Source of the DNA: an uncultured Ignavibacteria bacterium
Lineage (GTDB): Bacteria; Bacteroidota; Ignavibacteria; Tepidaquicellales; OLB5
NCBI GenBank assembly: GCA_947084945.1
Contig: CAMTUP010000009.1
Span: forward strand, 205,882 to 269,881
Direction: 5' to 3'
DNA: 64,000 nt
Position numbers and translations under genes: made by a program. Under the pieces are notes generated by a model, which was not told where the DNA came from, searched no databases, and saw only the letters and a list, made by a program, of their open reading frames with translations. The stretch's first letter is position 1. Each line of letters starts with the position of its first letter. Shown in pieces: positions 1-64,000 of the stretch.

Positions 1-254
1 TCTAGTACTTTTTCCAGATACTTTATTAAATCTATCTCATTTAGATAGTTTATTTTGCTAGGAGCGTGAAATGAAACATATGAATACTTACTTAGATTTA
101 AACTATCTAAAGAATTTATTAAACCTTCTAATTCTTCTTCTCTTAAAGCAGACAGTTCAATACATTCAATTCCATTAACATTTTCAAGAATTTTTAAGGC
201 TAATTTATAATTTGATTTGGCAATACTTCCAGTTGAAAATCCTAATTTTGGCAT
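1..254 (-). CDS. partial ORF (first 84 aa), possibly a xylose-isomerase-like TIM-barrel protein
   Basis: Own minus-strand translation from the ATG at 252-254: MPKLGFSTGSIAKSNYKLALKILENVNGIECIELSALREEELEGL...YVSFHAPSK... It stays open to the window edge. Its start overlaps the stop of the upstream ORF (TAATG). The family guess is weak and from memory of N-termini of sugar-phosphate isomerase/epimerase-like proteins. Confidence 0.35.
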   Translation of the reverse strand, partial: MPKLGFSTGSIAKSNYKLALKILENVNGIECIELSALREEELEGLINSLDSLNLSKYSYVSFHAPSKINYLNEIDLIKYLEKVL

Positions 255-1279
255 TAAAATACTCCATATTTTCTATTGAAATCTCTTAGCGGCGACTTTT
301 TTTCAAAAAAGATTTCAATCAATGAGTTTTCAAAAATATGACCTTTTTTTCTTAATTTTTGGAATAGTTTATTATCTCCAATTTCATTAGGCTTCATTTT
401 CATCAAGATTTCTCTTTGAGACTTATCATTCATTATTCCTAAAAAATAATTATAAGAACTAAATATTTCCTTACCGAGGTTCTTTAATTTCTGATTGTTA
501 TTAAAAAAAGTTGCTAAATTTTCAAGAGGTGATCTGTAAATAAAACCTTCTAACACTTTCAGTGCTTCTTGCTCTGTGAAATTCTTACTATAAATAGATG
601 AACACATTAACATTCCAGAGACAAATAATAACTTCCTTGAAAATCTCAATTTAATGTTTCTGATTACCCATTTATAGTCATTTTGCTGCCATTCTTTCGC
701 AGCAAAATCTACACATAAAGTTCTCCAAAATCTAATCATATCATTAACTAAAAATCGGGGATATTTATTTTTCGAGAAATCAAAAATTACTTGTAAATAT
801 CTTTTGATAACACTTCTTATGACTCTACTATATACAATTGGCGAATCTGAAGTCATTGGTTCAGACTCTAATAATAGAAGCATCCTTCTAGTCATGTTAT
901 TATTGAAGTCATCTGAACCTCCAATATTATGAACTAAATCGTGACTAAAAGTTAAACCGCCAAATATTCCTGAAAAGCCAGGGTTTTTAAATTTTGCTTT
1001 ATCTAGTTGATCCTTTATTTTTAAAGCAATTTCTTGATGATTGGGTTTCACCTGCCCATCAATCAATAGTGTCCAATCAAGATCGCTTTCATTAGTGTAC
1101 TCATTTCTCGCTAACGAACCAAATACAATAAATTCACAATCACTAGAAATCAATTTTGTAGGTTCACTAATAATACGTTTTAGTTCATTCTTCTTCTCAA
1201 TGGAAAAATCATAAACTAATTTAATATTATTCCATTTGCTCTTAGTAGATTTCTCTAATTTAATTAAATCTTCTAACAT
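254..1279 (-). CDS. Pol-beta superfamily nucleotidyltransferase with a long helical C-terminal region (GlnD/DUF294-like architecture)
   Basis: GSLARNEYTNESDLDWTLLIDG matches the G-S...D-x-D NTase motif. About 230 aa of helical sequence follow (RFWRTLCVDFAAK, IRNIKLRFSRKLLF). Confidence 0.6.
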   Translation of the reverse strand: MLEDLIKLEKSTKSKWNNIKLVYDFSIEKKNELKRIISEPTKLISSDCEFIVFGSLARNEYTNESDLDWTLLIDGQVKPNHQEIALKIKDQLDKAKFKNPGFSGIFGGLTFSHDLVHNIGGSDDFNNNMTRRMLLLLESEPMTSDSPIVYSRVIRSVIKRYLQVIFDFSKNKYPRFLVNDMIRFWRTLCVDFAAKEWQQNDYKWVIRNIKLRFSRKLLFVSGMLMCSSIYSKNFTEQEALKVLEGFIYRSPLENLATFFNNNQKLKNLGKEIFSSYNYFLGIMNDKSQREILMKMKPNEIGDNKLFQKLRKKGHIFENSLIEIFFEKKSPLRDFNRKYGVF

Positions 1280-1351
1280 TTTTTAGTTGACTCTGAATAT
1301 ACATTAATGAAAATATATTAACAATTACTTTATAATAATATTTAAATAGAA

Positions 1352-1386
1352 AACAAAAAAACAGGGGTTCATGCCCCCTTTTTTAC
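1352..1386 (-). terminator. rho-independent terminator downstream of the peroxiredoxin gene (hairpin readable on both strands)
   Basis: The GGGG(G)CATGAACCCC stem-loop at 1364-1378 is flanked by an A-run and a T-run. Confidence 0.6.
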
Positions 1387-1399
1387 AATCAAGAATAAT

Positions 1400-1879
1400 T
1401 TACAATCCTGCGGCAGCGGCTTTTATACCATCAAAATTAACCTGCACACCCGGATTTTCGGTTACTTCAATATACTTAATAACGCCGTCTGTATCAATTA
1501 AGTAAACCGCTCTTTGAGCTGTTTCTTTCTGCCCATGTGCAAATTCCGGCTGAACTACATCAAATTTCCTAATAACAACTTTATTGAAATCGCTAAGCAG
1601 AGGAATTTTTATCCCGTTCTTCTCGGCAAATGCTCTCTGTACAAAAGTACCATCAACGCTTATACCCAAAACTTCTGCATTCATATCTTTGTATGAATTA
1701 AAGTTATCGCTCATAGTACAAATTTCAGTTGTGCAAACTCCTGTAAACGCCTGCGGGAAAAAAAGTAATACAACATTCTTTCCTTTAAAATCGCTTAGTG
1801 ATATCTGCACAAGATCAGCAGATGGTGTGAATGATGGTAAAGTAAATTCCGGTGCTTTATCTCCAACTTTTAATGCCAT
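1400..1879 (-). CDS. peroxiredoxin (AhpC/TSA family)
   Basis: FFPQAFTGVCTTE is a peroxidatic-Cys motif. The 159 aa length is typical. Confidence 0.85.
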   Translation of the reverse strand: MALKVGDKAPEFTLPSFTPSADLVQISLSDFKGKNVVLLFFPQAFTGVCTTEICTMSDNFNSYKDMNAEVLGISVDGTFVQRAFAEKNGIKIPLLSDFNKVVIRKFDVVQPEFAHGQKETAQRAVYLIDTDGVIKYIEVTENPGVQVNFDGIKAAAAGL

Positions 1880-2010
1880 GATATTTAATTCCTTCCAGTC
1901 ATATTTAGCGAAGCGCCTGCCTGCTGTAACGGCAATTAAGGCAGGAAGTATCCTTTAATAAAATACCGCAAAACTTTATATGACACTTAATTTATAAATT
2001 TTTCTTTTTA

Positions 2011-2118
2011 ACCTTTAACTTGCAACCTTTAACTTGCAACCTGCAACCTGTAACCTGTAACCTGCAACCTGTAACCTGTAACCTGTAACCTGTAACCTGC
2101 AACCTGCAACCTGCAACC
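2011..2118. repeat. tandem microsatellite: 2 x 14-mer followed by 11 x 7-mer
   Basis: ACCTTTAACTTGCA x2 is followed by ACCTGYA x11 in perfect phase. The array ends at the base before the lpdA stop codon (2119-2121). Confidence 0.95.
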
Positions 2119-3543
2119 TTATATATTTATCGCTTCACCATAAGCATCAGCCGCAGCTTCCATAACAGCTTCTGCAAGTGTAGGGTGAGCGTGTACTGTG
2201 CGTATAAACCCTTGATGCGTTGTTTCAAGTGATTTACCCAGAGTTACTTCAGCAATCATCTCACTTGCTTCATTTCCGCAGATATGTGCACCTAATAGCT
2301 CATCATATTTTGCATCAAATATTAATTTCACTAATCCGGCTGTTTCGCCAACTGCCCTTGCTTTTCCGCTTGCTGAAAACGGGAATTTTCCGATCTTAAC
2401 TTCATAACCAAGCTCCTTTGCTTTCTTTTCTGTTAACCCAACTGATGCAACCTGGGGTTGACAGAATGTTACAGCAGGTATGCAAAGATAATCTATATCG
2501 GGAACTTCATGCCCTGCTATTTTTTCAACACAGTTAATACCTTCAGCGGCAGCAACGTGAGCAAGCCATGGGGGTCCGTTTACATCACCAATTGCATAAA
2601 CACCTTCAACATTGGTCTTATAATTACTATCTACTTTAATAAAGCCTTTATCGACTTTAACACCAAGCTCATCAAGACCGAAACCCTCGACATTGCCTGC
2701 AAAACCAACTGCTACCAATGCTATATCCGATTCAATTTCAGCATTATTTTTCCCGCTTACTTTTGTTATGACTTTTTCACTCTTGCTGTTAGGTGCGGTT
2801 TTTTCAACTGTAATGCTTTCAACTTTAGTTCCTGTCATGATATTAATGCCAAGTTTTCTGTATTCCCTGCCTACAACATCGCTTAATTCCTTATCTTCGA
2901 CAGGTAGTGGCTGGTCAAGCATTTCAACAATTGTAACCTTTGCTCCAAATGCATTCCAGAAGTATGCAAATTCAATTCCAATAGCGCCTGCACCTATTAT
3001 TGTAACACTTTCAGGAAGCTTATCAAGCACAATTGCTTCCATGAACGAAAGTACACGTTTGCCATCAACATTCATTCCTGGGAAAGCCCTTGCCTTAGAG
3101 CCTGTTGCTACTATAGTATGTTTTGCAATAATCTCTTCAATTACTTTGCCATCTTTTTGTACTTCTATAAGTGTTCCACCGGGGGTTTTCTTCAAAATAC
3201 CGTAACCTGAAATATAAGTAATTTTATTTTTTTTCATAAGGTACTGAACGCCTTTTTCTGATTTATCGGCTACATCACGTGAGCGTTTTACAACTGCCGC
3301 AAAATCAAATTCAACGCCGCTTACAGTTATACCAAATTCTTTGGATTTTTTCATCATATGCATAACCTCTGCCGCCTTTAGCAATGATTTGGATGGTATG
3401 CATCCCCAATTTAAACATATACCTCCAAGCCTGGCTGTTTCAACAAGAGCTGTTTTTAATCCAAGCTGTGATGCTCGGATAGCAGCGGAATAGCCTCCTA
3501 CACCACCGCCGAGTACAACAACATCAAATTCACTTTTTGCCAT
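2119..3543 (-). CDS. lpdA: dihydrolipoyl dehydrogenase (E3)
   Basis: Has the GGGVGGY FAD motif, the CLNWGCIPSK redox disulfide, and the C-terminal HAHPTLAE. Confidence 0.9.
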   Translation of the reverse strand: MAKSEFDVVVLGGGVGGYSAAIRASQLGLKTALVETARLGGICLNWGCIPSKSLLKAAEVMHMMKKSKEFGITVSGVEFDFAAVVKRSRDVADKSEKGVQYLMKKNKITYISGYGILKKTPGGTLIEVQKDGKVIEEIIAKHTIVATGSKARAFPGMNVDGKRVLSFMEAIVLDKLPESVTIIGAGAIGIEFAYFWNAFGAKVTIVEMLDQPLPVEDKELSDVVGREYRKLGINIMTGTKVESITVEKTAPNSKSEKVITKVSGKNNAEIESDIALVAVGFAGNVEGFGLDELGVKVDKGFIKVDSNYKTNVEGVYAIGDVNGPPWLAHVAAAEGINCVEKIAGHEVPDIDYLCIPAVTFCQPQVASVGLTEKKAKELGYEVKIGKFPFSASGKARAVGETAGLVKLIFDAKYDELLGAHICGNEASEMIAEVTLGKSLETTHQGFIRTVHAHPTLAEAVMEAAADAYGEAINI

Positions 3544-3924
3544 TTTTTTTTCCTGTTTTCCTTATATACAAGGAAAATTTATAATTTAATAATATTTTTC
3601 TGTTATTAACTACAAAAATACGCAATTAAAGGGACTTACTCAATTGAGTTAATTTTGCCTGATTGTATGAATGTTTTGACGAATAGGTGAAAAATTGCCC
3701 TCCAGTATATCCCTATTATTTGCACTATCTAACAAGGCGAATAATTAAAGAACGCGGGAGGAGCAGAGAGCGGTAAATATTAGTAGCTTTGAAAGTGTTA
3801 AGATTACTTATACTTAGCATTTCAAAAAAAAATATTTCAGATAATCAAAAAAATTAATATTGACTAATCAGCAATAAAATAATATATTACATATTATTTT
3901 TAAACTAACTAGAGGAGATTTATC

Positions 3925-4263
3925 ATGAAAAAAACAATTTTTGTTTTTCTCTTAGCAGCAGGCTTTTTTGTTTTGGCTCAGAATGTAATTGCTCAGTCAA
4001 ACCAGGATTTTTCTATTGCCAATAACACGGGTATGATACTGGTTGACATTTTTATTTCACCAAGCAACGCAGATAACTGGGGACCTGATGTAATTCCCAA
4101 GGATATGATATTAGATGGTGAAACATTCAACTTCACTTTTGCAGGTGTTAATCCTGAACAATGCAGTTGGGATATTATGTTCACAGCTGATACGGGCACG
4201 CAATATTACATGAAAGGTGTTGATCTTTGCACGTTGACAAGCATAACGCTTTCAAAACAATAA
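3925..4263 (+). CDS. small secreted hypothetical protein
   Basis: Has an N-terminal signal peptide (MKKTIFVFLLAAGFFVLAQNVIAQ) and a GGAG-type RBS upstream. No family recognised. Confidence 0.5.
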   Translation: MKKTIFVFLLAAGFFVLAQNVIAQSNQDFSIANNTGMILVDIFISPSNADNWGPDVIPKDMILDGETFNFTFAGVNPEQCSWDIMFTADTGTQYYMKGVDLCTLTSITLSKQ

Positions 4264-4318
4264 TAACTTTTTATATCATAAAAAAAGCCCGTTAATTTAA
4301 TTGACTGGCTTTTTTTTA

Positions 4319-4966
4319 TTAAAAATTCACTTTAAACTTAAGCCTGTATTCTTTACCACGCGTTCCATTTTTTGTAAACTTATCCTCGCTCACATCAAAA
4401 TCAAATAAATGCGCGTCAACATATGCATCAACCATACTTACAACATAAACTATCAGGAAATACCATACAAAATCATTCCGTTGATCGCGGTAGAACTCAC
4501 GCAAAGTTTTCAGGGTAAAATTACCTAACGGATTAAGTTCAGTCTGCGATGCTGAATACTGATCTCTGTAATCTTTATATAGATTATTATTCCTGAAATA
4601 TTCATAACCAAAATAGCCTATTAATCCGCCAATTATTGGTATTTTCCAGTATGACTCGTTGTAAAACTGTCCCGCCCCGGGAAGCACTGTGCTTAGTAGT
4701 ACAGCAGTAGTTGGTGATTTCCGCATTTTGAATTTTTTGATAGTAGGGTCTTTTGGTTTTGTAACAGTAATATTTGAATCGTTATATGCAGAATCTTGTA
4801 AAAAAACACCACTATTGTAAGCGAACGAAATTTGCGTGGCAATCTTATCACTCTTTAAACTCAACTTTGGAAAACTTTGCGAATACAATTCTCCAACAAA
4901 TAAAAAAGATGCAGCTATTAGAATAATAACTGCACCATTTATTAAAACTTTTATAAACTTATTCAT
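4319..4966 (-). CDS. membrane protein, DUF5683-like
   Basis: Has a signal/TM N-terminus and the LLSTVLPGAGQFYN motif, which I associate with DUF5683. Confidence 0.5.
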   Translation of the reverse strand: MNKFIKVLINGAVIILIAASFLFVGELYSQSFPKLSLKSDKIATQISFAYNSGVFLQDSAYNDSNITVTKPKDPTIKKFKMRKSPTTAVLLSTVLPGAGQFYNESYWKIPIIGGLIGYFGYEYFRNNNLYKDYRDQYSASQTELNPLGNFTLKTLREFYRDQRNDFVWYFLIVYVVSMVDAYVDAHLFDFDVSEDKFTKNGTRGKEYRLKFKVNF

Positions 4967-5001
4967 TAAACCATTTAGCTTACTGCAAAATAATGCCTTG
5001 C

Positions 5002-5388
5002 TTATTTAGGAGGCTGATTTGTTGGCTGCTGTTGATCAACTGGTGGCTGCTGTTGGTCAACCGGAGGCTGCTGCATTTGGTTTGGAACAGTAGGCTGCGG
5101 GAAGTTCTGCTGCCCTGAGTTCTGCTGAATGATGCTTTCATTTGTTCCTCCGCCCTTGTTTATTATCACATTGGTTACAAGTGAAAACAAGAGTAAAATT
5201 GTTGCAAGTATGCTTGTTAGCTTTACCAAGAAATCAGCAGTTCTTCTTACACCAAACACCATAGAAGCATCTCCGCCGCCGCCGCCAAAAGTACCTGCTA
5301 ATCCGCCGCCCTTTGAGGACTGGATAAGAACAACTCCCATTAGCATAACTGATACTAAAATAAGCAAAATTATGAAAATACTGATCAT
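5002..5388 (-). CDS. secG: preprotein translocase subunit SecG with a Q/P-rich C-terminal extension
   Basis: TM1 is followed by the glycine-rich SSKGGGLAGTFGGGGG loop and TM2. The tail carries the tandem QQPPVDQQQPPVDQQQP. Confidence 0.8.
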   Translation of the reverse strand: MISIFIILLILVSVMLMGVVLIQSSKGGGLAGTFGGGGGDASMVFGVRRTADFLVKLTSILATILLLFSLVTNVIINKGGGTNESIIQQNSGQQNFPQPTVPNQMQQPPVDQQQPPVDQQQPTNQPPK

Positions 5389-5699
5389 TTTAAATCCTTT
5401 AAATTATTATCTATAATGTAGAACTGCAATTTTAAGGATAATTTTATTGATTTTAAAGTCTATTTTTGTGGGTGGAAAATGATTGCTTGTTGTAAGTGAA
5501 CTGCCGGGGGCAGTCACGGCTTAGACACAAGTCAGGCAACACCATAGAAAGAAGGTAATGCATATTGTGCCTTAATGATGATAATTTATCCATCAATATC
5601 CCTATCCCTTTTTGGTATTACCTGAGTTCCTTTACAATTCCCCATCAATAGATAAATTAAATTAAAGTCTCTGTGTAAAATTCTACTATTAATAATACA

Positions 5700-6500
5700 T
5701 TAAATCTTTTTAAAATGTCTGGATAATTCCCTCCATACCTTATCAAAATCAGGAATATCTTTAATTTGCTTTTCGAGATTCTCATTCCAACCCGATTCAA
5801 ACTTTGATCGTTTTTCATTGACTGTTCTCGCAAAATTATCCGGGTCTATACCTTTAAATTTTGTTTTTTCCTGAAAATCAAAAACATAATCAAGAATATC
5901 ATTTTGTTCATTTTCAAGTTGATACCACAAATCATACAAATCTCTTGGCATTGTCCTTTGAATAAGCGACCTCATTTTCTCAGATATAACCTCACCAATA
6001 GTATAACATTTTATTTTATATACTCCCTGTAAATCAGAGTATTCGTTGAATACAGGCATTACATCTGGAAGATTACAAATTTTCTCTTTATCGCAAATAT
6101 CGACCTTTATATCTTTTTTACTTATTTTACCACCCAATGGACCAATATAACCAATATAAAAATTAAAATTTCCTGTCTTATTAAAATTTTCATTACTAAT
6201 CTCTAAACTTATTCTAGATTCCTTGTTCACCAATTGCAGAACTTCCTCAAACTCAGTTTTAATTACATCAACATCTAATTTCTCGAATAGATATGTAAAA
6301 TCTAAGTCCTCAGAAAGACGGTAGTCTTTAACATAGACTTTACGTATAGCAGTACCTCCTTTAAAAAGCAAATTATTCTTTAAAAATTCGTTATTTGATA
6401 TTCCTTTCAAGACCCAACCAATTACATAATCCTTTTCAATTTGAGTATCTTTTACCCCAAGTTTTGAGGCAATTGATTGTATCTCTCCTGATGTAATCAT
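5700..6500 (-). CDS. AbiEii/AbiGii-family nucleotidyltransferase toxin (type IV TA, DUF1814)
   Basis: FKGGTAIRKVY...RLSEDLDFTY matches the AbiEii NTase motifs. It starts 1 nt after the stop of the upstream AbiEi-like gene. Confidence 0.85.
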   Translation of the reverse strand: MITSGEIQSIASKLGVKDTQIEKDYVIGWVLKGISNNEFLKNNLLFKGGTAIRKVYVKDYRLSEDLDFTYLFEKLDVDVIKTEFEEVLQLVNKESRISLEISNENFNKTGNFNFYIGYIGPLGGKISKKDIKVDICDKEKICNLPDVMPVFNEYSDLQGVYKIKCYTIGEVISEKMRSLIQRTMPRDLYDLWYQLENEQNDILDYVFDFQEKTKFKGIDPDNFARTVNEKRSKFESGWNENLEKQIKDIPDFDKVWRELSRHFKKI

Positions 6501-6501
6501 T

Positions 6502-7338
6502 TTAAGTTTCTATTGATTCTAAAATATCCTGCATTCCAACATTATCAAATACTTTCCATTTTGAGTGATGTTTACCTTCATAGGGAGATGAAGGGTCAAG
6601 CAAAACATAAGATTGTGATAATTTACTTTCTATACTTCTCCTCAATAATTTTAGAATACCCAGGCTAAATAGTATAAATCCTAATCTTTTTAAAACTGCC
6701 TGCGAATTGAAATTATCCAAATATGTAACCATTTTATCCTGATTAATTTTATCTTTGACCTTATAAATACTTTTTGAAATTTCGATTATTCCGGAGGCAT
6801 ATTTAGGCTTATATAAACAATCAATTATTGTTTTTTCAAGATCACTGCAATTAACTTTATTGAAATCGTCTATCCACATTTTTTCAAAACCGAAAAATCG
6901 ATCCTCTTTATATGTTATAAACTCAAATCTTACTTTTTTTATCATTTGTATTCTAGGAACAAATTGTTTTAGCGTTACAATTTGTTCGACAAGGGATGGT
7001 TGTGTTATTAGACCATGAATATCCAAAGCACTATAAAATCCAATATAATATTCCTTTGGTTTCACTAATGCTTCAGCTGTCAGATGCCAGTTAGGAAAGT
7101 ACGTTTCAGTTTCTCTATCATATGGTACTACACAATACTTTCCATCCTTTAATCTAATTAGCAAACCTCTGTTTACCATATCGCTCAATAACCTGCGAAT
7201 GGCATCATAATTACTATTTGAAAGCAACTCTGAAGCATTCTGGTTCGTGAAGAAATGCAAGTTCTTTTTGTTGAGTTCTTTCAATAATTCTGCTGAACGG
7301 AACGATATATGCTTGTTCATATTTGATATGAGAGCCAT
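6502..7338 (-). CDS. AbiEi-family antitoxin / transcriptional regulator
   Basis: 278 aa with an N-terminal wHTH-like segment (LLSDMVNRGLLIRLKDGKYCV). It lies immediately upstream of AbiEii. Confidence 0.7.
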   Translation of the reverse strand: MALISNMNKHISFRSAELLKELNKKNLHFFTNQNASELLSNSNYDAIRRLLSDMVNRGLLIRLKDGKYCVVPYDRETETYFPNWHLTAEALVKPKEYYIGFYSALDIHGLITQPSLVEQIVTLKQFVPRIQMIKKVRFEFITYKEDRFFGFEKMWIDDFNKVNCSDLEKTIIDCLYKPKYASGIIEISKSIYKVKDKINQDKMVTYLDNFNSQAVLKRLGFILFSLGILKLLRRSIESKLSQSYVLLDPSSPYEGKHHSKWKVFDNVGMQDILESIET

Positions 7339-7525
7339 AAACTCACTTTACTAATATTATATATTATATACATTATATTTAATATAAAAAATGTGAGTTT
7401 ATAACTCACTTTAGCAATATAATATATAATTTATAAATTTGAAATCAATAATTTAGGGTATTGTTTAAATAATTATTTTTTAATTATTCATTTCAATACA
7501 ATTTATCATAAGTATTAAACTCACT

Positions 7526-7572
7526 TTTGTTGTTGGTTTACTGCAAGGGCACTCTTACAACACCAACAAAGG
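7526..7572. repeat. palindromic unit (TTGTTGGT ... ACCAACAA)
   Basis: 8-bp perfect stem, 7530-7537 pairing with 7563-7570. A related unit lies at 10019-10058. Confidence 0.7.
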
Positions 7573-7970
7573 GGTAAAATTAGTAATTTTTCGCAAAAAG
7601 TATCAAATTTTGATACTTTACGCAAAATATCTATTTTATATCCTTTTCCCCATTGATGTTTTTTATCTGACTTTATGCTCATTAACTGCTTAAGTCAGGT
7701 TCTAATAACCTGACTTGCAGACTTTATCTGCAAGAGAATTTTGTTAGATTATAGTGTCAGGTCTAAGGACCTGACACAAGCAGTAAACTCACATAAAAGA
7801 GCTTGAAGCTGAATCAGTATCTTACATAGTATGCAGCAAATTCAACATTCAGACTAGAACAGACATATATCTATTCTTTTATACTTATGAAGATTCGGAT
7901 TATTCACAAATCAGTATTGAATTAAGAATGAAAGTTGCCGGGAAAATTGAGAAGATGGGAAGGTAAATAT

Positions 7971-8948
7971 TTATATAGAATTATTAAAATCCATTGACAA
8001 TTGAGCATTCGGGTTGAGTTCTTTATTTTTAAATTTTTCAATTATTTCGTTTGTCTTCTCTGAAATGTCAAATGTTAAAATCGCTGGGAATTGCGAATTG
8101 TGTTTTACTTTGTTTTTTACTGATATATTATGAGTGTTTGTAGCATAACAGTATTCACAACCCATTAAACATGTGTCATTAATGCCGATATCTTTGCTTA
8201 TTGTGCATCCACACGCAATTCTTTGCGATTTATCTTTCTTGAAAGTTAAATCAATTCCGAATTCTCTCTTTATTAGATGATCATCGATACATTTACCATG
8301 TATAATTCCAATTTGTTCTAAATCTATTGATTCTGCACAACTTTGTACTTCTAAATCATACCTTTTAGCGATATTTACTAATTTGAATAGAAATTCTTCA
8401 AGAAATGGTTTATTGATTTGATCATTTTGGTAATTTGTTTCAAGTTTGTTTAACCTACGGTTTGTTTTTACATAATCATCTACAATGCTAATAACCACTC
8501 GTTTTGTATACTCGCCAATATTTTCAGCTATATATTCAAAATTCTTGAGATGAAAAACTGGAGTTAGATCGTCAGTAAAAATAATTGGATCATATCTCCA
8601 TATAATTTTTCCTTTCCCAATTTTATTAGATATATTTATAAAAGATTGAGATACATTTTCCAAAGTAGGGTTAAATTTTTCATAGATTTTAGGATAATTA
8701 TTAACTGTAAACTGAAAATAATATTTATATTGATTTCGCTCGAGAAAATCTAAATGCTTTATAAGTGGCTTTGGATTTCGTGTCCAAAAAACAATTACGT
8801 CAACTGTTTCGGGTGAAAGGTCTACAAAAGATACTTGATTTGTATTGAATGGATTAGGTACTAAACAGAATTTCTCCTTTATTCTATTAACAAACCATTC
8901 ACTAAAATAAGCTGGTATGTCTGTCCTTCTACTAGCGCTAATTATCAT
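7971..8948 (-). CDS. DUF1848-like protein with a C-terminal Cys cluster (probable Fe-S)
   Basis: N-terminus is MIISASRRTDIPAYFSEWF. Carries the cluster CxC-x11-C-x3-C-x2-C (ACGCTISKDIGINDTCLMGCEYCYA). Confidence 0.65.
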   Translation of the reverse strand: MIISASRRTDIPAYFSEWFVNRIKEKFCLVPNPFNTNQVSFVDLSPETVDVIVFWTRNPKPLIKHLDFLERNQYKYYFQFTVNNYPKIYEKFNPTLENVSQSFINISNKIGKGKIIWRYDPIIFTDDLTPVFHLKNFEYIAENIGEYTKRVVISIVDDYVKTNRRLNKLETNYQNDQINKPFLEEFLFKLVNIAKRYDLEVQSCAESIDLEQIGIIHGKCIDDHLIKREFGIDLTFKKDKSQRIACGCTISKDIGINDTCLMGCEYCYATNTHNISVKNKVKHNSQFPAILTFDISEKTNEIIEKFKNKELNPNAQLSMDFNNSI

Positions 8949-8979
8949 AATTCTTTTAAATAGAATTTAATACTCATTA

Positions 8980-9918
8980 TTAAAACGGCAAATTATCATA
9001 ATCATAGATTTCAACTCCTTCTTTCTTTTTAAATATAACCATTTGAAATTTAATATAGTTAGTATTATTCATAGGTTTATTATGATAATTAAGTACTTCT
9101 AAACATTCTTTTTTACATTCAGGCTTTTCAGTGCAATTTCTTTTCATATCGAATAGAAAGTCCTTAATGTCTTCAGGATAACTTATTCCAAAATCATAGA
9201 GTTTATCCCCATCAGTGCAACTAAAGATCACATCTTTATTAGTTGTTGAATACCCCCTCAAACCAAGTATATATATTAATTCTAATAATCTATCTTTGTC
9301 TTTACTAGTATTTTTTTCTCTCATTGAAGATATTATAACTAAAGTATCTGATTTAAAATCTGACTTCTTAAAAATGTTTCTAACGCTTTCAAAAGCAGAA
9401 TCATCAAATTCGCCAATGGATTTAGGAAATATTATTGTGTTATAATCTTCATTTATCGAACTACAATTTTGGATATTATCAATGATTATGTTTGGCGATA
9501 ATTCTTCAGAAATCAAATTTTTGTAATCCCAGTTAACAACATCAATGCCTTTATATTGGGAAAGAATATCAATATTCATCTTTTTTGATTGTACAGCCCA
9601 ATAAAAACCATAAAAATCTAATCCGCAGCCAGCACCTATTGAGAGAATCTTAATCTTATTTAGATCTATAATATTATCTTTAATCAATTTTTCGTAAATA
9701 TATTTGTATTCTATACTGTAAATAGGGAAAAACTTCAAAAGATAAAGTTGTTGAATTATTTTAGTATTATAATTAGGAACATGTCCACCGTCGAACCTAA
9801 AATCCTTTAGTTCGCATAATGTCGGAGGAACTGCTACAGCTTTAAAGTCATTGTAAAGTCTATCTAAGGACTTTAGAACGAATGAAACAAACTCAGGTTC
9901 TTTTCTACCTATTAGCAT
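8980..9918 (-). CDS. hypothetical protein, probable class I SAM-dependent methyltransferase
   Basis: Has the motif-I-like ILSIGAGCGLD and a downstream YKGIDVVNWDY. Lies 31 bp upstream of the DUF1848-like gene. Confidence 0.45.
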   Translation of the reverse strand: MLIGRKEPEFVSFVLKSLDRLYNDFKAVAVPPTLCELKDFRFDGGHVPNYNTKIIQQLYLLKFFPIYSIEYKYIYEKLIKDNIIDLNKIKILSIGAGCGLDFYGFYWAVQSKKMNIDILSQYKGIDVVNWDYKNLISEELSPNIIIDNIQNCSSINEDYNTIIFPKSIGEFDDSAFESVRNIFKKSDFKSDTLVIISSMREKNTSKDKDRLLELIYILGLRGYSTTNKDVIFSCTDGDKLYDFGISYPEDIKDFLFDMKRNCTEKPECKKECLEVLNYHNKPMNNTNYIKFQMVIFKKKEGVEIYDYDNLPF

Positions 9919-10018
9919 AATTTTAATTGTTAATATTATCCAATAAAAAATATAAGTTCTTTATAAATTTTTACACATGTATATTAAATTTCCATTAATA
10001 TTTTCCCCGTTTTTCCCC

Positions 10019-10058
10019 GTTGTTGGTGTTGCCGAAGGACTTTACGTTCACCGACAAC
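10019..10058. repeat. palindromic unit (GTTGTTGGTG ... CACCGACAAC)
   Basis: 9/10 complementary arms. Same family as the unit at 7526-7572. Confidence 0.65.
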
Positions 10059-10070
10059 AGATATAACACA

Positions 10071-10144
10071 AACCTTACAACCTTGTAACCTTCCTTCGCT
10101 ACGCTCAGTAAGGCAAGCCTGCAACATTCAAGCCTTCAAACCTT
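10071..10144. repeat. period-8 tandem units abutting a stop codon
   Basis: AACCTTAC AACCTTGT AACCTTCC occupies 10071-10094. GCAAGCCT GCAACATT CAAGCCTT CAAACCTT occupies 10113-10144, ending at the stop codon (10145-10147) of the LbH gene. Confidence 0.8.
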
Positions 10145-10927
10145 TCACTCCCAGCCTTGATTTTCGAGGAGCTGGTCCTTGGATACAGGGCGGAGCTCCC
10201 TTGCGGGTGCCCCTATAAAAATCATCCTCGGGGGAACATTCTTTGTTATAACAGCGCCTGCTGCTATTACAGCATCTTCGCCGATTTCAATTCCAGGTAG
10301 TATTACTGCTCCCCCGCCGACCCGAGCCCCTTTGCGCAGTGTTACGCCTTTAAAATGCTTGAAGCGTTCTTCGGTTCTGCCTAAATAATTATCGTTTGTT
10401 GTAACAACACCCGGGGCTATAAAGCAGTAATCTTCTATTATAGAGTATGCCGTAATATATGAATTTGTTTCGAGCTTGCACTTTTTGCCAATTGTTGTAA
10501 AATTTTCAACCGTACAGCTTCTTCCTATTATAGTATATTCACCCACCGTAACGTCTTCTCTAACCGCTGCTGAATCAGCTATGAGTACATTGTTTGCAAT
10601 CTTGCATCCTGTATAAATAATTACCTGCGCTCCAATTAAGCATTCATCCCCAATCACTGCCGGCTCATAGGTTTTATCCTGCTTAAAAATGCTTCGTTTT
10701 GATCTTAAGGGTTGCTTGCCAATTACTGAGTTTGCATCAATCCTGACACCATTGCCAATTTTTGTGCCTGCGTGTATCACCACATTATGCCCTATCTGGC
10801 AATCATCGCCAATAACCGCATCTTTTTCAATAACTGCAAACTGCCCGATAGTACAATTTTTTCCCAACGATGCTGTGGTATCAATGAACATATTGCCCAT
10901 TGTTTGAAGAAATTTACCTGTATCCAT
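10145..10927 (-). CDS. left-handed beta-helix (hexapeptide-repeat) acyl/acetyltransferase
   Basis: Imperfect [LIV]-G-x4 hexapeptide repeats run throughout (IGDDCQIGHNVVIHAGTKIGNGVRI...). Confidence 0.8.
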   Translation of the reverse strand: MDTGKFLQTMGNMFIDTTASLGKNCTIGQFAVIEKDAVIGDDCQIGHNVVIHAGTKIGNGVRIDANSVIGKQPLRSKRSIFKQDKTYEPAVIGDECLIGAQVIIYTGCKIANNVLIADSAAVREDVTVGEYTIIGRSCTVENFTTIGKKCKLETNSYITAYSIIEDYCFIAPGVVTTNDNYLGRTEERFKHFKGVTLRKGARVGGGAVILPGIEIGEDAVIAAGAVITKNVPPRMIFIGAPARELRPVSKDQLLENQGWE

Positions 10928-11265
10928 ATGTTTTAAATAATTTATTTTTTATCAATATATGAAGATATTCGTGCCAAGAAAACAAAATTACAAAGCTCTA
11001 TGCTATATCCTGATTCAACGAAACTATGACTAAATTTATTACTTCTATTCGTGGCACGAGCCAATAATTAACGAATATACCAAGCTTTTAAAATCATTTC
11101 AAATCAATAAATTATGCAGATACCCTCCCCTTCGGGGAGGGAAGGGTGGGGTACTAAATAAGTATGAATAATTCCATTATTGAAATTAATGAACTACTTT
11201 AGCATATTTGCAGATAAACGTTAATAATACAAATTTTTGTTCATTTTATATAGAGAGGTTTACAT

Positions 11266-11604
11266 ATGTCATTTATCTTTACAGCACGCCATTTTAAAGC
11301 CCACGAATCACTCAAAGAATATGCAGAAGAAGAATCAAAAAAATTTACAAAAATATACAATGGCATAATTAAAACAGAAGTTATCTTAAGTTTTGATAAA
11401 CCAGAAAACAGCATAAAGCACGCGGAAGTAATAGTGCACGCTAAACACAATCACACTTTTACTGCAAAGGAATCATCGGATGATTTTATGAAGTCCATAC
11501 TAGGCTCGATGGAAAAAGTAGAAACCCAGATTAGAAAGTTTAAAGATAAGCTAACCGATCACAGTGGCGAAATATCAGTTAAGAATTTTGAAATTGAAGA
11601 TTAA
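11266..11604 (+). CDS. hpf: ribosome hibernation promoting factor (RaiA/HPF family)
   Basis: 112 aa, HPF-like N-terminus (FTARHFKAHESLKEYAEEE), directly upstream of hprK. Confidence 0.8.
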   Translation: MSFIFTARHFKAHESLKEYAEEESKKFTKIYNGIIKTEVILSFDKPENSIKHAEVIVHAKHNHTFTAKESSDDFMKSILGSMEKVETQIRKFKDKLTDHSGEISVKNFEIED

Positions 11605-11610
11605 TGTTAT

Positions 11611-12657
11611 ATGAAACACATTCATAAAATTCTAAAGAACATAGAGGAAGTAAAAAAAGAAAAGATAACTGTAGAATATTTCTATAATGCAGCCAAGAAT
11701 AGGTTTAAACTAACAAAAATATCAGAAGATAAAAAAGGTCTTGATAAAATAATTAAAGATCAGCATATCCACAGGCCTGGTCTTGCCTTGGCAGGTTATA
11801 CAGCGCTTTTTACTTTCGATAGGGTTCAGATACTTGGCAACACAGAAATGCGATATTTAAAAACTCTTTCAGCCGAGCATCGCACAAAAGCATTAAAAAA
11901 ATTCTTTTCATTCAACATGCCCTGCATTTGCTTAACTTTCAACAACAAGCCCAGCGAAGAATTTATGGAAATGGCAAACAGGAAAGGAATTGCTGTTTTT
12001 ATTACACCGCTTGAGACCACTAAATTTGCGTATTTCATCAATGATTTCCTTGATGACCAGTTCACGCCACAAATAGCACTACATGGTTCTTTTGTTGATG
12101 TATATGGAGTTGGTTTGTTGTTTTATGGCAGAAGCGGAATAGGTAAGAGTGAAATAGCTTTAGACTTAGTAGAACGCGGTCACAGGCTTGTTGCCGATGA
12201 TGTTGTAATGATCTCCCGCAAGGGTGACGGTATATTAATGGGTACAGGCACCGATTTAGTTAAACATTTTATGGAAATACGCGGACTTGGCATTATAGAC
12301 GTAAAAAGTGTTTTCGGTATCAGGGCTATAAGATACCAGAAAAGGGTTGAGCTTTTAGTAAACCTTGAAGAATGGGACTCAAATAAAGAATATACCCGCA
12401 CCGGATTGGAAAGTGAAACAATAGATATGTTAGGTGTTGATCTTCCATTTGTAAGGCTGCCAATTTTCCCTGGTAAGAATATAACAGTAATTTCCGAGAT
12501 AATTGCGCTCAACTATTTATGCAAACATTATGGCTTTGATGCCGCAAAAGAGCTAAGTGAGAAACTTGAAATGGCAATTAACAATAAATCTAAATTCAAA
12601 GATTCGAACATCGGATATGAACGTTCTGTAGAATACCTGGAACACGACTTTGAATAA
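11611..12657 (+). CDS. hprK: HPr kinase/phosphorylase
   Basis: GRSGIGKSEIALDLVERGHRLVADD matches the Walker A plus HprK signature. Confidence 0.9.
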   Translation: MKHIHKILKNIEEVKKEKITVEYFYNAAKNRFKLTKISEDKKGLDKIIKDQHIHRPGLALAGYTALFTFDRVQILGNTEMRYLKTLSAEHRTKALKKFFSFNMPCICLTFNNKPSEEFMEMANRKGIAVFITPLETTKFAYFINDFLDDQFTPQIALHGSFVDVYGVGLLFYGRSGIGKSEIALDLVERGHRLVADDVVMISRKGDGILMGTGTDLVKHFMEIRGLGIIDVKSVFGIRAIRYQKRVELLVNLEEWDSNKEYTRTGLESETIDMLGVDLPFVRLPIFPGKNITVISEIIALNYLCKHYGFDAAKELSEKLEMAINNKSKFKDSNIGYERSVEYLEHDFE

Positions 12658-12672
12658 TTAAACATAAACAGT

Positions 12673-14478
12673 ATGAAAAAGTATTTCGCTTTCCTTTTTT
12701 TCGCAGTTATTGCATCCCTAATTTCACTGAATTGCTCTAAAAAAGATGAATCAATAAATAATAAAGTTGAAGATTACTCAAAAGTAGCACCTGTTGATAC
12801 AATAGGCGCATTAATTGGTGACTGGATAATACAAAGAGAGCTTGCCGACCCTCAAAGTCTTAACCCTGTAACATTACAAGATGCAACCGGCAGAGAATTT
12901 TCAATCCATGTTTTTGAGCGTCTTATGTGGGCAGCCGGCAGAGAAGATTACGAGCTTGTTCCCTGGCTTGCCGAGTCAGCTCCCGAGGAAACCCCTGACC
13001 ATTTAAATTATACATATAAGATAAGAAAAGGAATTACATTTTCGGATGGTAAGCCATTAACAGGCAAGGATGTGATATTTACTTTTAAAGCAATGATGAA
13101 TCCGCAGGTTGATGCAGCCCAATCAAGGCAGGCAATTGATATGCTTAAAAATGTCGAGCTGCTTGGCGGCGATGAATATACGGTCAGGTTTACACTATCA
13201 CGCCCATATTTTAAAGCAATCTTTGCCCTAAGTGATATTCAGATTATGTCAAAAGAAGCTGCTGACCCTGAACATCTGACAGATAAATATACTTTTGAAG
13301 AATGCAAAGATATTGCATCTTCACAGAAAAACCCTGCAATGAAAAAATTTGCTGACTCTTTTAATTCACAGGAAGCTAATAGAGTCCCGAAAAATTTAAT
13401 TGGTTCTGGTCCATATATATTTGAGAAATGGGATACAGGTCAATGGGTGCATTTTAAAAGAAATCCAAACTACTGGAATAAATCTGCAGTTCATGGAATG
13501 GCATACCCAGAAAAGCTTATAATTAGAGTAATACAGGATCAAAGTGCTGCAACGGTTGCTGCGAAGAACAAGGAAATTGACCTTATGTATGTTACAAAAC
13601 CAATGGACTTTGTAAAAGAACTTGCGAATCCTGAAAAATTTAACATGAAAAAAGCAGATCCATTTGAACCCTCATTCGTTTATATTGGATACAATATGAA
13701 GAATGTCTTATTCAATGACCTAAAGGTTCGATGGGCATTGGCATATATAGTAGATAGAAAGCTGATTATAGATAAAGTTCAATACGGACTTGCTGTACCT
13801 ATAGAAAGCCCCATATACTTTGGCGATAAAAAGAATTTTAATTCAGAGCTTCCTCCGATTGATTACAACCCTGAAAAAGCTAAACAGCTTTTAAACGAAG
13901 CAGGATGGAAAGATACAGATGGTGATGGAGTTCTTGATAAAATGATAAATGATAGAAAAGTTGATTTTAAGTTCACTTATTTGCTCAATACAAACGAGTC
14001 ACGTAAACAGACTATACTTGTTATTGCAGATGCACTAAAGAAAATTGGAATAATTGCCGAAATACAGGTTCTTGAATGGTCAGTATTCCTAGAAAAAATA
14101 AAGAAGCATGAATATGAAGCATTAATGGGAGCATGGCTATTGACAGATTATCCGCCAGACCAGTACCAGATATTCCATTCATCCCAATCAAAAAATGATG
14201 GGAGCAATTACGGAAGTTACAGTAATCCTGTTGCAGATTCATTAATGTCAGCATACAGAAGTGAATTTGATGAGACAAAAAGAATTGAAATTAATAAACA
14301 GCTACAAAAAGTATTTTATGATGACCAGGCATATACATTTTTGTGGACACCTAAGGCTAAATATGTATATTCCGATAGATTCAAAAATGTAAGGTGGTAT
14401 CCTACTCCGCCAACAGCATATCATACACTTGAGTGGTGGGTCCCAGCAAACCAGCGAAAATACCAAACAGCAAACTAG
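12673..14478 (+). CDS. ABC transporter substrate-binding lipoprotein, family 5 (Opp/Dpp-like), paralog 1
   Basis: Has a lipobox (SLISLNCSK) and is 601 aa. Collinear similarity to the ORF at 15035-16837; permeases lie downstream. Confidence 0.85.
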   Translation: MKKYFAFLFFAVIASLISLNCSKKDESINNKVEDYSKVAPVDTIGALIGDWIIQRELADPQSLNPVTLQDATGREFSIHVFERLMWAAGREDYELVPWLAESAPEETPDHLNYTYKIRKGITFSDGKPLTGKDVIFTFKAMMNPQVDAAQSRQAIDMLKNVELLGGDEYTVRFTLSRPYFKAIFALSDIQIMSKEAADPEHLTDKYTFEECKDIASSQKNPAMKKFADSFNSQEANRVPKNLIGSGPYIFEKWDTGQWVHFKRNPNYWNKSAVHGMAYPEKLIIRVIQDQSAATVAAKNKEIDLMYVTKPMDFVKELANPEKFNMKKADPFEPSFVYIGYNMKNVLFNDLKVRWALAYIVDRKLIIDKVQYGLAVPIESPIYFGDKKNFNSELPPIDYNPEKAKQLLNEAGWKDTDGDGVLDKMINDRKVDFKFTYLLNTNESRKQTILVIADALKKIGIIAEIQVLEWSVFLEKIKKHEYEALMGAWLLTDYPPDQYQIFHSSQSKNDGSNYGSYSNPVADSLMSAYRSEFDETKRIEINKQLQKVFYDDQAYTFLWTPKAKYVYSDRFKNVRWYPTPPTAYHTLEWWVPANQRKYQTAN

Positions 14479-14503
14479 AAAAAGCAATAAAAACTAATTA
14501 TAT

Positions 14504-14908
14504 AACTCACCTTACGCATTCCCGAGCTGTGCATGCGACAGGCAGGCAAGCCGGAATCACTGGTCTTGTCATTCCTGCGCCGTGCCTGCGGAAGGCAGGA
14601 AGGCAGGAATCTTTAGAAATTAATCCACAATTATTAATATAAAACAATTTTCATGTATAGCTTTTGCGTTTATATTCTCGATAGTAAAAAGATGGAAACG
14701 AGATTGGAATATCTAGCTTATAGAAGAAAAGAATCTTGAATAGAAAGACCTGTATTATGATATTGGCGGGGAAGAATTTAATACAGAAATGAAAAATCAA
14801 CATCTTAAAATCAAAAACAAGATTCCTGCCTTCGCCCTAAAAACAGGGCAGACAGGAATGACAAAAAACCTCCCGCAGACACGGAGTGGGTATGCGTAAG
14901 ATGAATTT
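14504..14908. repeat. composite palindromic (MITE-like) element, AACTCACCTTACGCA family
   Basis: The left arm AACTCACCTTACGCATTCCCGAGCTGTG (14504-14531) faces a degenerate inverted right arm CACGGAGTGGGTATGCGTAAGATGAATTT (14880-14908). The interior holds further hairpin units, including 14814-14868. Confidence 0.7.
14814..14868. repeat. 55-nt hairpin unit (GATTCCTGCC..GCCCTAAAAACAGGGC..GACAGGAATG)
   Basis: Base-for-base identical to 34937-34991. An inverted copy with 1 mismatch lies at 48632-48671. Confidence 0.9.
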
Positions 14909-15034
14909 ATAAAAGAATTCATTTTGCAGTTGAAATTGTCATTTATATAGATAAATTGCGTTTTTACAAAGCAAATTTTTGAAATTTTCCAAAAATTCAA
15001 AATATTTATCAAATTTAATAAGATATATTCTACC

Positions 15035-16837
15035 ATGAATAAACTAAAATTTACTGCCCTCTTGGCAATATTGGTTATTTCAATTATTATCACAGGCTGT
15101 GGTGGTAAAACCACACAGCAGAAAACCGATAACCAAAATCAGTCAAATGATATATCTGCTGTTGATACAACAGGTGCTGTTACGGGCGACTGGCTAATCA
15201 TCAGAGGAATGTCCGACCCAGAAAAATTAAACCCAATCGTTTCTAACGATGCAAGTGCATCTGAAATATGTTCTTATATTTTTGAGTATCTGCTTGACCA
15301 GAATAAAGAAACATATGAGTTGGTACCAAGGCTTGCTGCATTACCTGAAGTTTCTGCCGATAATCTCAGTTATACATTTACAATTAACAAAAATGCAAAG
15401 TTTTCAGACGGTAAACCTGTTACTGCAAATGATGTTATATTTACACTTAAATTAATAAAGATACCATTTATAGATGCTGCTGCCACAAGAAACTATTTTG
15501 AAATGGTTGATAGAGCCGAAATAGCAGATAACGATCCCCAGAAAGTTAAATTCATTTTAACAAAGCCTAACTGGAGAGGAGTTTATACTTTAGGACTATT
15601 CAGCATACTCCCCAAACATATACTTGACCCAAATAATATTACAGATAAGTTTCAATGGGAAGAATTCAAGGATATGAGAATAGCTTCACAAAATCCTGAA
15701 ATGCAAAAGTTTGCTGATTTTATTAACTCACAGGAAGTATCCAGACAAGCAAAATACTTAGTTGGCTCGGGTCCATATATGTTTGAAAAATGGGATACCG
15801 GAGCAGGTGTAACAATTGTTAGAAATAAGAATTATTGGGGTAATCAGAATTTAGCTAATTATCCACAGAAAATTATTTTCAAGACTATACAGGATAACTC
15901 TGCAGCATTAGTTGCAGCAAAGAATAAAGAAGTTGATGTTATGTCCGTTATCAAGCCTGCAGACTTCTATAAAGATATTCAAAACCCTGAACAGTTTAAT
16001 CTTATTAAAGCCAGACCTCTTGAGCCTTCATATGCTTATTTAGCATGGAACCAATTAAATCCTCTATTTCAGGATAAAAAAGTTAGGCTTGCTTTATCTT
16101 ATCTGGTTGATAGAAAAATCATTATTGATAAAATTTTGTTTGGCGATGCAGTACCCATACAATCACCTATATTTTACAAAAACACAAAGTTGTTAAATGA
16201 AAATCTTGCTGAAATACCTTTCGATCCTGAAAAAGCTAAAATACTATTGGAAGAAGCAGGGTGGAAAGATTCTGATGGTAATGGTGTTCTTGATAAAGTT
16301 ATTGCTGGTAAGAAAATGGACTTCAAGTTTACTTTCCTAATCAATACAAACCCAGTGAGGAAACAAATTTTATTGGTAATTGTTGATGCATTAAAGAAAG
16401 TTGGAATACGCGCAGATGTTCAGGAACTTGAATGGTCTGTTTATCTTGATAAAACCAAGAAACATGAATTTGAAGCAACATATTCAGGTTGGACATCTCC
16501 AACTTTACCACCGGATCCATATCAAATCTGGCATTCATCACAGTCAGAAGGTGAAGGAAGCAATTACATCAGTTTCAATAACAAGCTCAATGATAGTCTT
16601 ATAGTAGAATTCAGAAACGAAATGGATGAAAACAAAAGAGTTAATATCATTAAACAGTGGCAGCAGCTTATTTATGATGAGCAGCCTTACACTTTTTTGT
16701 GGAGCGGAAGAGCCCGTTACATCTACGACAAGAGATTTAAAAACACAAGATGGTATAACATTCAGCCAAGTCCTTCATATAATGAATGGTGGGTGCCTGT
16801 AGCACAGCAGAAATTTACACAGGATAAAAATAATTAA
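15035..16837 (+). CDS. ABC transporter substrate-binding lipoprotein, family 5, paralog 2
   Basis: Has a lipobox (IIITGCGG) and is 600 aa. Shares blocks with paralog 1 (GSGPYxFEKWDTG, AAKNKExD, EAGWKDxDGxGVLDK). Confidence 0.85.
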   Translation: MNKLKFTALLAILVISIIITGCGGKTTQQKTDNQNQSNDISAVDTTGAVTGDWLIIRGMSDPEKLNPIVSNDASASEICSYIFEYLLDQNKETYELVPRLAALPEVSADNLSYTFTINKNAKFSDGKPVTANDVIFTLKLIKIPFIDAAATRNYFEMVDRAEIADNDPQKVKFILTKPNWRGVYTLGLFSILPKHILDPNNITDKFQWEEFKDMRIASQNPEMQKFADFINSQEVSRQAKYLVGSGPYMFEKWDTGAGVTIVRNKNYWGNQNLANYPQKIIFKTIQDNSAALVAAKNKEVDVMSVIKPADFYKDIQNPEQFNLIKARPLEPSYAYLAWNQLNPLFQDKKVRLALSYLVDRKIIIDKILFGDAVPIQSPIFYKNTKLLNENLAEIPFDPEKAKILLEEAGWKDSDGNGVLDKVIAGKKMDFKFTFLINTNPVRKQILLVIVDALKKVGIRADVQELEWSVYLDKTKKHEFEATYSGWTSPTLPPDPYQIWHSSQSEGEGSNYISFNNKLNDSLIVEFRNEMDENKRVNIIKQWQQLIYDEQPYTFLWSGRARYIYDKRFKNTRWYNIQPSPSYNEWWVPVAQQKFTQDKNN

Positions 16838-16865
16838 ACTGTAACAACTAAACTTGTAAGAAAGA

Positions 16866-17876
16866 ATGTCACAGTACATTTTAAAAAGAATACTTTTATT
16901 CATACCAACGCTGATAGCAATTACTATCATAACGTTTACAATTTCCAGGCTTGCACCCGGTGACCCCACAGAATTAAAAGTTGGCGTTAGCGGTGAGAAC
17001 ATGAAAGCTGATGAAAAGAGCCAGATGAACCAGCAGGCTAAGGACTATTATAAACAAAAATGGGGATTAGATAAACCGGTCTATTTGCAGTATTTTATAT
17101 GGCTTGGAAATATGGCAACAGGAGATTTTGGCAATTCATTTGTAGATAACCGTCCTGTAATGGATAAAATAATGGAAAGAATTCCTGTTACTGCGCCTAT
17201 TACACTGATGGTAATTGCATTAAGTTATCTTATTGCAATTCCCATAGGAATATTTTCTGCTGCAAGGCAATATAGTGTTGCAGATAGGTTTTCAACATTT
17301 ATGCTTTTTGTGTTTTATTCACTTCCATCTTTCTGGGTTGCTACTATGGCAATAGTATTTTTGGCAAATGTTGAATACATCAAGATATTCCCAACATCAG
17401 GGCTTTATACATTAGGGTCAGATAATTGGAGTTTTTTTGAAAGGTTATGGGATCGTGCTTACCATCTAATTCTTCCTGTATCTATCAGTTCACTTGCAAG
17501 TTTTGCTTTTTTATCAAGACAGATGAGAGGCAGTATGCTTGAGGTCATAAGGCAGGATTACGTAAGAACCGCCCGTGCTAAAGGTTTAACTGAAAGAACG
17601 GTAGTAATGAAACATGCCTTAAGAAATTCTTTGATACCTATTATCACTCTTTTGGGAGGAATTCTTCCAAGCCTTGTTGGCGGATCTGTTATAATAGAAA
17701 CAATATTCAGCATACCCGGTATTGGGCAACTTGCTTTCCAGGCATTAATTGCCAGAGATTACCCACTGATAATGGCAGAGCTTGTTCTTGCCGCAGTATT
17801 AACAATGTTTGGCTTATTGCTTGTTGATATTTTATATGCAATAGTAGATCCTAGAATTGCTTTTTCAAAGAAATAA
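16866..17876 (+). CDS. ABC transporter permease (DppB/OppB type)
   Basis: Multi-TM protein with YVRTARAKGLTERTVVMKHALRNSLIP, the conserved EAA-region motif. Confidence 0.9.
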   Translation: MSQYILKRILLFIPTLIAITIITFTISRLAPGDPTELKVGVSGENMKADEKSQMNQQAKDYYKQKWGLDKPVYLQYFIWLGNMATGDFGNSFVDNRPVMDKIMERIPVTAPITLMVIALSYLIAIPIGIFSAARQYSVADRFSTFMLFVFYSLPSFWVATMAIVFLANVEYIKIFPTSGLYTLGSDNWSFFERLWDRAYHLILPVSISSLASFAFLSRQMRGSMLEVIRQDYVRTARAKGLTERTVVMKHALRNSLIPIITLLGGILPSLVGGSVIIETIFSIPGIGQLAFQALIARDYPLIMAELVLAAVLTMFGLLLVDILYAIVDPRIAFSKK

Positions 17877-17892
17877 ATATTATTGATTTCAT

Positions 17893-19026
17893 ATGGCTGA
17901 TAGAAAAGTTACTGAACGAGAATTCATAGCTGATAATACCATGGCTGGTGGCAGCATGCCGCAGGTAATGGTTACTGATGGGAATGAAATTCCGACAATC
18001 GATAATAAGCCCAGAAGAAAAGTTGACCAGACATATTGGTCTTTAGTTAAACATCAATATAAAAAAAATAAACTTGCTGTTGCCGCATTATATGTAGTTA
18101 TATTTCTGGTTACAATGGCATTAACTGCAGATTTTATTGCCAACGATAAACCGTTGTATTGCAAATACAAAGGAGAATCTTACTTTCCAGTATTAAAAGA
18201 ATATGCCGTTGGCTTAGGGATTTCAAAATGGGAAGGTGAATTTTTAAATATAGACTGGAAATCACTTGAATTTGAAACAGCAATTTGGCCTCCAATAAAA
18301 TATGCACCTTCAAATGTTGATCTTTTCAATAATTCTGCCCCTCCATCATTTGCCACAGGTCATTTTCTGGGTACTGATGGAATTGGAAGAGATGTATTAT
18401 CCGGTTTAATACACGGCTCACGTGTATCGCTTTCGGTAGGATTTATTGCAGCAGGTATTTCAATTTTTATTGGTGTACTTCTTGGCTCAATAGCAGGATA
18501 TTATGGCGGAAAAACAGATCTAATTATAATGAGATTTGTCGAGATAATGCAGTTGTTCCCATCATTTTTTCTTATAATTACAATTGTAGCTTTATATGGC
18601 TCGAGTATTTGGTATATAATGATTGCTATTGGCTTAACCAGCTGGACAGGAAATACAAAACTTGTACGTGGTGAAATACTTAAAGTTAGAAGTATGGATT
18701 ATATTCAGGCTGCAGTTTCGCTTGGTCTATCGAATGTAAGAATTATTTTCAGGCATGTACTTCCAAATGCAATTGCCCCTGTTTTAATTGCAGCATCATT
18801 TGAAATTGCAGGCGCTATTTTAGCAGAAGCCGGCTTAAGCTTTTTAGGTTTTGGTGTAGCAGCAACTCAAGTAACGTGGGGTTCAGTACTTTCAGAAGCA
18901 AGGGGCGCAACAAGCTCATGGTGGCTGGCAGTTTTCCCGGGTTTTATGATTTTTTTAACAGTAGTTGCTTATAACCTAGTTGGAGAAGGTTTAAGGGATG
19001 CATTAGACCCAAGATTAAGAGATTAA
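17893..19026 (+). CDS. ABC transporter permease (DppC/OppC type)
   Basis: Has LGTDGIGRDVLSGLIHG and the C-terminal GEGLRDALDPR. Confidence 0.9.
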   Translation: MADRKVTEREFIADNTMAGGSMPQVMVTDGNEIPTIDNKPRRKVDQTYWSLVKHQYKKNKLAVAALYVVIFLVTMALTADFIANDKPLYCKYKGESYFPVLKEYAVGLGISKWEGEFLNIDWKSLEFETAIWPPIKYAPSNVDLFNNSAPPSFATGHFLGTDGIGRDVLSGLIHGSRVSLSVGFIAAGISIFIGVLLGSIAGYYGGKTDLIIMRFVEIMQLFPSFFLIITIVALYGSSIWYIMIAIGLTSWTGNTKLVRGEILKVRSMDYIQAAVSLGLSNVRIIFRHVLPNAIAPVLIAASFEIAGAILAEAGLSFLGFGVAATQVTWGSVLSEARGATSSWWLAVFPGFMIFLTVVAYNLVGEGLRDALDPRLRD

Positions 19027-19110
19027 TCTAGATTTTGAGATTAATTAAAATTTTTTCAAAAAAAACATGAATAAACAATATATTAATTATATACAAAAGG
19101 AGATTTAAGT

Positions 19111-19338
19111 ATGGTATGGACTCTTGAACTAGCTTCCTACCTTGATGATGCGCCTTGGCCGGCTAATAAAGCAGAGCTCATAGATTATGCAATAAGAACA
19201 GGCACTCCTCAGGAAGTAGTAGAAAATCTGAGAGATCTTGAAGATATTGATGAGCCTTATGAAAGCATAGAAGAGATCTGGCTTGATTATCCGACAAAAG
19301 AAGACTTTTTCTACGATGACGAAGAAAAAGATTTTTGA
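19111..19338 (+). CDS. DUF2795-like small acidic protein
   Basis: WPANKAELIDYAIRTGTPQEVVENL pattern, 75 aa, followed by a strong terminator. Confidence 0.55.
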   Translation: MVWTLELASYLDDAPWPANKAELIDYAIRTGTPQEVVENLRDLEDIDEPYESIEEIWLDYPTKEDFFYDDEEKDF

Positions 19339-19362
19339 TTTATAGAGCTCATTTTATACCAA

Positions 19363-19385
19363 CCCCGAGCCATCGGGGTTTTTTA
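19363..19385 (+). terminator. rho-independent terminator
   Basis: CCCCGA-GCCA-TCGGGG stem-loop followed by TTTTTTAT. Confidence 0.8.
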
Positions 19386-19397
19386 TATTTAATTAAA

Positions 19398-21428
19398 TTG
19401 AATAAGATTTTCTCTAATACATTTATTTATGGGATTCTTTTTTTTGTCCTGTATTCAAATTTTTCATTTACCCAGCCTAAAAAAGTTGAGACTGGTGATA
19501 TTACGTTTAATTTCAAAAACACAGAATCTTTCACCGATGCAGCCCTGCTTGATATTTTACTTCTTCCCAGAGAAAAATACTTTAACAGGATAAATCTAGA
19601 AGATGACCTCGGAAGACTTAATAAATTCTATTTTGATAATGGGTTCTTTGATGCATTTATTGATACACTCACATCTTATCATAAGGAAGATAATAAATTT
19701 AATGTGCGATTTATCATTATAGAAAATCCACAATATATAATAAAAGAAATAAGGATTCAGGGAATAGATAAAGTTCCCGATGGAATCAAAAATGATATAA
19801 ACAGCAATCAAATTATAGAAGCAGGTAAACCTTATAACAAAAATAAAATTAATCTTGAAAAAGACAGAATACTTAATATACTGCATGATAACGGTTATTT
19901 CTTTGCGCAGGTAGATACTGCAAGGAGCAAGATTGATTCATCAAGACGTGGGATTATAATCGGAAAATTTTCTGAAGAACTGCAGAAAAAACCTGAATAC
20001 AATGATCGAATCTTTTTAAGAATGCATTTTATTGGAACTGATGATATTTACAGATTTGGCAATATTAATATTACAATTGAAAATAATAAATATAAAATCG
20101 GTACTCATGTCATTGAAAGAGAACTTGCATTTAAACAAGGTGATGTATTTAACAAAAGTAAGATGGTTGAAAGTGAAAGGAACTTTACTAAATTAGCTAT
20201 AATCCAGCTTGGCAGAGTTCTTGTTGATACTATTATTATGGCTGATAAAACTGTTAATATGAATGCTAGTATAACATTAAATAAAAAATATGAATTAACA
20301 CCGGGTATTACTTCGGTTTACCAGACAAACAGACTTTTTGTGGGAGCAAATCTTGAATACAAAGATAAGGATTTTTTTGGTGGAGGCAGGGTTTTAAGTA
20401 TTAACACAGAAGGTCTTTACAACTCATTGAATATCAATATATTTAAAGCTGGTTTTTCATTATATCAGCCCTTTTTATTCAATAATAATATAACAGCAAC
20501 TCTCAATCCACAGGTTGTTTATGCTAATTTAAACGAAGACCTGCAATTACTGGCATTTCAGAATCTGTTAAGATTTACATATTATATCGCTGCCCATACT
20601 TTTTATAATAATGCATTTTCTGATCTTACTTTTGATTATAATACTTTAAAAGCCAAAAGGGATAATGTTATTATTGTTAGTGATATGGATACAACATTAT
20701 TGCAAAAAAATGAAAAGATATACTCGGTAAATAGTGTTATAGGATTAACACTGGTTCATAATAATACAAATAATTTATTCAACCCCTCTAAAGGATTTTA
20801 TCATTCAATTACTGCGGAATCCGCAGGATTATTACCTAAATTCCTTTCAATTTTCAATAAAAGTCTTAATTACTCTCAGTATGTTAAATTAAATACAGTA
20901 AATAGTTTTTACATTGATATCTCAGGTGATAGAGGAACATCTATTGTTGCTTCGCATTTTGAGATTGGTGATATTATTGAATACGGAAGCGGAAATAATA
21001 TTCAGCCTGTCCAGCTTCAATATAAATATTTTATGGGAGGCGGCAGCAGCCTTCGCGGATGGCGCGCACAATCAGGTGGAATATTAGATGACCCTACACA
21101 AGGTGGTAAGTTTGTGCTTGAAGGAAGCTGGGAGTGGAGAAGGAAACCATTTCCTGATAGAAGTATATTAAGTCCGGTTTGGGGCGTATTGTTCCTTGAT
21201 TATGGTAATGTTTGGGAAAGCGGCAGTAAGTTTAGATTAGATCAAATAGCACTGGCTGCAGGCTTTGGAATACGCTACAATACATTTGTGGGTCCCGTTA
21301 GAATAGATGTTGGCTTTAAACTGTATGACCCGCTTGCAGAAGGCAACAATAAATGGTTATGGCAGCAACCTTCAAATATTTTTAAAAATAAATTTGCTAT
21401 TCAGTTTGGTTTGGGGAACGCTTTTTAA
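19398..21428 (+). CDS. BamA/Omp85-family outer membrane protein (POTRA + surface antigen barrel)
   Basis: Has POTRA-like repeats and a C-terminal barrel ending ...FGLGNAF. The track start (19335) runs through the preceding terminator. The in-frame TTG at 19398 precedes a signal-like segment (LNKIFSNTFIYGILFFVLYSNFSFTQ). Confidence 0.7.
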   Translation: MNKIFSNTFIYGILFFVLYSNFSFTQPKKVETGDITFNFKNTESFTDAALLDILLLPREKYFNRINLEDDLGRLNKFYFDNGFFDAFIDTLTSYHKEDNKFNVRFIIIENPQYIIKEIRIQGIDKVPDGIKNDINSNQIIEAGKPYNKNKINLEKDRILNILHDNGYFFAQVDTARSKIDSSRRGIIIGKFSEELQKKPEYNDRIFLRMHFIGTDDIYRFGNINITIENNKYKIGTHVIERELAFKQGDVFNKSKMVESERNFTKLAIIQLGRVLVDTIIMADKTVNMNASITLNKKYELTPGITSVYQTNRLFVGANLEYKDKDFFGGGRVLSINTEGLYNSLNINIFKAGFSLYQPFLFNNNITATLNPQVVYANLNEDLQLLAFQNLLRFTYYIAAHTFYNNAFSDLTFDYNTLKAKRDNVIIVSDMDTTLLQKNEKIYSVNSVIGLTLVHNNTNNLFNPSKGFYHSITAESAGLLPKFLSIFNKSLNYSQYVKLNTVNSFYIDISGDRGTSIVASHFEIGDIIEYGSGNNIQPVQLQYKYFMGGGSSLRGWRAQSGGILDDPTQGGKFVLEGSWEWRRKPFPDRSILSPVWGVLFLDYGNVWESGSKFRLDQIALAAGFGIRYNTFVGPVRIDVGFKLYDPLAEGNNKWLWQQPSNIFKNKFAIQFGLGNAF

Positions 21429-21429
21429 T

Positions 21430-22560
21430 ATGTGGAAAAATATTATTGGACAATACGATGTAATTGAAAAACTTAAATCTATTTTCTTAAGCAATAAAAC
21501 AGGTCATGCTTATTTATTTGAAGGTATTGATGGTGTTGGCAAAGATGCAGTTGCAATAGAATTTGCTAAATTACTTAACTGTAAGGGTCTTATTAATGGA
21601 AATGAAGCTTGTGATAAGTGCGAAAATTGCAAAAAAATATCCTCATTCCGCTCAGAATATTTTAAACTCATCTGTGCTTTACCAGCACCAAAATCCGATG
21701 ATTCTGATGTTGACCCGATAGAAAAACTAACTACATCAGATTTTGATGAATATCTCGAGCAGTTTGCTCTTAAATCAGAAAATCCATACCACCATATAAA
21801 TCTTTCCAACGCAAATAATATCAGGATAAACAGCATCAGAGATCTTGTCAGCAAAATTTATCTTTCTGCGCCAAAAGGAGTTACAAAAGTATATGTTATT
21901 TCAGAAGCTGATAAGATGAAACAGGAAGCTTCTAATGCCCTGCTTAAGATACTAGAAGAGCCTCCAAAGAACAGCCTTATAATTTTGACAACTTCAAAAG
22001 TTAACTCTTTACCACAAACAATTATTGGAAGATGCCAAAGAATTCATTTTGAACCCCTTAGAGAAAAAGATATTTTAGATAACATAATCGGTCAATATGA
22101 TTATCCTGAAAAACAAGTTAAACTTGCTGCAAAGTTAAGCTTTGGAAGTTACAGCAGGACTATCGATCTGCTTGTGCTTGGTATTGAAAATTTACGTACT
22201 TCAGCTATTGAATTTTTGATATCAATTCTTAAAAGTGATTATGCACAGGTAATTGCAATATGCAGGAATATTTCAGCTAAAAATGATAAAGATAAAACCC
22301 GTCAATTCCTTTTCTTTCTGAATATCTGGATACGTGATCTACTAAGGGTTAAAGCTGCTGGTAAAGCAGAGTCTGATATTCTTACTAACTTTGACTTGGC
22401 TGATAGACTTGAAAAATTAAACAGTAATTTCCCTGATAGCGATGTTTTTGGTATTGTAATGGAGCTTGAGGAAGCTGAAAAACTGATAGGACAGAATGTT
22501 CAGTTAACCCTTATACTGGTTAATCTTTCAATGCGCCTAAAAAAGCTATTTAAAAAATAG
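21430..22560 (+). CDS. holB: DNA polymerase III delta-prime subunit
   Basis: Has AYLFEGIDGVGKD and the Cys module CDKCENCKKI. The ATG at 21430 lies 1 nt after the BamA-like stop; the track start 21307 overlaps that gene. Confidence 0.8.
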   Translation: MWKNIIGQYDVIEKLKSIFLSNKTGHAYLFEGIDGVGKDAVAIEFAKLLNCKGLINGNEACDKCENCKKISSFRSEYFKLICALPAPKSDDSDVDPIEKLTTSDFDEYLEQFALKSENPYHHINLSNANNIRINSIRDLVSKIYLSAPKGVTKVYVISEADKMKQEASNALLKILEEPPKNSLIILTTSKVNSLPQTIIGRCQRIHFEPLREKDILDNIIGQYDYPEKQVKLAAKLSFGSYSRTIDLLVLGIENLRTSAIEFLISILKSDYAQVIAICRNISAKNDKDKTRQFLFFLNIWIRDLLRVKAAGKAESDILTNFDLADRLEKLNSNFPDSDVFGIVMELEEAEKLIGQNVQLTLILVNLSMRLKKLFKK

Positions 22561-22619
22561 TTATATTCAGGATTTTCACATTTCCCCTTTCTGTGTAATA
22601 AACAGAAAAAAACAAAACC

Positions 22620-23140
22620 TTTATTCACGAATTACTCGAAGGAAAGCACACGAATAACACGAAATTAATATTCTATGTTCTAGCAGAGTCTCTTTATGCC
22701 TATATCTTGAGTGTTTAAAAAATGCTAATGTGAGACCTTTAGGTAAGGGGACTCTGCGTTAAAATATAAAAACACCGCAGAGTCCAATCCCGCTAAGCAA
22801 CTAATCCGCCGTGGCGGACAGAAAAGAGCGGGACTGCTGGAAAGCGCAGAAAGCGGAGACTCTGCGGGTACGAAATATTCATACAATTTGTTGCATTCGT
22901 GTAATACAGCCTGACTTTCGCTTTATGAAAGTTGTTTATTCTTTCCTTCACTTTTTGAACATAGGGGCAGCCATCCCGCCTAAAGGTCTAACACTTGCGG
23001 GATCACTCTAATAAAATTGCTCCAAAGGAGCTCCTTCGGAGTTAGATGTTTAAACTGCTCGGATGAGTTCCGTTGGAAAAAACCAGTCTTAACTGAGAAA
23101 CCAGTCTAAGAGGTTTTAAGCTCAAGTGACGAAAACGGGA
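22620..23140. repeat. non-coding block of nested inverted repeats
   Basis: Inverted-repeat pairs: TGAGACCTTTAGG (22730) with CCTAAAGGTCT (22979); GCAGAGTCTC (22683) with GAGACTCTGC (22856); GGACTCTGCG..CGCAGAGTCC (22749-22784); CCCGCT..AGCGGG; TCCGCCGTGGCGGA; CTCCAAAGGAGCTCCTTCGGAG (23020). Confidence 0.8.
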
Positions 23141-23148
23141 TACACGAT

Positions 23149-24114
23149 TTATTTTGAAATGAAAACAAACTGCTCCCCTATCTTTAATACTTTTATTTTT
23201 TCTTCTTCTGAATTTTCTTTAATAATATCATTTATTACATATAATGGCTCAATCGGGTCTGCCTGAGCAAAATGCAGTGTACCATAATGTATTGGGAGCA
23301 TCCACTTTGCTTTAATATCTTTAAATAATTCATAGGCACCAACAGGAAAGACATGATTATAGGTTCCGCATTGGTTACAATCAGCACAAGGACCTATTGG
23401 AATTAATGCAAGATCAATTTTGAACATTTCACCTAATTGCTTGAATTTTAAGGAATCATAACCTGTATCACCAGCAAAGTAAACTGTTAGACCATTATAT
23501 TCAATTACATACCCTGTAAAAGCATTATCACCCCAAAAAAAACCATCAAATCCATACCTGCCTCCCCAATGCTGTGCATAAACTGTAGTAATCTTAACCC
23601 CATTAATTAATTTGCTCTCGCCAATAATTTTACTTTCATAACCTTTATCATTTTTCATTCTAACCAAATTCATATTATAATCAGGCAGATAGTTTTCAAG
23701 GTCTTCCGGAAATACCAATGCAGTCTTTGAGCTTTTTTCCTCAAGCATTTCAAGGCTTAAAAAGTTCAAATGGTCAAAGTGTGAATGCGAGATTAAAATA
23801 ATATCACAAGGAGGAATATTTTTTGGATCAATTCCCGGTTCCACTACCCTTCTGGCAAATTCGCCCGCTGTTTCACTTAAAAATGGATCGGTTATAATAA
23901 CCTTATCATCTATTTGCAATAAAACAGTTGCATGACCGATCCATAAAGCTGATAGTCTGACATTAGGTTTTATTGGTTCGGTTATTTTATTTTTCACTTC
24001 AGCAGGAGCTTCAAAGAATGTTGGAACGTTCCTAAGAGCAACCAATAATATATTACATGATAAACCTGTAATGACCAAAATAGCTGAAAATAATATTAGA
24101 ATAATTTTTTTCAA
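23149..24114 (-). CDS. MBL-fold metallo-hydrolase, exported
   Basis: Has ISHSHFDHL (HxHxDH) and an N-terminal signal. The TTG start overlaps the upstream stop (TTGA). Confidence 0.8.
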   Translation of the reverse strand: MKKIILILFSAILVITGLSCNILLVALRNVPTFFEAPAEVKNKITEPIKPNVRLSALWIGHATVLLQIDDKVIITDPFLSETAGEFARRVVEPGIDPKNIPPCDIILISHSHFDHLNFLSLEMLEEKSSKTALVFPEDLENYLPDYNMNLVRMKNDKGYESKIIGESKLINGVKITTVYAQHWGGRYGFDGFFWGDNAFTGYVIEYNGLTVYFAGDTGYDSLKFKQLGEMFKIDLALIPIGPCADCNQCGTYNHVFPVGAYELFKDIKAKWMLPIHYGTLHFAQADPIEPLYVINDIIKENSEEEKIKVLKIGEQFVFISK

Positions 24115-24734
24115 TAATACTTAATATATAAATTTAAATTATACCTGCTTAATGCTTTTTGATTGTAATTAAACTTCAGCCCCATCATTCCAAAGAAACT
24201 GTAGATACCTGCTTCGTATGTAATACCATCATAAACCCTTAAATCTGATTTTTGAAAATAATATCCCGCTCCAAGTGAAAATGAAAGATATTCACCTCTA
24301 TGAAAGACAGGAAAAACTATTCTAACACCTGTTTTATACATAAATTTTTTAAGGTTATTATTTTTAAATCCACCAGGAATAAATGCGGGTTCAAAAAAAG
24401 TTTCCGCTGAACCTGAAAATCTTTTATTTGGTTTAATATGAAAATAATTGAAACTTGAAACATACTTGTTTGCATTAAAAGAGTATGAAACAGGTATTAC
24501 CTGCCACTCTATACCAAATCTCAATTTTGATGAATTATCATTTCTATCTTCAAAAAATGAAGGTGAAGGAATTGACTGTAATAGCGCCCATGAACCCCAT
24601 TTTATAAAGAAATTCTCGTTTTTTAATTGACTGAATGAATTGAAAGAGTTGAACAATATCACTGTTAAAATCAATAATATATATATTTTTATACCTTTAA
24701 TTAATTTTCCTGTCATAGATATGCAATAATACAT
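24111..24734 (-). CDS. hypothetical outer-membrane beta-barrel-like protein
   Basis: Has a signal-like N-terminus, alternating aromatic/hydrophilic pattern and a C-terminal ...LYIKYY. Overlaps the MBL gene by 4 nt. Confidence 0.45.
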   Translation of the reverse strand: MYYCISMTGKLIKGIKIYILLILTVILFNSFNSFSQLKNENFFIKWGSWALLQSIPSPSFFEDRNDNSSKLRFGIEWQVIPVSYSFNANKYVSSFNYFHIKPNKRFSGSAETFFEPAFIPGGFKNNNLKKFMYKTGVRIVFPVFHRGEYLSFSLGAGYYFQKSDLRVYDGITYEAGIYSFFGMMGLKFNYNQKALSRYNLNLYIKYY

Positions 24735-24791
24735 TTATATTAATAACAATTAAAGCTATTTTTACAATTCAACAAAATATTTCATTATAAA

Positions 24792-25865
24792 ATGTACGAA
24801 TACGCCGGTGCGGTGCATATACATTCTGTATATTCCGATGGAACAGGGAAAATAGAAGATATTGCTAAGGCAGCAAATGATTCTGACCTTGATTTCATCT
24901 TAATGACAGATCATAACACGCTAAAATCGAAAGATGATGGTTATGAAAAATGGCTTAATAATGTTATGGTTATTGTTGGCTACGAAGTAAATGATATGGC
25001 TAATAAAAACCATTACCTTACATTTGGCATTGATGAAGTCATAGGCTCTTACCAGGAGCTTGGCAATGGCGAGCTTGGCTGTAAACTTTCTGCTAAAGAG
25101 TATGTTAAGCAAATCAAGGATAAAGGTGGTATTGGTTTTTTGGCTCATCCTGATGAAGAGCGAATGAATTTGCCTGATCACCCACCATATCCATGGATAG
25201 AAGAAACAGATGATTATACAGGAATTGAGATATGGAACCATATGAGTGAGTGGATAGAGGGTATGAATGAAAGTAATAAGATAGATAGATTTCTCCATCC
25301 CCTTAAATCGATAATATCACCACCGGTAAAAACATTAAAAAGATGGGATGATGCAGCAATAAAACGCCAGGTTACAGGTATTGGCGGAGTTGATGCTCAT
25401 GCATTAAAACAAAACGTCTTGGGATTTTTTGAAGTTGAAATATTTGCATACAAGGTTCTGTTTAAATCTATAAGAACACACGTTTTAATAGATGAACCAA
25501 TTTTAAAAAACAATAAAGCAGCTTTTGAGAAAGACAAAAATAAGATACTTGAAGCATTAAAGTATGGTAAATGCTTTTTTGCTAATTATTATAACGGAAA
25601 TCCTAAGGGATTCCGCTTTTTTGCAGAATTCAAAGGAATGACATGTAATATGGGTGATACCATTACATCAAATGGTGAAAATATAATATTAAGAGCACTA
25701 GCTCCGCAACAATGCACTATTAAACTTATCCATAACGGAAATATGATAAGTGAAAATAAAACCATGAATACAGCATGGGATATTAAAGAAAAAGGAATTT
25801 ACAGGGTTGAGTGCTGGATTGCTGAGCGGGGATGGATATTTTCCAATCATATTAGAGTAAATTAG
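24792..25865 (+). CDS. PHP-domain (CehA/McbA-like) metallo-phosphoesterase
   Basis: N-terminal AVHIHSVYSDGTG and MTDHNT motifs. Confidence 0.7.
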   Translation: MYEYAGAVHIHSVYSDGTGKIEDIAKAANDSDLDFILMTDHNTLKSKDDGYEKWLNNVMVIVGYEVNDMANKNHYLTFGIDEVIGSYQELGNGELGCKLSAKEYVKQIKDKGGIGFLAHPDEERMNLPDHPPYPWIEETDDYTGIEIWNHMSEWIEGMNESNKIDRFLHPLKSIISPPVKTLKRWDDAAIKRQVTGIGGVDAHALKQNVLGFFEVEIFAYKVLFKSIRTHVLIDEPILKNNKAAFEKDKNKILEALKYGKCFFANYYNGNPKGFRFFAEFKGMTCNMGDTITSNGENIILRALAPQQCTIKLIHNGNMISENKTMNTAWDIKEKGIYRVECWIAERGWIFSNHIRVN

Positions 25866-25880
25866 TGTAATTTAATAAAA

Positions 25881-27428
25881 TTGAAAATTAATAGTAAAAT
25901 TTTGAACAAAAGTATAGATACTGATCCTAAAGATTTTGATGGTGAAGATAAACCGCACAGTAATTGCGCTGTATTTGGAATTTATGACCATCCACAGGCA
26001 GCAGTAATGACCTATTATGGACTTCACTCACAGCAGCACAGAGGACAGGAAGCATCCGGGATATGCACTTCTGAAAAATTAGATTCCGGAAAATACAGGT
26101 TTAATATTCATAAGGGACATGGTATAGCTTTAAATGTTTTTTCAAATAAAAATACACTTACTAATGTTTTAAAAGGTACAGCGGCAGTTGGACATAACAG
26201 GTATTCAACTACAGGCGGCTCTGATAGCAGGAGTAATATTCAGCCATTTAAAGTAAATTTTAAAGAAGGGCATCTGGCGCTATCTCATAATGGTAATTTT
26301 ACTAATACAAGAGAACTCCGCGAGAGACTACAGAATGAAGGAACACTTTTTCAAACTTCGACAGATAGCGAATTATTCCTTCACCTTATAGCCCGCTCTA
26401 GAGAAAAAGAATATATCAATAAAATTCTTGATGCAGCAAGACAGATAAAAGGTGCATATTCCATAGTGCTTCTTACAGATGATAAGCTATTCGCTATAAG
26501 AGACCCTTATGCAGTAAGACCACTATCCATGGCTAAGCTTGGTAACAGCTTCGTTTTTGCTTCTGAAACATGTGCGTATGATATTATAAATGCAGAATAT
26601 ATTAGAGACCTAAAGGCTGGTGAAGTAATTCAGATAGATGAAGAAGTCATAAGAACTGGTGAGATTAAATCATTTTTAATTGATAAAAAACCTGATACTA
26701 AACATTGTATTTTTGAATACATATATTTTTCAAGACCTGATTCAACAATATTCGGTAATACAGTTGATAAGGTAAGAAGAAAGCTTGGCAAAAACCTTTC
26801 AATAGAAAAGCCTGCCCCAAAAGCCAATATTAAAGATAAAAAAGTAGTTGTAATAAGCGTACCTGACTCAAGCAACACAGCAGCTTTAGGATATGTAACA
26901 GAAACTATAAAGAGCAATCCATTCGTTAAGCTGGAGCTTGGATTGATTAGAAGTCATTATATCGGCAGAACTTTCATTCAGCCCGGACAGGATAATCGTG
27001 ATATAAAAGTAAAAGCTAAGTTCAATACTGTAAAATCAGTTTTAAAAGATAGAATAGTTGTAATTGTTGATGATTCAATTGTAAGAGGAACAACAATGAA
27101 ACAGCTTGTTAAACTTGTAAAGGAAGCAAAACCTAAAGAAATTCATTTAAGGATAACCTCTCCGCCTATTATTTCTCCATGTTATTATGGAATGGATTTT
27201 CCTTCCAAAGAAGAATTAGTGGCAAATCAATGCGGGCAGGATATGGAAAAGATAAGGGAATATCTTGATGTTAACTCTGTTGAATATTTATCAATTGGTA
27301 AGCTGCATGATTCCGTTCCTAAGGGTATTAATGCTAATGGTGAAAAAATAGGTTATTGTGATGCATGCTTTAGCGGTAAATACCCGATACCTATTGAAGA
27401 AATTGAAAAGAATGAGTTTGATGGGTAA
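25881..27428 (+). CDS. purF: amidophosphoribosyltransferase
   Basis: Has the Ntn Cys in HSNCAVFGIY, the PRPP loop VVIVDDSIVRGTT, and C-terminal Cys ligands. The start is the TTG at 25881 (no in-frame ATG before the catalytic Cys), so the exact start is uncertain. Confidence 0.9.
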   Translation: MKINSKILNKSIDTDPKDFDGEDKPHSNCAVFGIYDHPQAAVMTYYGLHSQQHRGQEASGICTSEKLDSGKYRFNIHKGHGIALNVFSNKNTLTNVLKGTAAVGHNRYSTTGGSDSRSNIQPFKVNFKEGHLALSHNGNFTNTRELRERLQNEGTLFQTSTDSELFLHLIARSREKEYINKILDAARQIKGAYSIVLLTDDKLFAIRDPYAVRPLSMAKLGNSFVFASETCAYDIINAEYIRDLKAGEVIQIDEEVIRTGEIKSFLIDKKPDTKHCIFEYIYFSRPDSTIFGNTVDKVRRKLGKNLSIEKPAPKANIKDKKVVVISVPDSSNTAALGYVTETIKSNPFVKLELGLIRSHYIGRTFIQPGQDNRDIKVKAKFNTVKSVLKDRIVVIVDDSIVRGTTMKQLVKLVKEAKPKEIHLRITSPPIISPCYYGMDFPSKEELVANQCGQDMEKIREYLDVNSVEYLSIGKLHDSVPKGINANGEKIGYCDACFSGKYPIPIEEIEKNEFDG

Positions 27429-27514
27429 ATATTATTTTAAGCCTCTAATTACACGAATTTCACTAAATTTAATAAGTATTATTTCTTATCTTTGTAAAGA
27501 AGGGGATTGATTTT

Positions 27515-27673
27515 ATGTCATACAAAGTCAGCATAATAATTGAAAAAGACGATAATGGATATTATGCTTATTCACCGGAACTATATGGGTGCCAATCACA
27601 GGGAGATTCGTATGAAGAAGCGTTAAGTAATATAAAAGAAGCTATAGCTCTTTATCTGGAGACACTTTCTTAA
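27515..27673 (+). CDS. HicB-like (UPF0150) small protein, 52 aa
   Basis: Own translation: MSYKVSIIIEKDDNGYYAYSPELYGCQSQGDSYEEALSNIKEAIALYLETLS. GGGG RBS upstream. Below the ORF-track length cut-off. Confidence 0.6.
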   Translation: MSYKVSIIIEKDDNGYYAYSPELYGCQSQGDSYEEALSNIKEAIALYLETLS

Positions 27674-27676
27674 AAT

Positions 27677-28456
27677 ATGAAATTTCATCCTAAAATATTA
27701 ATAACTTTTCTTTGCTTCTTTTTTGGAATTTATTTCATAGTCTATACAATAGGTTGTTATTCTTTATTTCCCTCATATGAAATTGATAATGGAAATCCAA
27801 ATGACCCTGGAACATGGAAACTATATCAGTTAAAATGGAAAGCAGGTACAAATCCGGAATTAGAAAATGCACTTCATAAATATTACAGTGATTGCAATCC
27901 TGGTTGCGTTGATGAATATATACTTAATATAAATCTTTTGGATGATATTGATTTAGAAACTTTAAACGAGATTAATAAATCTAAAAATACCTACAAAGCA
28001 TTTAAATATGCAAAATCTATTTATTTAATTGAAGTTGATACCTGCGGGTCTAATAATTGTAGTGGAACGGCAATTCCTTGGGCAGCCCTTGATGGAGATA
28101 CAAGACAATTGATTAAGAATGCGAATGCTGTCAAAATCAGAATATATGTAAACTCCGATGAAACTTCTGACCCTCGTACATGGAAATATTTTAAAATATT
28201 CGTTAGGACAGTCGATAATGAAATTTTCCTATCTTTACAAAAGGAGTTATTTATTGAACCACCACTTGAAAGTTTTACTTTAGTGGTTAATATTTTAGAT
28301 GCAAATCGATATAACCAGTATATTGTAATAGGTGACGAAGCAGATCCAGGTGCGAGTAAGTATTCCTGGTCTCAACTTTCAAAAAAAGTTAAAGATGGTT
28401 TAATAAATTGGAGTGAGAAAAATAAGGAAAATTTGAGTTATTTTAGGTATTGGTGA
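27677..28456 (+). CDS. hypothetical lipoprotein, Cys-containing
   Basis: Has a TM/lipobox (FIVYTIGCYS). Starts 3 nt after the HicB-like stop. No family recognised. Confidence 0.5.
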   Translation: MKFHPKILITFLCFFFGIYFIVYTIGCYSLFPSYEIDNGNPNDPGTWKLYQLKWKAGTNPELENALHKYYSDCNPGCVDEYILNINLLDDIDLETLNEINKSKNTYKAFKYAKSIYLIEVDTCGSNNCSGTAIPWAALDGDTRQLIKNANAVKIRIYVNSDETSDPRTWKYFKIFVRTVDNEIFLSLQKELFIEPPLESFTLVVNILDANRYNQYIVIGDEADPGASKYSWSQLSKKVKDGLINWSEKNKENLSYFRYW

Positions 28457-28537
28457 AAGATTATTTTTAAAAATTACTTAAGCCGAATTTAGCATTAAAA
28501 TATTTTTTGAAAATTATTTTGATAAGAAAAATAATAT

Positions 28538-28969
28538 ATGAAAAGAATAATATTTCTATTTTTAGTCTTAAATTCTATTAATTTCATCCCCTCGTTTGCA
28601 CAAACCTTCGAGTGGGAATGGATTCTTGTAAAAGAATCTCAAGAAATCGGTGGCGCTCCTACAGGTGTGGTTTACTTGTATATTTATAATGAGTATGGCA
28701 CCCGATTTGATTATCAAGTATCTGAAGATGGCGATGGCAATTTATCAACTATAGAAACAAAGAATTATAAAAATTGGAAAATTCCAGAGAATGCTTTAAG
28801 TGCCGCTAAGACTTATAGAACTGAAATGGGATGGATTTATTATATAATAAAAACTAATGATAACAATTATAAAATATACAGAAGGGAATATTGGGAAGCA
28901 TTACCAGAGGGAAATTTAGAATTTGGAATTGAAGTTACTCTTTTAAAAACAATATCAATCGAAAGATAA
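28538..28969 (+). CDS. hypothetical secreted protein
   Basis: Has a signal peptide (MKRIIFLFLVLNSINFIPSFAQ). No family recognised. Confidence 0.45.
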   Translation: MKRIIFLFLVLNSINFIPSFAQTFEWEWILVKESQEIGGAPTGVVYLYIYNEYGTRFDYQVSEDGDGNLSTIETKNYKNWKIPENALSAAKTYRTEMGWIYYIIKTNDNNYKIYRREYWEALPEGNLEFGIEVTLLKTISIER

Positions 28970-29074
28970 AATCATTTTATTATTCTAAACAAGTTTATAA
29001 CATCGAATGAATTTTGACCAACCAATGATTAATTAAACATTATCATAAAAGTGCTGTATATTAGAAATCTATAA

Positions 29075-29875
29075 TTAACTTTTTTGTTTAGCTAATTCCT
29101 TTTTCTTATCATTCTTATTTTTTCCACGTATCCAAAAATGCATATCAATAAGTTTCATTATAGGGTATGCTATACAATCATTGCCATAATTCTTTTTTTC
29201 CCAACTGTCAATTTTATCCTTTACTCTATCTAATTGAACTTTATTCGGTACTTCGAAATAGAAATCTATTAAGCTATTAAAAGCATTTTTCCTTTTAGTG
29301 TCCAATTTGCAAGTTATTATCTTTATTCCCTTTTTCCCATCTCTAAAAAATTTATCAAAAGCTGGCAAACATCCTATGGTTCCCATTATAATTTTTGTTA
29401 TTAATGTATCTGTAACATTTTTTTCAGTTTTTTTACTTCCGCTTTTCTTTAGTTTTTGCTTTAAACCATTTTTTAATTGATTAATTAATTTAGTAATTAT
29501 TGGGGAAATTGACTCTTTCAAATCTTTTTGTTCCCATTTAGAAATATCCAAATTCCATAAAGAATCAAATTCCTTCTTGATAATTATATCAACAGCATAC
29601 TTGTAAAATTTATAATCCAAATCTATGGAAAAAGTTGAACCTCTCCACATTCCCCAACTAGCCAAATACATAGATAGATTCAAAGCTGCCAAATCTAACC
29701 ATTTCTCAATCTTATTACTATTTTTGGGTCGCTTTCTAAAAAACTTATAACAATGTACCCATGATTTATAGCGGTGGTTTTTCTTTTTTGTGTCTTTAAA
29801 AAAGACCTGAAAAATAGTTTCTTCAAAATCTATTTTTGATTCATCTTTTAATGTTTTTTTTTCTTTCATTTTCAA
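29075..29875 (-). CDS. hypothetical lysine-rich protein
   Basis: A 266-aa ORF with K-rich termini and a central LASWGMWRGS / IIMGTIGCLPAFDKFF core. No family recognised. Confidence 0.45.
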   Translation of the reverse strand: MKMKEKKTLKDESKIDFEETIFQVFFKDTKKKNHRYKSWVHCYKFFRKRPKNSNKIEKWLDLAALNLSMYLASWGMWRGSTFSIDLDYKFYKYAVDIIIKKEFDSLWNLDISKWEQKDLKESISPIITKLINQLKNGLKQKLKKSGSKKTEKNVTDTLITKIIMGTIGCLPAFDKFFRDGKKGIKIITCKLDTKRKNAFNSLIDFYFEVPNKVQLDRVKDKIDSWEKKNYGNDCIAYPIMKLIDMHFWIRGKNKNDKKKELAKQKS

Positions 29876-30000
29876 TTTTTATGAACTTCAATGCTTTTTT
29901 ATTTTGTTTAGCAAAAAAACAGACAGCATTTTTTTTCTTCTTTAGTTAATTCCCTGTTTTCAACATAAAATGTAATGCCTTCTTGTCTTTTATAATAAAA

Positions 30001-30060
30001 TCACGCTTTTTCTAATGCTTTGATACATTCTTTACCAGAAATCCTGGGAAGTTTACTCAT
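30001..30060 (-). pseudogene. hicA: truncated hicA toxin remnant
   Basis: The ATG overlaps the hicB stop (ATGA). It reads MSKLPRISGKECIKALEKA then TGA. Intact HicA proteins continue with ...GF.....GSH. Confidence 0.5.
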
Positions 30061-30263
30061 ACAGCTAAAACAATAGTCCCAAAATTTTCTTCAGGTACTG
30101 GTAAATTATCTTCTTCTAAAGCTGAAATATAACCAGCAATAGCTTCTTTTATATTCGATATTGCTTCTTCCTTAGTTTTGCCCTGACTGATACAGCCCGG
30201 TAGGCTTGGACACTCAACTACCCAATACCCGTCTTCACCGGGAAATAAAATTACTTGTCTCAT
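30057..30263 (-). CDS. hicB: HicB-family antitoxin (UPF0150)
   Basis: GEDGYWVVECPSLPGCISQGKTKEEAISNIKEAIAGYI is the typical HicB N-domain. Confidence 0.7.
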   Translation of the reverse strand: MRQVILFPGEDGYWVVECPSLPGCISQGKTKEEAISNIKEAIAGYISALEEDNLPVPEENFGTIVLAV

Positions 30264-30265
30264 AG

Positions 30266-30475
30266 TTATACTAAAACTTTCTTTTTGCTTATTTTTCTGC
30301 TTGAGTTCTTCTTTCTGTCAGATTCTATTTTACGTTTATTCTTTATTCTTTGCTTAGCAATAAATTCACTAAGGAGTTTCTTCTCCTCATCAGTTAACTC
30401 ACGGTTTTCAACATAAAATGTAATACCTTCAGGTTCTTTTATGAATCCATCAGTATTACTCATAATTTTTTTCAT
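30266..30475 (-). CDS. small lysine-rich hypothetical protein (69 aa) coupled to ruvA
   Basis: The ATG overlaps the ruvA stop (ATGA). A degenerate second copy of its central segment lies at 29945-29982. Confidence 0.4.
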   Translation of the reverse strand: MKKIMSNTDGFIKEPEGITFYVENRELTDEEKKLLSEFIAKQRIKNKRKIESDRKKNSSRKISKKKVLV

Positions 30476-31086
30476 TTTCCCCTCAAGATTTCCCTAATGA
30501 GATCTTCAGCAGGCAATTCCATAAAATTACTTTTTGTGGAAACAGCTTTCACCATCTTATCAGCTTCAAGCCTGTTGTATCCCAATGCCATTAAGGCTGA
30601 AATTACCTCCGATGCTTTACCAAGTTCACCAAGCTTACTTGTATTCATTCCGCCAGTATTAACTGAATCACCATCAATCTTCCCTATTTTATCTTTCAGC
30701 TCCACTGCAAGCCTCTCAGCTGTTTTTTTGCCTACTCCGGATATTGTTGTGAGCGGCAGGTAGTTACCTTTTGATATCATATCGATTAGCTCACCATATT
30801 TTATTGCAGAAAGTATACTTAGCGCTGTCTTGGGTCCAATACCTGAAACCGATATAATATGTTTAAAGCACTCTCTTTCGCTCTCATCTGAAAATCCATA
30901 TAACAATATATTGAACGGATTATCCTTGATATGCAAATGAACAGTTATCTTAACTTCATCACCAATACTACCAATATTTTCAACAGCATTTAAAGTGGCT
31001 GATATACTGTATCCTATCCCACCTGCTTCAATTACTAATGAAGCAGCTTTTTTGTTGACAAGTTTCCCTTTAATATAATCTATCAT
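30472..31086 (-). CDS. ruvA: Holliday junction DNA helicase subunit RuvA
   Basis: MIDYIKGKL start and HhH motifs (VSGIGPKTALSIL, ISGVGKKTAERL). Confidence 0.9.
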   Translation of the reverse strand: MIDYIKGKLVNKKAASLVIEAGGIGYSISATLNAVENIGSIGDEVKITVHLHIKDNPFNILLYGFSDESERECFKHIISVSGIGPKTALSILSAIKYGELIDMISKGNYLPLTTISGVGKKTAERLAVELKDKIGKIDGDSVNTGGMNTSKLGELGKASEVISALMALGYNRLEADKMVKAVSTKSNFMELPAEDLIREILRGK

Positions 31087-31114
31087 AAATCTTCAGTTTA
31101 TTTTTATATCTTTC

Positions 31115-31142
31115 TTCTCACGTTTCACGTTTGACATTTCAC
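31115..31142. repeat. 4 x heptamer (gene sense GTGAAAT GTCAAAC GTGAAAC GTGAGAA)
   Basis: The first unit contains the ruvC TGA stop (31139-31141). The array fills half of the ruvC-ruvA spacer. Confidence 0.8.
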
Positions 31143-31696
31143 TTCTGCATTCTAACTTTTTTCGGATTTTCTTTAATATACGCTGCCCAAGAACTGCTTT
31201 TGCTTTTCCTTGAGCCGCCGCCCAATAATTTGTTGTGATGGCATATTGCTACGGCTATTGCATCGGAAATATCTGTTTGTTTAGGCAGTGATTCCGGTTT
31301 AATGTTCAATATTCTGCAAACCATAAAACGCACCTGTTCTTTTGATGCTGCGCCTAATCCGGTAACAGATTTTTTTACCTCACGGGGTGAATATTCAGTT
31401 GTTGGAATTTGTTTGTTTACTGCCGCAAGAATTGATACTCCCCTTGCATGACCAAGCTTTAGGGTTGATTGAACATTCTTTCCATAGAAAGCTGTTTCAA
31501 TAGCAAATTCATCCGGCTTGTATTCTTCAATTACATCAACAAGAGCATCATATATAAGTTTTAATCTTTTAGGCAGAGTGTTTTTGGCAGGGATATTAAT
31601 AACATCACAGCATAATATTTCAAGCTTTTCGTTTACACCGCTTAAAACAGCGTAACCTGTAAACAATGTCCCGGGATCAACTCCAAGTATTATCAT
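31139..31696 (-). CDS. ruvC: crossover junction endodeoxyribonuclease RuvC
   Basis: Has MIILGVDPG, FAIETAFYGKN and DAIAVAICH. Confidence 0.9.
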   Translation of the reverse strand: MIILGVDPGTLFTGYAVLSGVNEKLEILCCDVINIPAKNTLPKRLKLIYDALVDVIEEYKPDEFAIETAFYGKNVQSTLKLGHARGVSILAAVNKQIPTTEYSPREVKKSVTGLGAASKEQVRFMVCRILNIKPESLPKQTDISDAIAVAICHHNKLLGGGSRKSKSSSWAAYIKENPKKVRMQK

Positions 31697-31831
31697 GTTC
31701 TGTATATCAATTCAAACGTTGACTTGTTTTTCTGACTCGTTTTTGAGTTAAGTTTGGTTCGGAATCTGTTTATAAAAAACTTTTCAAATATTTATTCTTG
31801 ATCGATTCACAATTAAATTTTCTTGTATCAA

Positions 31832-31859
31832 ATTTCACGTTTTTCGTTTGACGTTTCAC
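31832..31859. repeat. 4 x heptamer (gene sense GTGAAAC GTCAAAC GAAAAAC GTGAAAT)
   Basis: Begins 6 nt after the yebC TAA stop (31866-31868). Confidence 0.8.
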
Positions 31860-31865
31860 GTAACA

Positions 31866-32621
31866 TTAACTGAATTCTTCCATTACTTTTTCATCTATAT
31901 CGGCATTGGAATATACATTCTGAACATCATCATTATCTTCTATCACATTTATCAGATTTATAGTTGATTCAGCATCACTTCCTTCAACCCTTAATGTTGT
32001 TTTAGGGAGGTATTGCAGCGAAGCGCTATCAATTTTCGCACCATTCAATCCTGATGCTTCTATAGTTTTCCTGATGGTTTCAAATTTTTCAAGAGATGAT
32101 GTAACTTCAAAGAAATCTTCTTCATCGGTCATATCATCAGCGCCCGCATCAAGTATTACATTCATCAGATCATCTTCAGTGTAGTTACCTTTTGTTACAG
32201 TGATAACACCTTTTCTTTCAAAATTCCAGCTCACAGCCCCTGATTCAGCCAAATTACCGCCATTCTTTGAAAGTAAATGCCTTAAATCAGCTACAGTTCT
32301 GTTCTTATTATCAGTCAATGATTCTATTATCAGCGCTACACCGCCTGGTCCATAGCCTTCATAAGTAATTTCATCATAACTTACGCCTTCAAGTTCACCG
32401 GTACCTTTTTTAATTGCTCGGGTAATATTATCAGCCGGCATGTTGTTTGATTTTGCAGTGTTTACAGCAAGCCGCAGCCTCGGATTTGTCTCAACATCGC
32501 CTCCGCCTATTCTTGCAGCAACTGTTATTTCTTTAATGACTTTGGTAAATACCTTACCTCTGGCTGCATCAATTGCGCCTTTTTTTCTTTTTATTGTTGA
32601 CCACTTCGAATGTCCTGACAT
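31866..32621 (-). CDS. yebC: YebC/PmpR-family DNA-binding regulator
   Basis: MSGHSKWSTIKRKKG start, 251 aa. Confidence 0.9.
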   Translation of the reverse strand: MSGHSKWSTIKRKKGAIDAARGKVFTKVIKEITVAARIGGGDVETNPRLRLAVNTAKSNNMPADNITRAIKKGTGELEGVSYDEITYEGYGPGGVALIIESLTDNKNRTVADLRHLLSKNGGNLAESGAVSWNFERKGVITVTKGNYTEDDLMNVILDAGADDMTDEEDFFEVTSSLEKFETIRKTIEASGLNGAKIDSASLQYLPKTTLRVEGSDAESTINLINVIEDNDDVQNVYSNADIDEKVMEEFS

Positions 32622-32663
32622 ACTATATTAAATAATAATATTAAACTTATAGATTGTTAATTG

Positions 32664-34448
32664 TTAATTGATTTTCAGATCTCTTATTCTGAACTGTGTT
32701 TTTGAGTTGCCGTTCCAGTGATTTTCCTCAACTGAATATACAATATCTAGTTTAGTTCCAAGTTTTAAAATATTCCTGCTCTGAGCATCCAGATCAGGGG
32801 GTTGATAATAAACACAATCGAAAGTATAATTATCAAACCTGCTGCCATTTGTGCTAATTTTACGGACTTTAAATACTGTTGTAGAGCCGTTATAAGTTTT
32901 TGGGTCTCCAACTATCTGAAGTTCTCTTGTTAGAAAAATTGGTGTCATATTCCCCGGTCCAAATGGTTCAAAGTGACTTAATATTTTCACAAACCTCTGA
33001 TTTACCTCGTTAACATCAATTTCAGCATTAACCTTTATTTCAGGTACTAAAAGCTCTTTTCCGTTAACACTATCATTAATAATGCTTTTTGCTATTCTGT
33101 TAAAAGTACTCCTGAATTCTTCAACCTTATCAATTTCAATTTCAATTCCCGCTGCGTGAAAATGACCACCAAACTGAACAACGGCACTGCATTCTTCTGA
33201 AGTTCTTTTTATAGCTTCATATATATTGAAATTATTAACACTCCTTGCTGAACCTTTTGCATAACCATTGAAAGTAGTAAGAATAATTGATGGTCTGTAA
33301 TATTTTTCAACCATTCTAGACGCGATAATTCCAAGTACACCGGGATGCCACTCAGGATTATGAAGTACTATAGCGACGTCATCTTTTTCAGGGGTATCAA
33401 TTGTATCGGTTTTATATGTTTCGTAAGAACTTTGAGCCTGAATATATATTTCACTATCTATTTTTTTTCGGTTTGAGTTCTCTGATTCCAGAACGCTCAT
33501 CTGCTCTTCGGCTTCAAAGATAGTTTTACTTGTGAGGAATTTTACTGCTCTGGTTGCATCCCCAAGTCTGCCGACAGCATTTATACGCGGACCAATTGTG
33601 AATACAACATTTGAAGTTGTAATATGCTCAAGCTTTAAACTGGAATTTTTAAATATTGTTGCGAAGCTGGGTCTTGGATTGTTAAGAATCTGTTTAAAAC
33701 CGTAGTTTATCAAAGTTCTGTTCTCATCAATTACGGGAACCATATCAGCCGCAGTTGCAACAGCAACAAAATCAAGCAGATTCTGCCAGTCATCGATATT
33801 AAGTTTTTGACATACTGCTTGTATTAGCTTAAATGCTACGCCTGTACCGCATAGACTCTTGAATGGGTAACTACAATCAGGCTGTAGTGCATCAAGTATT
33901 GCGTAAGCATTGGGTAATGTATCAGGCGGCTGGTGATGGTCGCATATTATCATATCAATTCCAATAGAGCTTGCATACTCAACTTTATCAAAGGCAGTAA
34001 TACCGCAATCAATTGCAACAATAAGTTTAATATCCATTGAATTTGCATGGTCTATACCTGTATTGGATAGTCCATAACCATCGGTAAACCTATCTGGAAT
34101 AAAAACTTCATTGGGTACACCAAGATCCCTTAAAAATGTATGGAACATTGATACCCCTGATGTGCCGTCAACATCGTAATCACCGAAAATAAGGATCTTT
34201 TCTTTGTTCTTTATAACCTCTATAATCCTTTCGGATGCCTTCTCCATTCCCTTCATAAGGAACGGGTCATATAGATTCTTTAAATCATGGACGAAAAACT
34301 TCTTCGCATCAGCGCGTGAGTTTATGCCCCTCATCACCAGTATTTTAGCAAGTGATGAAGGTACGTTTATCTCTTCAGAAAGATTTTTAACTTTTTCTTC
34401 ATTTTCAGCGCTTGATATTGTCCATTTCTTCTTGATTGCACTGGACAT
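32664..34448 (-). CDS. recJ: single-stranded-DNA-specific exonuclease RecJ
   Basis: DHH-family motifs (GDYDVDG, ICDHHQP) and a DHHA1-like GGHFHAAG. Confidence 0.9.
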   Translation of the reverse strand: MSSAIKKKWTISSAENEEKVKNLSEEINVPSSLAKILVMRGINSRADAKKFFVHDLKNLYDPFLMKGMEKASERIIEVIKNKEKILIFGDYDVDGTSGVSMFHTFLRDLGVPNEVFIPDRFTDGYGLSNTGIDHANSMDIKLIVAIDCGITAFDKVEYASSIGIDMIICDHHQPPDTLPNAYAILDALQPDCSYPFKSLCGTGVAFKLIQAVCQKLNIDDWQNLLDFVAVATAADMVPVIDENRTLINYGFKQILNNPRPSFATIFKNSSLKLEHITTSNVVFTIGPRINAVGRLGDATRAVKFLTSKTIFEAEEQMSVLESENSNRKKIDSEIYIQAQSSYETYKTDTIDTPEKDDVAIVLHNPEWHPGVLGIIASRMVEKYYRPSIILTTFNGYAKGSARSVNNFNIYEAIKRTSEECSAVVQFGGHFHAAGIEIEIDKVEEFRSTFNRIAKSIINDSVNGKELLVPEIKVNAEIDVNEVNQRFVKILSHFEPFGPGNMTPIFLTRELQIVGDPKTYNGSTTVFKVRKISTNGSRFDNYTFDCVYYQPPDLDAQSRNILKLGTKLDIVYSVEENHWNGNSKTQFRIRDLKIN

Positions 34449-34470
34449 TCAATTTTCATTTATTTTATAG

Positions 34471-34554
34471 TGCCCGAAGCGAGACTCGAACTCGCACTCC
34501 GTTGCCAGAACTGCGTCCTGAACACAGCGTGTATACCAATTTCACCATCCGGGC
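34471..34554 (-). tRNA. tRNA-Leu (anticodon CAG)
   Basis: Hand-folded as GCCCGGA/TTCGGGC acceptor, 3-bp D stem, CTGTG-TTCAGGA-CGCAG anticodon arm, long variable arm, GCGAG-TTCGAGT-CTCGC T arm. Confidence 0.85.
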
Positions 34555-34936
34555 ATACAGGTATTAATATAAAAAACCCGTAGACTTTGAGGTAAACGAA
34601 TAAATTTACGAAAATTTTAGCATAATCTCAATAATATAATTTATCCAATATTTTCGACAAAAAGGTCATACAAAACAAATGAAAAAGTAATATTTTTAAA
34701 TGCTTAATAGATATTCTGCCAAAAACTTGTATTAAGTTACTTAAACTGTAAAATTTACCAAATGATTAAAGATAATATTTGATATTCTCTAAATAAATTA
34801 TCAAGTAAAACAGCCTGTTTTAAAAGAAACTTCATGCAATTCAAAAATACCCTGTATTTTATCACTTTCATATAATAATACTTTGGCTAAATTGCAGGAT
34901 AATATTCGATTGAAAATTGATAGTATTCAATACTAT

Positions 34937-34991
34937 AAAACAAGATTCCTGCCTTCGCCCTAAAAACAGGGCAGACAGGAATGACAAAAAA
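34937..34991. repeat. 55-nt hairpin unit, identical to 14814-14868
   Basis: Read base by base. Its 3' end supplies the spurious ATG (34981) of the track ORF. Confidence 0.9.
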
Positions 34992-34998
34992 GGTCATT

Positions 34999-36504
34999 AT
35001 GCCAAAAATAAAACTACATACTAAAATTATTATTGGACTGATTCTCGGTGCCATATTCGGGGCTATATTTGCTATTAACCCCACTAAAGTTGAACTGAAC
35101 TTTAAAGATAATTCAGAACAGGTAGAAAACTGGCAGGAATTTACTTACCTGAAGAAAGACTCCGTAATAAAAAAATTTTACCGTGATGACCAGCTTGCAA
35201 TTGTTAAGTATTACAAAAACTTAAAAGATAAAAAAGATGTAAAGCTTAAAATAATACTTTCTGATGGCTCGGAGAAAATTTATGAAAGTGTTGCTTCGGT
35301 TGAAAAGGTAAAAAGTATAGGTGTCTGGTTAAAACCTATTGGAGATATATTTGTTCGTTTGCTGAATATGATAGCAGTTCCATTAGTGCTTGCTTCTTTA
35401 ATTGTTGGCGCAGCATCACTTACTGACCTAAAGCATATTGCAAAAATTGGAGGAAAAACTATGGGCTTTTATGCCCTAACGGCAGTAATAGCAATTACTA
35501 TAGGTTTGCTTTGCGTCAATTTTATTCAGCCGGGACATATTATGGACCAAAGCGCAAAAGACCGCCTGCTTGATACTTACCAGGATGATGCAAAAACAAG
35601 GATAGAGCAGAATGTTTCGATGAATATTGTGGATTTTATTGTAAATATTGTCCCTAAAAATCCATTCAAAGCAATTGCTGATGGTGATTTTCTTCAGATA
35701 GTTTTTTTCGCAATACTTACAGGTGTTTTCCTGATGCAGATACCAAAAGCAAAATCAGAACCGGTAATTAATTTCTTTAGCGGTATCAGTGATGCAATGA
35801 TAGTACTGGTAGAAAAAATCATGATAATTGCTCCTTATGCCGTATTTACTTTAATAGCAGCTACAGTTGCGGAATTTGGTTTTTCTATTTTAAAGACACT
35901 GCTATGGTATTCAATAACTGTAGTACTTGGTCTGCTTATATTAACTTTTATCGTGTATCCCCTGCTGTTAAAAATATTTACAAAAATTAAGATTAAAGAT
36001 TTTTTTAAATCGCAACGTCCGGTATTGGCAGTAGCTTTTTCAACCAGCTCCTCTGCTGCTACACTTCCTATCACAATGGATGTCTGCGAAAAACGGCTTG
36101 GCGTTCCAAATAAAATTGCAAGTTTTGTTCTGCCATTGGGTACAACTGTAAATATGGATGGTACTGCCCTATATCAGGCTGTTGCAACAGTGTTCATAGC
36201 GCAGGTTTTTGGTTTTGAGCTTAATTTAACCCAGCAATTAACCATTGTACTAACCGCGGCACTTGCTGCTGTTGGTACAGCACCGGTTCCGGGTGTTGGG
36301 TTATTAATGCTTATTGTTGTTCTTAAATCAGTTGGAGTACCTGAAGAAGGTATCGCACTAATTATAGGCGTTGACCGCTTTCTTGATATGTGCCGCACTG
36401 TGCCTAATGTATTAGCTGATTCATTGGCATGCGTTATAATAGCTTCTAGCGAAGGCGAGCTTGGTGAGATAAATCCAGATTCAGAGTATGAAGGAGCAAT
36501 GTAG
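34999..36504 (+). CDS. dicarboxylate/amino acid:cation symporter (DAACS family)
   Basis: Has PLGTTVNMDGTALYQ and SSSAATLP motifs. The start is moved to the ATG at 34999 (MPKIKLHTKIIIGLILG), outside the repeat. Confidence 0.85.
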   Translation: MPKIKLHTKIIIGLILGAIFGAIFAINPTKVELNFKDNSEQVENWQEFTYLKKDSVIKKFYRDDQLAIVKYYKNLKDKKDVKLKIILSDGSEKIYESVASVEKVKSIGVWLKPIGDIFVRLLNMIAVPLVLASLIVGAASLTDLKHIAKIGGKTMGFYALTAVIAITIGLLCVNFIQPGHIMDQSAKDRLLDTYQDDAKTRIEQNVSMNIVDFIVNIVPKNPFKAIADGDFLQIVFFAILTGVFLMQIPKAKSEPVINFFSGISDAMIVLVEKIMIIAPYAVFTLIAATVAEFGFSILKTLLWYSITVVLGLLILTFIVYPLLLKIFTKIKIKDFFKSQRPVLAVAFSTSSSAATLPITMDVCEKRLGVPNKIASFVLPLGTTVNMDGTALYQAVATVFIAQVFGFELNLTQQLTIVLTAALAAVGTAPVPGVGLLMLIVVLKSVGVPEEGIALIIGVDRFLDMCRTVPNVLADSLACVIIASSEGELGEINPDSEYEGAM

Positions 36505-36556
36505 TAAGTCAAAAGGGAAAAGTAAAAAAGCAAAAATAGAAGCTAATATCATTTGA

Positions 36557-36612
36557 GGCAAAAGGGATCCGTCAAAGCCGGATTTCAATCTGCGGCGCAG
36601 ATTTCAAAAAGT
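36557..36612. repeat. left inverted repeat bracketing the four-helix-bundle gene
   Basis: AAAAGGGATCCGTCAAAGCCGGATTTCAATCTGCGGCGCAGATTTCAAAAAGT is the reverse complement of 37131-37184, apart from a central 6-7 nt and 1 other base. Confidence 0.85.
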
Positions 36613-36724
36613 AAAAAGGCAAACAAAGCAAAAGTAAAAAGGCAGAAGGCAAAAATAGTTATTAAAATCTTATAAGAAAAGAAAAAAACAAAACTATTTT
36701 TAATAAATAAAAAATAAATTAAGT

Positions 36725-37081
36725 ATGTTGAAACTTAACCACAAAAAATTAGCAGTATGGGAAAAGAGTTTAAACTTAATCAGAGAAGTTTACAAATTAA
36801 CTAAAATGCTTCCTAAAGAAGAACAATATATTTTAACTTCACAATTAAGAAGAGCAGCTGTTTCTGTAGCATCTAACATTGCTGAAGGTGCATCAAGAAA
36901 ATTAACAATTGAAAGAAGAAGGTTTTACCAGATATCAAGATCATCTTCAGTCGAAATTGATACACAAATTGAGATCTGTAAGTTGCTTGAATACTTCAAT
37001 GAAAGTGATCTAAAGGATCTGGATATTGAACTCAATAATGTTTTCGCGCTTTTAACCGCTATGATCAATAACACTAAGTAA
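36725..37081 (+). CDS. four-helix-bundle protein (23S rRNA intervening-sequence protein / Avd-like family)
   Basis: TSQLRRAAVSVASNIAEGASR is the family motif. 118 aa. Confidence 0.8.
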   Translation: MLKLNHKKLAVWEKSLNLIREVYKLTKMLPKEEQYILTSQLRRAAVSVASNIAEGASRKLTIERRRFYQISRSSSVEIDTQIEICKLLEYFNESDLKDLDIELNNVFALLTAMINNTK

Positions 37082-37130
37082 AATTTGAAATATTCGACAA
37101 TAAATTCAATTATAATCATTTTTGCTAATT

Positions 37131-37184
37131 ACTTTTTGAAATCTGCGACAGTAGATTGAAATCCGGCTTTGACGGATGCCTTTT
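37131..37184. repeat. right inverted repeat bracketing the four-helix-bundle gene
   Basis: ACTTTTTGAAATCTGCGACAGTAGATTGAAATCCGGCTTTGACGGATGCCTTTT. Confidence 0.85.
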
Positions 37185-37205
37185 TATAAATATTAGTAAT
37201 AATAC

Positions 37206-39626
37206 ATGCAGCATAACGGATTATCTCACCAGGAAGTATCGGATAGAATAAAAAACGGTCAACAGAATATATCAACTGTAACCAAAACTAAAAGAATCAG
37301 AGAAATCATTATAGAAAATGTATTTTCTGTATTCAACCTTGTAATAGTATCAGTAATACTTTTCCTGCTTATTTTCTACATTAAATCAGGTGATGTACGT
37401 TTGCTTTATGATACTATTGGCACTACAATGGTTATATCCCTTAACACTTTTATTGCAGTTTACCAGGAAATACGGGCAAAAAGAGCACTCGATAAAGTCA
37501 GCCTTTTGCTTAAACGTGAAGTTAAAGTTATTAGAGATGGCACGGAAACAGTAATTGACCATATTAATATTGTTGTAGATGATATTATAGTTATCGAGCG
37601 GGGCGACCAGGTAATAGTTGATGGCAGGGTAATTGAATCCAACAAGCTTGAAATTGATGAATCGTTGTTAACGGGTGAATCTTTGCCCATTCAGAAAAAA
37701 AGCGGAGATGAAGTCCTATCAGGCAGCTTTTGCATTTCGGGCAATGGATATTACAAAGCTGAAAAAGTTGGTGATAACAGCTATGCCAACGAAATTACCA
37801 AGACTGCTAAAAAGTTTAAAATGAATCTTTCACCCTTACAGGTTAAACTTAATTTCATAGTTAAAGTTTTATTCTCAACAGCAATATTTCTTGTATTACT
37901 TGAAATTATCCGCAACCCAAACGGATTTTCAGACCTGGATTTTGTTAGAAGAATATCTACTATAATGCTTTCGCTTATTCCACAAGGACTCATTTTAATG
38001 TCTTCTGTTACTTTTGCACTTGGCATATACAGGATAAGCAAAATTGGTGCAATTATTCAAAAGCTAAATGCAATTGAATCATTTGCCAATGTAAAAATAG
38101 TATGCACAGATAAAACCGGAACCTTAACACAGAACAAACTTGCTGTGAATAGAATTACCCCGCTTACTTTAAAATTTAATACTCAGCAAATAGAAGAACT
38201 GCTTGGGACATATGCAAAGCTTTCATCAGATAAAAATGCAACTCTTAGAACTTTAGAAAAATACAAACCGTCAGAGAATGCTTTTGTTGTTGAAGAAATC
38301 CCTTTCAGTTCAGAAAACAAAATGAGCCTCTTACAATTAACAAATAGCAATGAACAATTAACAATAATTTTTGGCGGGTATGATATATTAAATGAAAGAT
38401 CGATAAGTAAAGAAGCAGCGGAAGAAATATTCAGCAAAGATGGTCTGAAGATATACCGTAATTTGCTGTTTGGAATTGAAACTTCAGGCAGGACATTAAA
38501 AGAGCTTGAAGATAATCTTGAAACGATTAAAATTGAACCTGTTTGCATTGTATCTATTACTGACCAGGTAAGAGATGATGTTATGGATGCAATTAACCTT
38601 TTCCATAAAAATAATATTGAAATTAAAATCTTATCAGGTGATAATGCCTATGCTATACAGGCAGTTGCAAAAGAAATTGGGTGGGAAATAAATGATGATG
38701 AGCTTATTTCAGGCAATGAAATTGAACAGGTAAGTGATAATGATATTTTTAAAGTTATTATGGAAAAGAAAATATTTGCCCGTCTTAAGCCTGAACATAA
38801 GCTTCGTATAATTAAAACCCTCCGCAAAGAAAAGATATATACCGCTATGATAGGTGATGGAGTTAATGACCTGCCTGCTATAAAAGAATCCGATATGGGT
38901 ATCGCAATGGAAGAAGGAAGTCAGATAACGAAAGAAGTTGCTGATATAGTTCTGCTAAAGAATAAATTCGCTCTATTACCGAGCATATTTGATGAAGGTA
39001 ACAAAATTGTAAATACGGTAAGCTCTGTAGCAAAACTTTTCCTAACAAAGAATTTTATGGTAATATACTTTACAATACTTTCAATGTTCTTCGCATTTGA
39101 ATTCCCTTTAACACCACGCAGAGTATCTCTGATAAATATTTTCTCAATCGGGCTCCCTTCTTTTATTATAGCACTTAGAAATACAAATGTTAGCAGGATT
39201 AAAGATTTTTCTAAAGAACTCTTTAGTTTTGTATTGATATCAGCGGGTATTCTTGTAAGTGCTTCTTATATTGGACAAATATTCACCGAGCGATATAATG
39301 GATTCACTCCTGAAGATATTCAGATGGTAATGCTTTCTATAATGATAATAATTACATCTGTGAATTTCCTTTCGGTGGTTGCTCATAAGAATGAAACGAA
39401 TATGAAGCTGTATGTATTGTATGCAATTGGTTTGGTTGGAATTTATTCATTCCTTTCAATGACACAAATTCAGTTTATTCTTATTCACTGGATAAAAACT
39501 TTCTATGAAATATCTTTCCTTCCACAGAGATATTGGGGTCTGACATTTACAATAGCCTTCATTTCGGCGGCAATTCTTTTTGCTGTTCAAAAGATGAGAG
39601 AGAAAATATTGATTTCAAAAAGATAG
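37206..39626 (+). CDS. cation-transporting P-type ATPase
   Basis: Has TGES, CTDKTGTLT, MIGDGVNDLPA and C-terminal TM helices. Confidence 0.9.
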   Translation: MQHNGLSHQEVSDRIKNGQQNISTVTKTKRIREIIIENVFSVFNLVIVSVILFLLIFYIKSGDVRLLYDTIGTTMVISLNTFIAVYQEIRAKRALDKVSLLLKREVKVIRDGTETVIDHINIVVDDIIVIERGDQVIVDGRVIESNKLEIDESLLTGESLPIQKKSGDEVLSGSFCISGNGYYKAEKVGDNSYANEITKTAKKFKMNLSPLQVKLNFIVKVLFSTAIFLVLLEIIRNPNGFSDLDFVRRISTIMLSLIPQGLILMSSVTFALGIYRISKIGAIIQKLNAIESFANVKIVCTDKTGTLTQNKLAVNRITPLTLKFNTQQIEELLGTYAKLSSDKNATLRTLEKYKPSENAFVVEEIPFSSENKMSLLQLTNSNEQLTIIFGGYDILNERSISKEAAEEIFSKDGLKIYRNLLFGIETSGRTLKELEDNLETIKIEPVCIVSITDQVRDDVMDAINLFHKNNIEIKILSGDNAYAIQAVAKEIGWEINDDELISGNEIEQVSDNDIFKVIMEKKIFARLKPEHKLRIIKTLRKEKIYTAMIGDGVNDLPAIKESDMGIAMEEGSQITKEVADIVLLKNKFALLPSIFDEGNKIVNTVSSVAKLFLTKNFMVIYFTILSMFFAFEFPLTPRRVSLINIFSIGLPSFIIALRNTNVSRIKDFSKELFSFVLISAGILVSASYIGQIFTERYNGFTPEDIQMVMLSIMIIITSVNFLSVVAHKNETNMKLYVLYAIGLVGIYSFLSMTQIQFILIHWIKTFYEISFLPQRYWGLTFTIAFISAAILFAVQKMREKILISKR

Positions 39627-39763
39627 TAGAGATTCAAATTACAAACTCAGATACTTATTGGATTTATACTTGCAAAAAGCGAGGGTGTACTGGGTGAAAT
39701 TAAAACAAAGATTAAGTATAAAATTTACATTTTTTTAAATATGATTTTTGATTAATTTTTAGT

Positions 39764-40213
39764 ATGGCAACAATTTTAGAAATTGATGGTAATATATTTA
39801 ATAGCAAAGCTCAAACTATTGTTAACACAGTTAATTGTGATGGCGTTATGGGTAAGGGTATTGCTTTGGAATATAAAAAAAGATTCCCAGATATGTTTAA
39901 TAATTATGTTAATTTATGCAAAAATAAGTCAATAAAGCCAGGTATTTTATATTTATATACAAAATCTAATCCCTGGATATTAAATTTCCCTACTAAATTA
40001 CATTGGAGATACAAATCGAAAATTGAATATATAGAACTTGGTTTAAAGAAATTTTCAGTTGAATACAAAAGGAAGAATATTAAATCTATTGCATTTCCTA
40101 AACTTGGGACAATGAATGGAGGTTTAGATTGGGAAGATGTTAAAGTGATTATGTATAAATATCTTCTTCCACTAAAAGACCTTGAAGTAGAAATTTATAA
40201 CTATACTAAATAA
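39764..40213 (+). CDS. macro-domain protein (ADP-ribose binding/hydrolase fold)
   Basis: Has GNIFNSKAQTIVNTVNCDGVMGKGIALEYKKRFP and IAFPKLGTMNGGL. Confidence 0.7.
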   Translation: MATILEIDGNIFNSKAQTIVNTVNCDGVMGKGIALEYKKRFPDMFNNYVNLCKNKSIKPGILYLYTKSNPWILNFPTKLHWRYKSKIEYIELGLKKFSVEYKRKNIKSIAFPKLGTMNGGLDWEDVKVIMYKYLLPLKDLEVEIYNYTK

Positions 40214-40497
40214 TTTTCTGGTTTTAGCAATGATATTTCAGGGCTACTTCTTTCGTTGCGCTCAATAAGTCAGGAAAGCCCTGGATTTATGGTATTTCTA
40301 AAGCCCCGACATAAAGAGTTTGTCTCAAAAATCTTAATTTTGAAAAATTTATGTTAAAATTATTAAAGATTCCTGCTTTCGCAGGAATGACAAAGTACTT
40401 TTGAGACTGCCTTTAAATGTCGGGGTTAATTCATAAATTGAAAATCTGGTTTTTTCTAAAGACCTTAACGGCAGACAGTAAACGGTCAACTTGTGTA
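40214..40497. repeat. partial composite palindromic element (inverted orientation), TTACTCAAGTTGACCG family
   Basis: The reverse complement is collinear with 48535-48878. It lacks the far terminal repeat and begins at the base after the macro gene stop. Confidence 0.8.
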
Positions 40498-40590
40498 AAT
40501 TAAATTTTATTCCGAGGGCAATACAAATTAATATTACATTTAAAAAAGCTTGTTTAACTAAGAATGCTTAAAAATTTCTTAGAAAAAATA

Positions 40591-41217
40591 TTAATTCCCT
40601 CCGCGGAATTCCCTGTCAATTACATCAAATTCACCCGGGTAGGTTATAGGTCCAATTATAGTGCTGACTGTAGGCTTAACTTTTAAAGTTATGCGTGATG
40701 ATGAACCGTTCTTACCGCCTAATACAAGTGCTAAATTGATAATATCATTATAACCGTTATTGCTGAAGAATTTCAGCAGGTCAAATGACATACCAATTGG
40801 TATATTGGTTGTAGATCCTACACCCGGTACTGAAATATTGCCAACATTGCCATTAATGGTTTCATTGTTATCAATAAATAATCTCCACGCAAGGTTTTCA
40901 ATCACAGCGGCTGATTGTTTTGTACCTCCTGTCCCGTCATTTGGATTTTTAGCAAGTACGTTGAGCGTAAATTCTACTGGTAGTTTACCTGAGGTAAATG
41001 CTGCAAGCAGGTTAGCTGCATCTAAGAAGCCAATATTTGATATTGACGAAAAATTTGTTAGTGGAACATTTGCGACTTTCATCCCTGTAACTTTATCAAG
41101 TTTGAACTGCAAACGCTGTATGTTTTGAATAGCATCCATTAACCCTGAGCATCCAAAATTCATGAACGCAAATGCCACTAATATTCCGGTTAAAACCGGT
41201 TTGTATAGTTTTTTCAT
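40591..41217 (-). CDS. hypothetical lipoprotein
   Basis: Has a lipobox (FAFMNFGCSG). No family recognised with confidence. Confidence 0.5.
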   Translation of the reverse strand: MKKLYKPVLTGILVAFAFMNFGCSGLMDAIQNIQRLQFKLDKVTGMKVANVPLTNFSSISNIGFLDAANLLAAFTSGKLPVEFTLNVLAKNPNDGTGGTKQSAAVIENLAWRLFIDNNETINGNVGNISVPGVGSTTNIPIGMSFDLLKFFSNNGYNDIINLALVLGGKNGSSSRITLKVKPTVSTIIGPITYPGEFDVIDREFRGGN

Positions 41218-41269
41218 AAAAATGTTAATTATATTATTTGTTAGATATTACTAATATACCAAAAAATGT

Positions 41270-42010
41270 TTAAAATCCGAAAAGTAATCCGGCATTAATC
41301 TGGATTGTTGCTATAGACCTGCTATTTCCAATCGGATGCTTACTGTTAGTTGCGCTGTAATTGGGGTCAGCGGCATCATTCAGGTTTGAATAAGCATCGT
41401 TCCTGTCATTTGAATTAGTTACACCATCATAGCTCTTACCAAACAGGTTAATTAAATTATACCTAAGGCTTATATCAAGAATGAATGATTTTCCAAACCC
41501 AATTTCTGAACCAATAGCAAAACCTAATCCTGTCCTTGAAGCTGACTTAATGCTTTTTTCATCTGATGATACTTCTGCTGTCCCTTGGAAATTATATGTT
41601 CCGCTTATTGTTGAAAAAAGCAGATCAAGTCCGGCATAAGGCTTTATGGGACTTAATGGAATTCCAAAACCAAATTCAGTACCTATTGTGAACATAAATA
41701 AATTATTCTTTATTTCTAATGTACTATTAGGCTGATCTGGATTCGCATTACCGCTATTATCAAGTGAGGCGTAACTTATAGAAAGCCTGCCGTTCAACGG
41801 GCCAAACTGAATTTTACCCATGACGCCATAATTCAAACCTGAACGCAAACCGTACTTTGTACCTGTATAAAAATCCTTTGCATCGCCGCTGTAATCAACT
41901 GTTGGTGAAGTTAATCCTACTAAAGGACCAAGCTTAATGCTTATCTGTGAAATAGAATTATTAACAGCAAAACATAAAACAAGAATTATAAGTATTGATA
42001 ATTTTTTCAT
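41270..42010 (-). CDS. outer-membrane beta-barrel protein
   Basis: Has a signal peptide, G/S/N-rich alternating strands and C-terminal ...GLLFGF. Confidence 0.6.
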   Translation of the reverse strand: MKKLSILIILVLCFAVNNSISQISIKLGPLVGLTSPTVDYSGDAKDFYTGTKYGLRSGLNYGVMGKIQFGPLNGRLSISYASLDNSGNANPDQPNSTLEIKNNLFMFTIGTEFGFGIPLSPIKPYAGLDLLFSTISGTYNFQGTAEVSSDEKSIKSASRTGLGFAIGSEIGFGKSFILDISLRYNLINLFGKSYDGVTNSNDRNDAYSNLNDAADPNYSATNSKHPIGNSRSIATIQINAGLLFGF

Positions 42011-42155
42011 ATAATTTAAATTTTAATTATATGCAATATAAGGTATGAATATTAAAAATGGCATTCAAAAATATTGTTGAATGCCATATGATAAAGATTA
42101 TGTGTGTTTAAATTACAGTTTAACAAAACTTAAACATTTCTAACTTATTTATAAC

Positions 42156-42701
42156 TCAAAATTTATAATCAAAACCAAGCTCAATTGTGCTTAGATCAAA
42201 ATTCCCAAGCCCAAGCCTTAACACACCTGCTGCTTTGTTAGAAAAGAAATACCTAAAACCACCCTGTCCCCACATAAATAAACCGCTTTTATATATCTGG
42301 TCATACGCTATTATAGAAACATTATCGTAAGCAGTGTATTTGGTACTTACATTGTTATAACCAAGTACGAGTCCCACAAACGGAACAAATTTCCCTGATG
42401 AAATCTGGTTAAAATTATAATTTACCTGTCCCCCAAGTGTAACATTGGTATATTTTAGTTTGACTGTGTTGTTAAGAATATCTTCCGAGTATGTCCAAAA
42501 TCTTGTTATTGCTCCAATGCCAAAAATACCAATACCTGCTTGAGGCAGTTCATATTCGTAATTGCCGCCAATGATGACATTTTGCGATTTACTTGAATAG
42601 CCAAGCGTAACCCCTGCAAGATGATTACCTTCCTTTAATTGTGAATAATTTTGTGTTAAATTGAATAAAAGAATTACAGATATTACGAGGAAGTATTTCA
42701 T
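42156..42701 (-). CDS. outer-membrane beta-barrel protein (small)
   Basis: Has a signal peptide and C-terminal ...ELGFDYKF. Confidence 0.55.
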   Translation of the reverse strand: MKYFLVISVILLFNLTQNYSQLKEGNHLAGVTLGYSSKSQNVIIGGNYEYELPQAGIGIFGIGAITRFWTYSEDILNNTVKLKYTNVTLGGQVNYNFNQISSGKFVPFVGLVLGYNNVSTKYTAYDNVSIIAYDQIYKSGLFMWGQGGFRYFFSNKAAGVLRLGLGNFDLSTIELGFDYKF

Positions 42702-42786
42702 AGAAACTCCTGTTATATTAGTTTTGTTAGTTCAAATATAACATATAGTTTTATATCTTTCAATAATCATCTTAAAATTATCAAAT

Positions 42787-44172
42787 TTGAAATTTATTTT
42801 AATTATTATAATTCTCATGATATTACCTTTTACTATAATATCCCAGCAATCAAAAAACATGAGAATGCTTGCTAATATTAATAATCATAGCGCTGATGGC
42901 GAGTATTCAGCATGCTGGGGCTATACATCTTCTGATGGCAGGGAATATGGAATATTGGGATGCGCCAAAGGAACAGCATTTATTGATATCACTGACACAA
43001 ATAATATCTATGAAGCTGCATATTTACCAGGGTTAAATTTACCTTCCTGCTGCCGTGAAATGAAAGTATTTTCTCATTATGCATATGTTGTTGCTGATGG
43101 AATAGCAAGCGGGCTTCAGATTATTGATCTGCAATATTTACCTGATTCAGTTCATCTTGTAAATACTTTTTATTTTGGAGGTTTCACCATGGGTCATACT
43201 ATTTCCATAGAAGGTCCTTACCTTTATATCAATGCAGGTGATTATAATATTGGCGGAATGTTTGTTCTGGATCTAAGCGCTAATCCAGTCAATCCTGTAA
43301 AACGGGGTGAATGGCAAGATTATGTTGTACATGACTCGCGTATAGTAAATGATACAATATTTGCTTGTAATATTTATAATCCTCCCGGCAGAATTTCTGT
43401 AATTGATGCAAGAAATAAAGATAATCTTGTAACAATTGCTTATTGGGAAAATATCCCAAACCCGGGACCGCATAATATTGCAATATCCCCAAACCGAAAG
43501 TATGCCTTTGTAACCGATGAAATTGGCGGCAATCCAAGACTTCTTAAAATTTGGGATATTTCTAACTTAAGTAATGTTATAAAAATTGCAGAGTGGCAGC
43601 CAACAGGAATAACAACATCTATTATTCACAATGTTGAGCTTTTTGGCAGATATTTATTTGCTGCCCATTATACAGCAGGGTTAAGAGTTGTAGATGTAAG
43701 TAATCCATTTGATCCCAGAGAAGCAGCATATTATGATACTTATCCTGCAAATGATGGATTTACATACGATGGCTGTTGGGGTACCTATATTTTTAACTCA
43801 GAAAAGATAATTGCATCGGATAGATCAACCGGACTTTATGTTTTTAGAACAGACTTCCCGCTAAAAGATAAAAATCCGGAAATAGCAGAAAAATTTTCTT
43901 TATCGCAGAACTTCCCAAATCCATTTAACCCAGTTACCACAATAAAATATTCACTCAAACTTGATAGCTACGTTACATTGAAAGTATATGATGCAGTAGG
44001 TAGGCTTGTATCAACAATTATTGATGGCAACGTTCAAGGCGGAAACCATTCAATTACTTTTGATTCAAAATTTCTTGCAAGCGGTGTATATTTTTATAAT
44101 CTTATTGCAACTTATAAAGATGGAGTTACAAAAACTTTTAATGAATCAAGTAAAATGATTGTTCTAAAATAA
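42787..44172 (+). CDS. LVIVD-repeat beta-propeller protein with T9SS C-terminal sorting domain
   Basis: Has LVIVD-like repeats (YAYVVADGIASGLQIIDL, LFAAHYTAGLRVVDV) and the C-terminal SQNFPNPFNPVTTIKYSL...MIVLK. Confidence 0.7.
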   Translation: MKFILIIIILMILPFTIISQQSKNMRMLANINNHSADGEYSACWGYTSSDGREYGILGCAKGTAFIDITDTNNIYEAAYLPGLNLPSCCREMKVFSHYAYVVADGIASGLQIIDLQYLPDSVHLVNTFYFGGFTMGHTISIEGPYLYINAGDYNIGGMFVLDLSANPVNPVKRGEWQDYVVHDSRIVNDTIFACNIYNPPGRISVIDARNKDNLVTIAYWENIPNPGPHNIAISPNRKYAFVTDEIGGNPRLLKIWDISNLSNVIKIAEWQPTGITTSIIHNVELFGRYLFAAHYTAGLRVVDVSNPFDPREAAYYDTYPANDGFTYDGCWGTYIFNSEKIIASDRSTGLYVFRTDFPLKDKNPEIAEKFSLSQNFPNPFNPVTTIKYSLKLDSYVTLKVYDAVGRLVSTIIDGNVQGGNHSITFDSKFLASGVYFYNLIATYKDGVTKTFNESSKMIVLK

Positions 44173-44179
44173 TTTTTCT

Positions 44180-44731
44180 ATGAGTACTATTAATCATCAG
44201 ATTTTCAGTTTAAAAAGCGGTAAAAAATTAATATTAAGAACCGCACTTGTAAAAGACTCGTCACAACTTGTTAAGCTAATGAGAGATATTGTAAATGAGG
44301 GTCCCTTTACCCTTGCTGAACCTGACGAATACAAATCAACAATAAAAACAGAATCCAGAAAAATTAAGCGGTTTAAAGAAGCTGATGGTAAAATTTATCT
44401 TGTTGCTGAAGTAAGTAATGAAATTACCGGTTTCATTACTTTTGATAACTGGGATACAAGAAGAACTTCTCATACCGGATTATTTTCCGTTTTCATTAAA
44501 AAGAAGTGGCGCTCAAAAGGCATTGGAAAAATTTTGATAAATGGAATGCTTGAGTGGAGCAAAACGAATCCCGTAAATAAAAAAATATCACTTGCCGTCT
44601 TTTCGACTAATAAAAATGCTATTGCCTTATATAAAGCTCTTGGATTTAAGCAAGAAGGCAGATGTCCTCGTGATATTATAATTGATGGTAAATACATTGA
44701 TAGCATCTTTATGTATAAATTTACTAAATAG
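44180..44731 (+). CDS. GNAT-family N-acetyltransferase
   Basis: WRSKGIGKILI (R/Q-x-x-G-x-G/A) and YKALGF. Confidence 0.8.
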   Translation: MSTINHQIFSLKSGKKLILRTALVKDSSQLVKLMRDIVNEGPFTLAEPDEYKSTIKTESRKIKRFKEADGKIYLVAEVSNEITGFITFDNWDTRRTSHTGLFSVFIKKKWRSKGIGKILINGMLEWSKTNPVNKKISLAVFSTNKNAIALYKALGFKQEGRCPRDIIIDGKYIDSIFMYKFTK

Positions 44732-44734
44732 TGT

Positions 44735-44842
44735 TACTTATTCACCTTACGCATATAACAACAGACAGGAATGTCTGTGTTACTAACTCACCTTCTGCCC
44801 TAAAACAGGGCAGACGTTAACGTTGAGTAAGGTGAGTTACTA
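44735..44842. repeat. palindromic element, AACTCACCTT...AAGGTGAGTT family
   Basis: Near-identical in layout to 56018-56118, with inner hairpins ACAGACAGGAATGTCTGT and CTGCCCTAAAACAGGGCAG. Confidence 0.8.
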
Positions 44843-44950
44843 ATTCAGCAACGAATTAACAATACTTTATGAAATTAGTTGTTGACACACATAATGTTTT
44901 ATGTTATATTTGTTGCAACAAATAATGTTAGAACACATTAAATAAGAGAA

Positions 44951-45418
44951 ATGGGTGAAGCACTTAAAAAATGGTTAAAGCTGAGTAAGGAGCTTGGGAT
45001 AAGAGAAGAAGTTGATCTTAATTTAAGAGTTGCATTAACATTGCAGGATCAAAAGTTTAATAAGATAATTGAACCATTCGAAATTACAAGCGCTCAATAC
45101 AATGTACTTAGGATATTAAAGGGTGTACATCCTGAAGGTCACGCCAGGTGCGAGATAGCATCAAGAATGATAGAAAGAGCTTCTGATATTACAAGAATCA
45201 TAGACCGGCTCGAGAAACAGAAACTAGTAGTTAGAGACAGAACAAGTGAAGATAGAAGGATTTCAATCACCAGAATAACTGAAAAAGGGATTCAACTTGT
45301 CAATAAACTAAAGCCATTGATTGAGAATGAGCATACTAAAAATACAAAAGAATTGACAGATGAAGAATGCAGGAAGCTTTCTATACTTCTTGAGAAATTG
45401 TACGCTGATAAGATATAA
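44951..45418 (+). CDS. MarR-family transcriptional regulator
   Basis: Has a wHTH (SAQYNVLRIL...RLEKQKLVVRDRTSEDRR). Confidence 0.85.
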   Translation: MGEALKKWLKLSKELGIREEVDLNLRVALTLQDQKFNKIIEPFEITSAQYNVLRILKGVHPEGHARCEIASRMIERASDITRIIDRLEKQKLVVRDRTSEDRRISITRITEKGIQLVNKLKPLIENEHTKNTKELTDEECRKLSILLEKLYADKI

Positions 45419-45488
45419 AAAAATTTAACAATACATGTGTTTAAACAAATATTGTTTAAACAGAGTTTTAACAAAATAACATTAATAC

Positions 45489-46214
45489 ATGGATAGTAAT
45501 AAATTGAAAACAACAGTTCATAAAGCGGAAACTCGTGGACATGCAGACCATGTATGGCTTAACAGCTATCATACTTTCAGCTTTGCAAACTATCACAACC
45601 CTGAAAGAGAAAGATTCGGTTTGTTAAGAGTATTAAATGATGATATAGTTCAGCCGGGTAAAGGATTTGGAACACATCCGCATGATAACATGGAGATAAT
45701 TTCAATTCCATTAAAAGGTGCGCTTGCTCATAAAGACAGCACTGGTAATGAGCATGTAATAAATACGGGTGATGTTCAGATAATGTCAGCAGGCTCGGGT
45801 ATATATCACAGTGAATACAATGCATCAAAAAAAGAACTTGTTAATTTTCTGCAGATTTGGGTTTTCCCTAAAGAACGTGATATTGAACCAAGGTATGACC
45901 AAAAAACATATAGTTCTGAAGATAGAATAAATAAATTTCAGTTAGTTGTATCACCTGAAAAATCAAATGACACGTTATGGATAAATCAGGATTCATATTT
46001 TTCACTGGCAAACCTTACCAAAGGAAACAGTGTTACATATAAAATAAAGCATAAAGGGAACGGTATATATTTGTTTGTTTTAGAAGGTTCTGTATTAACT
46101 GCCGAAGAAAAGCTGAATAAACGCGATGCTATTGGAATTGAAGAAACGGATTATATCGATATAACAGCAGATGAGAATTCCGAAATTCTGGTAATTGAAG
46201 TACCGATGAAATAA
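45489..46214 (+). CDS. pirin-family protein
   Basis: Has GFGTHPHDNMEIISIPLKG and a cupin core. Confidence 0.85.
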   Translation: MDSNKLKTTVHKAETRGHADHVWLNSYHTFSFANYHNPERERFGLLRVLNDDIVQPGKGFGTHPHDNMEIISIPLKGALAHKDSTGNEHVINTGDVQIMSAGSGIYHSEYNASKKELVNFLQIWVFPKERDIEPRYDQKTYSSEDRINKFQLVVSPEKSNDTLWINQDSYFSLANLTKGNSVTYKIKHKGNGIYLFVLEGSVLTAEEKLNKRDAIGIEETDYIDITADENSEILVIEVPMK

Positions 46215-46242
46215 CTTTTAATCAAAATATTAATCAAAATAT

Positions 46243-46827
46243 ATGACCAATAAATTTGAAATAATTTCAGAAGTAATCAAAACGAGAAGAACCATAAAGC
46301 CTGCTAAAATGAATGGCAAACTTGTACCTGATGAACAGGTAAAACAAATATTAGAGCTTGCTGACTGGGCGCCTACACATAAACATACTGAGCCATGGCG
46401 ATTTATTGTTTATTCAGGTGCAAAAGCAATAGAGTTTGTTTCAAATCATGCAGAGCTTTACAGGAAATCAACACCTGAAGAAAAGTTCAAAAACGAAAAG
46501 TATGAAAAGATACTTGGCAATGGGAAAAACTTATCACATATAATTGTGTGCGTAATGAAACGTGATGCCGATAAACGAATACCTGAAATTGAAGAAATAT
46601 CAGCAACTGCATCGGCTATACAAAATATACTTCTTTCTGCAACTTCTCTTGGAATTGCAAGCTTCTGGTCCACCGGAGGTATGACACATAGTGATGAAAT
46701 GAAAGAGTTTCTTGGATTAAATATTGATGATATTGTATTGGGTTTGATTTATTTAGGTTACACTGATTATCTATATGAAGGGAAAAGAACTATTCCTATT
46801 GAGCAAAAAATTACATGGAAAAAATAA
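46243..46827 (+). CDS. nitroreductase-family protein
   Basis: Has RRTIKP and APTHKHTEPWRF. Confidence 0.8.
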   Translation: MTNKFEIISEVIKTRRTIKPAKMNGKLVPDEQVKQILELADWAPTHKHTEPWRFIVYSGAKAIEFVSNHAELYRKSTPEEKFKNEKYEKILGNGKNLSHIIVCVMKRDADKRIPEIEEISATASAIQNILLSATSLGIASFWSTGGMTHSDEMKEFLGLNIDDIVLGLIYLGYTDYLYEGKRTIPIEQKITWKK

Positions 46828-46837
46828 ACTTGATTAT

Positions 46838-46978
46838 AAACTCACCTTACGCATTCCACTCAGCGCCTGAAGCAGGTCGAAGAACTGCGCTGGCATGTCA
46901 TGAATCCCTTGTTTTTGTAGCGGGAATGACAAAAATCTTGCAGTTGGCACAGCTCGAGAATTTTGCGTAAGGTCAATT
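46838..46978. repeat. palindromic element, AACTCACCTTACGCA family
   Basis: The left arm AACTCACCTTACGCATTCC faces the right arm TTTTGCGTAAGGTCAATT. CACAGCTCGAGAAT matches the inverted CGAGCTGTG of 14523-14531. Confidence 0.75.
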
Positions 46979-46998
46979 ATTAACTATAAATTTAAGAT

Positions 46999-47703
46999 AT
47001 GAAAATATTATATATCTTCCCTCATCCTGATGATGAGTCATTTGGTCCTGCTCATGCAATGTCAAAACAGCGAAGGGATGGTCATGAAGTTTACCTTTTA
47101 ACATTAACTAAAGGCGGTGCTACAAAACAGCGGCATAAATACGGCTATTCTATTGAAGAAATGGGAGAAGTACGATATAGAGAAATGCTTAATGTTGCCA
47201 AGGTATTAGACCTAAGTGGAATGAATGTCCTTGACCTGCCTGATAGCGGATTAAAGGAAATGGACCCAAGGGATATTGAAAAAGTTGTGAAAGATGAAAT
47301 TGAAAGATTAAAACCAAATGTCATAGTTACATATGCTGTTCATGGTATTAGTGGTTTCCACGATCATTTGATAATACATGGAATAGTAAAAAGAGTGTTT
47401 GTAGAAATGAAAGAAACATCATCATATTTAAAAAGACTGGCATTTTTCACAGTTACAGAAGAAGAAGCAGCAAAACAAAAGCATTTTAAGATAAGTGGAT
47501 CAAAACCCGAAGAGATTGATTGTATTGTTGAAGTTGAACAGCAGGATATTGATAACACATTAAAAGCGTTGGATTGTTATGTAACATTTCAGGAAACTAT
47601 CAAAGCAACAAATATTCAACAGCATATTACAAATGAAGTTGTATTTGAAATATTCGGTGAAACACATAAACCAAAATTAAAAGATCTTTTTGAAAAACTA
47701 TAA
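46999..47703 (+). CDS. PIG-L/LmbE-family deacetylase
   Basis: MKILYIFPHPDDESFG motif. Confidence 0.8.
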   Translation: MKILYIFPHPDDESFGPAHAMSKQRRDGHEVYLLTLTKGGATKQRHKYGYSIEEMGEVRYREMLNVAKVLDLSGMNVLDLPDSGLKEMDPRDIEKVVKDEIERLKPNVIVTYAVHGISGFHDHLIIHGIVKRVFVEMKETSSYLKRLAFFTVTEEEAAKQKHFKISGSKPEEIDCIVEVEQQDIDNTLKALDCYVTFQETIKATNIQQHITNEVVFEIFGETHKPKLKDLFEKL

Positions 47704-47732
47704 ACTAAACATAACCAGGAGGGTTGTAAAAA

Positions 47733-48395
47733 ATGTTGAAAATCAATTCATTACTTAAAACAATATTGCCAGTAATATTTGCGGCAATTATTTTTATAGG
47801 TTGCGGCAAAACAGATAACAATACATCAGGCCAGAACCAAAAACAAAGTGAAACAAAAGATGCAAAAGGAACTTCATTTAAGATAAACAAAAGTGAAAGT
47901 GTAATTGATTGGACAGGAAAAAAAGTTACAGAATCTCATTCCGGCACGATTGGACTTGCAGGCGGTGAACTGTTCATTAATAACGGGAATCTTACCGGAG
48001 GAAGCTTTGAGGTTGATATGAAATCACTCAAAGTACTTGATATCACTGATGCTGATATGAACTCTAAGCTCACAGGTCATCTTAAAAACGATGATTTCTT
48101 CTCTATAGATAAGCATCCTACTGCAAAGTTAGAAATAACGGGAGTCAGCAATAAGGGAAATGAGAATTACGAAGTAACCGGGAATCTGATAATAAAAGGA
48201 ATTACAAAGCCGATTACTTTTCCCGCAGTATTAAAAGTAAACGATAAAAAATTGACCGCTCAAGCAAACATAGAGGTGGACAGAACGCTTTATGATATTA
48301 AATATGGCTCAGGGAAATTTTTTGAAAAACTGGGAGATAAACTTATCTCCGATATTTTCACTCTAAAAGTTAAGCTCTCTGCAAACTCACAATAG
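47733..48395 (+). CDS. YceI-family periplasmic protein (lipoprotein)
   Basis: Has a lipobox (FIGCGK) and the YceI-like HSGTIGLAGGEL...VDMKSL. Confidence 0.8.
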   Translation: MLKINSLLKTILPVIFAAIIFIGCGKTDNNTSGQNQKQSETKDAKGTSFKINKSESVIDWTGKKVTESHSGTIGLAGGELFINNGNLTGGSFEVDMKSLKVLDITDADMNSKLTGHLKNDDFFSIDKHPTAKLEITGVSNKGNENYEVTGNLIIKGITKPITFPAVLKVNDKKLTAQANIEVDRTLYDIKYGSGKFFEKLGDKLISDIFTLKVKLSANSQ

Positions 48396-48534
48396 TAATA
48401 TTTGCAATTCCGTTTTTAGTCTTCAGAGTTGGACATTTAATAAATGCTATTATGATGGCTGGCATGGTACCAATTCCGGGCTGAATATTTAACAGGGAGT
48501 CAAACAAGCCCGCTGCCTAAGAAAAGTTTTATTT

Positions 48535-49000
48535 TTAACTTACTCAAGTTGACCGTTTACTGTCTGAAAAACCAGATTTTCAATTTATGAATTAACTCCG
48601 ACATTTAGAGGCTGTCTCAAAAGTGCTTTGTCATTCCTGTCTGCCCTGTTTTTAGGGCGAAAGCAGGAATCTTTAATAATTTTAAAATAAATTTTTCAAA
48701 ATAAAGATTTTTGAGACAACCTCTTTATGTTGGGGGTTTAGAAATACCATAAATCCAGGGCTTTCCTGACTTATTGAGCGTAGCGCCACGCCTTAAAAAC
48801 CACGAAGTGGGAGGAAGGAAAGTGGATTTTGACCTTTAGGAAGTAGCCCTGAAATATCATTGCTAAAACCAGAAAATTACTCCAAAGGAGTCCCTTCGGG
48901 ATAAAGTTACTTATTATTGATTTGAAACTCGTAGTTATTGTAAAAATGTGAGACCTTTAGGCAAGAGTTTGTTATAATAACAGTCAACTTGAGTAACTTA
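48535..49000. repeat. full-length composite palindromic (MITE-like) element, about 466 bp
   Basis: Terminal inverted repeats TAACTTACTCAAGTTGAC / GTCAACTTGAGTAACTTA. At least four levels of nested hairpins inside. Confidence 0.85.
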
Positions 49001-49066
49001 TAAAGCGAAGGCAGTAATTCCTTCGCTTTTCCCAAAGGGATGGATACCCAAACTTTTTAAAATATT

Positions 49067-49924
49067 ATGAAAATACCTGATAACACAAAAATACAAAGCG
49101 TTGATCTTAAAGTAAAAGATCTGAAAACTTCATTGAATTTTTATTCACATTTAATGGGTTTCAAAATAATTTCACAAAACGAAACCTCAGCAATGCTCTC
49201 AGCAAATAGAAGTTTGCCGTATATACTACAGCTTCATGAGGATAAAAATTCCATACATAAACCATACGGCTCTACCGGACTTTTCCATATAGCTATCAGT
49301 CTACCAAACAGAAAAGAGCTTGCAAGGGTATTTTTAAGAATGTTTGAGAATAAAGTAAAGTTCCAGGGATTTTCTGATCACCTTGTGAGTGAAGCAGTTT
49401 ACTTAGAAGACCCCGATGAAAATGGAGTTGAATTGTATTGTGATAGACCCCGTGAAGAATGGCAGTATAAAATGGGACAAGTGGAAATGGCAACACTTCC
49501 GCTTAACCTGAACATACTTACAAATGAACTGGATGATAGAAATGTATGGAATGGCATTCATCCGTATACCGATATTGGGCATATACACTTGAGTGTTTCG
49601 GATATTAAAAAAGCACAAAATTTTTACAGCATACTTCTTGGTCTGAATGTAACAAACTCAACTTATCCCGGAGCCATGTTCTTTTCAGCCGGTGGTTACC
49701 ACCATCATATTGGTGCTAATGTATGATCATCAAAAAACGGCTCACCTGCAATAAATAAAAATGCTGTAGGATTGTTGAATTATACTATCCAAGTTCCTGA
49801 TGAAGAATACATGAAAGTTGTTCAAACCCGCGCAACAGAATCTGAATTGCTGATTGAACCTTTCAATGGTAAAAATCTTGTAATTAGCGATATGGATAGA
49901 AACAAAATAACTCTTATTTTATAA
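49067..49924 (+). pseudogene. two-domain VOC/glyoxalase-type (catechol dioxygenase-like) gene interrupted by an in-frame TGA
   Basis: The frame continues for 65 more codons after the TGA at 49724-49726. Joined length is 285 aa. The stop sits in GGYHHHIGANV*SS, where related proteins, as I recall, have ...HH.G.N.W. Confidence 0.6.
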
Positions 49925-50000
49925 CGGAAATGGGTTTTTATACTCGTTTTCTTTCTGTAATTTACACTATAACCCCGACACATCAGGATAACAAATTTCT

Positions 50001-50519
50001 ATGAAGATTGAGATTGTACATTACAACAGTGAGTGGTCTGTAATGTATGAAGAAATTAAGAAGCTGTTCTTTAACTCATTTGGCGAAAAAATTGCCAAAA
50101 TAGAACATATTGGTAGCACATCAGTTCCGGGTTTGGGTGCTAAACCTATAATTGACGTTTTGCTGGGTGTAAATAAGCTTAGTGATGCTGAAAAAATTAT
50201 CCCGAACATGGAACAACTGGGTTATGAATATGTGTTTAAATTTGAAGATATTATGCCTGAGAGAAGATATTTTGTTAAATACCAAAATGAAAAAAGTATT
50301 CATCATATTCACACTGTTGAAATAACAAGTGAATTCTGGAAAAGACACCTTTTATTCAGAGATTTCCTCAGGTTACATGATAATGTAAGAGATAAGTATT
50401 ACAAACTGAAGAAAAAACTTGCAGGGATTGATTGGGAAGATACAATGGGATACACTGATTCTAAAACAGATTTTATCAGAAAAATAGAAAAGGAAGCTAA
50501 ATCTTATTTTAATAATTAA
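50001..50519 (+). CDS. GrpB-family protein
   Basis: Has IEHIGSTSVPGLGAKPIIDVL and HHIH. Confidence 0.8.
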   Translation: MKIEIVHYNSEWSVMYEEIKKLFFNSFGEKIAKIEHIGSTSVPGLGAKPIIDVLLGVNKLSDAEKIIPNMEQLGYEYVFKFEDIMPERRYFVKYQNEKSIHHIHTVEITSEFWKRHLLFRDFLRLHDNVRDKYYKLKKKLAGIDWEDTMGYTDSKTDFIRKIEKEAKSYFNN

Positions 50520-50580
50520 ATCATTTTTACTCCTAATATTCTTAGCAATTAATGTTTCATGCCAGCAGAAAATTGTTAAG

Positions 50581-51561
50581 TTGCTACCACCTGAGAGCGG
50601 AATTTATCATACTGCATTTTCAACTACATATTCCTCATCAAATAATGTATCAGAAAGTGAGGTACCTTATTTTGAGAACTTAGCAGGCAGGGAAATAGTT
50701 TGGATGAATTTTCAGAGTGATTGGTTTAACGGTATAAAATTTCCTGCTGAATCGGTAAAGAACATCTGGAAAAGCGGAGCTTTACCTTCAATAAGAATGC
50801 TTCCGTGGAGCACATACGATAAAAATGACCAGACTTATTCACTAAAGAAAATTGTTGACGGTAAATTTGATATAGAATTAAGAAAGTGGGCGAAGGAACT
50901 TAAACAGACCGATATACCAGTATTAATAGGATTTGCAGGTGAGCCAAACGGTGATTGGTTTCCATGGAGCGGTGTGCAAAATGGAGGTGGGCTAACCACA
51001 GGTTATGGTGATAAAAAACTTGCAGATGGTCCTGAGCTTTACCGTGATGCATACAGGCATATCATTGATCTGTTTAATGATGAAGAAGCTAATAAAGTAA
51101 CCTGGATTTTTCATGTAAATTCTACAGGCGCACCAAACGAGGAATGGAACAGTATTAAAAATTATTACCCGGGAGATGAATATATTGACTGGATAGGCAT
51201 CAGCGCTTACGGGGCGCAGAGATGGGGAGAAAGTTACCAGAGATTTGTTGATATTATGCAACCCGGTTATGAACAGCTTTTAAAACTTACTCTGGATAAA
51301 CCAATTGCTATTTTAGAATTTGGTGTTGCTGATTACCTGCCAAATGTTAATAAAGCATTGTGGATACAAAGTGCTTTATATACTATCCAACAGCCGGAGT
51401 TCAGCCGCATCAAAGCCGTAGGTTGGTGGCACTCAACATGGCTGAACCATGACGGAACAATGTCAGCAATCACTATAGATTCATCCCCTGAATCATTAAG
51501 ATTTTACAGGGAAGCAATAGCACAGCCCGTATTTGTAAGTGAATATAAACTTTCAAATTAA
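50581..51561 (+). CDS. glycoside hydrolase, GH26-like
   Basis: Has GFAGEPNGDWFPWSG, YYPGDEYIDWIGISAYG and ILEFGV. The true start probably lies upstream (see findings). Confidence 0.6.
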   Translation: MLPPESGIYHTAFSTTYSSSNNVSESEVPYFENLAGREIVWMNFQSDWFNGIKFPAESVKNIWKSGALPSIRMLPWSTYDKNDQTYSLKKIVDGKFDIELRKWAKELKQTDIPVLIGFAGEPNGDWFPWSGVQNGGGLTTGYGDKKLADGPELYRDAYRHIIDLFNDEEANKVTWIFHVNSTGAPNEEWNSIKNYYPGDEYIDWIGISAYGAQRWGESYQRFVDIMQPGYEQLLKLTLDKPIAILEFGVADYLPNVNKALWIQSALYTIQQPEFSRIKAVGWWHSTWLNHDGTMSAITIDSSPESLRFYREAIAQPVFVSEYKLSN

Positions 51562-51776
51562 TCCCTTTTGCGGGGAGCGAAGCGCTGTTCCCGCCTCTGA
51601 CGTGGGCAAAGCTATCTCAAAGAAGCAAAGCAATAACAATAAATAAAAAACATAACAACATAGATTAATGACACTTTTACTTTGTCACCTGAACCTAGAC
51701 TTGTTTCTAAGTTTGTTTCAGTGTCTATAAAATAACAAACCAAAATGCTGAAACGACATAAAGTCAAGAGTTCAGC

Positions 51777-52352
51777 ATGACAATTAGAACAATGAACGAT
51801 AAAATAATAATCAGTATATGCGGCGCAGCAGGAGCCGGCAAATCAACCCTTGCAAAAAAATTAGCCCGCGAGCTTGGCGATACTATGGCTTCACGGATAC
51901 CGGGAGACTACTATCTTAAATCATATAACAACGAGCCATATGAAGAATATATGAACACTCCTTTTAAATATGATTGGGAGCTTATTAAGAAAGTAATTGA
52001 TACTCCAATAGGGCTGCAGGCTGAGAGTCCCGATTTTGATTTTGTTAAATTAATCAGGAATGATAAATCAGGAGGTAAACCTTTTACTGTTCGCAGGTAT
52101 ATGATAATTGATACTATACTACCCTATCCAAAAAGTAATTATATTTTCAGGGTATCTGGTCCGGAAGACTTAAGGCTTAAAAATATTAAAGAGCGAGATA
52201 AAGCCCAGAAAACAAACTCCGAGCGCAACTGGAAGAAAATGGAATGCACAGCCAAAGAGCTTGATACAAAGAAGTACCGGTTTAATCTTGTCTTAAGTTC
52301 CTTTAATGATGTTGATGTAAACGTAGGGAAAATTGTAGATTATTTGAAGTAG
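51777..52352 (+). CDS. P-loop kinase (uridine kinase/PRK-like)
   Basis: Walker A ISICGAAGAGKSTLAKKL. Confidence 0.6.
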   Translation: MTIRTMNDKIIISICGAAGAGKSTLAKKLARELGDTMASRIPGDYYLKSYNNEPYEEYMNTPFKYDWELIKKVIDTPIGLQAESPDFDFVKLIRNDKSGGKPFTVRRYMIIDTILPYPKSNYIFRVSGPEDLRLKNIKERDKAQKTNSERNWKKMECTAKELDTKKYRFNLVLSSFNDVDVNVGKIVDYLK

Positions 52353-52362
52353 CTATATATTC

Positions 52363-52554
52363 TTAAATCGGGATACTCTCACGATTTGTACTTTTTTCTT
52401 CTGACCACAGTTTAATTAAATCTTCTGCTGCAGTTTTTGCTCCTTCAATCCCTATTCCATGAGTAGTTAAATCAAGTGCAGGTATATGTGCATAAAAATA
52501 ATTATCAGGTAGTGAACCATCTTTTATTTTTTCGTAAATAATTATATGTTTCAT
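52363..52554 (-). CDS. small HicB-like (UPF0150-like) protein
   Basis: YFYAHIPALDLTTHGIGIEGAKTAAEDLIKLW resembles the HicB N-domain pattern. 63 aa. Confidence 0.4.
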   Translation of the reverse strand: MKHIIIYEKIKDGSLPDNYFYAHIPALDLTTHGIGIEGAKTAAEDLIKLWSEEKSTNRESIPI

Positions 52555-52619
52555 TCGAAAGTAATTTATGCTTTGATGATTAAATCCGCATTCTCAAATC
52601 CGCAAATCCGAAATCAATT

Positions 52620-54218
52620 TTATACCTGCAGCACACCCGGGTTAAACTTCGGTATGTTTGGATTATTGTTCGTGCATTCAATACATGTTGAAATTATCTT
52701 TCTTGTATCAGCAGGGTCAATTAATCCATCAACCCAAAGCCTTGAAGCTGCATATAACGGGTCGGCGTGAGCTTCATACTTTTCCTTTATCTCTTTTAAC
52801 ATAGCATCCTGTTCTTCCTGAGTAAGCTCTGCGTTACCCTGTTTTTTCAACTGTCCAACTTTAATATTCAGCAGTACATTGCTTGCCTGTGAGCCGCCCA
52901 TTACCGCAATTGATGCAGTTGGGTAAGCAAATATAAATCTAGGGTCATAAGCCTTACCGCACATTGCATAGTTTCCGGCGCCATAGCTATTGCCAACAAT
53001 TATTGTAATTTTTGGTACTACAGAATTAGCCACCGCATTCACCATTTTTGCGCCATCTTTTATAATACCGCCATGTTCAGCTCTTGAGCCAACCATAAAT
53101 CCGGTTACATCCTGTAAAAATACGAGTGGAATCTTTTTCTGGTTGCAGTTCATAATGAATCTTGCACCTTTATCTGCGCTATCGGAATAAATCACTCCCC
53201 CAACCTGCATTTCACCCTTAGCAGTCTTTTCAATCTTTCTTTGGTTAGCAACAATACCAACTGCCCAGCCGTTAATTCTGGCATACGCTGTTATGATTGT
53301 CTTGCCGTAACCGGCTTTGTATTCATCTATCTCGCTTCCATCTGTAATTCGTGCAATAAGTTCAAACATATCATAAGGCTTAGCTCTATCCTGCGGCATA
53401 ATACCATATATTTCCTTTTCAGGGTACAAAGGATCCTTTGATTCAATTCTATCAAATCCTGCTTTTTCAGTACGTCCAAATTTGCTTATTAAACTTCTGA
53501 TAGTTTCCAGACACTCTTCATCGCTTTTCATCTTATAATCAGTAATGCCTGAAATTTCAGTATGGACAGTAGCCCCTCCAAGTGCCTCATTATCTATATT
53601 TTCGCCAATTGCTGCTTTAACCAGATGAGAGCCTGCAAGGAATACACTGCCATTACCTTCAACTATCAATGCTTCATCGCTCATAATAGGCAGGTAAGCG
53701 CCGCCTGCAACACAGGGTCCCATAATTGCTGCTATTTGTGGAATACCCATAGAGCTCATAACAGCATTATTGCGGAATATCCTTCCAAAGTGCTCTTTAT
53801 CGGGGAAAATATCTTCCTGCAGTGGCAAAAATACACCTGCTGAATCAACCAGATAAATAATTGGCATCTTGTTTTCAATTGCAATTTCCTGTGCCCTCAG
53901 ATTTTTCTTGCAGGTAATAGGAAACCACGCTCCGGCTTTCACTGTAGCATCGTTTGCAACAATAACACAATCCCTGCCATGAATTTTTCCGATACCGAAT
54001 ATCGTTCCGCTTGATGGCGCTCCGCCATATTCCTTATACATTCCGTAAGCAGTAAATAAACCAATTTCCATAAAGTATGAATCTTTATCTATTAAAAGGG
54101 CTACTCTTTCACGGCAGTGTAGTTTTTTCTGTCCGTGCAGCTTTTCAATTGCTTTTTTACCGCCGCCGAAAGAAATTTCTTTTGCCTCGGCATTTACTTT
54201 CCTCAGCAGGTTCTTCAT
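52620..54218 (-). CDS. acyl-CoA carboxylase carboxyltransferase (beta) subunit, MccB/PccB type
   Basis: 532 aa with two crotonase-like halves (GGAYLP, GNSYGAGNYAMCG). Confidence 0.9.
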   Translation of the reverse strand: MKNLLRKVNAEAKEISFGGGKKAIEKLHGQKKLHCRERVALLIDKDSYFMEIGLFTAYGMYKEYGGAPSSGTIFGIGKIHGRDCVIVANDATVKAGAWFPITCKKNLRAQEIAIENKMPIIYLVDSAGVFLPLQEDIFPDKEHFGRIFRNNAVMSSMGIPQIAAIMGPCVAGGAYLPIMSDEALIVEGNGSVFLAGSHLVKAAIGENIDNEALGGATVHTEISGITDYKMKSDEECLETIRSLISKFGRTEKAGFDRIESKDPLYPEKEIYGIMPQDRAKPYDMFELIARITDGSEIDEYKAGYGKTIITAYARINGWAVGIVANQRKIEKTAKGEMQVGGVIYSDSADKGARFIMNCNQKKIPLVFLQDVTGFMVGSRAEHGGIIKDGAKMVNAVANSVVPKITIIVGNSYGAGNYAMCGKAYDPRFIFAYPTASIAVMGGSQASNVLLNIKVGQLKKQGNAELTQEEQDAMLKEIKEKYEAHADPLYAASRLWVDGLIDPADTRKIISTCIECTNNNPNIPKFNPGVLQV

Positions 54219-54425
54219 ATTATCTTCGCGCTCATGGAAAGCTAAGTCCTGTGTAATATTGGATTTTATCGTTGCGATGGTATAATGCTCCTATGACTGC
54301 CCTATGGGGCAGACTTAAATTATTTGATTTTACAAAGATAAAAATATAAGTGATAATAAACTATTGCAAATACTTAGTAAATGCGTCAGCATTTACGCTT
54401 GCATTTTGGAAGAATTCAATCATTA

Positions 54426-54457
54426 CAAAAAAAAAGGACACCTTTATTGGGTATCCT
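54426..54457 (-). terminator. rho-independent terminator of clpX
   Basis: Minus strand: AGGATACC-CAATAAA-GGTGTCCT (8 bp including one G-U) followed by T9. Confidence 0.75.
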
Positions 54458-54573
54458 TCTAAAAATTTACTTTGCAGAACTTTGCTCCACTTGTTTAAGA
54501 GGTATTGAATAATGTGCTTCTTGAATGAGATCCTTCTCTCACTTTCATTGCATGAAAGTTCGCTCAGGATTTA

Positions 54574-55857
54574 TTATGCATATTGCTTGCTTGATTCCTG
54601 TATATATATTGGCTGATCTTTCTTTTCGATCACTCCTTTGGTAATTACGCACTTTGAAATATTTTCCTTTGAAGGCAGTTTATACATAATATCTATCATA
54701 ATTTCTTCGAGTATTGAGCGAAGCGCCCTTGCACCGGTTCCTTTTGTAATAGCTTTTTTAACAACTGCCTCGAGTGCCTCATCTTCAAATTCAAGCTCAA
54801 CACCTTCCATCCTGAAAAGCTTTTTATACTGCTTTACTATTGCATTCTTTGGTTCTGTTAAAATGTTAAGCAGTGCTTCTTCATTTAAAGTGTTAAGAAC
54901 TGCTGTTATGGGAAGTCTGCCTATAAATTCAGGAATCAAACCAAATCTTATCATGTCATCAGGCTCAACCTGACCCATTAGTTTATCATATTCCTTTGAT
55001 TTTTTACTTATAATTTCTGTTCCAAAACCAATTGAGGTTTGCGATACCCTTTGCTGAATTACTTTTTCTAAACCGTCAAAAGCGCCGCCACATACAAACA
55101 AAATATTTTTTGTGTTAATACTTATAAGCGGCTGCTCGGGATGCTTCCTTCCGCCTTTAGGCGGTACATTAGCAGTAGTCCCTTCAATAATTTTTAATAA
55201 AGCCTGCTGAACACCTTCACCTGATACATCACGGGTAATTGAAGTGCTATCAGACTTACGTGAAATTTTATCTATTTCATCTACATAAACAATACCGCGC
55301 TCAGCTTTTTTAACATCATAATTTGCTGATTGCAATAAGTGTACTAAAATGGTTTCAACATCATCACCCACATAACCGGCTTCTGTTAGTGTAGTAGCAT
55401 CTGCAATTGCAAACGGTACATCAAGTAATTTTGCTAATGTTTGCGCAAGGAATGTCTTTCCGCTTCCTGTTGGACCAATTAGCATTATATTGCTTTTTTC
55501 TATTTCAACATCATCCACATAACTGAACTCGTTGGAATCAATTCTTTTATAATGGTTATAAACAGCAACCGAAAGAACTTTCTTTGCTGTATCCTGTCCA
55601 ACAACATATTGATCTAAAAACTTTTTTATTCCTTCAGGTATTAGTTCATGCTTTTGCGGTAGATTTTTATTCAAACCGGCAGCAGTGCTTTGTTTAATGA
55701 TAGTCATAGCGTTAGTAATACACATATCGCAAATGTAAACCTTTTTGCCAACGTAGTTAGAAGGTCCCGCTATCATGCTAGTTACTTTATTTGCGCTTCT
55801 GCCGCAAAATGAACAAACTGGTGAATTGATGTTTTTTATGTTGGTTTTATTGGACAT
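54574..55857 (-). CDS. clpX: ATP-dependent Clp protease ATP-binding subunit ClpX
   Basis: Has the Zn finger CSFCGR...CDMC, Walker A GPTGSGKT, and IVYVDEIDK. Confidence 0.95.
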
Positions 55858-55909
55858 ATATTAGTTTGTATTGTTTTGAGTCCTATAGTTAAAAAAAATA
55901 AATGAAATG

Positions 55910-55991
55910 TGCGAGATAAGGGAGTCGAACCCATACCCCTTTCGGGACTGGATCCTAAGTCCAGCGCGTCTGCCAGTTCCGCCAATCTCGC
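55910..55991 (-). tRNA. tRNA-Leu (anticodon TAG)
   Basis: Hand-folded as GCGAGAT/ATCTCGC acceptor, CTGGA-CTTAGGA-TCCAG anticodon arm, long variable arm, and a T arm with one U-U mismatch. Confidence 0.8.
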
Positions 55992-56017
55992 AATATTAAA
56001 AACAAAATTCATTAAAT

Positions 56018-56118
56018 TAATAAATCAAATTACGCATATACCATGATTCACAGACAGGAATATCTGTGTTACTAACTCACCTTGTGCCCTAAAACAGGGC
56101 AGACAGTAACGTTGCGTA
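56018..56118. repeat. palindromic element, AACTCACCTT...AAGGTGAGTT family
   Basis: Collinear with 44735-44842. Lies between the two tRNA genes. Confidence 0.8.
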
Positions 56119-56402
56119 AGGTGAGTTAATAAATCAAATTATTTAGGATTTGCGGCAGTACGTGATACCATTTCCGCCACCCAAGCTTTTATATAAAAGA
56201 ACCTTTCAAACATAAACAAATATGTTTTAAAATGCAAGAACCCTTTTAAAATAATATAGTTACAGTATTATCCTAAAGAATAAGTTTAATCATTGACTTA
56301 TTCATAGGGTTTCTGAGTATTTAATGCAATAAAATAGAAAAAGGTTGCATGATAATCAATACTCTAAACTAACTATTATACAGCAAAATAAAATAAAAAC
56401 TG

Positions 56403-56476
56403 TCGGCGCGACTGGACTTGAACCAGCGACCCCCACTACCCCAAAGTGGTGCGCTACCGGGCTGCGCTACGCGCCG
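56403..56476 (-). tRNA. tRNA-Pro (anticodon GGG)
   Basis: Hand-folded as CGGCGCG/CGCGCCG acceptor, CCACT-TTGGGGT-AGTGG anticodon arm, and GCTGG-TTCAAGT-CCAGT T arm. 74 nt. Confidence 0.85.
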
Positions 56477-56805
56477 AAGAGTTTATCAATACAAATTTAA
56501 AAATTTAAAAAGAACTAAAAAAGCCACTAAACTCAGGAAAAGCGAAAGTCAGGAAATCAAAGAAAAGCAAATCAAAAGCTTTCAACACAGAGGGCAACTT
56601 TCAAAAGGCGAAAGTCGTGGCAGAGAACACTGAGAAAACCTTTATCCACTCCGTGTAGCAAGGCATAGACAAAACTTTTTCTCACAAAGTCGAAAAGAAC
56701 CATGCCAAAGGCAAGCCTGAACAAAGGCACAAAAAAACTTTTTTTAAAATAACTACTCATTTACAATTTTTTGTTTACATCAATTTTCTGCTAACTCTAC
56801 GTATA

Positions 56806-56839
56806 AACAAAAAAGCCTGAAATATTTTACAGGCTTTTA
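56806..56839 (-). terminator. rho-independent terminator downstream of the MerR-family gene
   Basis: Minus strand: AGCCTG-TAAAATATTT-CAGGCT followed by TTTTTTG. Confidence 0.6.
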
Positions 56840-56872
56840 AAAATTGTTCCCAATTTTCGTTCAGGATTTGTA

Positions 56873-57331
56873 TTAATCTTCTAATTGATTATAAAGCTCC
56901 TCTAAAAATTTTCTTAGTTCCCTCAGATCTTCAACCATCTTATCACCTTCTTTTTCACCTTCATCCATCACAGCGGTATCTGTTCCATGTTGACTATCAA
57001 AAAGACTAAGCTCACCCGCTTTTTGTTTTTGGACTTCAACAACATTCATATCATTTTTTTCAACACCATCATCGCCAACAATGTAATTTTTTAAAATTTT
57101 CTTAGCGCCTTCAATTGTGTATTTTTCCTCTTTTAATAATTTCTTTATTAACAAAATCATCTTTATATCCTTATTTGTATATATCCGGTTGCCAGATGAA
57201 TTTTTGGCGGGGTTTAACTGTTCAAACTCAGTTTCCCAATACCTCAACACATACTGCTCCAGATCACAAATCCTGCTCACCTCACTGATGGAATAATACA
57301 ATTTTTTCATTGAAAAATTTTTCATAGCCAT
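56873..57331 (-). CDS. MerR-family transcriptional regulator
   Basis: YSISEVSRICDLEQYVLRYWETEF is a MerR-type HTH. Confidence 0.8.
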   Translation of the reverse strand: MAMKNFSMKKLYYSISEVSRICDLEQYVLRYWETEFEQLNPAKNSSGNRIYTNKDIKMILLIKKLLKEEKYTIEGAKKILKNYIVGDDGVEKNDMNVVEVQKQKAGELSLFDSQHGTDTAVMDEGEKEGDKMVEDLRELRKFLEELYNQLED

Positions 57332-57594
57332 AAATTTAATTCTTATGATTTAATACAAAAATACTTATTTTTGTGATACTTTTCAATATCTAAGTATTAA
57401 GATACTTTATTTATTTAGTTTAGTCAATAGCAAATGAAAGCAGTTAATGAAATAGTGATATATTGAATTGGTGAAATAGCGAAGTGGTTTATACGATTTC
57501 ACCACTATTTCACTAAGTTACTATTTCATAATTTCATTTAAAACAAGTATATTAACAAATTACTGATTTTAGTCCGAAATTTCAATTTTCGAAA

Positions 57595-59073
57595 ATGAAT
57601 GAAAAAATAAGAGTCAGATTTGCGCCATCACCCACAGGATTTTTGCACGTTGGCGGGGCAAGAACAGCAATATTTAACTGGTTATACGCAAAAAACCAAA
57701 ATGGCAAATTTTTGCTTAGAATTGAAGATACTGACCCCGAAAGGAGCAAAAGTGAACTTACCCAGCAGATATTAAGGAGTATGGAGTGGCTTGGTATGAC
57801 CTCAGACGAACCTATAGTTTATCAGGCATTAAATATCAAGCAACACCAGGAGGCTGCATTGAGACTGCTTGCAGGGAAAAAAGCATACTATGCATTTGAA
57901 ACTGCGGAAGAACTTGATGAACAAAGGAAAATAGCTCAAAGGAACAAAGTCCAGTTTAAATATAACCGCGCATCCTTAAATCTGTCTGAAGAAACAATCA
58001 AGCAATATTTGAATGAAGGCAGACCTTATGCTATAAGATTTAAAGTCCCTGAGGGCAAGACAGAATTTGAAGATATTGTTCATGGTAAAACTACTTTCAA
58101 TAATTCTGAAATTGATGACTTTGTAATTCTTCGTTCAGATGGCTCACCTGTCTATCAGATAGCTGTTGTTGTTGATGACCATGATATGAAAATCTCGCAT
58201 GTTATCCGCGGAGATGATCATCTATCCAACACACCTAAACAAATTTTACTTTATGAAGCTTTTGGGTGGGAGGTTCCTCTATTTGCACATTTACCGATGA
58301 TACTTGATGAAGAAAAGAAAAAACTTTCTAAGCGCAGAAATACCGTCAGCGTTGAAGAATACAAAGAAAAAGGATACCTGCCTGACGCTTTATTTAATTT
58401 CCTTACATTATTAGGTTTCGCTCCCCCCCTCTCCTTTAAGGGGATGGGGTTGGATGGTGAGGTTTCAACTCCTGAAAAACTTGAGGTTGTTTCAAAAAAT
58501 GATCTGCTAAATATTTTCACTTTCGATAGAGTTAACAAAAGCTCGGCAGTATTTGATATGAAGAAACTGAACTGGATAAATTCAGAATATATAAAATCTG
58601 CTGAAGAAGATGAAATTGTAAATTTGTTAATTGATAAATTAGTCAAGTCTAATTTATTTAGAGACCCTGAGCACTCGGGGGTGAATAGTTTCTATATTAA
58701 AAATGTTATTAAATTAATGAAAGAAAGGGTTTACACAATAAACGATTTTATTGAATTTGGAAAATACTTTTTTTCAGACCCTGAAAATTATGATGAAAAA
58801 GGTATTGCCAAATACTGGAATCCTGAAATAAAACCAATATTTGAAATTTTTTTAAAAGAACTTAATTCAATAAAAGATTGGAATTCTGCAAATATTGAAG
58901 AAGTAACCAGAAATTTTGCAGAATTGAATAACATTAAAGCAGCGCAGTTAATTCATTTATTAAGATTAAGTGTTACAGGTATAACTGTAAGTCCGGGTAT
59001 TTTTGAAGTTTTAGAGCTATTATGCAAAAAAACAGTACTTAATAGAACAAATAATTTTTTGGGCAAAAACTAA
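57595..59073 (+). CDS. gltX: glutamate--tRNA ligase
   Basis: Has RFAPSPTGFLHVGGART (HIGH) and KLSKR (KMSKS). Carries a 16-aa insertion (see findings). Confidence 0.9.
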   Translation: MNEKIRVRFAPSPTGFLHVGGARTAIFNWLYAKNQNGKFLLRIEDTDPERSKSELTQQILRSMEWLGMTSDEPIVYQALNIKQHQEAALRLLAGKKAYYAFETAEELDEQRKIAQRNKVQFKYNRASLNLSEETIKQYLNEGRPYAIRFKVPEGKTEFEDIVHGKTTFNNSEIDDFVILRSDGSPVYQIAVVVDDHDMKISHVIRGDDHLSNTPKQILLYEAFGWEVPLFAHLPMILDEEKKKLSKRRNTVSVEEYKEKGYLPDALFNFLTLLGFAPPLSFKGMGLDGEVSTPEKLEVVSKNDLLNIFTFDRVNKSSAVFDMKKLNWINSEYIKSAEEDEIVNLLIDKLVKSNLFRDPEHSGVNSFYIKNVIKLMKERVYTINDFIEFGKYFFSDPENYDEKGIAKYWNPEIKPIFEIFLKELNSIKDWNSANIEEVTRNFAELNNIKAAQLIHLLRLSVTGITVSPGIFEVLELLCKKTVLNRTNNFLGKN

Positions 59074-59184
59074 AATTTATATTGTTTTTTTGCTGGCATA
59101 TAGTTACTTTTGAGCAAATAAATCATTAACATTTAAATAACAAACCTCTCCTCACAAATGGAGAATTATTGGAGGAATAACTAC

Positions 59185-60525
59185 ATGAAACATCTTAAAC
59201 TTTTTTTATTAGCAGTTGCTTTTTTGTTTTCTGCTAATACTTTTTCACAATGGACATACTGTCCCGGTTCAATTAACATGACCGGACTTGGTCTATATCC
59301 TATGATTTCTGTTTTTGATGCAAATACAGCATGGGTTTGCGGCGGCACCGGCGGAGCGCCAAGAGTTTACAGAACAACCAACGGCGGTGCAAACTTTGTA
59401 AACGTTACAGGTACATTAACAGGTCCTGAATTCTATGCTATCTGGGCTGTTGATGCTAACACCTGTTTAGTTGGTGATGGCGGCGTAGTAGGCGGAGCAG
59501 GTGGAAATGCAAAGATCTGGAGAACATCTGATGCGGGTGTTACATGGACAACTGTTTTAACAACAGGCGGTACAGTTGGTTTCTTTAATGGTATTGCAGG
59601 AATGAACAACAATCGTAACTTTGCATATACACAGAGCGATGCACCAACTGGCAGCGCTCAGCTATGGGGAACAACAACTAATGGCGGTGTTACATGGACA
59701 ACCGGCACAACAACTATTGGTGGTACTACCGGAGCTGCAGGTTCGGTTTGGGTTTCAAGCCCAACAATATTTGGTCATGGAATCTCGGGTTTTGCCAGAG
59801 TTTCATTTTCGTTAAATGGCGGTTCATCTTTTACTCAGGGTACACTTTCAGTTGCAGGTAATTTCACTTCCGGGTATTGCGCTAACGATAACGGTTCAAT
59901 TATGTTAGGTATAACAAGCACTTCAATGCCAAGTATCAGCCGTTCAATTAATAGTGGTGCTACATGGACAACAGTTGCTACAGGTGCAGGATTAACAGGT
60001 TTAGGTGTTTGCAAGTGGATACAGGGCACAAATGCTGCTTATTTATCAGCTGCAACAGGCACTAACGGAATCAGGAGAAGTGTTGATGGCGGAGCTACAT
60101 GGACGGGATTAACAACTGCTGCAATCACAGGTTTTAATGATATGGCATACACATTTATTGGCGGTGTAGTTTACGGTTATGCAGTTGCTGGTGATGGAAG
60201 TGTTATTAAACTTGTTGATAATACTTTAACAGGTATCGATCCAACTAACACAAATACACCAACACAGTTTACATTACAGCAGAACTATCCTAATCCGTTC
60301 AATCCGGCTACAGTTATTAAGTTCTCAGTTCCAACTAACAGCAAAGTAACATTAAAGATATATAACAGCGTTGGCGCTGAATTAATGACAGTTACAGATA
60401 ATAATTATGCTGCAGGTAACTACATTGAAAACGTTAACATGGAAGGCTTCTCAACAGGAGTTTACTTCTATACTTTAACAGCAGGTAACTTTAAAGAAAC
60501 AAAGAAAATGATGTTGATAAAATAA
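59185..60525 (+). CDS. BNR/Asp-box repeat beta-propeller protein with T9SS C-terminal sorting domain
   Basis: Has repeated S/T-x-D/N-G-G-x-T-W (TTNGGANF, SDAGVTWT, TTNGGVTWT, SINSGATWT, SVDGGATWT) and the C-terminal QQNYPNPFNPATVIKFSV. The ATG at 59185 has a GGAGGA RBS and a signal peptide. Confidence 0.7.
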   Translation: MKHLKLFLLAVAFLFSANTFSQWTYCPGSINMTGLGLYPMISVFDANTAWVCGGTGGAPRVYRTTNGGANFVNVTGTLTGPEFYAIWAVDANTCLVGDGGVVGGAGGNAKIWRTSDAGVTWTTVLTTGGTVGFFNGIAGMNNNRNFAYTQSDAPTGSAQLWGTTTNGGVTWTTGTTTIGGTTGAAGSVWVSSPTIFGHGISGFARVSFSLNGGSSFTQGTLSVAGNFTSGYCANDNGSIMLGITSTSMPSISRSINSGATWTTVATGAGLTGLGVCKWIQGTNAAYLSAATGTNGIRRSVDGGATWTGLTTAAITGFNDMAYTFIGGVVYGYAVAGDGSVIKLVDNTLTGIDPTNTNTPTQFTLQQNYPNPFNPATVIKFSVPTNSKVTLKIYNSVGAELMTVTDNNYAAGNYIENVNMEGFSTGVYFYTLTAGNFKETKKMMLIK

Positions 60526-60529
60526 AGAC

Positions 60530-60571
60530 GTGAAACGTGAAACGTGAAATGTGAAATGTGAAATGTGTGAT
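60530..60571. repeat. 6 x heptamer GTGAAAC x2, GTGAAAT x3, GTGTGAT
   Basis: In perfect phase, beginning 4 nt after the TAA stop (60523-60525). Confidence 0.9.
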
Positions 60572-60706
60572 GATAAATATTATAGGATAAATCAAAGATA
60601 TGTTGAACGAAGTGAAATCTGGTTTTTCAGATTAGTAAAATAATAATTTGAACTTTTTTTCCTTTTGAGAGGAAAGGATTTAAATTAAATTGTAAAGATA
60701 TTCAAC

Positions 60707-60738
60707 CCCCGTTCTGATCAATCAGAACGGGGTTTTTT
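60707..60738 (+). terminator. rho-independent terminator
   Basis: CCCCGTTCTGAT-CA-ATCAGAACGGGG (12-bp arms) followed by TTTTTTAT. Confidence 0.8.
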
Positions 60739-60748
60739 ATTTTAGAAT

Positions 60749-60990
60749 TACTTACTCAAGTTGACCGTTTACTTTCTGAAAAACCAGATTTTCAATTTAT
60801 GAATTAACCCTGACATTTATGTCAGGGGTTTAGAAATACCATAGATCCATTGCTTTAGCCCTGTAATATCATTGCTAAATCCAGAAAGTAATAAAGTTAC
60901 TTATTACTGAGTTGAAACTTATAGCTACTGTAAAAATGTGAGACCTTTAGGCAAGACTTTGTTAGAATAACGGTCAACTTGAGTTACTTA
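60749..60990. repeat. short (about 242 bp) member of the TTACTCAAGTTGACCG composite-element family
   Basis: Both terminal repeats are present. It is collinear with 48535-49000 but lacks that element's internal inserts. CCCTGACATTTATGTCAGGG is uninterrupted at 60808-60828. Confidence 0.85.
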
Positions 60991-61563
60991 ATAATTTGTT
61001 AAATTTGAGGATAATGAATATTCGTGCCACGAATATTTACATCTAAAATATTCAATGGAAGTATAAACTTCAATATACATTCTTAAAAATATATCTAGTT
61101 TCGTGGAACGAATATCTTTATTTTTTAAAATCAAAAACCAAACCCCCGAAACTGATTTAAGCAGTATATTAAGTTTCGTTCAATTTAAATTTTATGAACA
61201 TTGAAGTTAAGTTTCCCCCCTTTTAAAAAGCAAAGGGGGGATTTTCAAAATTGATGAATATAAACATATCTAATTTCGTGGAACAAATAAAAGTGGAGAT
61301 TTCATAGAAGATAATCGCCTGACTTGTTTTCTTTGACTCGTTTTTGAGTTCAGTTTACACCAAAATAGTAAATATAGTAAATACAATTAATTTGCAAATT
61401 TACGAAATATTTTAAATTTAACTAAATTCGATTGGTGGCACGAGTAATCCCGAGTTCTCGGGACACCTGCAACATTTTCCCTCAATTTTCCGTCCTAATT
61501 ACATTAATTGTTAATTCATAATTGTTTAATTATATTTACAGGTCATTTAATTAAATACACGAC

Positions 61564-62565
61564 ATGAATCCAATTATTCATTTATTTTTAGCAGGCTTTT
61601 TTTCTGTTGTACCAATGCTGATGTATCTGGTCATCATCTGGTGGATGGATAGATTTGAACGCGAACCATTCTGGCTTGTGAGCATGAATTTTTTCTGGGG
61701 GGCAACAGGTGCTGTTGTTTTCGGAATAATTGGAAGCATGATAATGGGTATTGGGGTAAGTGAATTTATTTTCCAGTTTGCAAATGACTCTGATGCCGGA
61801 ACATTGAATAATCTTGCAGGAGCAGTTATTGTTGCCCCTGTTGTAGAGGAATCAACAAAAGGTATATTTTTACTTATGATGGCATTTAGCCGCCATTTTG
61901 ATGGTCCCGTGGATGGCGCTGTTTATGGCGGGGCTGTTGGACTGGGTTTTGGTATGACAGAAAACTTTTTATATTTCTTGAGCTTCCCACAGGATTATGT
62001 TGGATTGATAATGCTCGTAATAATAAGGACTCTGTTTTCGGCAGTATTGCACTGCTGCGCAACTGCTGTTTTTGGAGCAGCTATCGGTTTTGCCAAATTT
62101 AAAGGTATTTTTGCAAAACTTACTATTATACCTATTGGACTGGCTATTGCAATGTTCATGCATTTTATGTGGAATCTTACTGTAAGTTTTAATTCAACCG
62201 CTTTGATAGGATTCTTATTTATGATAATATCAGTTATAATTATCTTTACAGTATTTCAGTTTGGCGTTTACAATGAAGGAAAGATTATTCATAAAGAATT
62301 AACAGATGAAGCCAATACAACAGGTTATATTCTAAAAGAACATTTGGCATACCTTCCATTTACATCCAAAAGATATAAAAAAGGCTGGCTTGCAGCACAT
62401 ATTAACCAGAAAGAATATGTAAAAGCTGCGGTAAAACTTGCCATAAGGAAAAATCAGGTTAAAAATATGAAATCCTCCGGGCAGACATTCTATGTAAGAG
62501 AAATTGAAACATTAAGAACTAAAATATATACTATCATATTTTATAACCAGCAAAAAAGTCAGTAA
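61564..62565 (+). CDS. prsW: PrsW-family intramembrane metalloprotease
   Basis: Has VVEESTKG and multi-TM topology, plus the downstream FMHFMWN. Confidence 0.75.
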   Translation: MNPIIHLFLAGFFSVVPMLMYLVIIWWMDRFEREPFWLVSMNFFWGATGAVVFGIIGSMIMGIGVSEFIFQFANDSDAGTLNNLAGAVIVAPVVEESTKGIFLLMMAFSRHFDGPVDGAVYGGAVGLGFGMTENFLYFLSFPQDYVGLIMLVIIRTLFSAVLHCCATAVFGAAIGFAKFKGIFAKLTIIPIGLAIAMFMHFMWNLTVSFNSTALIGFLFMIISVIIIFTVFQFGVYNEGKIIHKELTDEANTTGYILKEHLAYLPFTSKRYKKGWLAAHINQKEYVKAAVKLAIRKNQVKNMKSSGQTFYVREIETLRTKIYTIIFYNQQKSQ

Positions 62566-62810
62566 AAAGTTTACTTTTCTCGGAAACGCTGTTTCGCGCA
62601 AAACGGAGCTTTGCTGAAAAGTAGCTGCTAAACTGGAGTTTAGCAGCGAGGGAGCATGAAGAGTTTTGTCGCGATAATTATACTTTTGGATTATCAAATG
62701 TCTATATATATCACATACGTAACATGAGTTAATAATTAATCGTTTCTCCGAAGGAGTCCTTTGGACAAAGCCAGTCCTTTAAAATTGGATTGGCTTTTTA
62801 ATTTCAACAA

Positions 62811-63632
62811 ATGACCATTTCAATAATAATAGCAAACTGGAACACAGTTGTACTTATAAAACAGTGTATTGAGTCTATTTTTAATACAACTCAGTTTACT
62901 TTGCTTGATTACGAAGTAATAGTTATAGATAATGCCTCAACTGATGGCAGTATTGAATACCTGCAAACTCAATCAGACAAAATTATTCTGATTAAAAATA
63001 ATGAAAACATGGGATATGCCAAAGCATGTAATCAGGGAATGAAGATAGCCAAAGGGAAATATATACTTCTGCTAGGAAGTGATACTATAATGAAACCAAA
63101 TACATTACAAGAAAGTGTAATGTTCCTTGATAATAATAACGATACAGGAGCAGTTGCATGCAAGCTTTTTAATCCTGATGGCAGCGTACAAAACAGCTTG
63201 AAAAAATTTCCGCAGCTAAAAAATGCATTTTACACATATCTTTCATGGGATAAAATGAACCGTGAATATGATATGTCTGATTTTGATTACAATAGTTCCT
63301 GTGAAGTTGAGCAGGCAGCAGCTACATTTCTTATGATTAGAAAAGAGATACTTGAAAGAATAAATTATTTTGATGAATCATACAGGATTTTATATAATGA
63401 TGTGGATCTTTGCAGTAAAATATGGAATGCAGGATATAAAATATATTTTCTTCATACAGTTTCAATTATTCATTACGGCAGCCATTCTACTAAAAATGCA
63501 GATTTTGCCCTAAGAAAGATTATGTACAGCGATATTTACAGGTATTATTGCAGAAATTTTGGCTTTAAGGCTAAGTTTTTATACCCTATTTTAGCATTCA
63601 GATTGATAATAGTATCAACAATAAAAGCTTAG
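62811..63632 (+). CDS. family-2 glycosyltransferase
   Basis: ISIIIANWN...VIVIDNASTDGS and a DxD-like GSD. Confidence 0.85.
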   Translation: MTISIIIANWNTVVLIKQCIESIFNTTQFTLLDYEVIVIDNASTDGSIEYLQTQSDKIILIKNNENMGYAKACNQGMKIAKGKYILLLGSDTIMKPNTLQESVMFLDNNNDTGAVACKLFNPDGSVQNSLKKFPQLKNAFYTYLSWDKMNREYDMSDFDYNSSCEVEQAAATFLMIRKEILERINYFDESYRILYNDVDLCSKIWNAGYKIYFLHTVSIIHYGSHSTKNADFALRKIMYSDIYRYYCRNFGFKAKFLYPILAFRLIIVSTIKA

Positions 63633-63633
63633 A

Positions 63634-64000
63634 ATGTCGTTAAGAGATAAGGTAATAAAAAATACTTTTTACCATTTTATTGCTCAGGCATTTGGTTTTA
63701 TTTCACCATTTATATTAACGCCTCTTATTATTTCATATATTGGACAAACTCAATTTGGTATTTATGCAATTGTAATGGGATTTATCGGTACATTTGGACT
63801 CTTGGATTTCAGTATTTCAGCATCCTTTATTAAATTTATTTCTGAGCATTACAACAAGAATCAGTTTGATGAGCTGAACAAAACAATTAATACAGGTTTA
63901 TTTTTCTATATAGCATTTACTCTGATAATTTGTTCAATTGTTCTCATATTCTCGGATCCGATTTTAAATTTAATAAATATTCCTCCGGATCTTTTTGACT
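63634..64000 (+). CDS. polysaccharide/oligosaccharide flippase (MOP/Wzx-like), N-terminal part
   Basis: Own translation: MSLRDKVIKNTFYHFIAQAFGFISPFILTPLIISYIGQTQFGIYAIV... It is hydrophobic and open to the window edge. Confidence 0.6.
   Translation, partial: MSLRDKVIKNTFYHFIAQAFGFISPFILTPLIISYIGQTQFGIYAIVMGFIGTFGLLDFSISASFIKFISEHYNKNQFDELNKTINTGLFFYIAFTLIICSIVLIFSDPILNLINIPPDLFD

Follow-up and report, generated by a model that had tools for sequence, protein, structure and literature searches.

How does a non-coding stretch of DNA come to hold inverted repeats enclosed one within another, and is it a single structure or the work of several mobile units? The question is raised by positions 48536-49000 of the 64-kb window (the whole stretch of DNA analysed, from an uncultured Ignavibacteria genome), where a non-coding element, 451 bp proper, is found. 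The likely answer, in our view, is nested MITEs: a non-coding mobile element took up smaller mobile hairpin elements, with hairpins as the landing pads, and the composites keep spreading.

The element proper of this long copy, copy A, is a composite MITE at 48543-48993 (+ strand). It ends in 13-bp terminal inverted repeats, CTCAAGTTGACCG on the left (48543-48555) and, on the right (48981-48993), a sequence complementary to it at 12 of 13 positions. Immediately outside lie the two copies of a 7-bp direct repeat, TAACTTA, at 48536-48542 and 48994-49000 (+), which we read as a target-site duplication, and a conserved terminator-like hairpin, AAAGCGAAGGCAG..CCTTCGCTTT, then follows. Copy B (+) is the basic element of 229 bp at 60755-60983, or 60748-60990 with its repeats. 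Its 13-bp inverted repeats are perfect (13/13), and its flanking TTACTTA, at 60748-60754 and 60984-60990, matches at seven of seven positions as a direct repeat and at only four of seven as an inverted one. The termini are inverted, as originally predicted; they are, however, better described as 13 bp of inverted repeat (CTCAAGTTGACCG) plus 7 bp of direct repeat than as an 18-bp inverted repeat. Copy C, at 40211-40502 on the - strand, is inverted and truncated: it consists of the element at 40211-40495, with a single intact end (40483-40495, 12/13 of the inverted repeat), and the flank TAAATTA. The stop codon of a Macro-domain ORF marks its end, and the copy breaks off exactly where copy A has the 22-nt twin hairpin described below.

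The three copies compared, all inside this one 64-kb window, can be aligned along their entire common length, with identities of 90.5% over 242 nt (A-B), 93.0% over 286 nt (A-C) and 89.9% over 148 nt (B-C). Self-BLAST among them gives E-values of 1e-26 to 1e-66, far past chance, so the similarity of the three loci holds up, and the strings quoted in the original prediction are all present, in their places or within 1 nt. The nested inverted pairs that it described also appear in the minimum-free-energy folds of A (-66.1 kcal/mol, z = -4.5) and B (-34.3 kcal/mol, z = -5.6), and no shuffled sequence of either folded as stably. Perfect 7-bp direct repeats flank A (TAACTTA), B (TTACTTA) and a member of a second family at 44761 (TTACTAA). 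The 7-mers of separate copies are very alike (TAACTTA, TTACTTA, TAATTTA, TTACTAA), but they are identical within one copy and differ at one or two positions between copies, as expected for duplications. The elements of 229, 451 and 116 bp, the last being the insert discussed below, have no coding capacity and sit in gaps of 671, 1038 and 377 nt between ORFs of at least 70 aa. Relative to the neighbouring genes, copies are found in both orientations.

Copy A is missing from the orthologous site in four relatives (L003, L004, L007 and L008) with 84-93% protein identity. In L008, at 91%, the empty site reads AAATTT-TAACATA-TAAAGCGAAGGCAG, with a single TAACATA, and its filled counterpart in the window reads TAACTTA-element-TAACTTA-TAAAGCGAAGGCAG. 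Together with the terminal inverted repeats and the direct duplication, this absence bears out the view of a non-coding, repeated and mobile element. Two Logan short-read contigs with identical flanking proteins, L001 and L002, break inside the ends of copy A; since contigs of the same organism stop in the element ends, the element is repeated in the source genome. The demonstration of an empty site applies to copy A only: all of the 1038-nt spacer around copy B is new compared with L135, L136 and L137, with no empty site and no clean junction.

The first level of nesting is best seen by comparing A and C with B. The basic element contains a host hairpin, CTCCGACA...TGTTGGGG, which in copy A (48596-48735, +) is split by an insert and in copy B is intact and uninterrupted (CCCTGACATTTATGTCAGGG, 60808-60827). 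The insert, which we call insert 1, is a second-level MITE-like element of 116 bp at 48608-48723 (+), with inverted ends GAGGCTGTCTCAAAAG / ATTTTTGAGACAACCTC (over GAGGCTGTCTCAAAA/TTTTGAGACAACCTC the two ends match at 14 of 15 positions). It lies exactly in the 4-nt TTTA loop of the 8-bp CCCTGACA/TGTCAGGG hairpin, and TTTA is found on both sides of it, at 48604-48607 and 48724-48727. Thus, B reads ACA-TTTA-TGT, and A and C read ACA-TTTA, then 116 or 98 bp with inverted ends, then TTTA-TGT. The 98-bp form of copy C (40316-40413) is in the same position as that of A, and compensatory or wobble changes preserve the CCCTGACA/TGTCAGGG stem in A, B and C alike. Since both A and C hold insert 1, they appear to form one subfamily, whose spread would have followed the nesting.

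Within insert 1 lies a further unit, hp47, a 47-nt hairpin at 48627-48673 (+) with the outer arms ATTCCTG...CAGGAAT and an inner GCCCT/AGGGC stem. It also occurs alone, on the - strand, at 14814-14868 (core 14819-14865) and 34937-34991 (core 34942-34988); these two 55-nt copies have the same sequence and are 98% identical to the hp47 of copy A, on the opposite strand. Inside hp47, an 18-nt mini-hairpin segment (48639-48656, +) is present in A and in both solo copies, without any duplication, and is not found in C. As had been predicted and as the alignment confirms, the insert of copy C has at 40368-40389 an "empty" hairpin, GATTCCTGCTTTCGCAGGAATG, without the GCCCT..AGGGC unit. Because both solo copies hold the filled form, which is thus found in three of four copies, the innermost difference could be an insertion in A or a deletion in C. 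A related mini-hairpin, GTCTGCCCTGTTTTAGGGCAG (GCCCT..AGGGC), occurs at 44795 and 56084 in a different host. This host is a second composite family, represented at 44761-44847 (+) by a hairpin, ACAGACAGGAATGTCTGT, followed by a 52-nt element with the mini-hairpin; the 52-nt element, CTCACCTT...AAGGTGAG, lies between two copies of the 7-bp repeat TTACTAA. The family is found again at 56050-56136, and in the relative L004 (15297-15325) the host hairpin of this family occurs without the 52-nt element.

Copy A also has a variable region at 48764-48840 (+), of which 48764-48780 is common to A and C only and 48781-48840 is a 60-nt module, GCCACGCCTTAAAAACCACGAAGTGGGAGGAAGG..., found in copy A only. 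Modules related to it occur in L003 (9896-9927) and L096, and their mini-hairpin, CCAC-GAA-GTGG, shows compensatory changes. The extras carried by the long copy are the 18-nt mini-hairpin, the 60-nt module and the 22-nt twin hairpin. Of the modules originally taken as exclusive to the long copy, the twin hairpin is indeed absent from B, but AATGTGAGACCTTTAGG belongs to the basic element, because its site at 60935 lies within copy B. The units do occur separately, a matter on which the original prediction had staked itself: hp47 and variants of the twin hairpin are found alone, and the mini-hairpin in a different host. That the three copies represent successive stages of insertion holds in part. 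One palindromic unit has been inserted into another, as the 116-bp insert and its TTTA duplication indicate, but the copies are no simple time series: the insert is common to A and C, and C may have lost the innermost segment by deletion.

We propose the following course of events. The basic unit would be the 229-bp element with its 13-bp terminal inverted repeats (CTCAAGTTGACCG). A transposase whose gene presumably lies elsewhere in the genome would insert it in trans, at AT-rich 7-mers that are nearly palindromic (TWAYTWA), and duplicate those 7 bp. Hairpins inside this element may then have served other small elements as favoured landing sites. Insertion sequences have documented hot spots in palindromic repeats (PMC1525189), and palindromic target-site motifs are common among DNA transposons (PMC2577343). 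The 116-bp element, with its own ends (GAGGCTGTCTCAAAAG), would have entered the TTTA loop of the 8-bp hairpin, duplicating TTTA and bringing along hp47, a unit that also exists alone. The composite seems to have remained mobile, as A and C occupy two loci with different flanking 7-mers, and the hairpin modules of 18-22 nt, plus the one of 60 nt, would have been added later without duplication. We infer this order of insertion events from the sequence comparisons. A classical transposase does not explain the small modules, since they show no duplications and lack the signature of inverted repeats plus duplication.

As originally noted, no transposase or integrase is seen in the window: Pfam scans of 40 window ORFs, eight of which had no Pfam match at all, gave no transposase, integrase or RAYT domain, and precomputed Pfam annotations for the syntenic genes between 40.6 and 60.5 kb show none either. 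Neither the 64-kb window nor the loci compared with it showed an autonomous insertion sequence bearing these ends. Likewise, the copies matched no named family in Rfam, in BLASTN searches of plasmids and phages (no match to copy A) or in exact scans. Exact scans of 185,579 species genomes and of JGI metagenomes gave no match to CCAGATTTTCAATTTATGAATTAA, a 24-mer conserved in A, B and C. A scan of the species genomes for the mini-hairpin GTCTGCCCTGTTTT(N)AGGGC gave six matches, which we rejected since they come from unrelated taxa, lie in coding-looking sequence and are about as many as a rough chance estimate gives. At gathering score, Rfam 15 matches only three tRNAs in the window; for 48396-49066 the best score, 26.8 bits, falls below the gathering score of 80, and an E-value search gives only chance-level matches to plant long-hairpin miRNA precursors.

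The 22-nt twin hairpin, at 48880-48901 (+), deserves separate consideration. It consists of two abutting 11-nt hairpins, CTCC-AAA-GGAG and TCCC-TTC-GGGA, which are near mirror images of each other, and relative to copy B it is an exact extra segment without duplication. Solo variants lie at 23020-23041 (+; CTCC-AAA-GGAG and CTCC-TTC-GGAG, a compensatory stem change) and at 62746-62766 (-; GTCC-AAA-GGAC and TCC-TTC-GGAG); the latter adjoins a conserved terminator-like hairpin and is missing in the relative L135. The same 22-mer is found in at least 120 metagenome (environmental) contigs, with covariation in the stems, and in at least 112 distinct contexts; none was found in viral contigs. In the metagenome contigs, it often lies in the T-loop of spare copies of tRNA genes. 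The T-loops of these partial copies carry an exact, duplication-free insertion of 22 nt at TTC^GAA, an addition that is precise in five independent tRNA-copy comparisons, and the twin hairpin is found in the partial copies and not in the adjoining intact tRNA genes. The consensus of its flanks is TTN...ANAA, with variable left flanks. Among the matches listed, no recurrent gene neighbours the 120 loci, and other modules of the window are not found there, except for single matches in L096 and L107. Downstream of genes, by a crude ORF model, the twin hairpin has the same direction as the gene in 24 cases and the opposite in 19; the lack of a consistent orientation argues against a simple terminator role.

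The original prediction had also proposed that the units target loops. This fits insert 1, in its TTTA loop, and the twin hairpin in tRNA T-loops, but as a general rule it fails: the twin hairpin and the 60-nt module of copy A lie outside hairpin loops, and flanking stems of at least 5 bp are found at 10% of 115 metagenome contexts of the twin hairpin compared with 3% in controls, which is weak support. It is tempting to speculate, although we hold this rather doubtful, that the modules of 18-22 nt, above all CTCC-RAA-GGAG|YCCC-TTC-GGGR, are themselves units of mobility, inserting without duplication and in either orientation. They would home to the centres of short palindromes (TTC^GAA), hence to the DNA of tRNA T-loops, where they would survive only in spare copies, and would have spread through the Ignavibacteriota by a mechanism undescribed for elements of such size. 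Seen in this way, the composite at 48535-49000 would be a single visible outcome of an ecosystem of micro-elements that extends through the phylum.

Could enzymes of another kind account for these arrangements? The near identity of the 7-mers among independent copies is also compatible with a site-specific recombinase whose crossover region is 7 bp long, in which case the copies would be small integrative elements moved by a tyrosine-type recombinase, and the 7-mers crossover regions rather than duplications made by a transposase. On excision as a circle, such an element would contain GTCAACTTGAG-TAACTTA-CTCAAGTTGAC, an 11-7-11 site comparable to loxP, FRT or dif. Tyrosine-recombinase cores classically have inverted arms separated by a 7-bp spacer, which the arrangement here may be said to resemble, and the twin hairpin elsewhere lies in tRNA T-loops, beside partial tRNA duplications like those that integrases leave. 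Nevertheless, we find this account unlikely: the empty targets of L008 and L004 have no arms resembling CTCAAGTTGAC, no recombinase gene is among the window ORFs scanned, and the differences of one or two positions between copies, with identity within each, speak for duplications. RAYT and Y1 HUH transposases recognise hairpins and insert without duplication. Single-strand transposition, whether of REP/REPIN type via RAYT or of palindrome-associated IS200/IS605-type elements via a Y1 HUH transposase, would therefore suit the duplication-free modules of 18-22 nt, the near-mirror-image halves of the twin hairpin and the richness in hairpins with compensatory changes. It would not produce the inverted repeats and direct duplications of the 229-bp and 116-bp elements, however; moreover, no Y1 or RAYT gene is in the window or, as a recurrent gene, beside the twin-hairpin loci listed, and the GTAG/CGTC tag, which marks most REPs (PMC3733652), is not visible on reading the hp47, mini-hairpin and twin-hairpin sequences. 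We regard it as improbable.

Two further accounts dispense with the uptake of mobile units. The copies might be genes of a structured non-coding RNA, the scaffold suggested originally as an alternative, with variable insertions tolerated in peripheral loops. The strong predicted folds and the retention of the CCCTGACA/TGTCAGGG stem agree with this, but inverted repeats alone lead one to expect strong folding, and promoter-like sites are not enriched. With no Rfam family beyond chance level, inserts at several positions, one truncated copy, both orientations and a patchy presence that leaves copy A missing from relatives, such RNA genes are quite improbable. Alternatively, repeats already in place could have undergone gene conversion and deletion among themselves, as in BIME and NIME clusters, giving a mosaic in place of successive insertions. 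The commoner filled 18-nt form, by which C may be a deletion, and the truncation of C precisely at the twin-hairpin position of A would be in keeping with such a history. The TTTA and 7-bp duplications are signatures of insertion, though, and the five exact 22-nt additions in tRNA copies likewise speak against a mosaic, which we consider very improbable.

On the likely reading of nested insertion, the elements can be compared with known systems, among which no named family matched. Bacterial MITEs include Nezha in Anabaena/Nostoc, Chunjie in Geobacter and the Correia elements of Neisseria (PMC3184786). The elements described here resemble them in being short (about 100-450 bp) and without coding capacity, with terminal inverted repeats, target-site duplications as flanking direct repeats, several dispersed intergenic copies and both filled and empty orthologous sites. 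At 229, 451 and 116 bp, they fall within the range of about 50-500 bp expected of a MITE. They differ in having no sequence similarity in the records searched and no known parent insertion sequence, in a 7-bp duplication at a nearly palindromic AT-rich 7-mer and in nesting four levels deep. Insertion sequences within palindromic repeats are on record (PMC1525189; reference 41 of PMC3116915), namely IS1397 in the palindromic units of BIMEs and ISPsy8, ISPa11 and ISPpu9/10 in REPs. The 116-bp element, in the 4-nt loop of a repeated hairpin and with a 4-bp duplication, is comparable, but here the incomer is itself a miniature element without coding capacity, and the hairpin that received it belongs to a MITE, not a REP.

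With the REP/REPIN-RAYT systems the units share short, palindromic and often composite intergenic repeats (PMC3116915, PMC2817692, PMC3733652). However, REPs are GC-rich palindromes of 20-40 nt, one end of which carries a conserved tetranucleotide, GTAG or CGTC (PMC3733652); no such tag is visible in the units read, and no RAYT gene is among the window ORFs scanned. REPINs lack the inverted repeats and duplications of the larger units. IS200/IS605-type elements have no terminal inverted repeats and no duplication, carry subterminal hairpins and insert 3' of a fixed tetranucleotide, whereas the 229-bp and 116-bp elements have both inverted repeats and duplications. The 22-nt module is duplication-free too, yet its left flanks vary.

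The twin hairpin invites another comparison. Small dispersed repeats (SDR) of heterocyst-forming cyanobacteria, reportedly described by Elhai et al. in 2008, are said to have units of about 21-27 nt, some of them hairpins. They reportedly lie between genes and inside larger repeats, co-occur with tandem arrays of heptamers, are patchy at otherwise matching sequences and are apparently mobile. The twin hairpin is like them in behaviour only: it is 22 nt long, dispersed, present inside a larger repeat and patchy. It belongs to another phylum, has no sequence relation to them, is made of paired abutting 4-bp hairpins and has a recurrent target, TTC^GAA in the T-loops of tRNA gene copies.

In plants, nested MITEs are commonplace; for bacteria they are poorly documented. 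In the literature searched, the phrase occurred only in plant and fungal papers, with no description of bacterial ones, no paper or report on MITEs of Ignavibacteria or the Ignavibacteriota was found, and the 22-mer appeared only as unrelated primers. The locus thus offers a clean, alignable example, with three stages plus an empty site. How repeats of about 20 nt spread has been a question since the description of the cyanobacterial SDRs, and the twin hairpin makes it testable through its defined target in T-loop DNA, its stem covariation and its wide metagenome distribution, with a built-in control in the intact tRNA that lies beside the interrupted partial copy on the same contig. Finally, the repeats have practical effects: they interrupt the short-read assembly of Ignavibacteria genomes, as seen in the Logan contigs, and they inflate intergenic spacers, as at copy B, where the spacer is 1038 nt compared with 110-137 nt in relatives.

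The long composite copy, A (48536-49000, 451 bp proper), lies in a 671-nt gap (48396-49066) flanked by a YceI-family and a VOC/glyoxalase gene, in an AT-rich window (G+C about 34%) whose proteins have their closest relatives in uncultured Ignavibacteria. The original prediction described a repeated, nested palindromic element here; that observation is confirmed, and all the strings it quoted are found in the window. A three-way MAFFT alignment of A (48535-49000), the basic 229-bp copy B (60755-60983, aligned as 60749-60990) and the reverse complement of the inverted, truncated copy C (40211-40495, aligned as 40201-40510) holds across the entire common length, with identities of 90.5% of 242 positions for A-B, 93.0% of 286 for A-C and 89.9% of 148 for B-C; self-BLAST gives E-values of 1e-26 to 1e-66 among the copies. 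The predicted folds of A and B are much stronger than those of shuffled sequences (z = -4.5 and -5.6, respectively), and the inverted pairs that had been seen to enclose one another are the stems of these predicted folds.

The terminal inverted repeat, CTCAAGTTGACCG, is 13 bp long, perfect in B and matching at 12 of 13 positions both in A and at the single intact end of C. Beyond it comes a direct repeat of 7 bp. This is TAACTTA at either end of A and TTACTTA at either end of B, while TAATTTA flanks the intact end of C. These 7-mers are nearly palindromic and could be mistaken for part of a longer inverted repeat; at the discriminating positions they are direct repeats (in B, 7/7 match as a direct repeat vs 4/7 as an inverted one). 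Nearly palindromic target motifs are usual among DNA transposons (PMC2577343). C ends at, and provides, the TAA stop (40211-40213) of a Macro-domain ORF (39764-40213), and its breakpoint is the exact position at which A holds the 22-nt twin hairpin described below.

The copies differ in how far they are filled. At the first level, B has an intact hairpin, CCCTGACA-TTTA-TGTCAGGG (60808-60827). At the second, the loop of this hairpin is filled in A and C by insert 1, an element of 116 bp (A) or 98 bp (C) with inverted ends of its own (GAGGCTGTCTCAAAAG / ATTTTTGAGACAACCTC) and TTTA on either side; the host stem is kept in A, B and C through compensatory or wobble changes. Since insert 1 is common to A and C at an identical position, and the loci and flanking 7-mers of the two differ, the composite moved after its formation. 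The third level is hp47, a 47-nt hairpin unit within insert 1 (48627-48673 in A), of which solo copies, 98% identical to that of A, lie at 14819-14865 and 34942-34988. At the fourth, the hairpin in C is simple, 8 bp of stem closed by a loop of 4 nt, and A and both solo copies of hp47 have 18 additional nt with GCCCT...AGGGC. With three filled copies vs one empty, either insertion or deletion may account for this innermost difference, and for it alone a recombination mosaic is possible. A close relative of the mini-hairpin, GTCTGCCCTGTTTTAGGGCAG, occurs at 44795 and 56084 in a different host, a 52-nt element (CTCACCTT...AAGGTGAG) bordered by the 7-bp repeat TTACTAA and joined to another hairpin, ACAGACAGGAATGTCTGT, which in the relative L004 is present without the 52-nt element. 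A also holds a 60-nt module (48781-48840) that is absent from C and in whose L003 and L096 relatives CCAC-GAA-GTGG has become CCGC-GTA-GCGG by a compensatory change, and the twin hairpin (48880-48901), absent from B. AATGTGAGACCTTTAGG, once counted among the extra modules of the long copy, belongs to the basic element, its site at 60935 falling inside B. The earlier interpretation is thus supported in part.

Orthologous spacers of relatives, obtained via homologues of the VOC protein, have no element at the site of A. In L008 (91% protein identity) the site reads AAATTT-TAACATA-TAAAGCGAAGGCAG, vs TTTT-TAACTTA-[451 bp]-TAACTTA-TAAAGCGAAGGCAG in the window, and the hairpin AAAGCGAAGGCAG...CCTTCGCTTT directly to the right is conserved; L003, L004 and L007 are likewise without the element. 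Two short-read contigs with identical flanking proteins break inside A, one stopping 35 nt inside its left end and the other starting 56 nt before its right end, as assemblers do at repeats. The 229-bp and 116-bp elements behave like classical MITEs (non-autonomous DNA transposons), A and B having every structural hallmark except a known parent element. In Pfam scans of 40 ORFs from the window (8 of them matching no Pfam family) no domain of a transposase, integrase or RAYT came up, nor do the syntenic genes spanning 40.6-60.5 kb have one in their precomputed Pfam annotations.

One alternative is a recombinase whose crossover region spans 7 bp. The likeness of the flanking 7-mers among the copies favors it, and the empty site, which has no matching arms, speaks against it. 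The inverted repeats and duplications likewise speak against hairpin-specific single-strand transposition of the large units; for the tiny ones this route is possible. A structured RNA gene is disfavored: Rfam has no match for the element, relatives are missing it and one copy is truncated. For a mobile element landing in a hairpin of another, REP-targeting insertion sequences offer precedents (PMC1525189). The composite is a new family of a known element type, with an unusually deep nest. In behaviour its tiny modules resemble the small dispersed repeats of cyanobacteria, as reportedly described by Elhai et al. in 2008; in sequence and host the two are unrelated.

The larger units look lineage-specific, since a 24-mer conserved across A, B and C is absent from GTDB (one genome per species) and from JGI metagenomes, and the plasmid and phage collections, like Rfam, hold no match to the element. 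A scan with the mini-hairpin gave chance-level matches only.

The part most worth attention is the widespread twin hairpin, a 22-nt pair of abutting hairpins (CTCC-AAA-GGAG / TCCC-TTC-GGGA), with its T-loop target. The pattern CTCCRAAGGAGNYCCTTCGGR is found in at least 120 metagenome contigs and in none of 2.9 million viral contigs. In the 112-117 distinct contexts analysed among the matches listed, positions left unspecified are conserved (85% have T at position 11 and 72% an A directly behind the unit), covariation links the two free positions of the stem (C-G 80, T-A 19, C-A 13, T-G 5; Fisher p = 2e-9) and the flanks prefer TTN before and ANAA after, which together show that the matches form a real family. 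Stems of 5 bp or more flank the unit in 10% of these contexts, a modest enrichment over controls (3%); the unit occurs in both orientations relative to nearby genes, and no recurrent gene adjoins the unit among the matches listed. The window and L004 are both Ignavibacteria, and the MiaA flanking the unit in L075, a contig of high G+C, has its nearest matches among MAG proteins of Ignavibacteria or Bacteroidota; from these three affiliations, the ones checked, spread across the phylum is likely.

About one-seventh of the contexts among the matches listed are a tRNA-like T arm that reads GGGATTC[22 nt]GAACCC. In each of five contigs (L043 and L027, Arg; L050, Ser; L075, Pro; L004, Leu), 16-170 nt separate an intact tRNA gene from a partial copy of its 3' portion, and the partial copy differs in having exactly these 22 nt inserted at TTC^GAA without a duplication; the twin hairpin of L075 is reversed relative to the other cases. 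L130 (Thr) has the same arrangement with a diverged partial copy. A full-length tRNA-Glu(CTC) gene carries the insert in L116 (3808-3903), where the Rfam tRNA model scores 51 bits over 96 nt. In the literature searched, we found no report of the twin hairpin or of T-loop insertions of this kind. The partial copies are in tandem in some cases, and the arrangement in L004 is at 16700-17026. Several metagenome loci (L099, L124, L049, L092) have short tandem arrays next to the twin hairpin, similar to the heptamer arrays of the window, TAACCTG x16 (2009-2119) and ACGTGAA x5.7 (60528-60567).

The VOC/glyoxalase gene right of A (49067 to ~49921) has an in-frame TGA at 49724-49726 where homologues have Trp; the frame past it is 90% identical to a 285-aa homologue (P0002), and an identical 219-aa product is recorded from another assembly. 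It is a nonsense pseudogene or a case of readthrough. Inverted repeats of 56 nt (36560-36614 and 37129-37184, 93% complementary) enclose a PF05635 gene (23S-rRNA-intervening-sequence-type four-helix protein; 36725-37081), and the whole looks like a small cassette (36560-37184). Three genes are followed, no more than about 30 nt past the stop codon, by the motif AACTCACCTTACGCA or a variant (14504-14518, 46839-46853, 44733-44747); the reverse complement of the motif is the right arm of the 52-nt element (44788-44839 and 56077-56128). Two intergenic spacers are greatly expanded, 60526-61563, containing B (1038 nt vs 110-137 nt in relatives), and 62566-62810 (245 nt vs 68 nt); they are packed with hairpins and short repeats such as TTCGTGSMACGAATA (x3), with conservation limited to the 40 nt nearest the promoter and a terminator-like hairpin. 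The 588-nt spacer at 22561-23148, dense in GC-rich hairpins, contains AATGTGAGACCTTTAGG at 22727, an inverted variant at 22979-22995 and a twin-hairpin variant at 23020, and is possibly another composite element.
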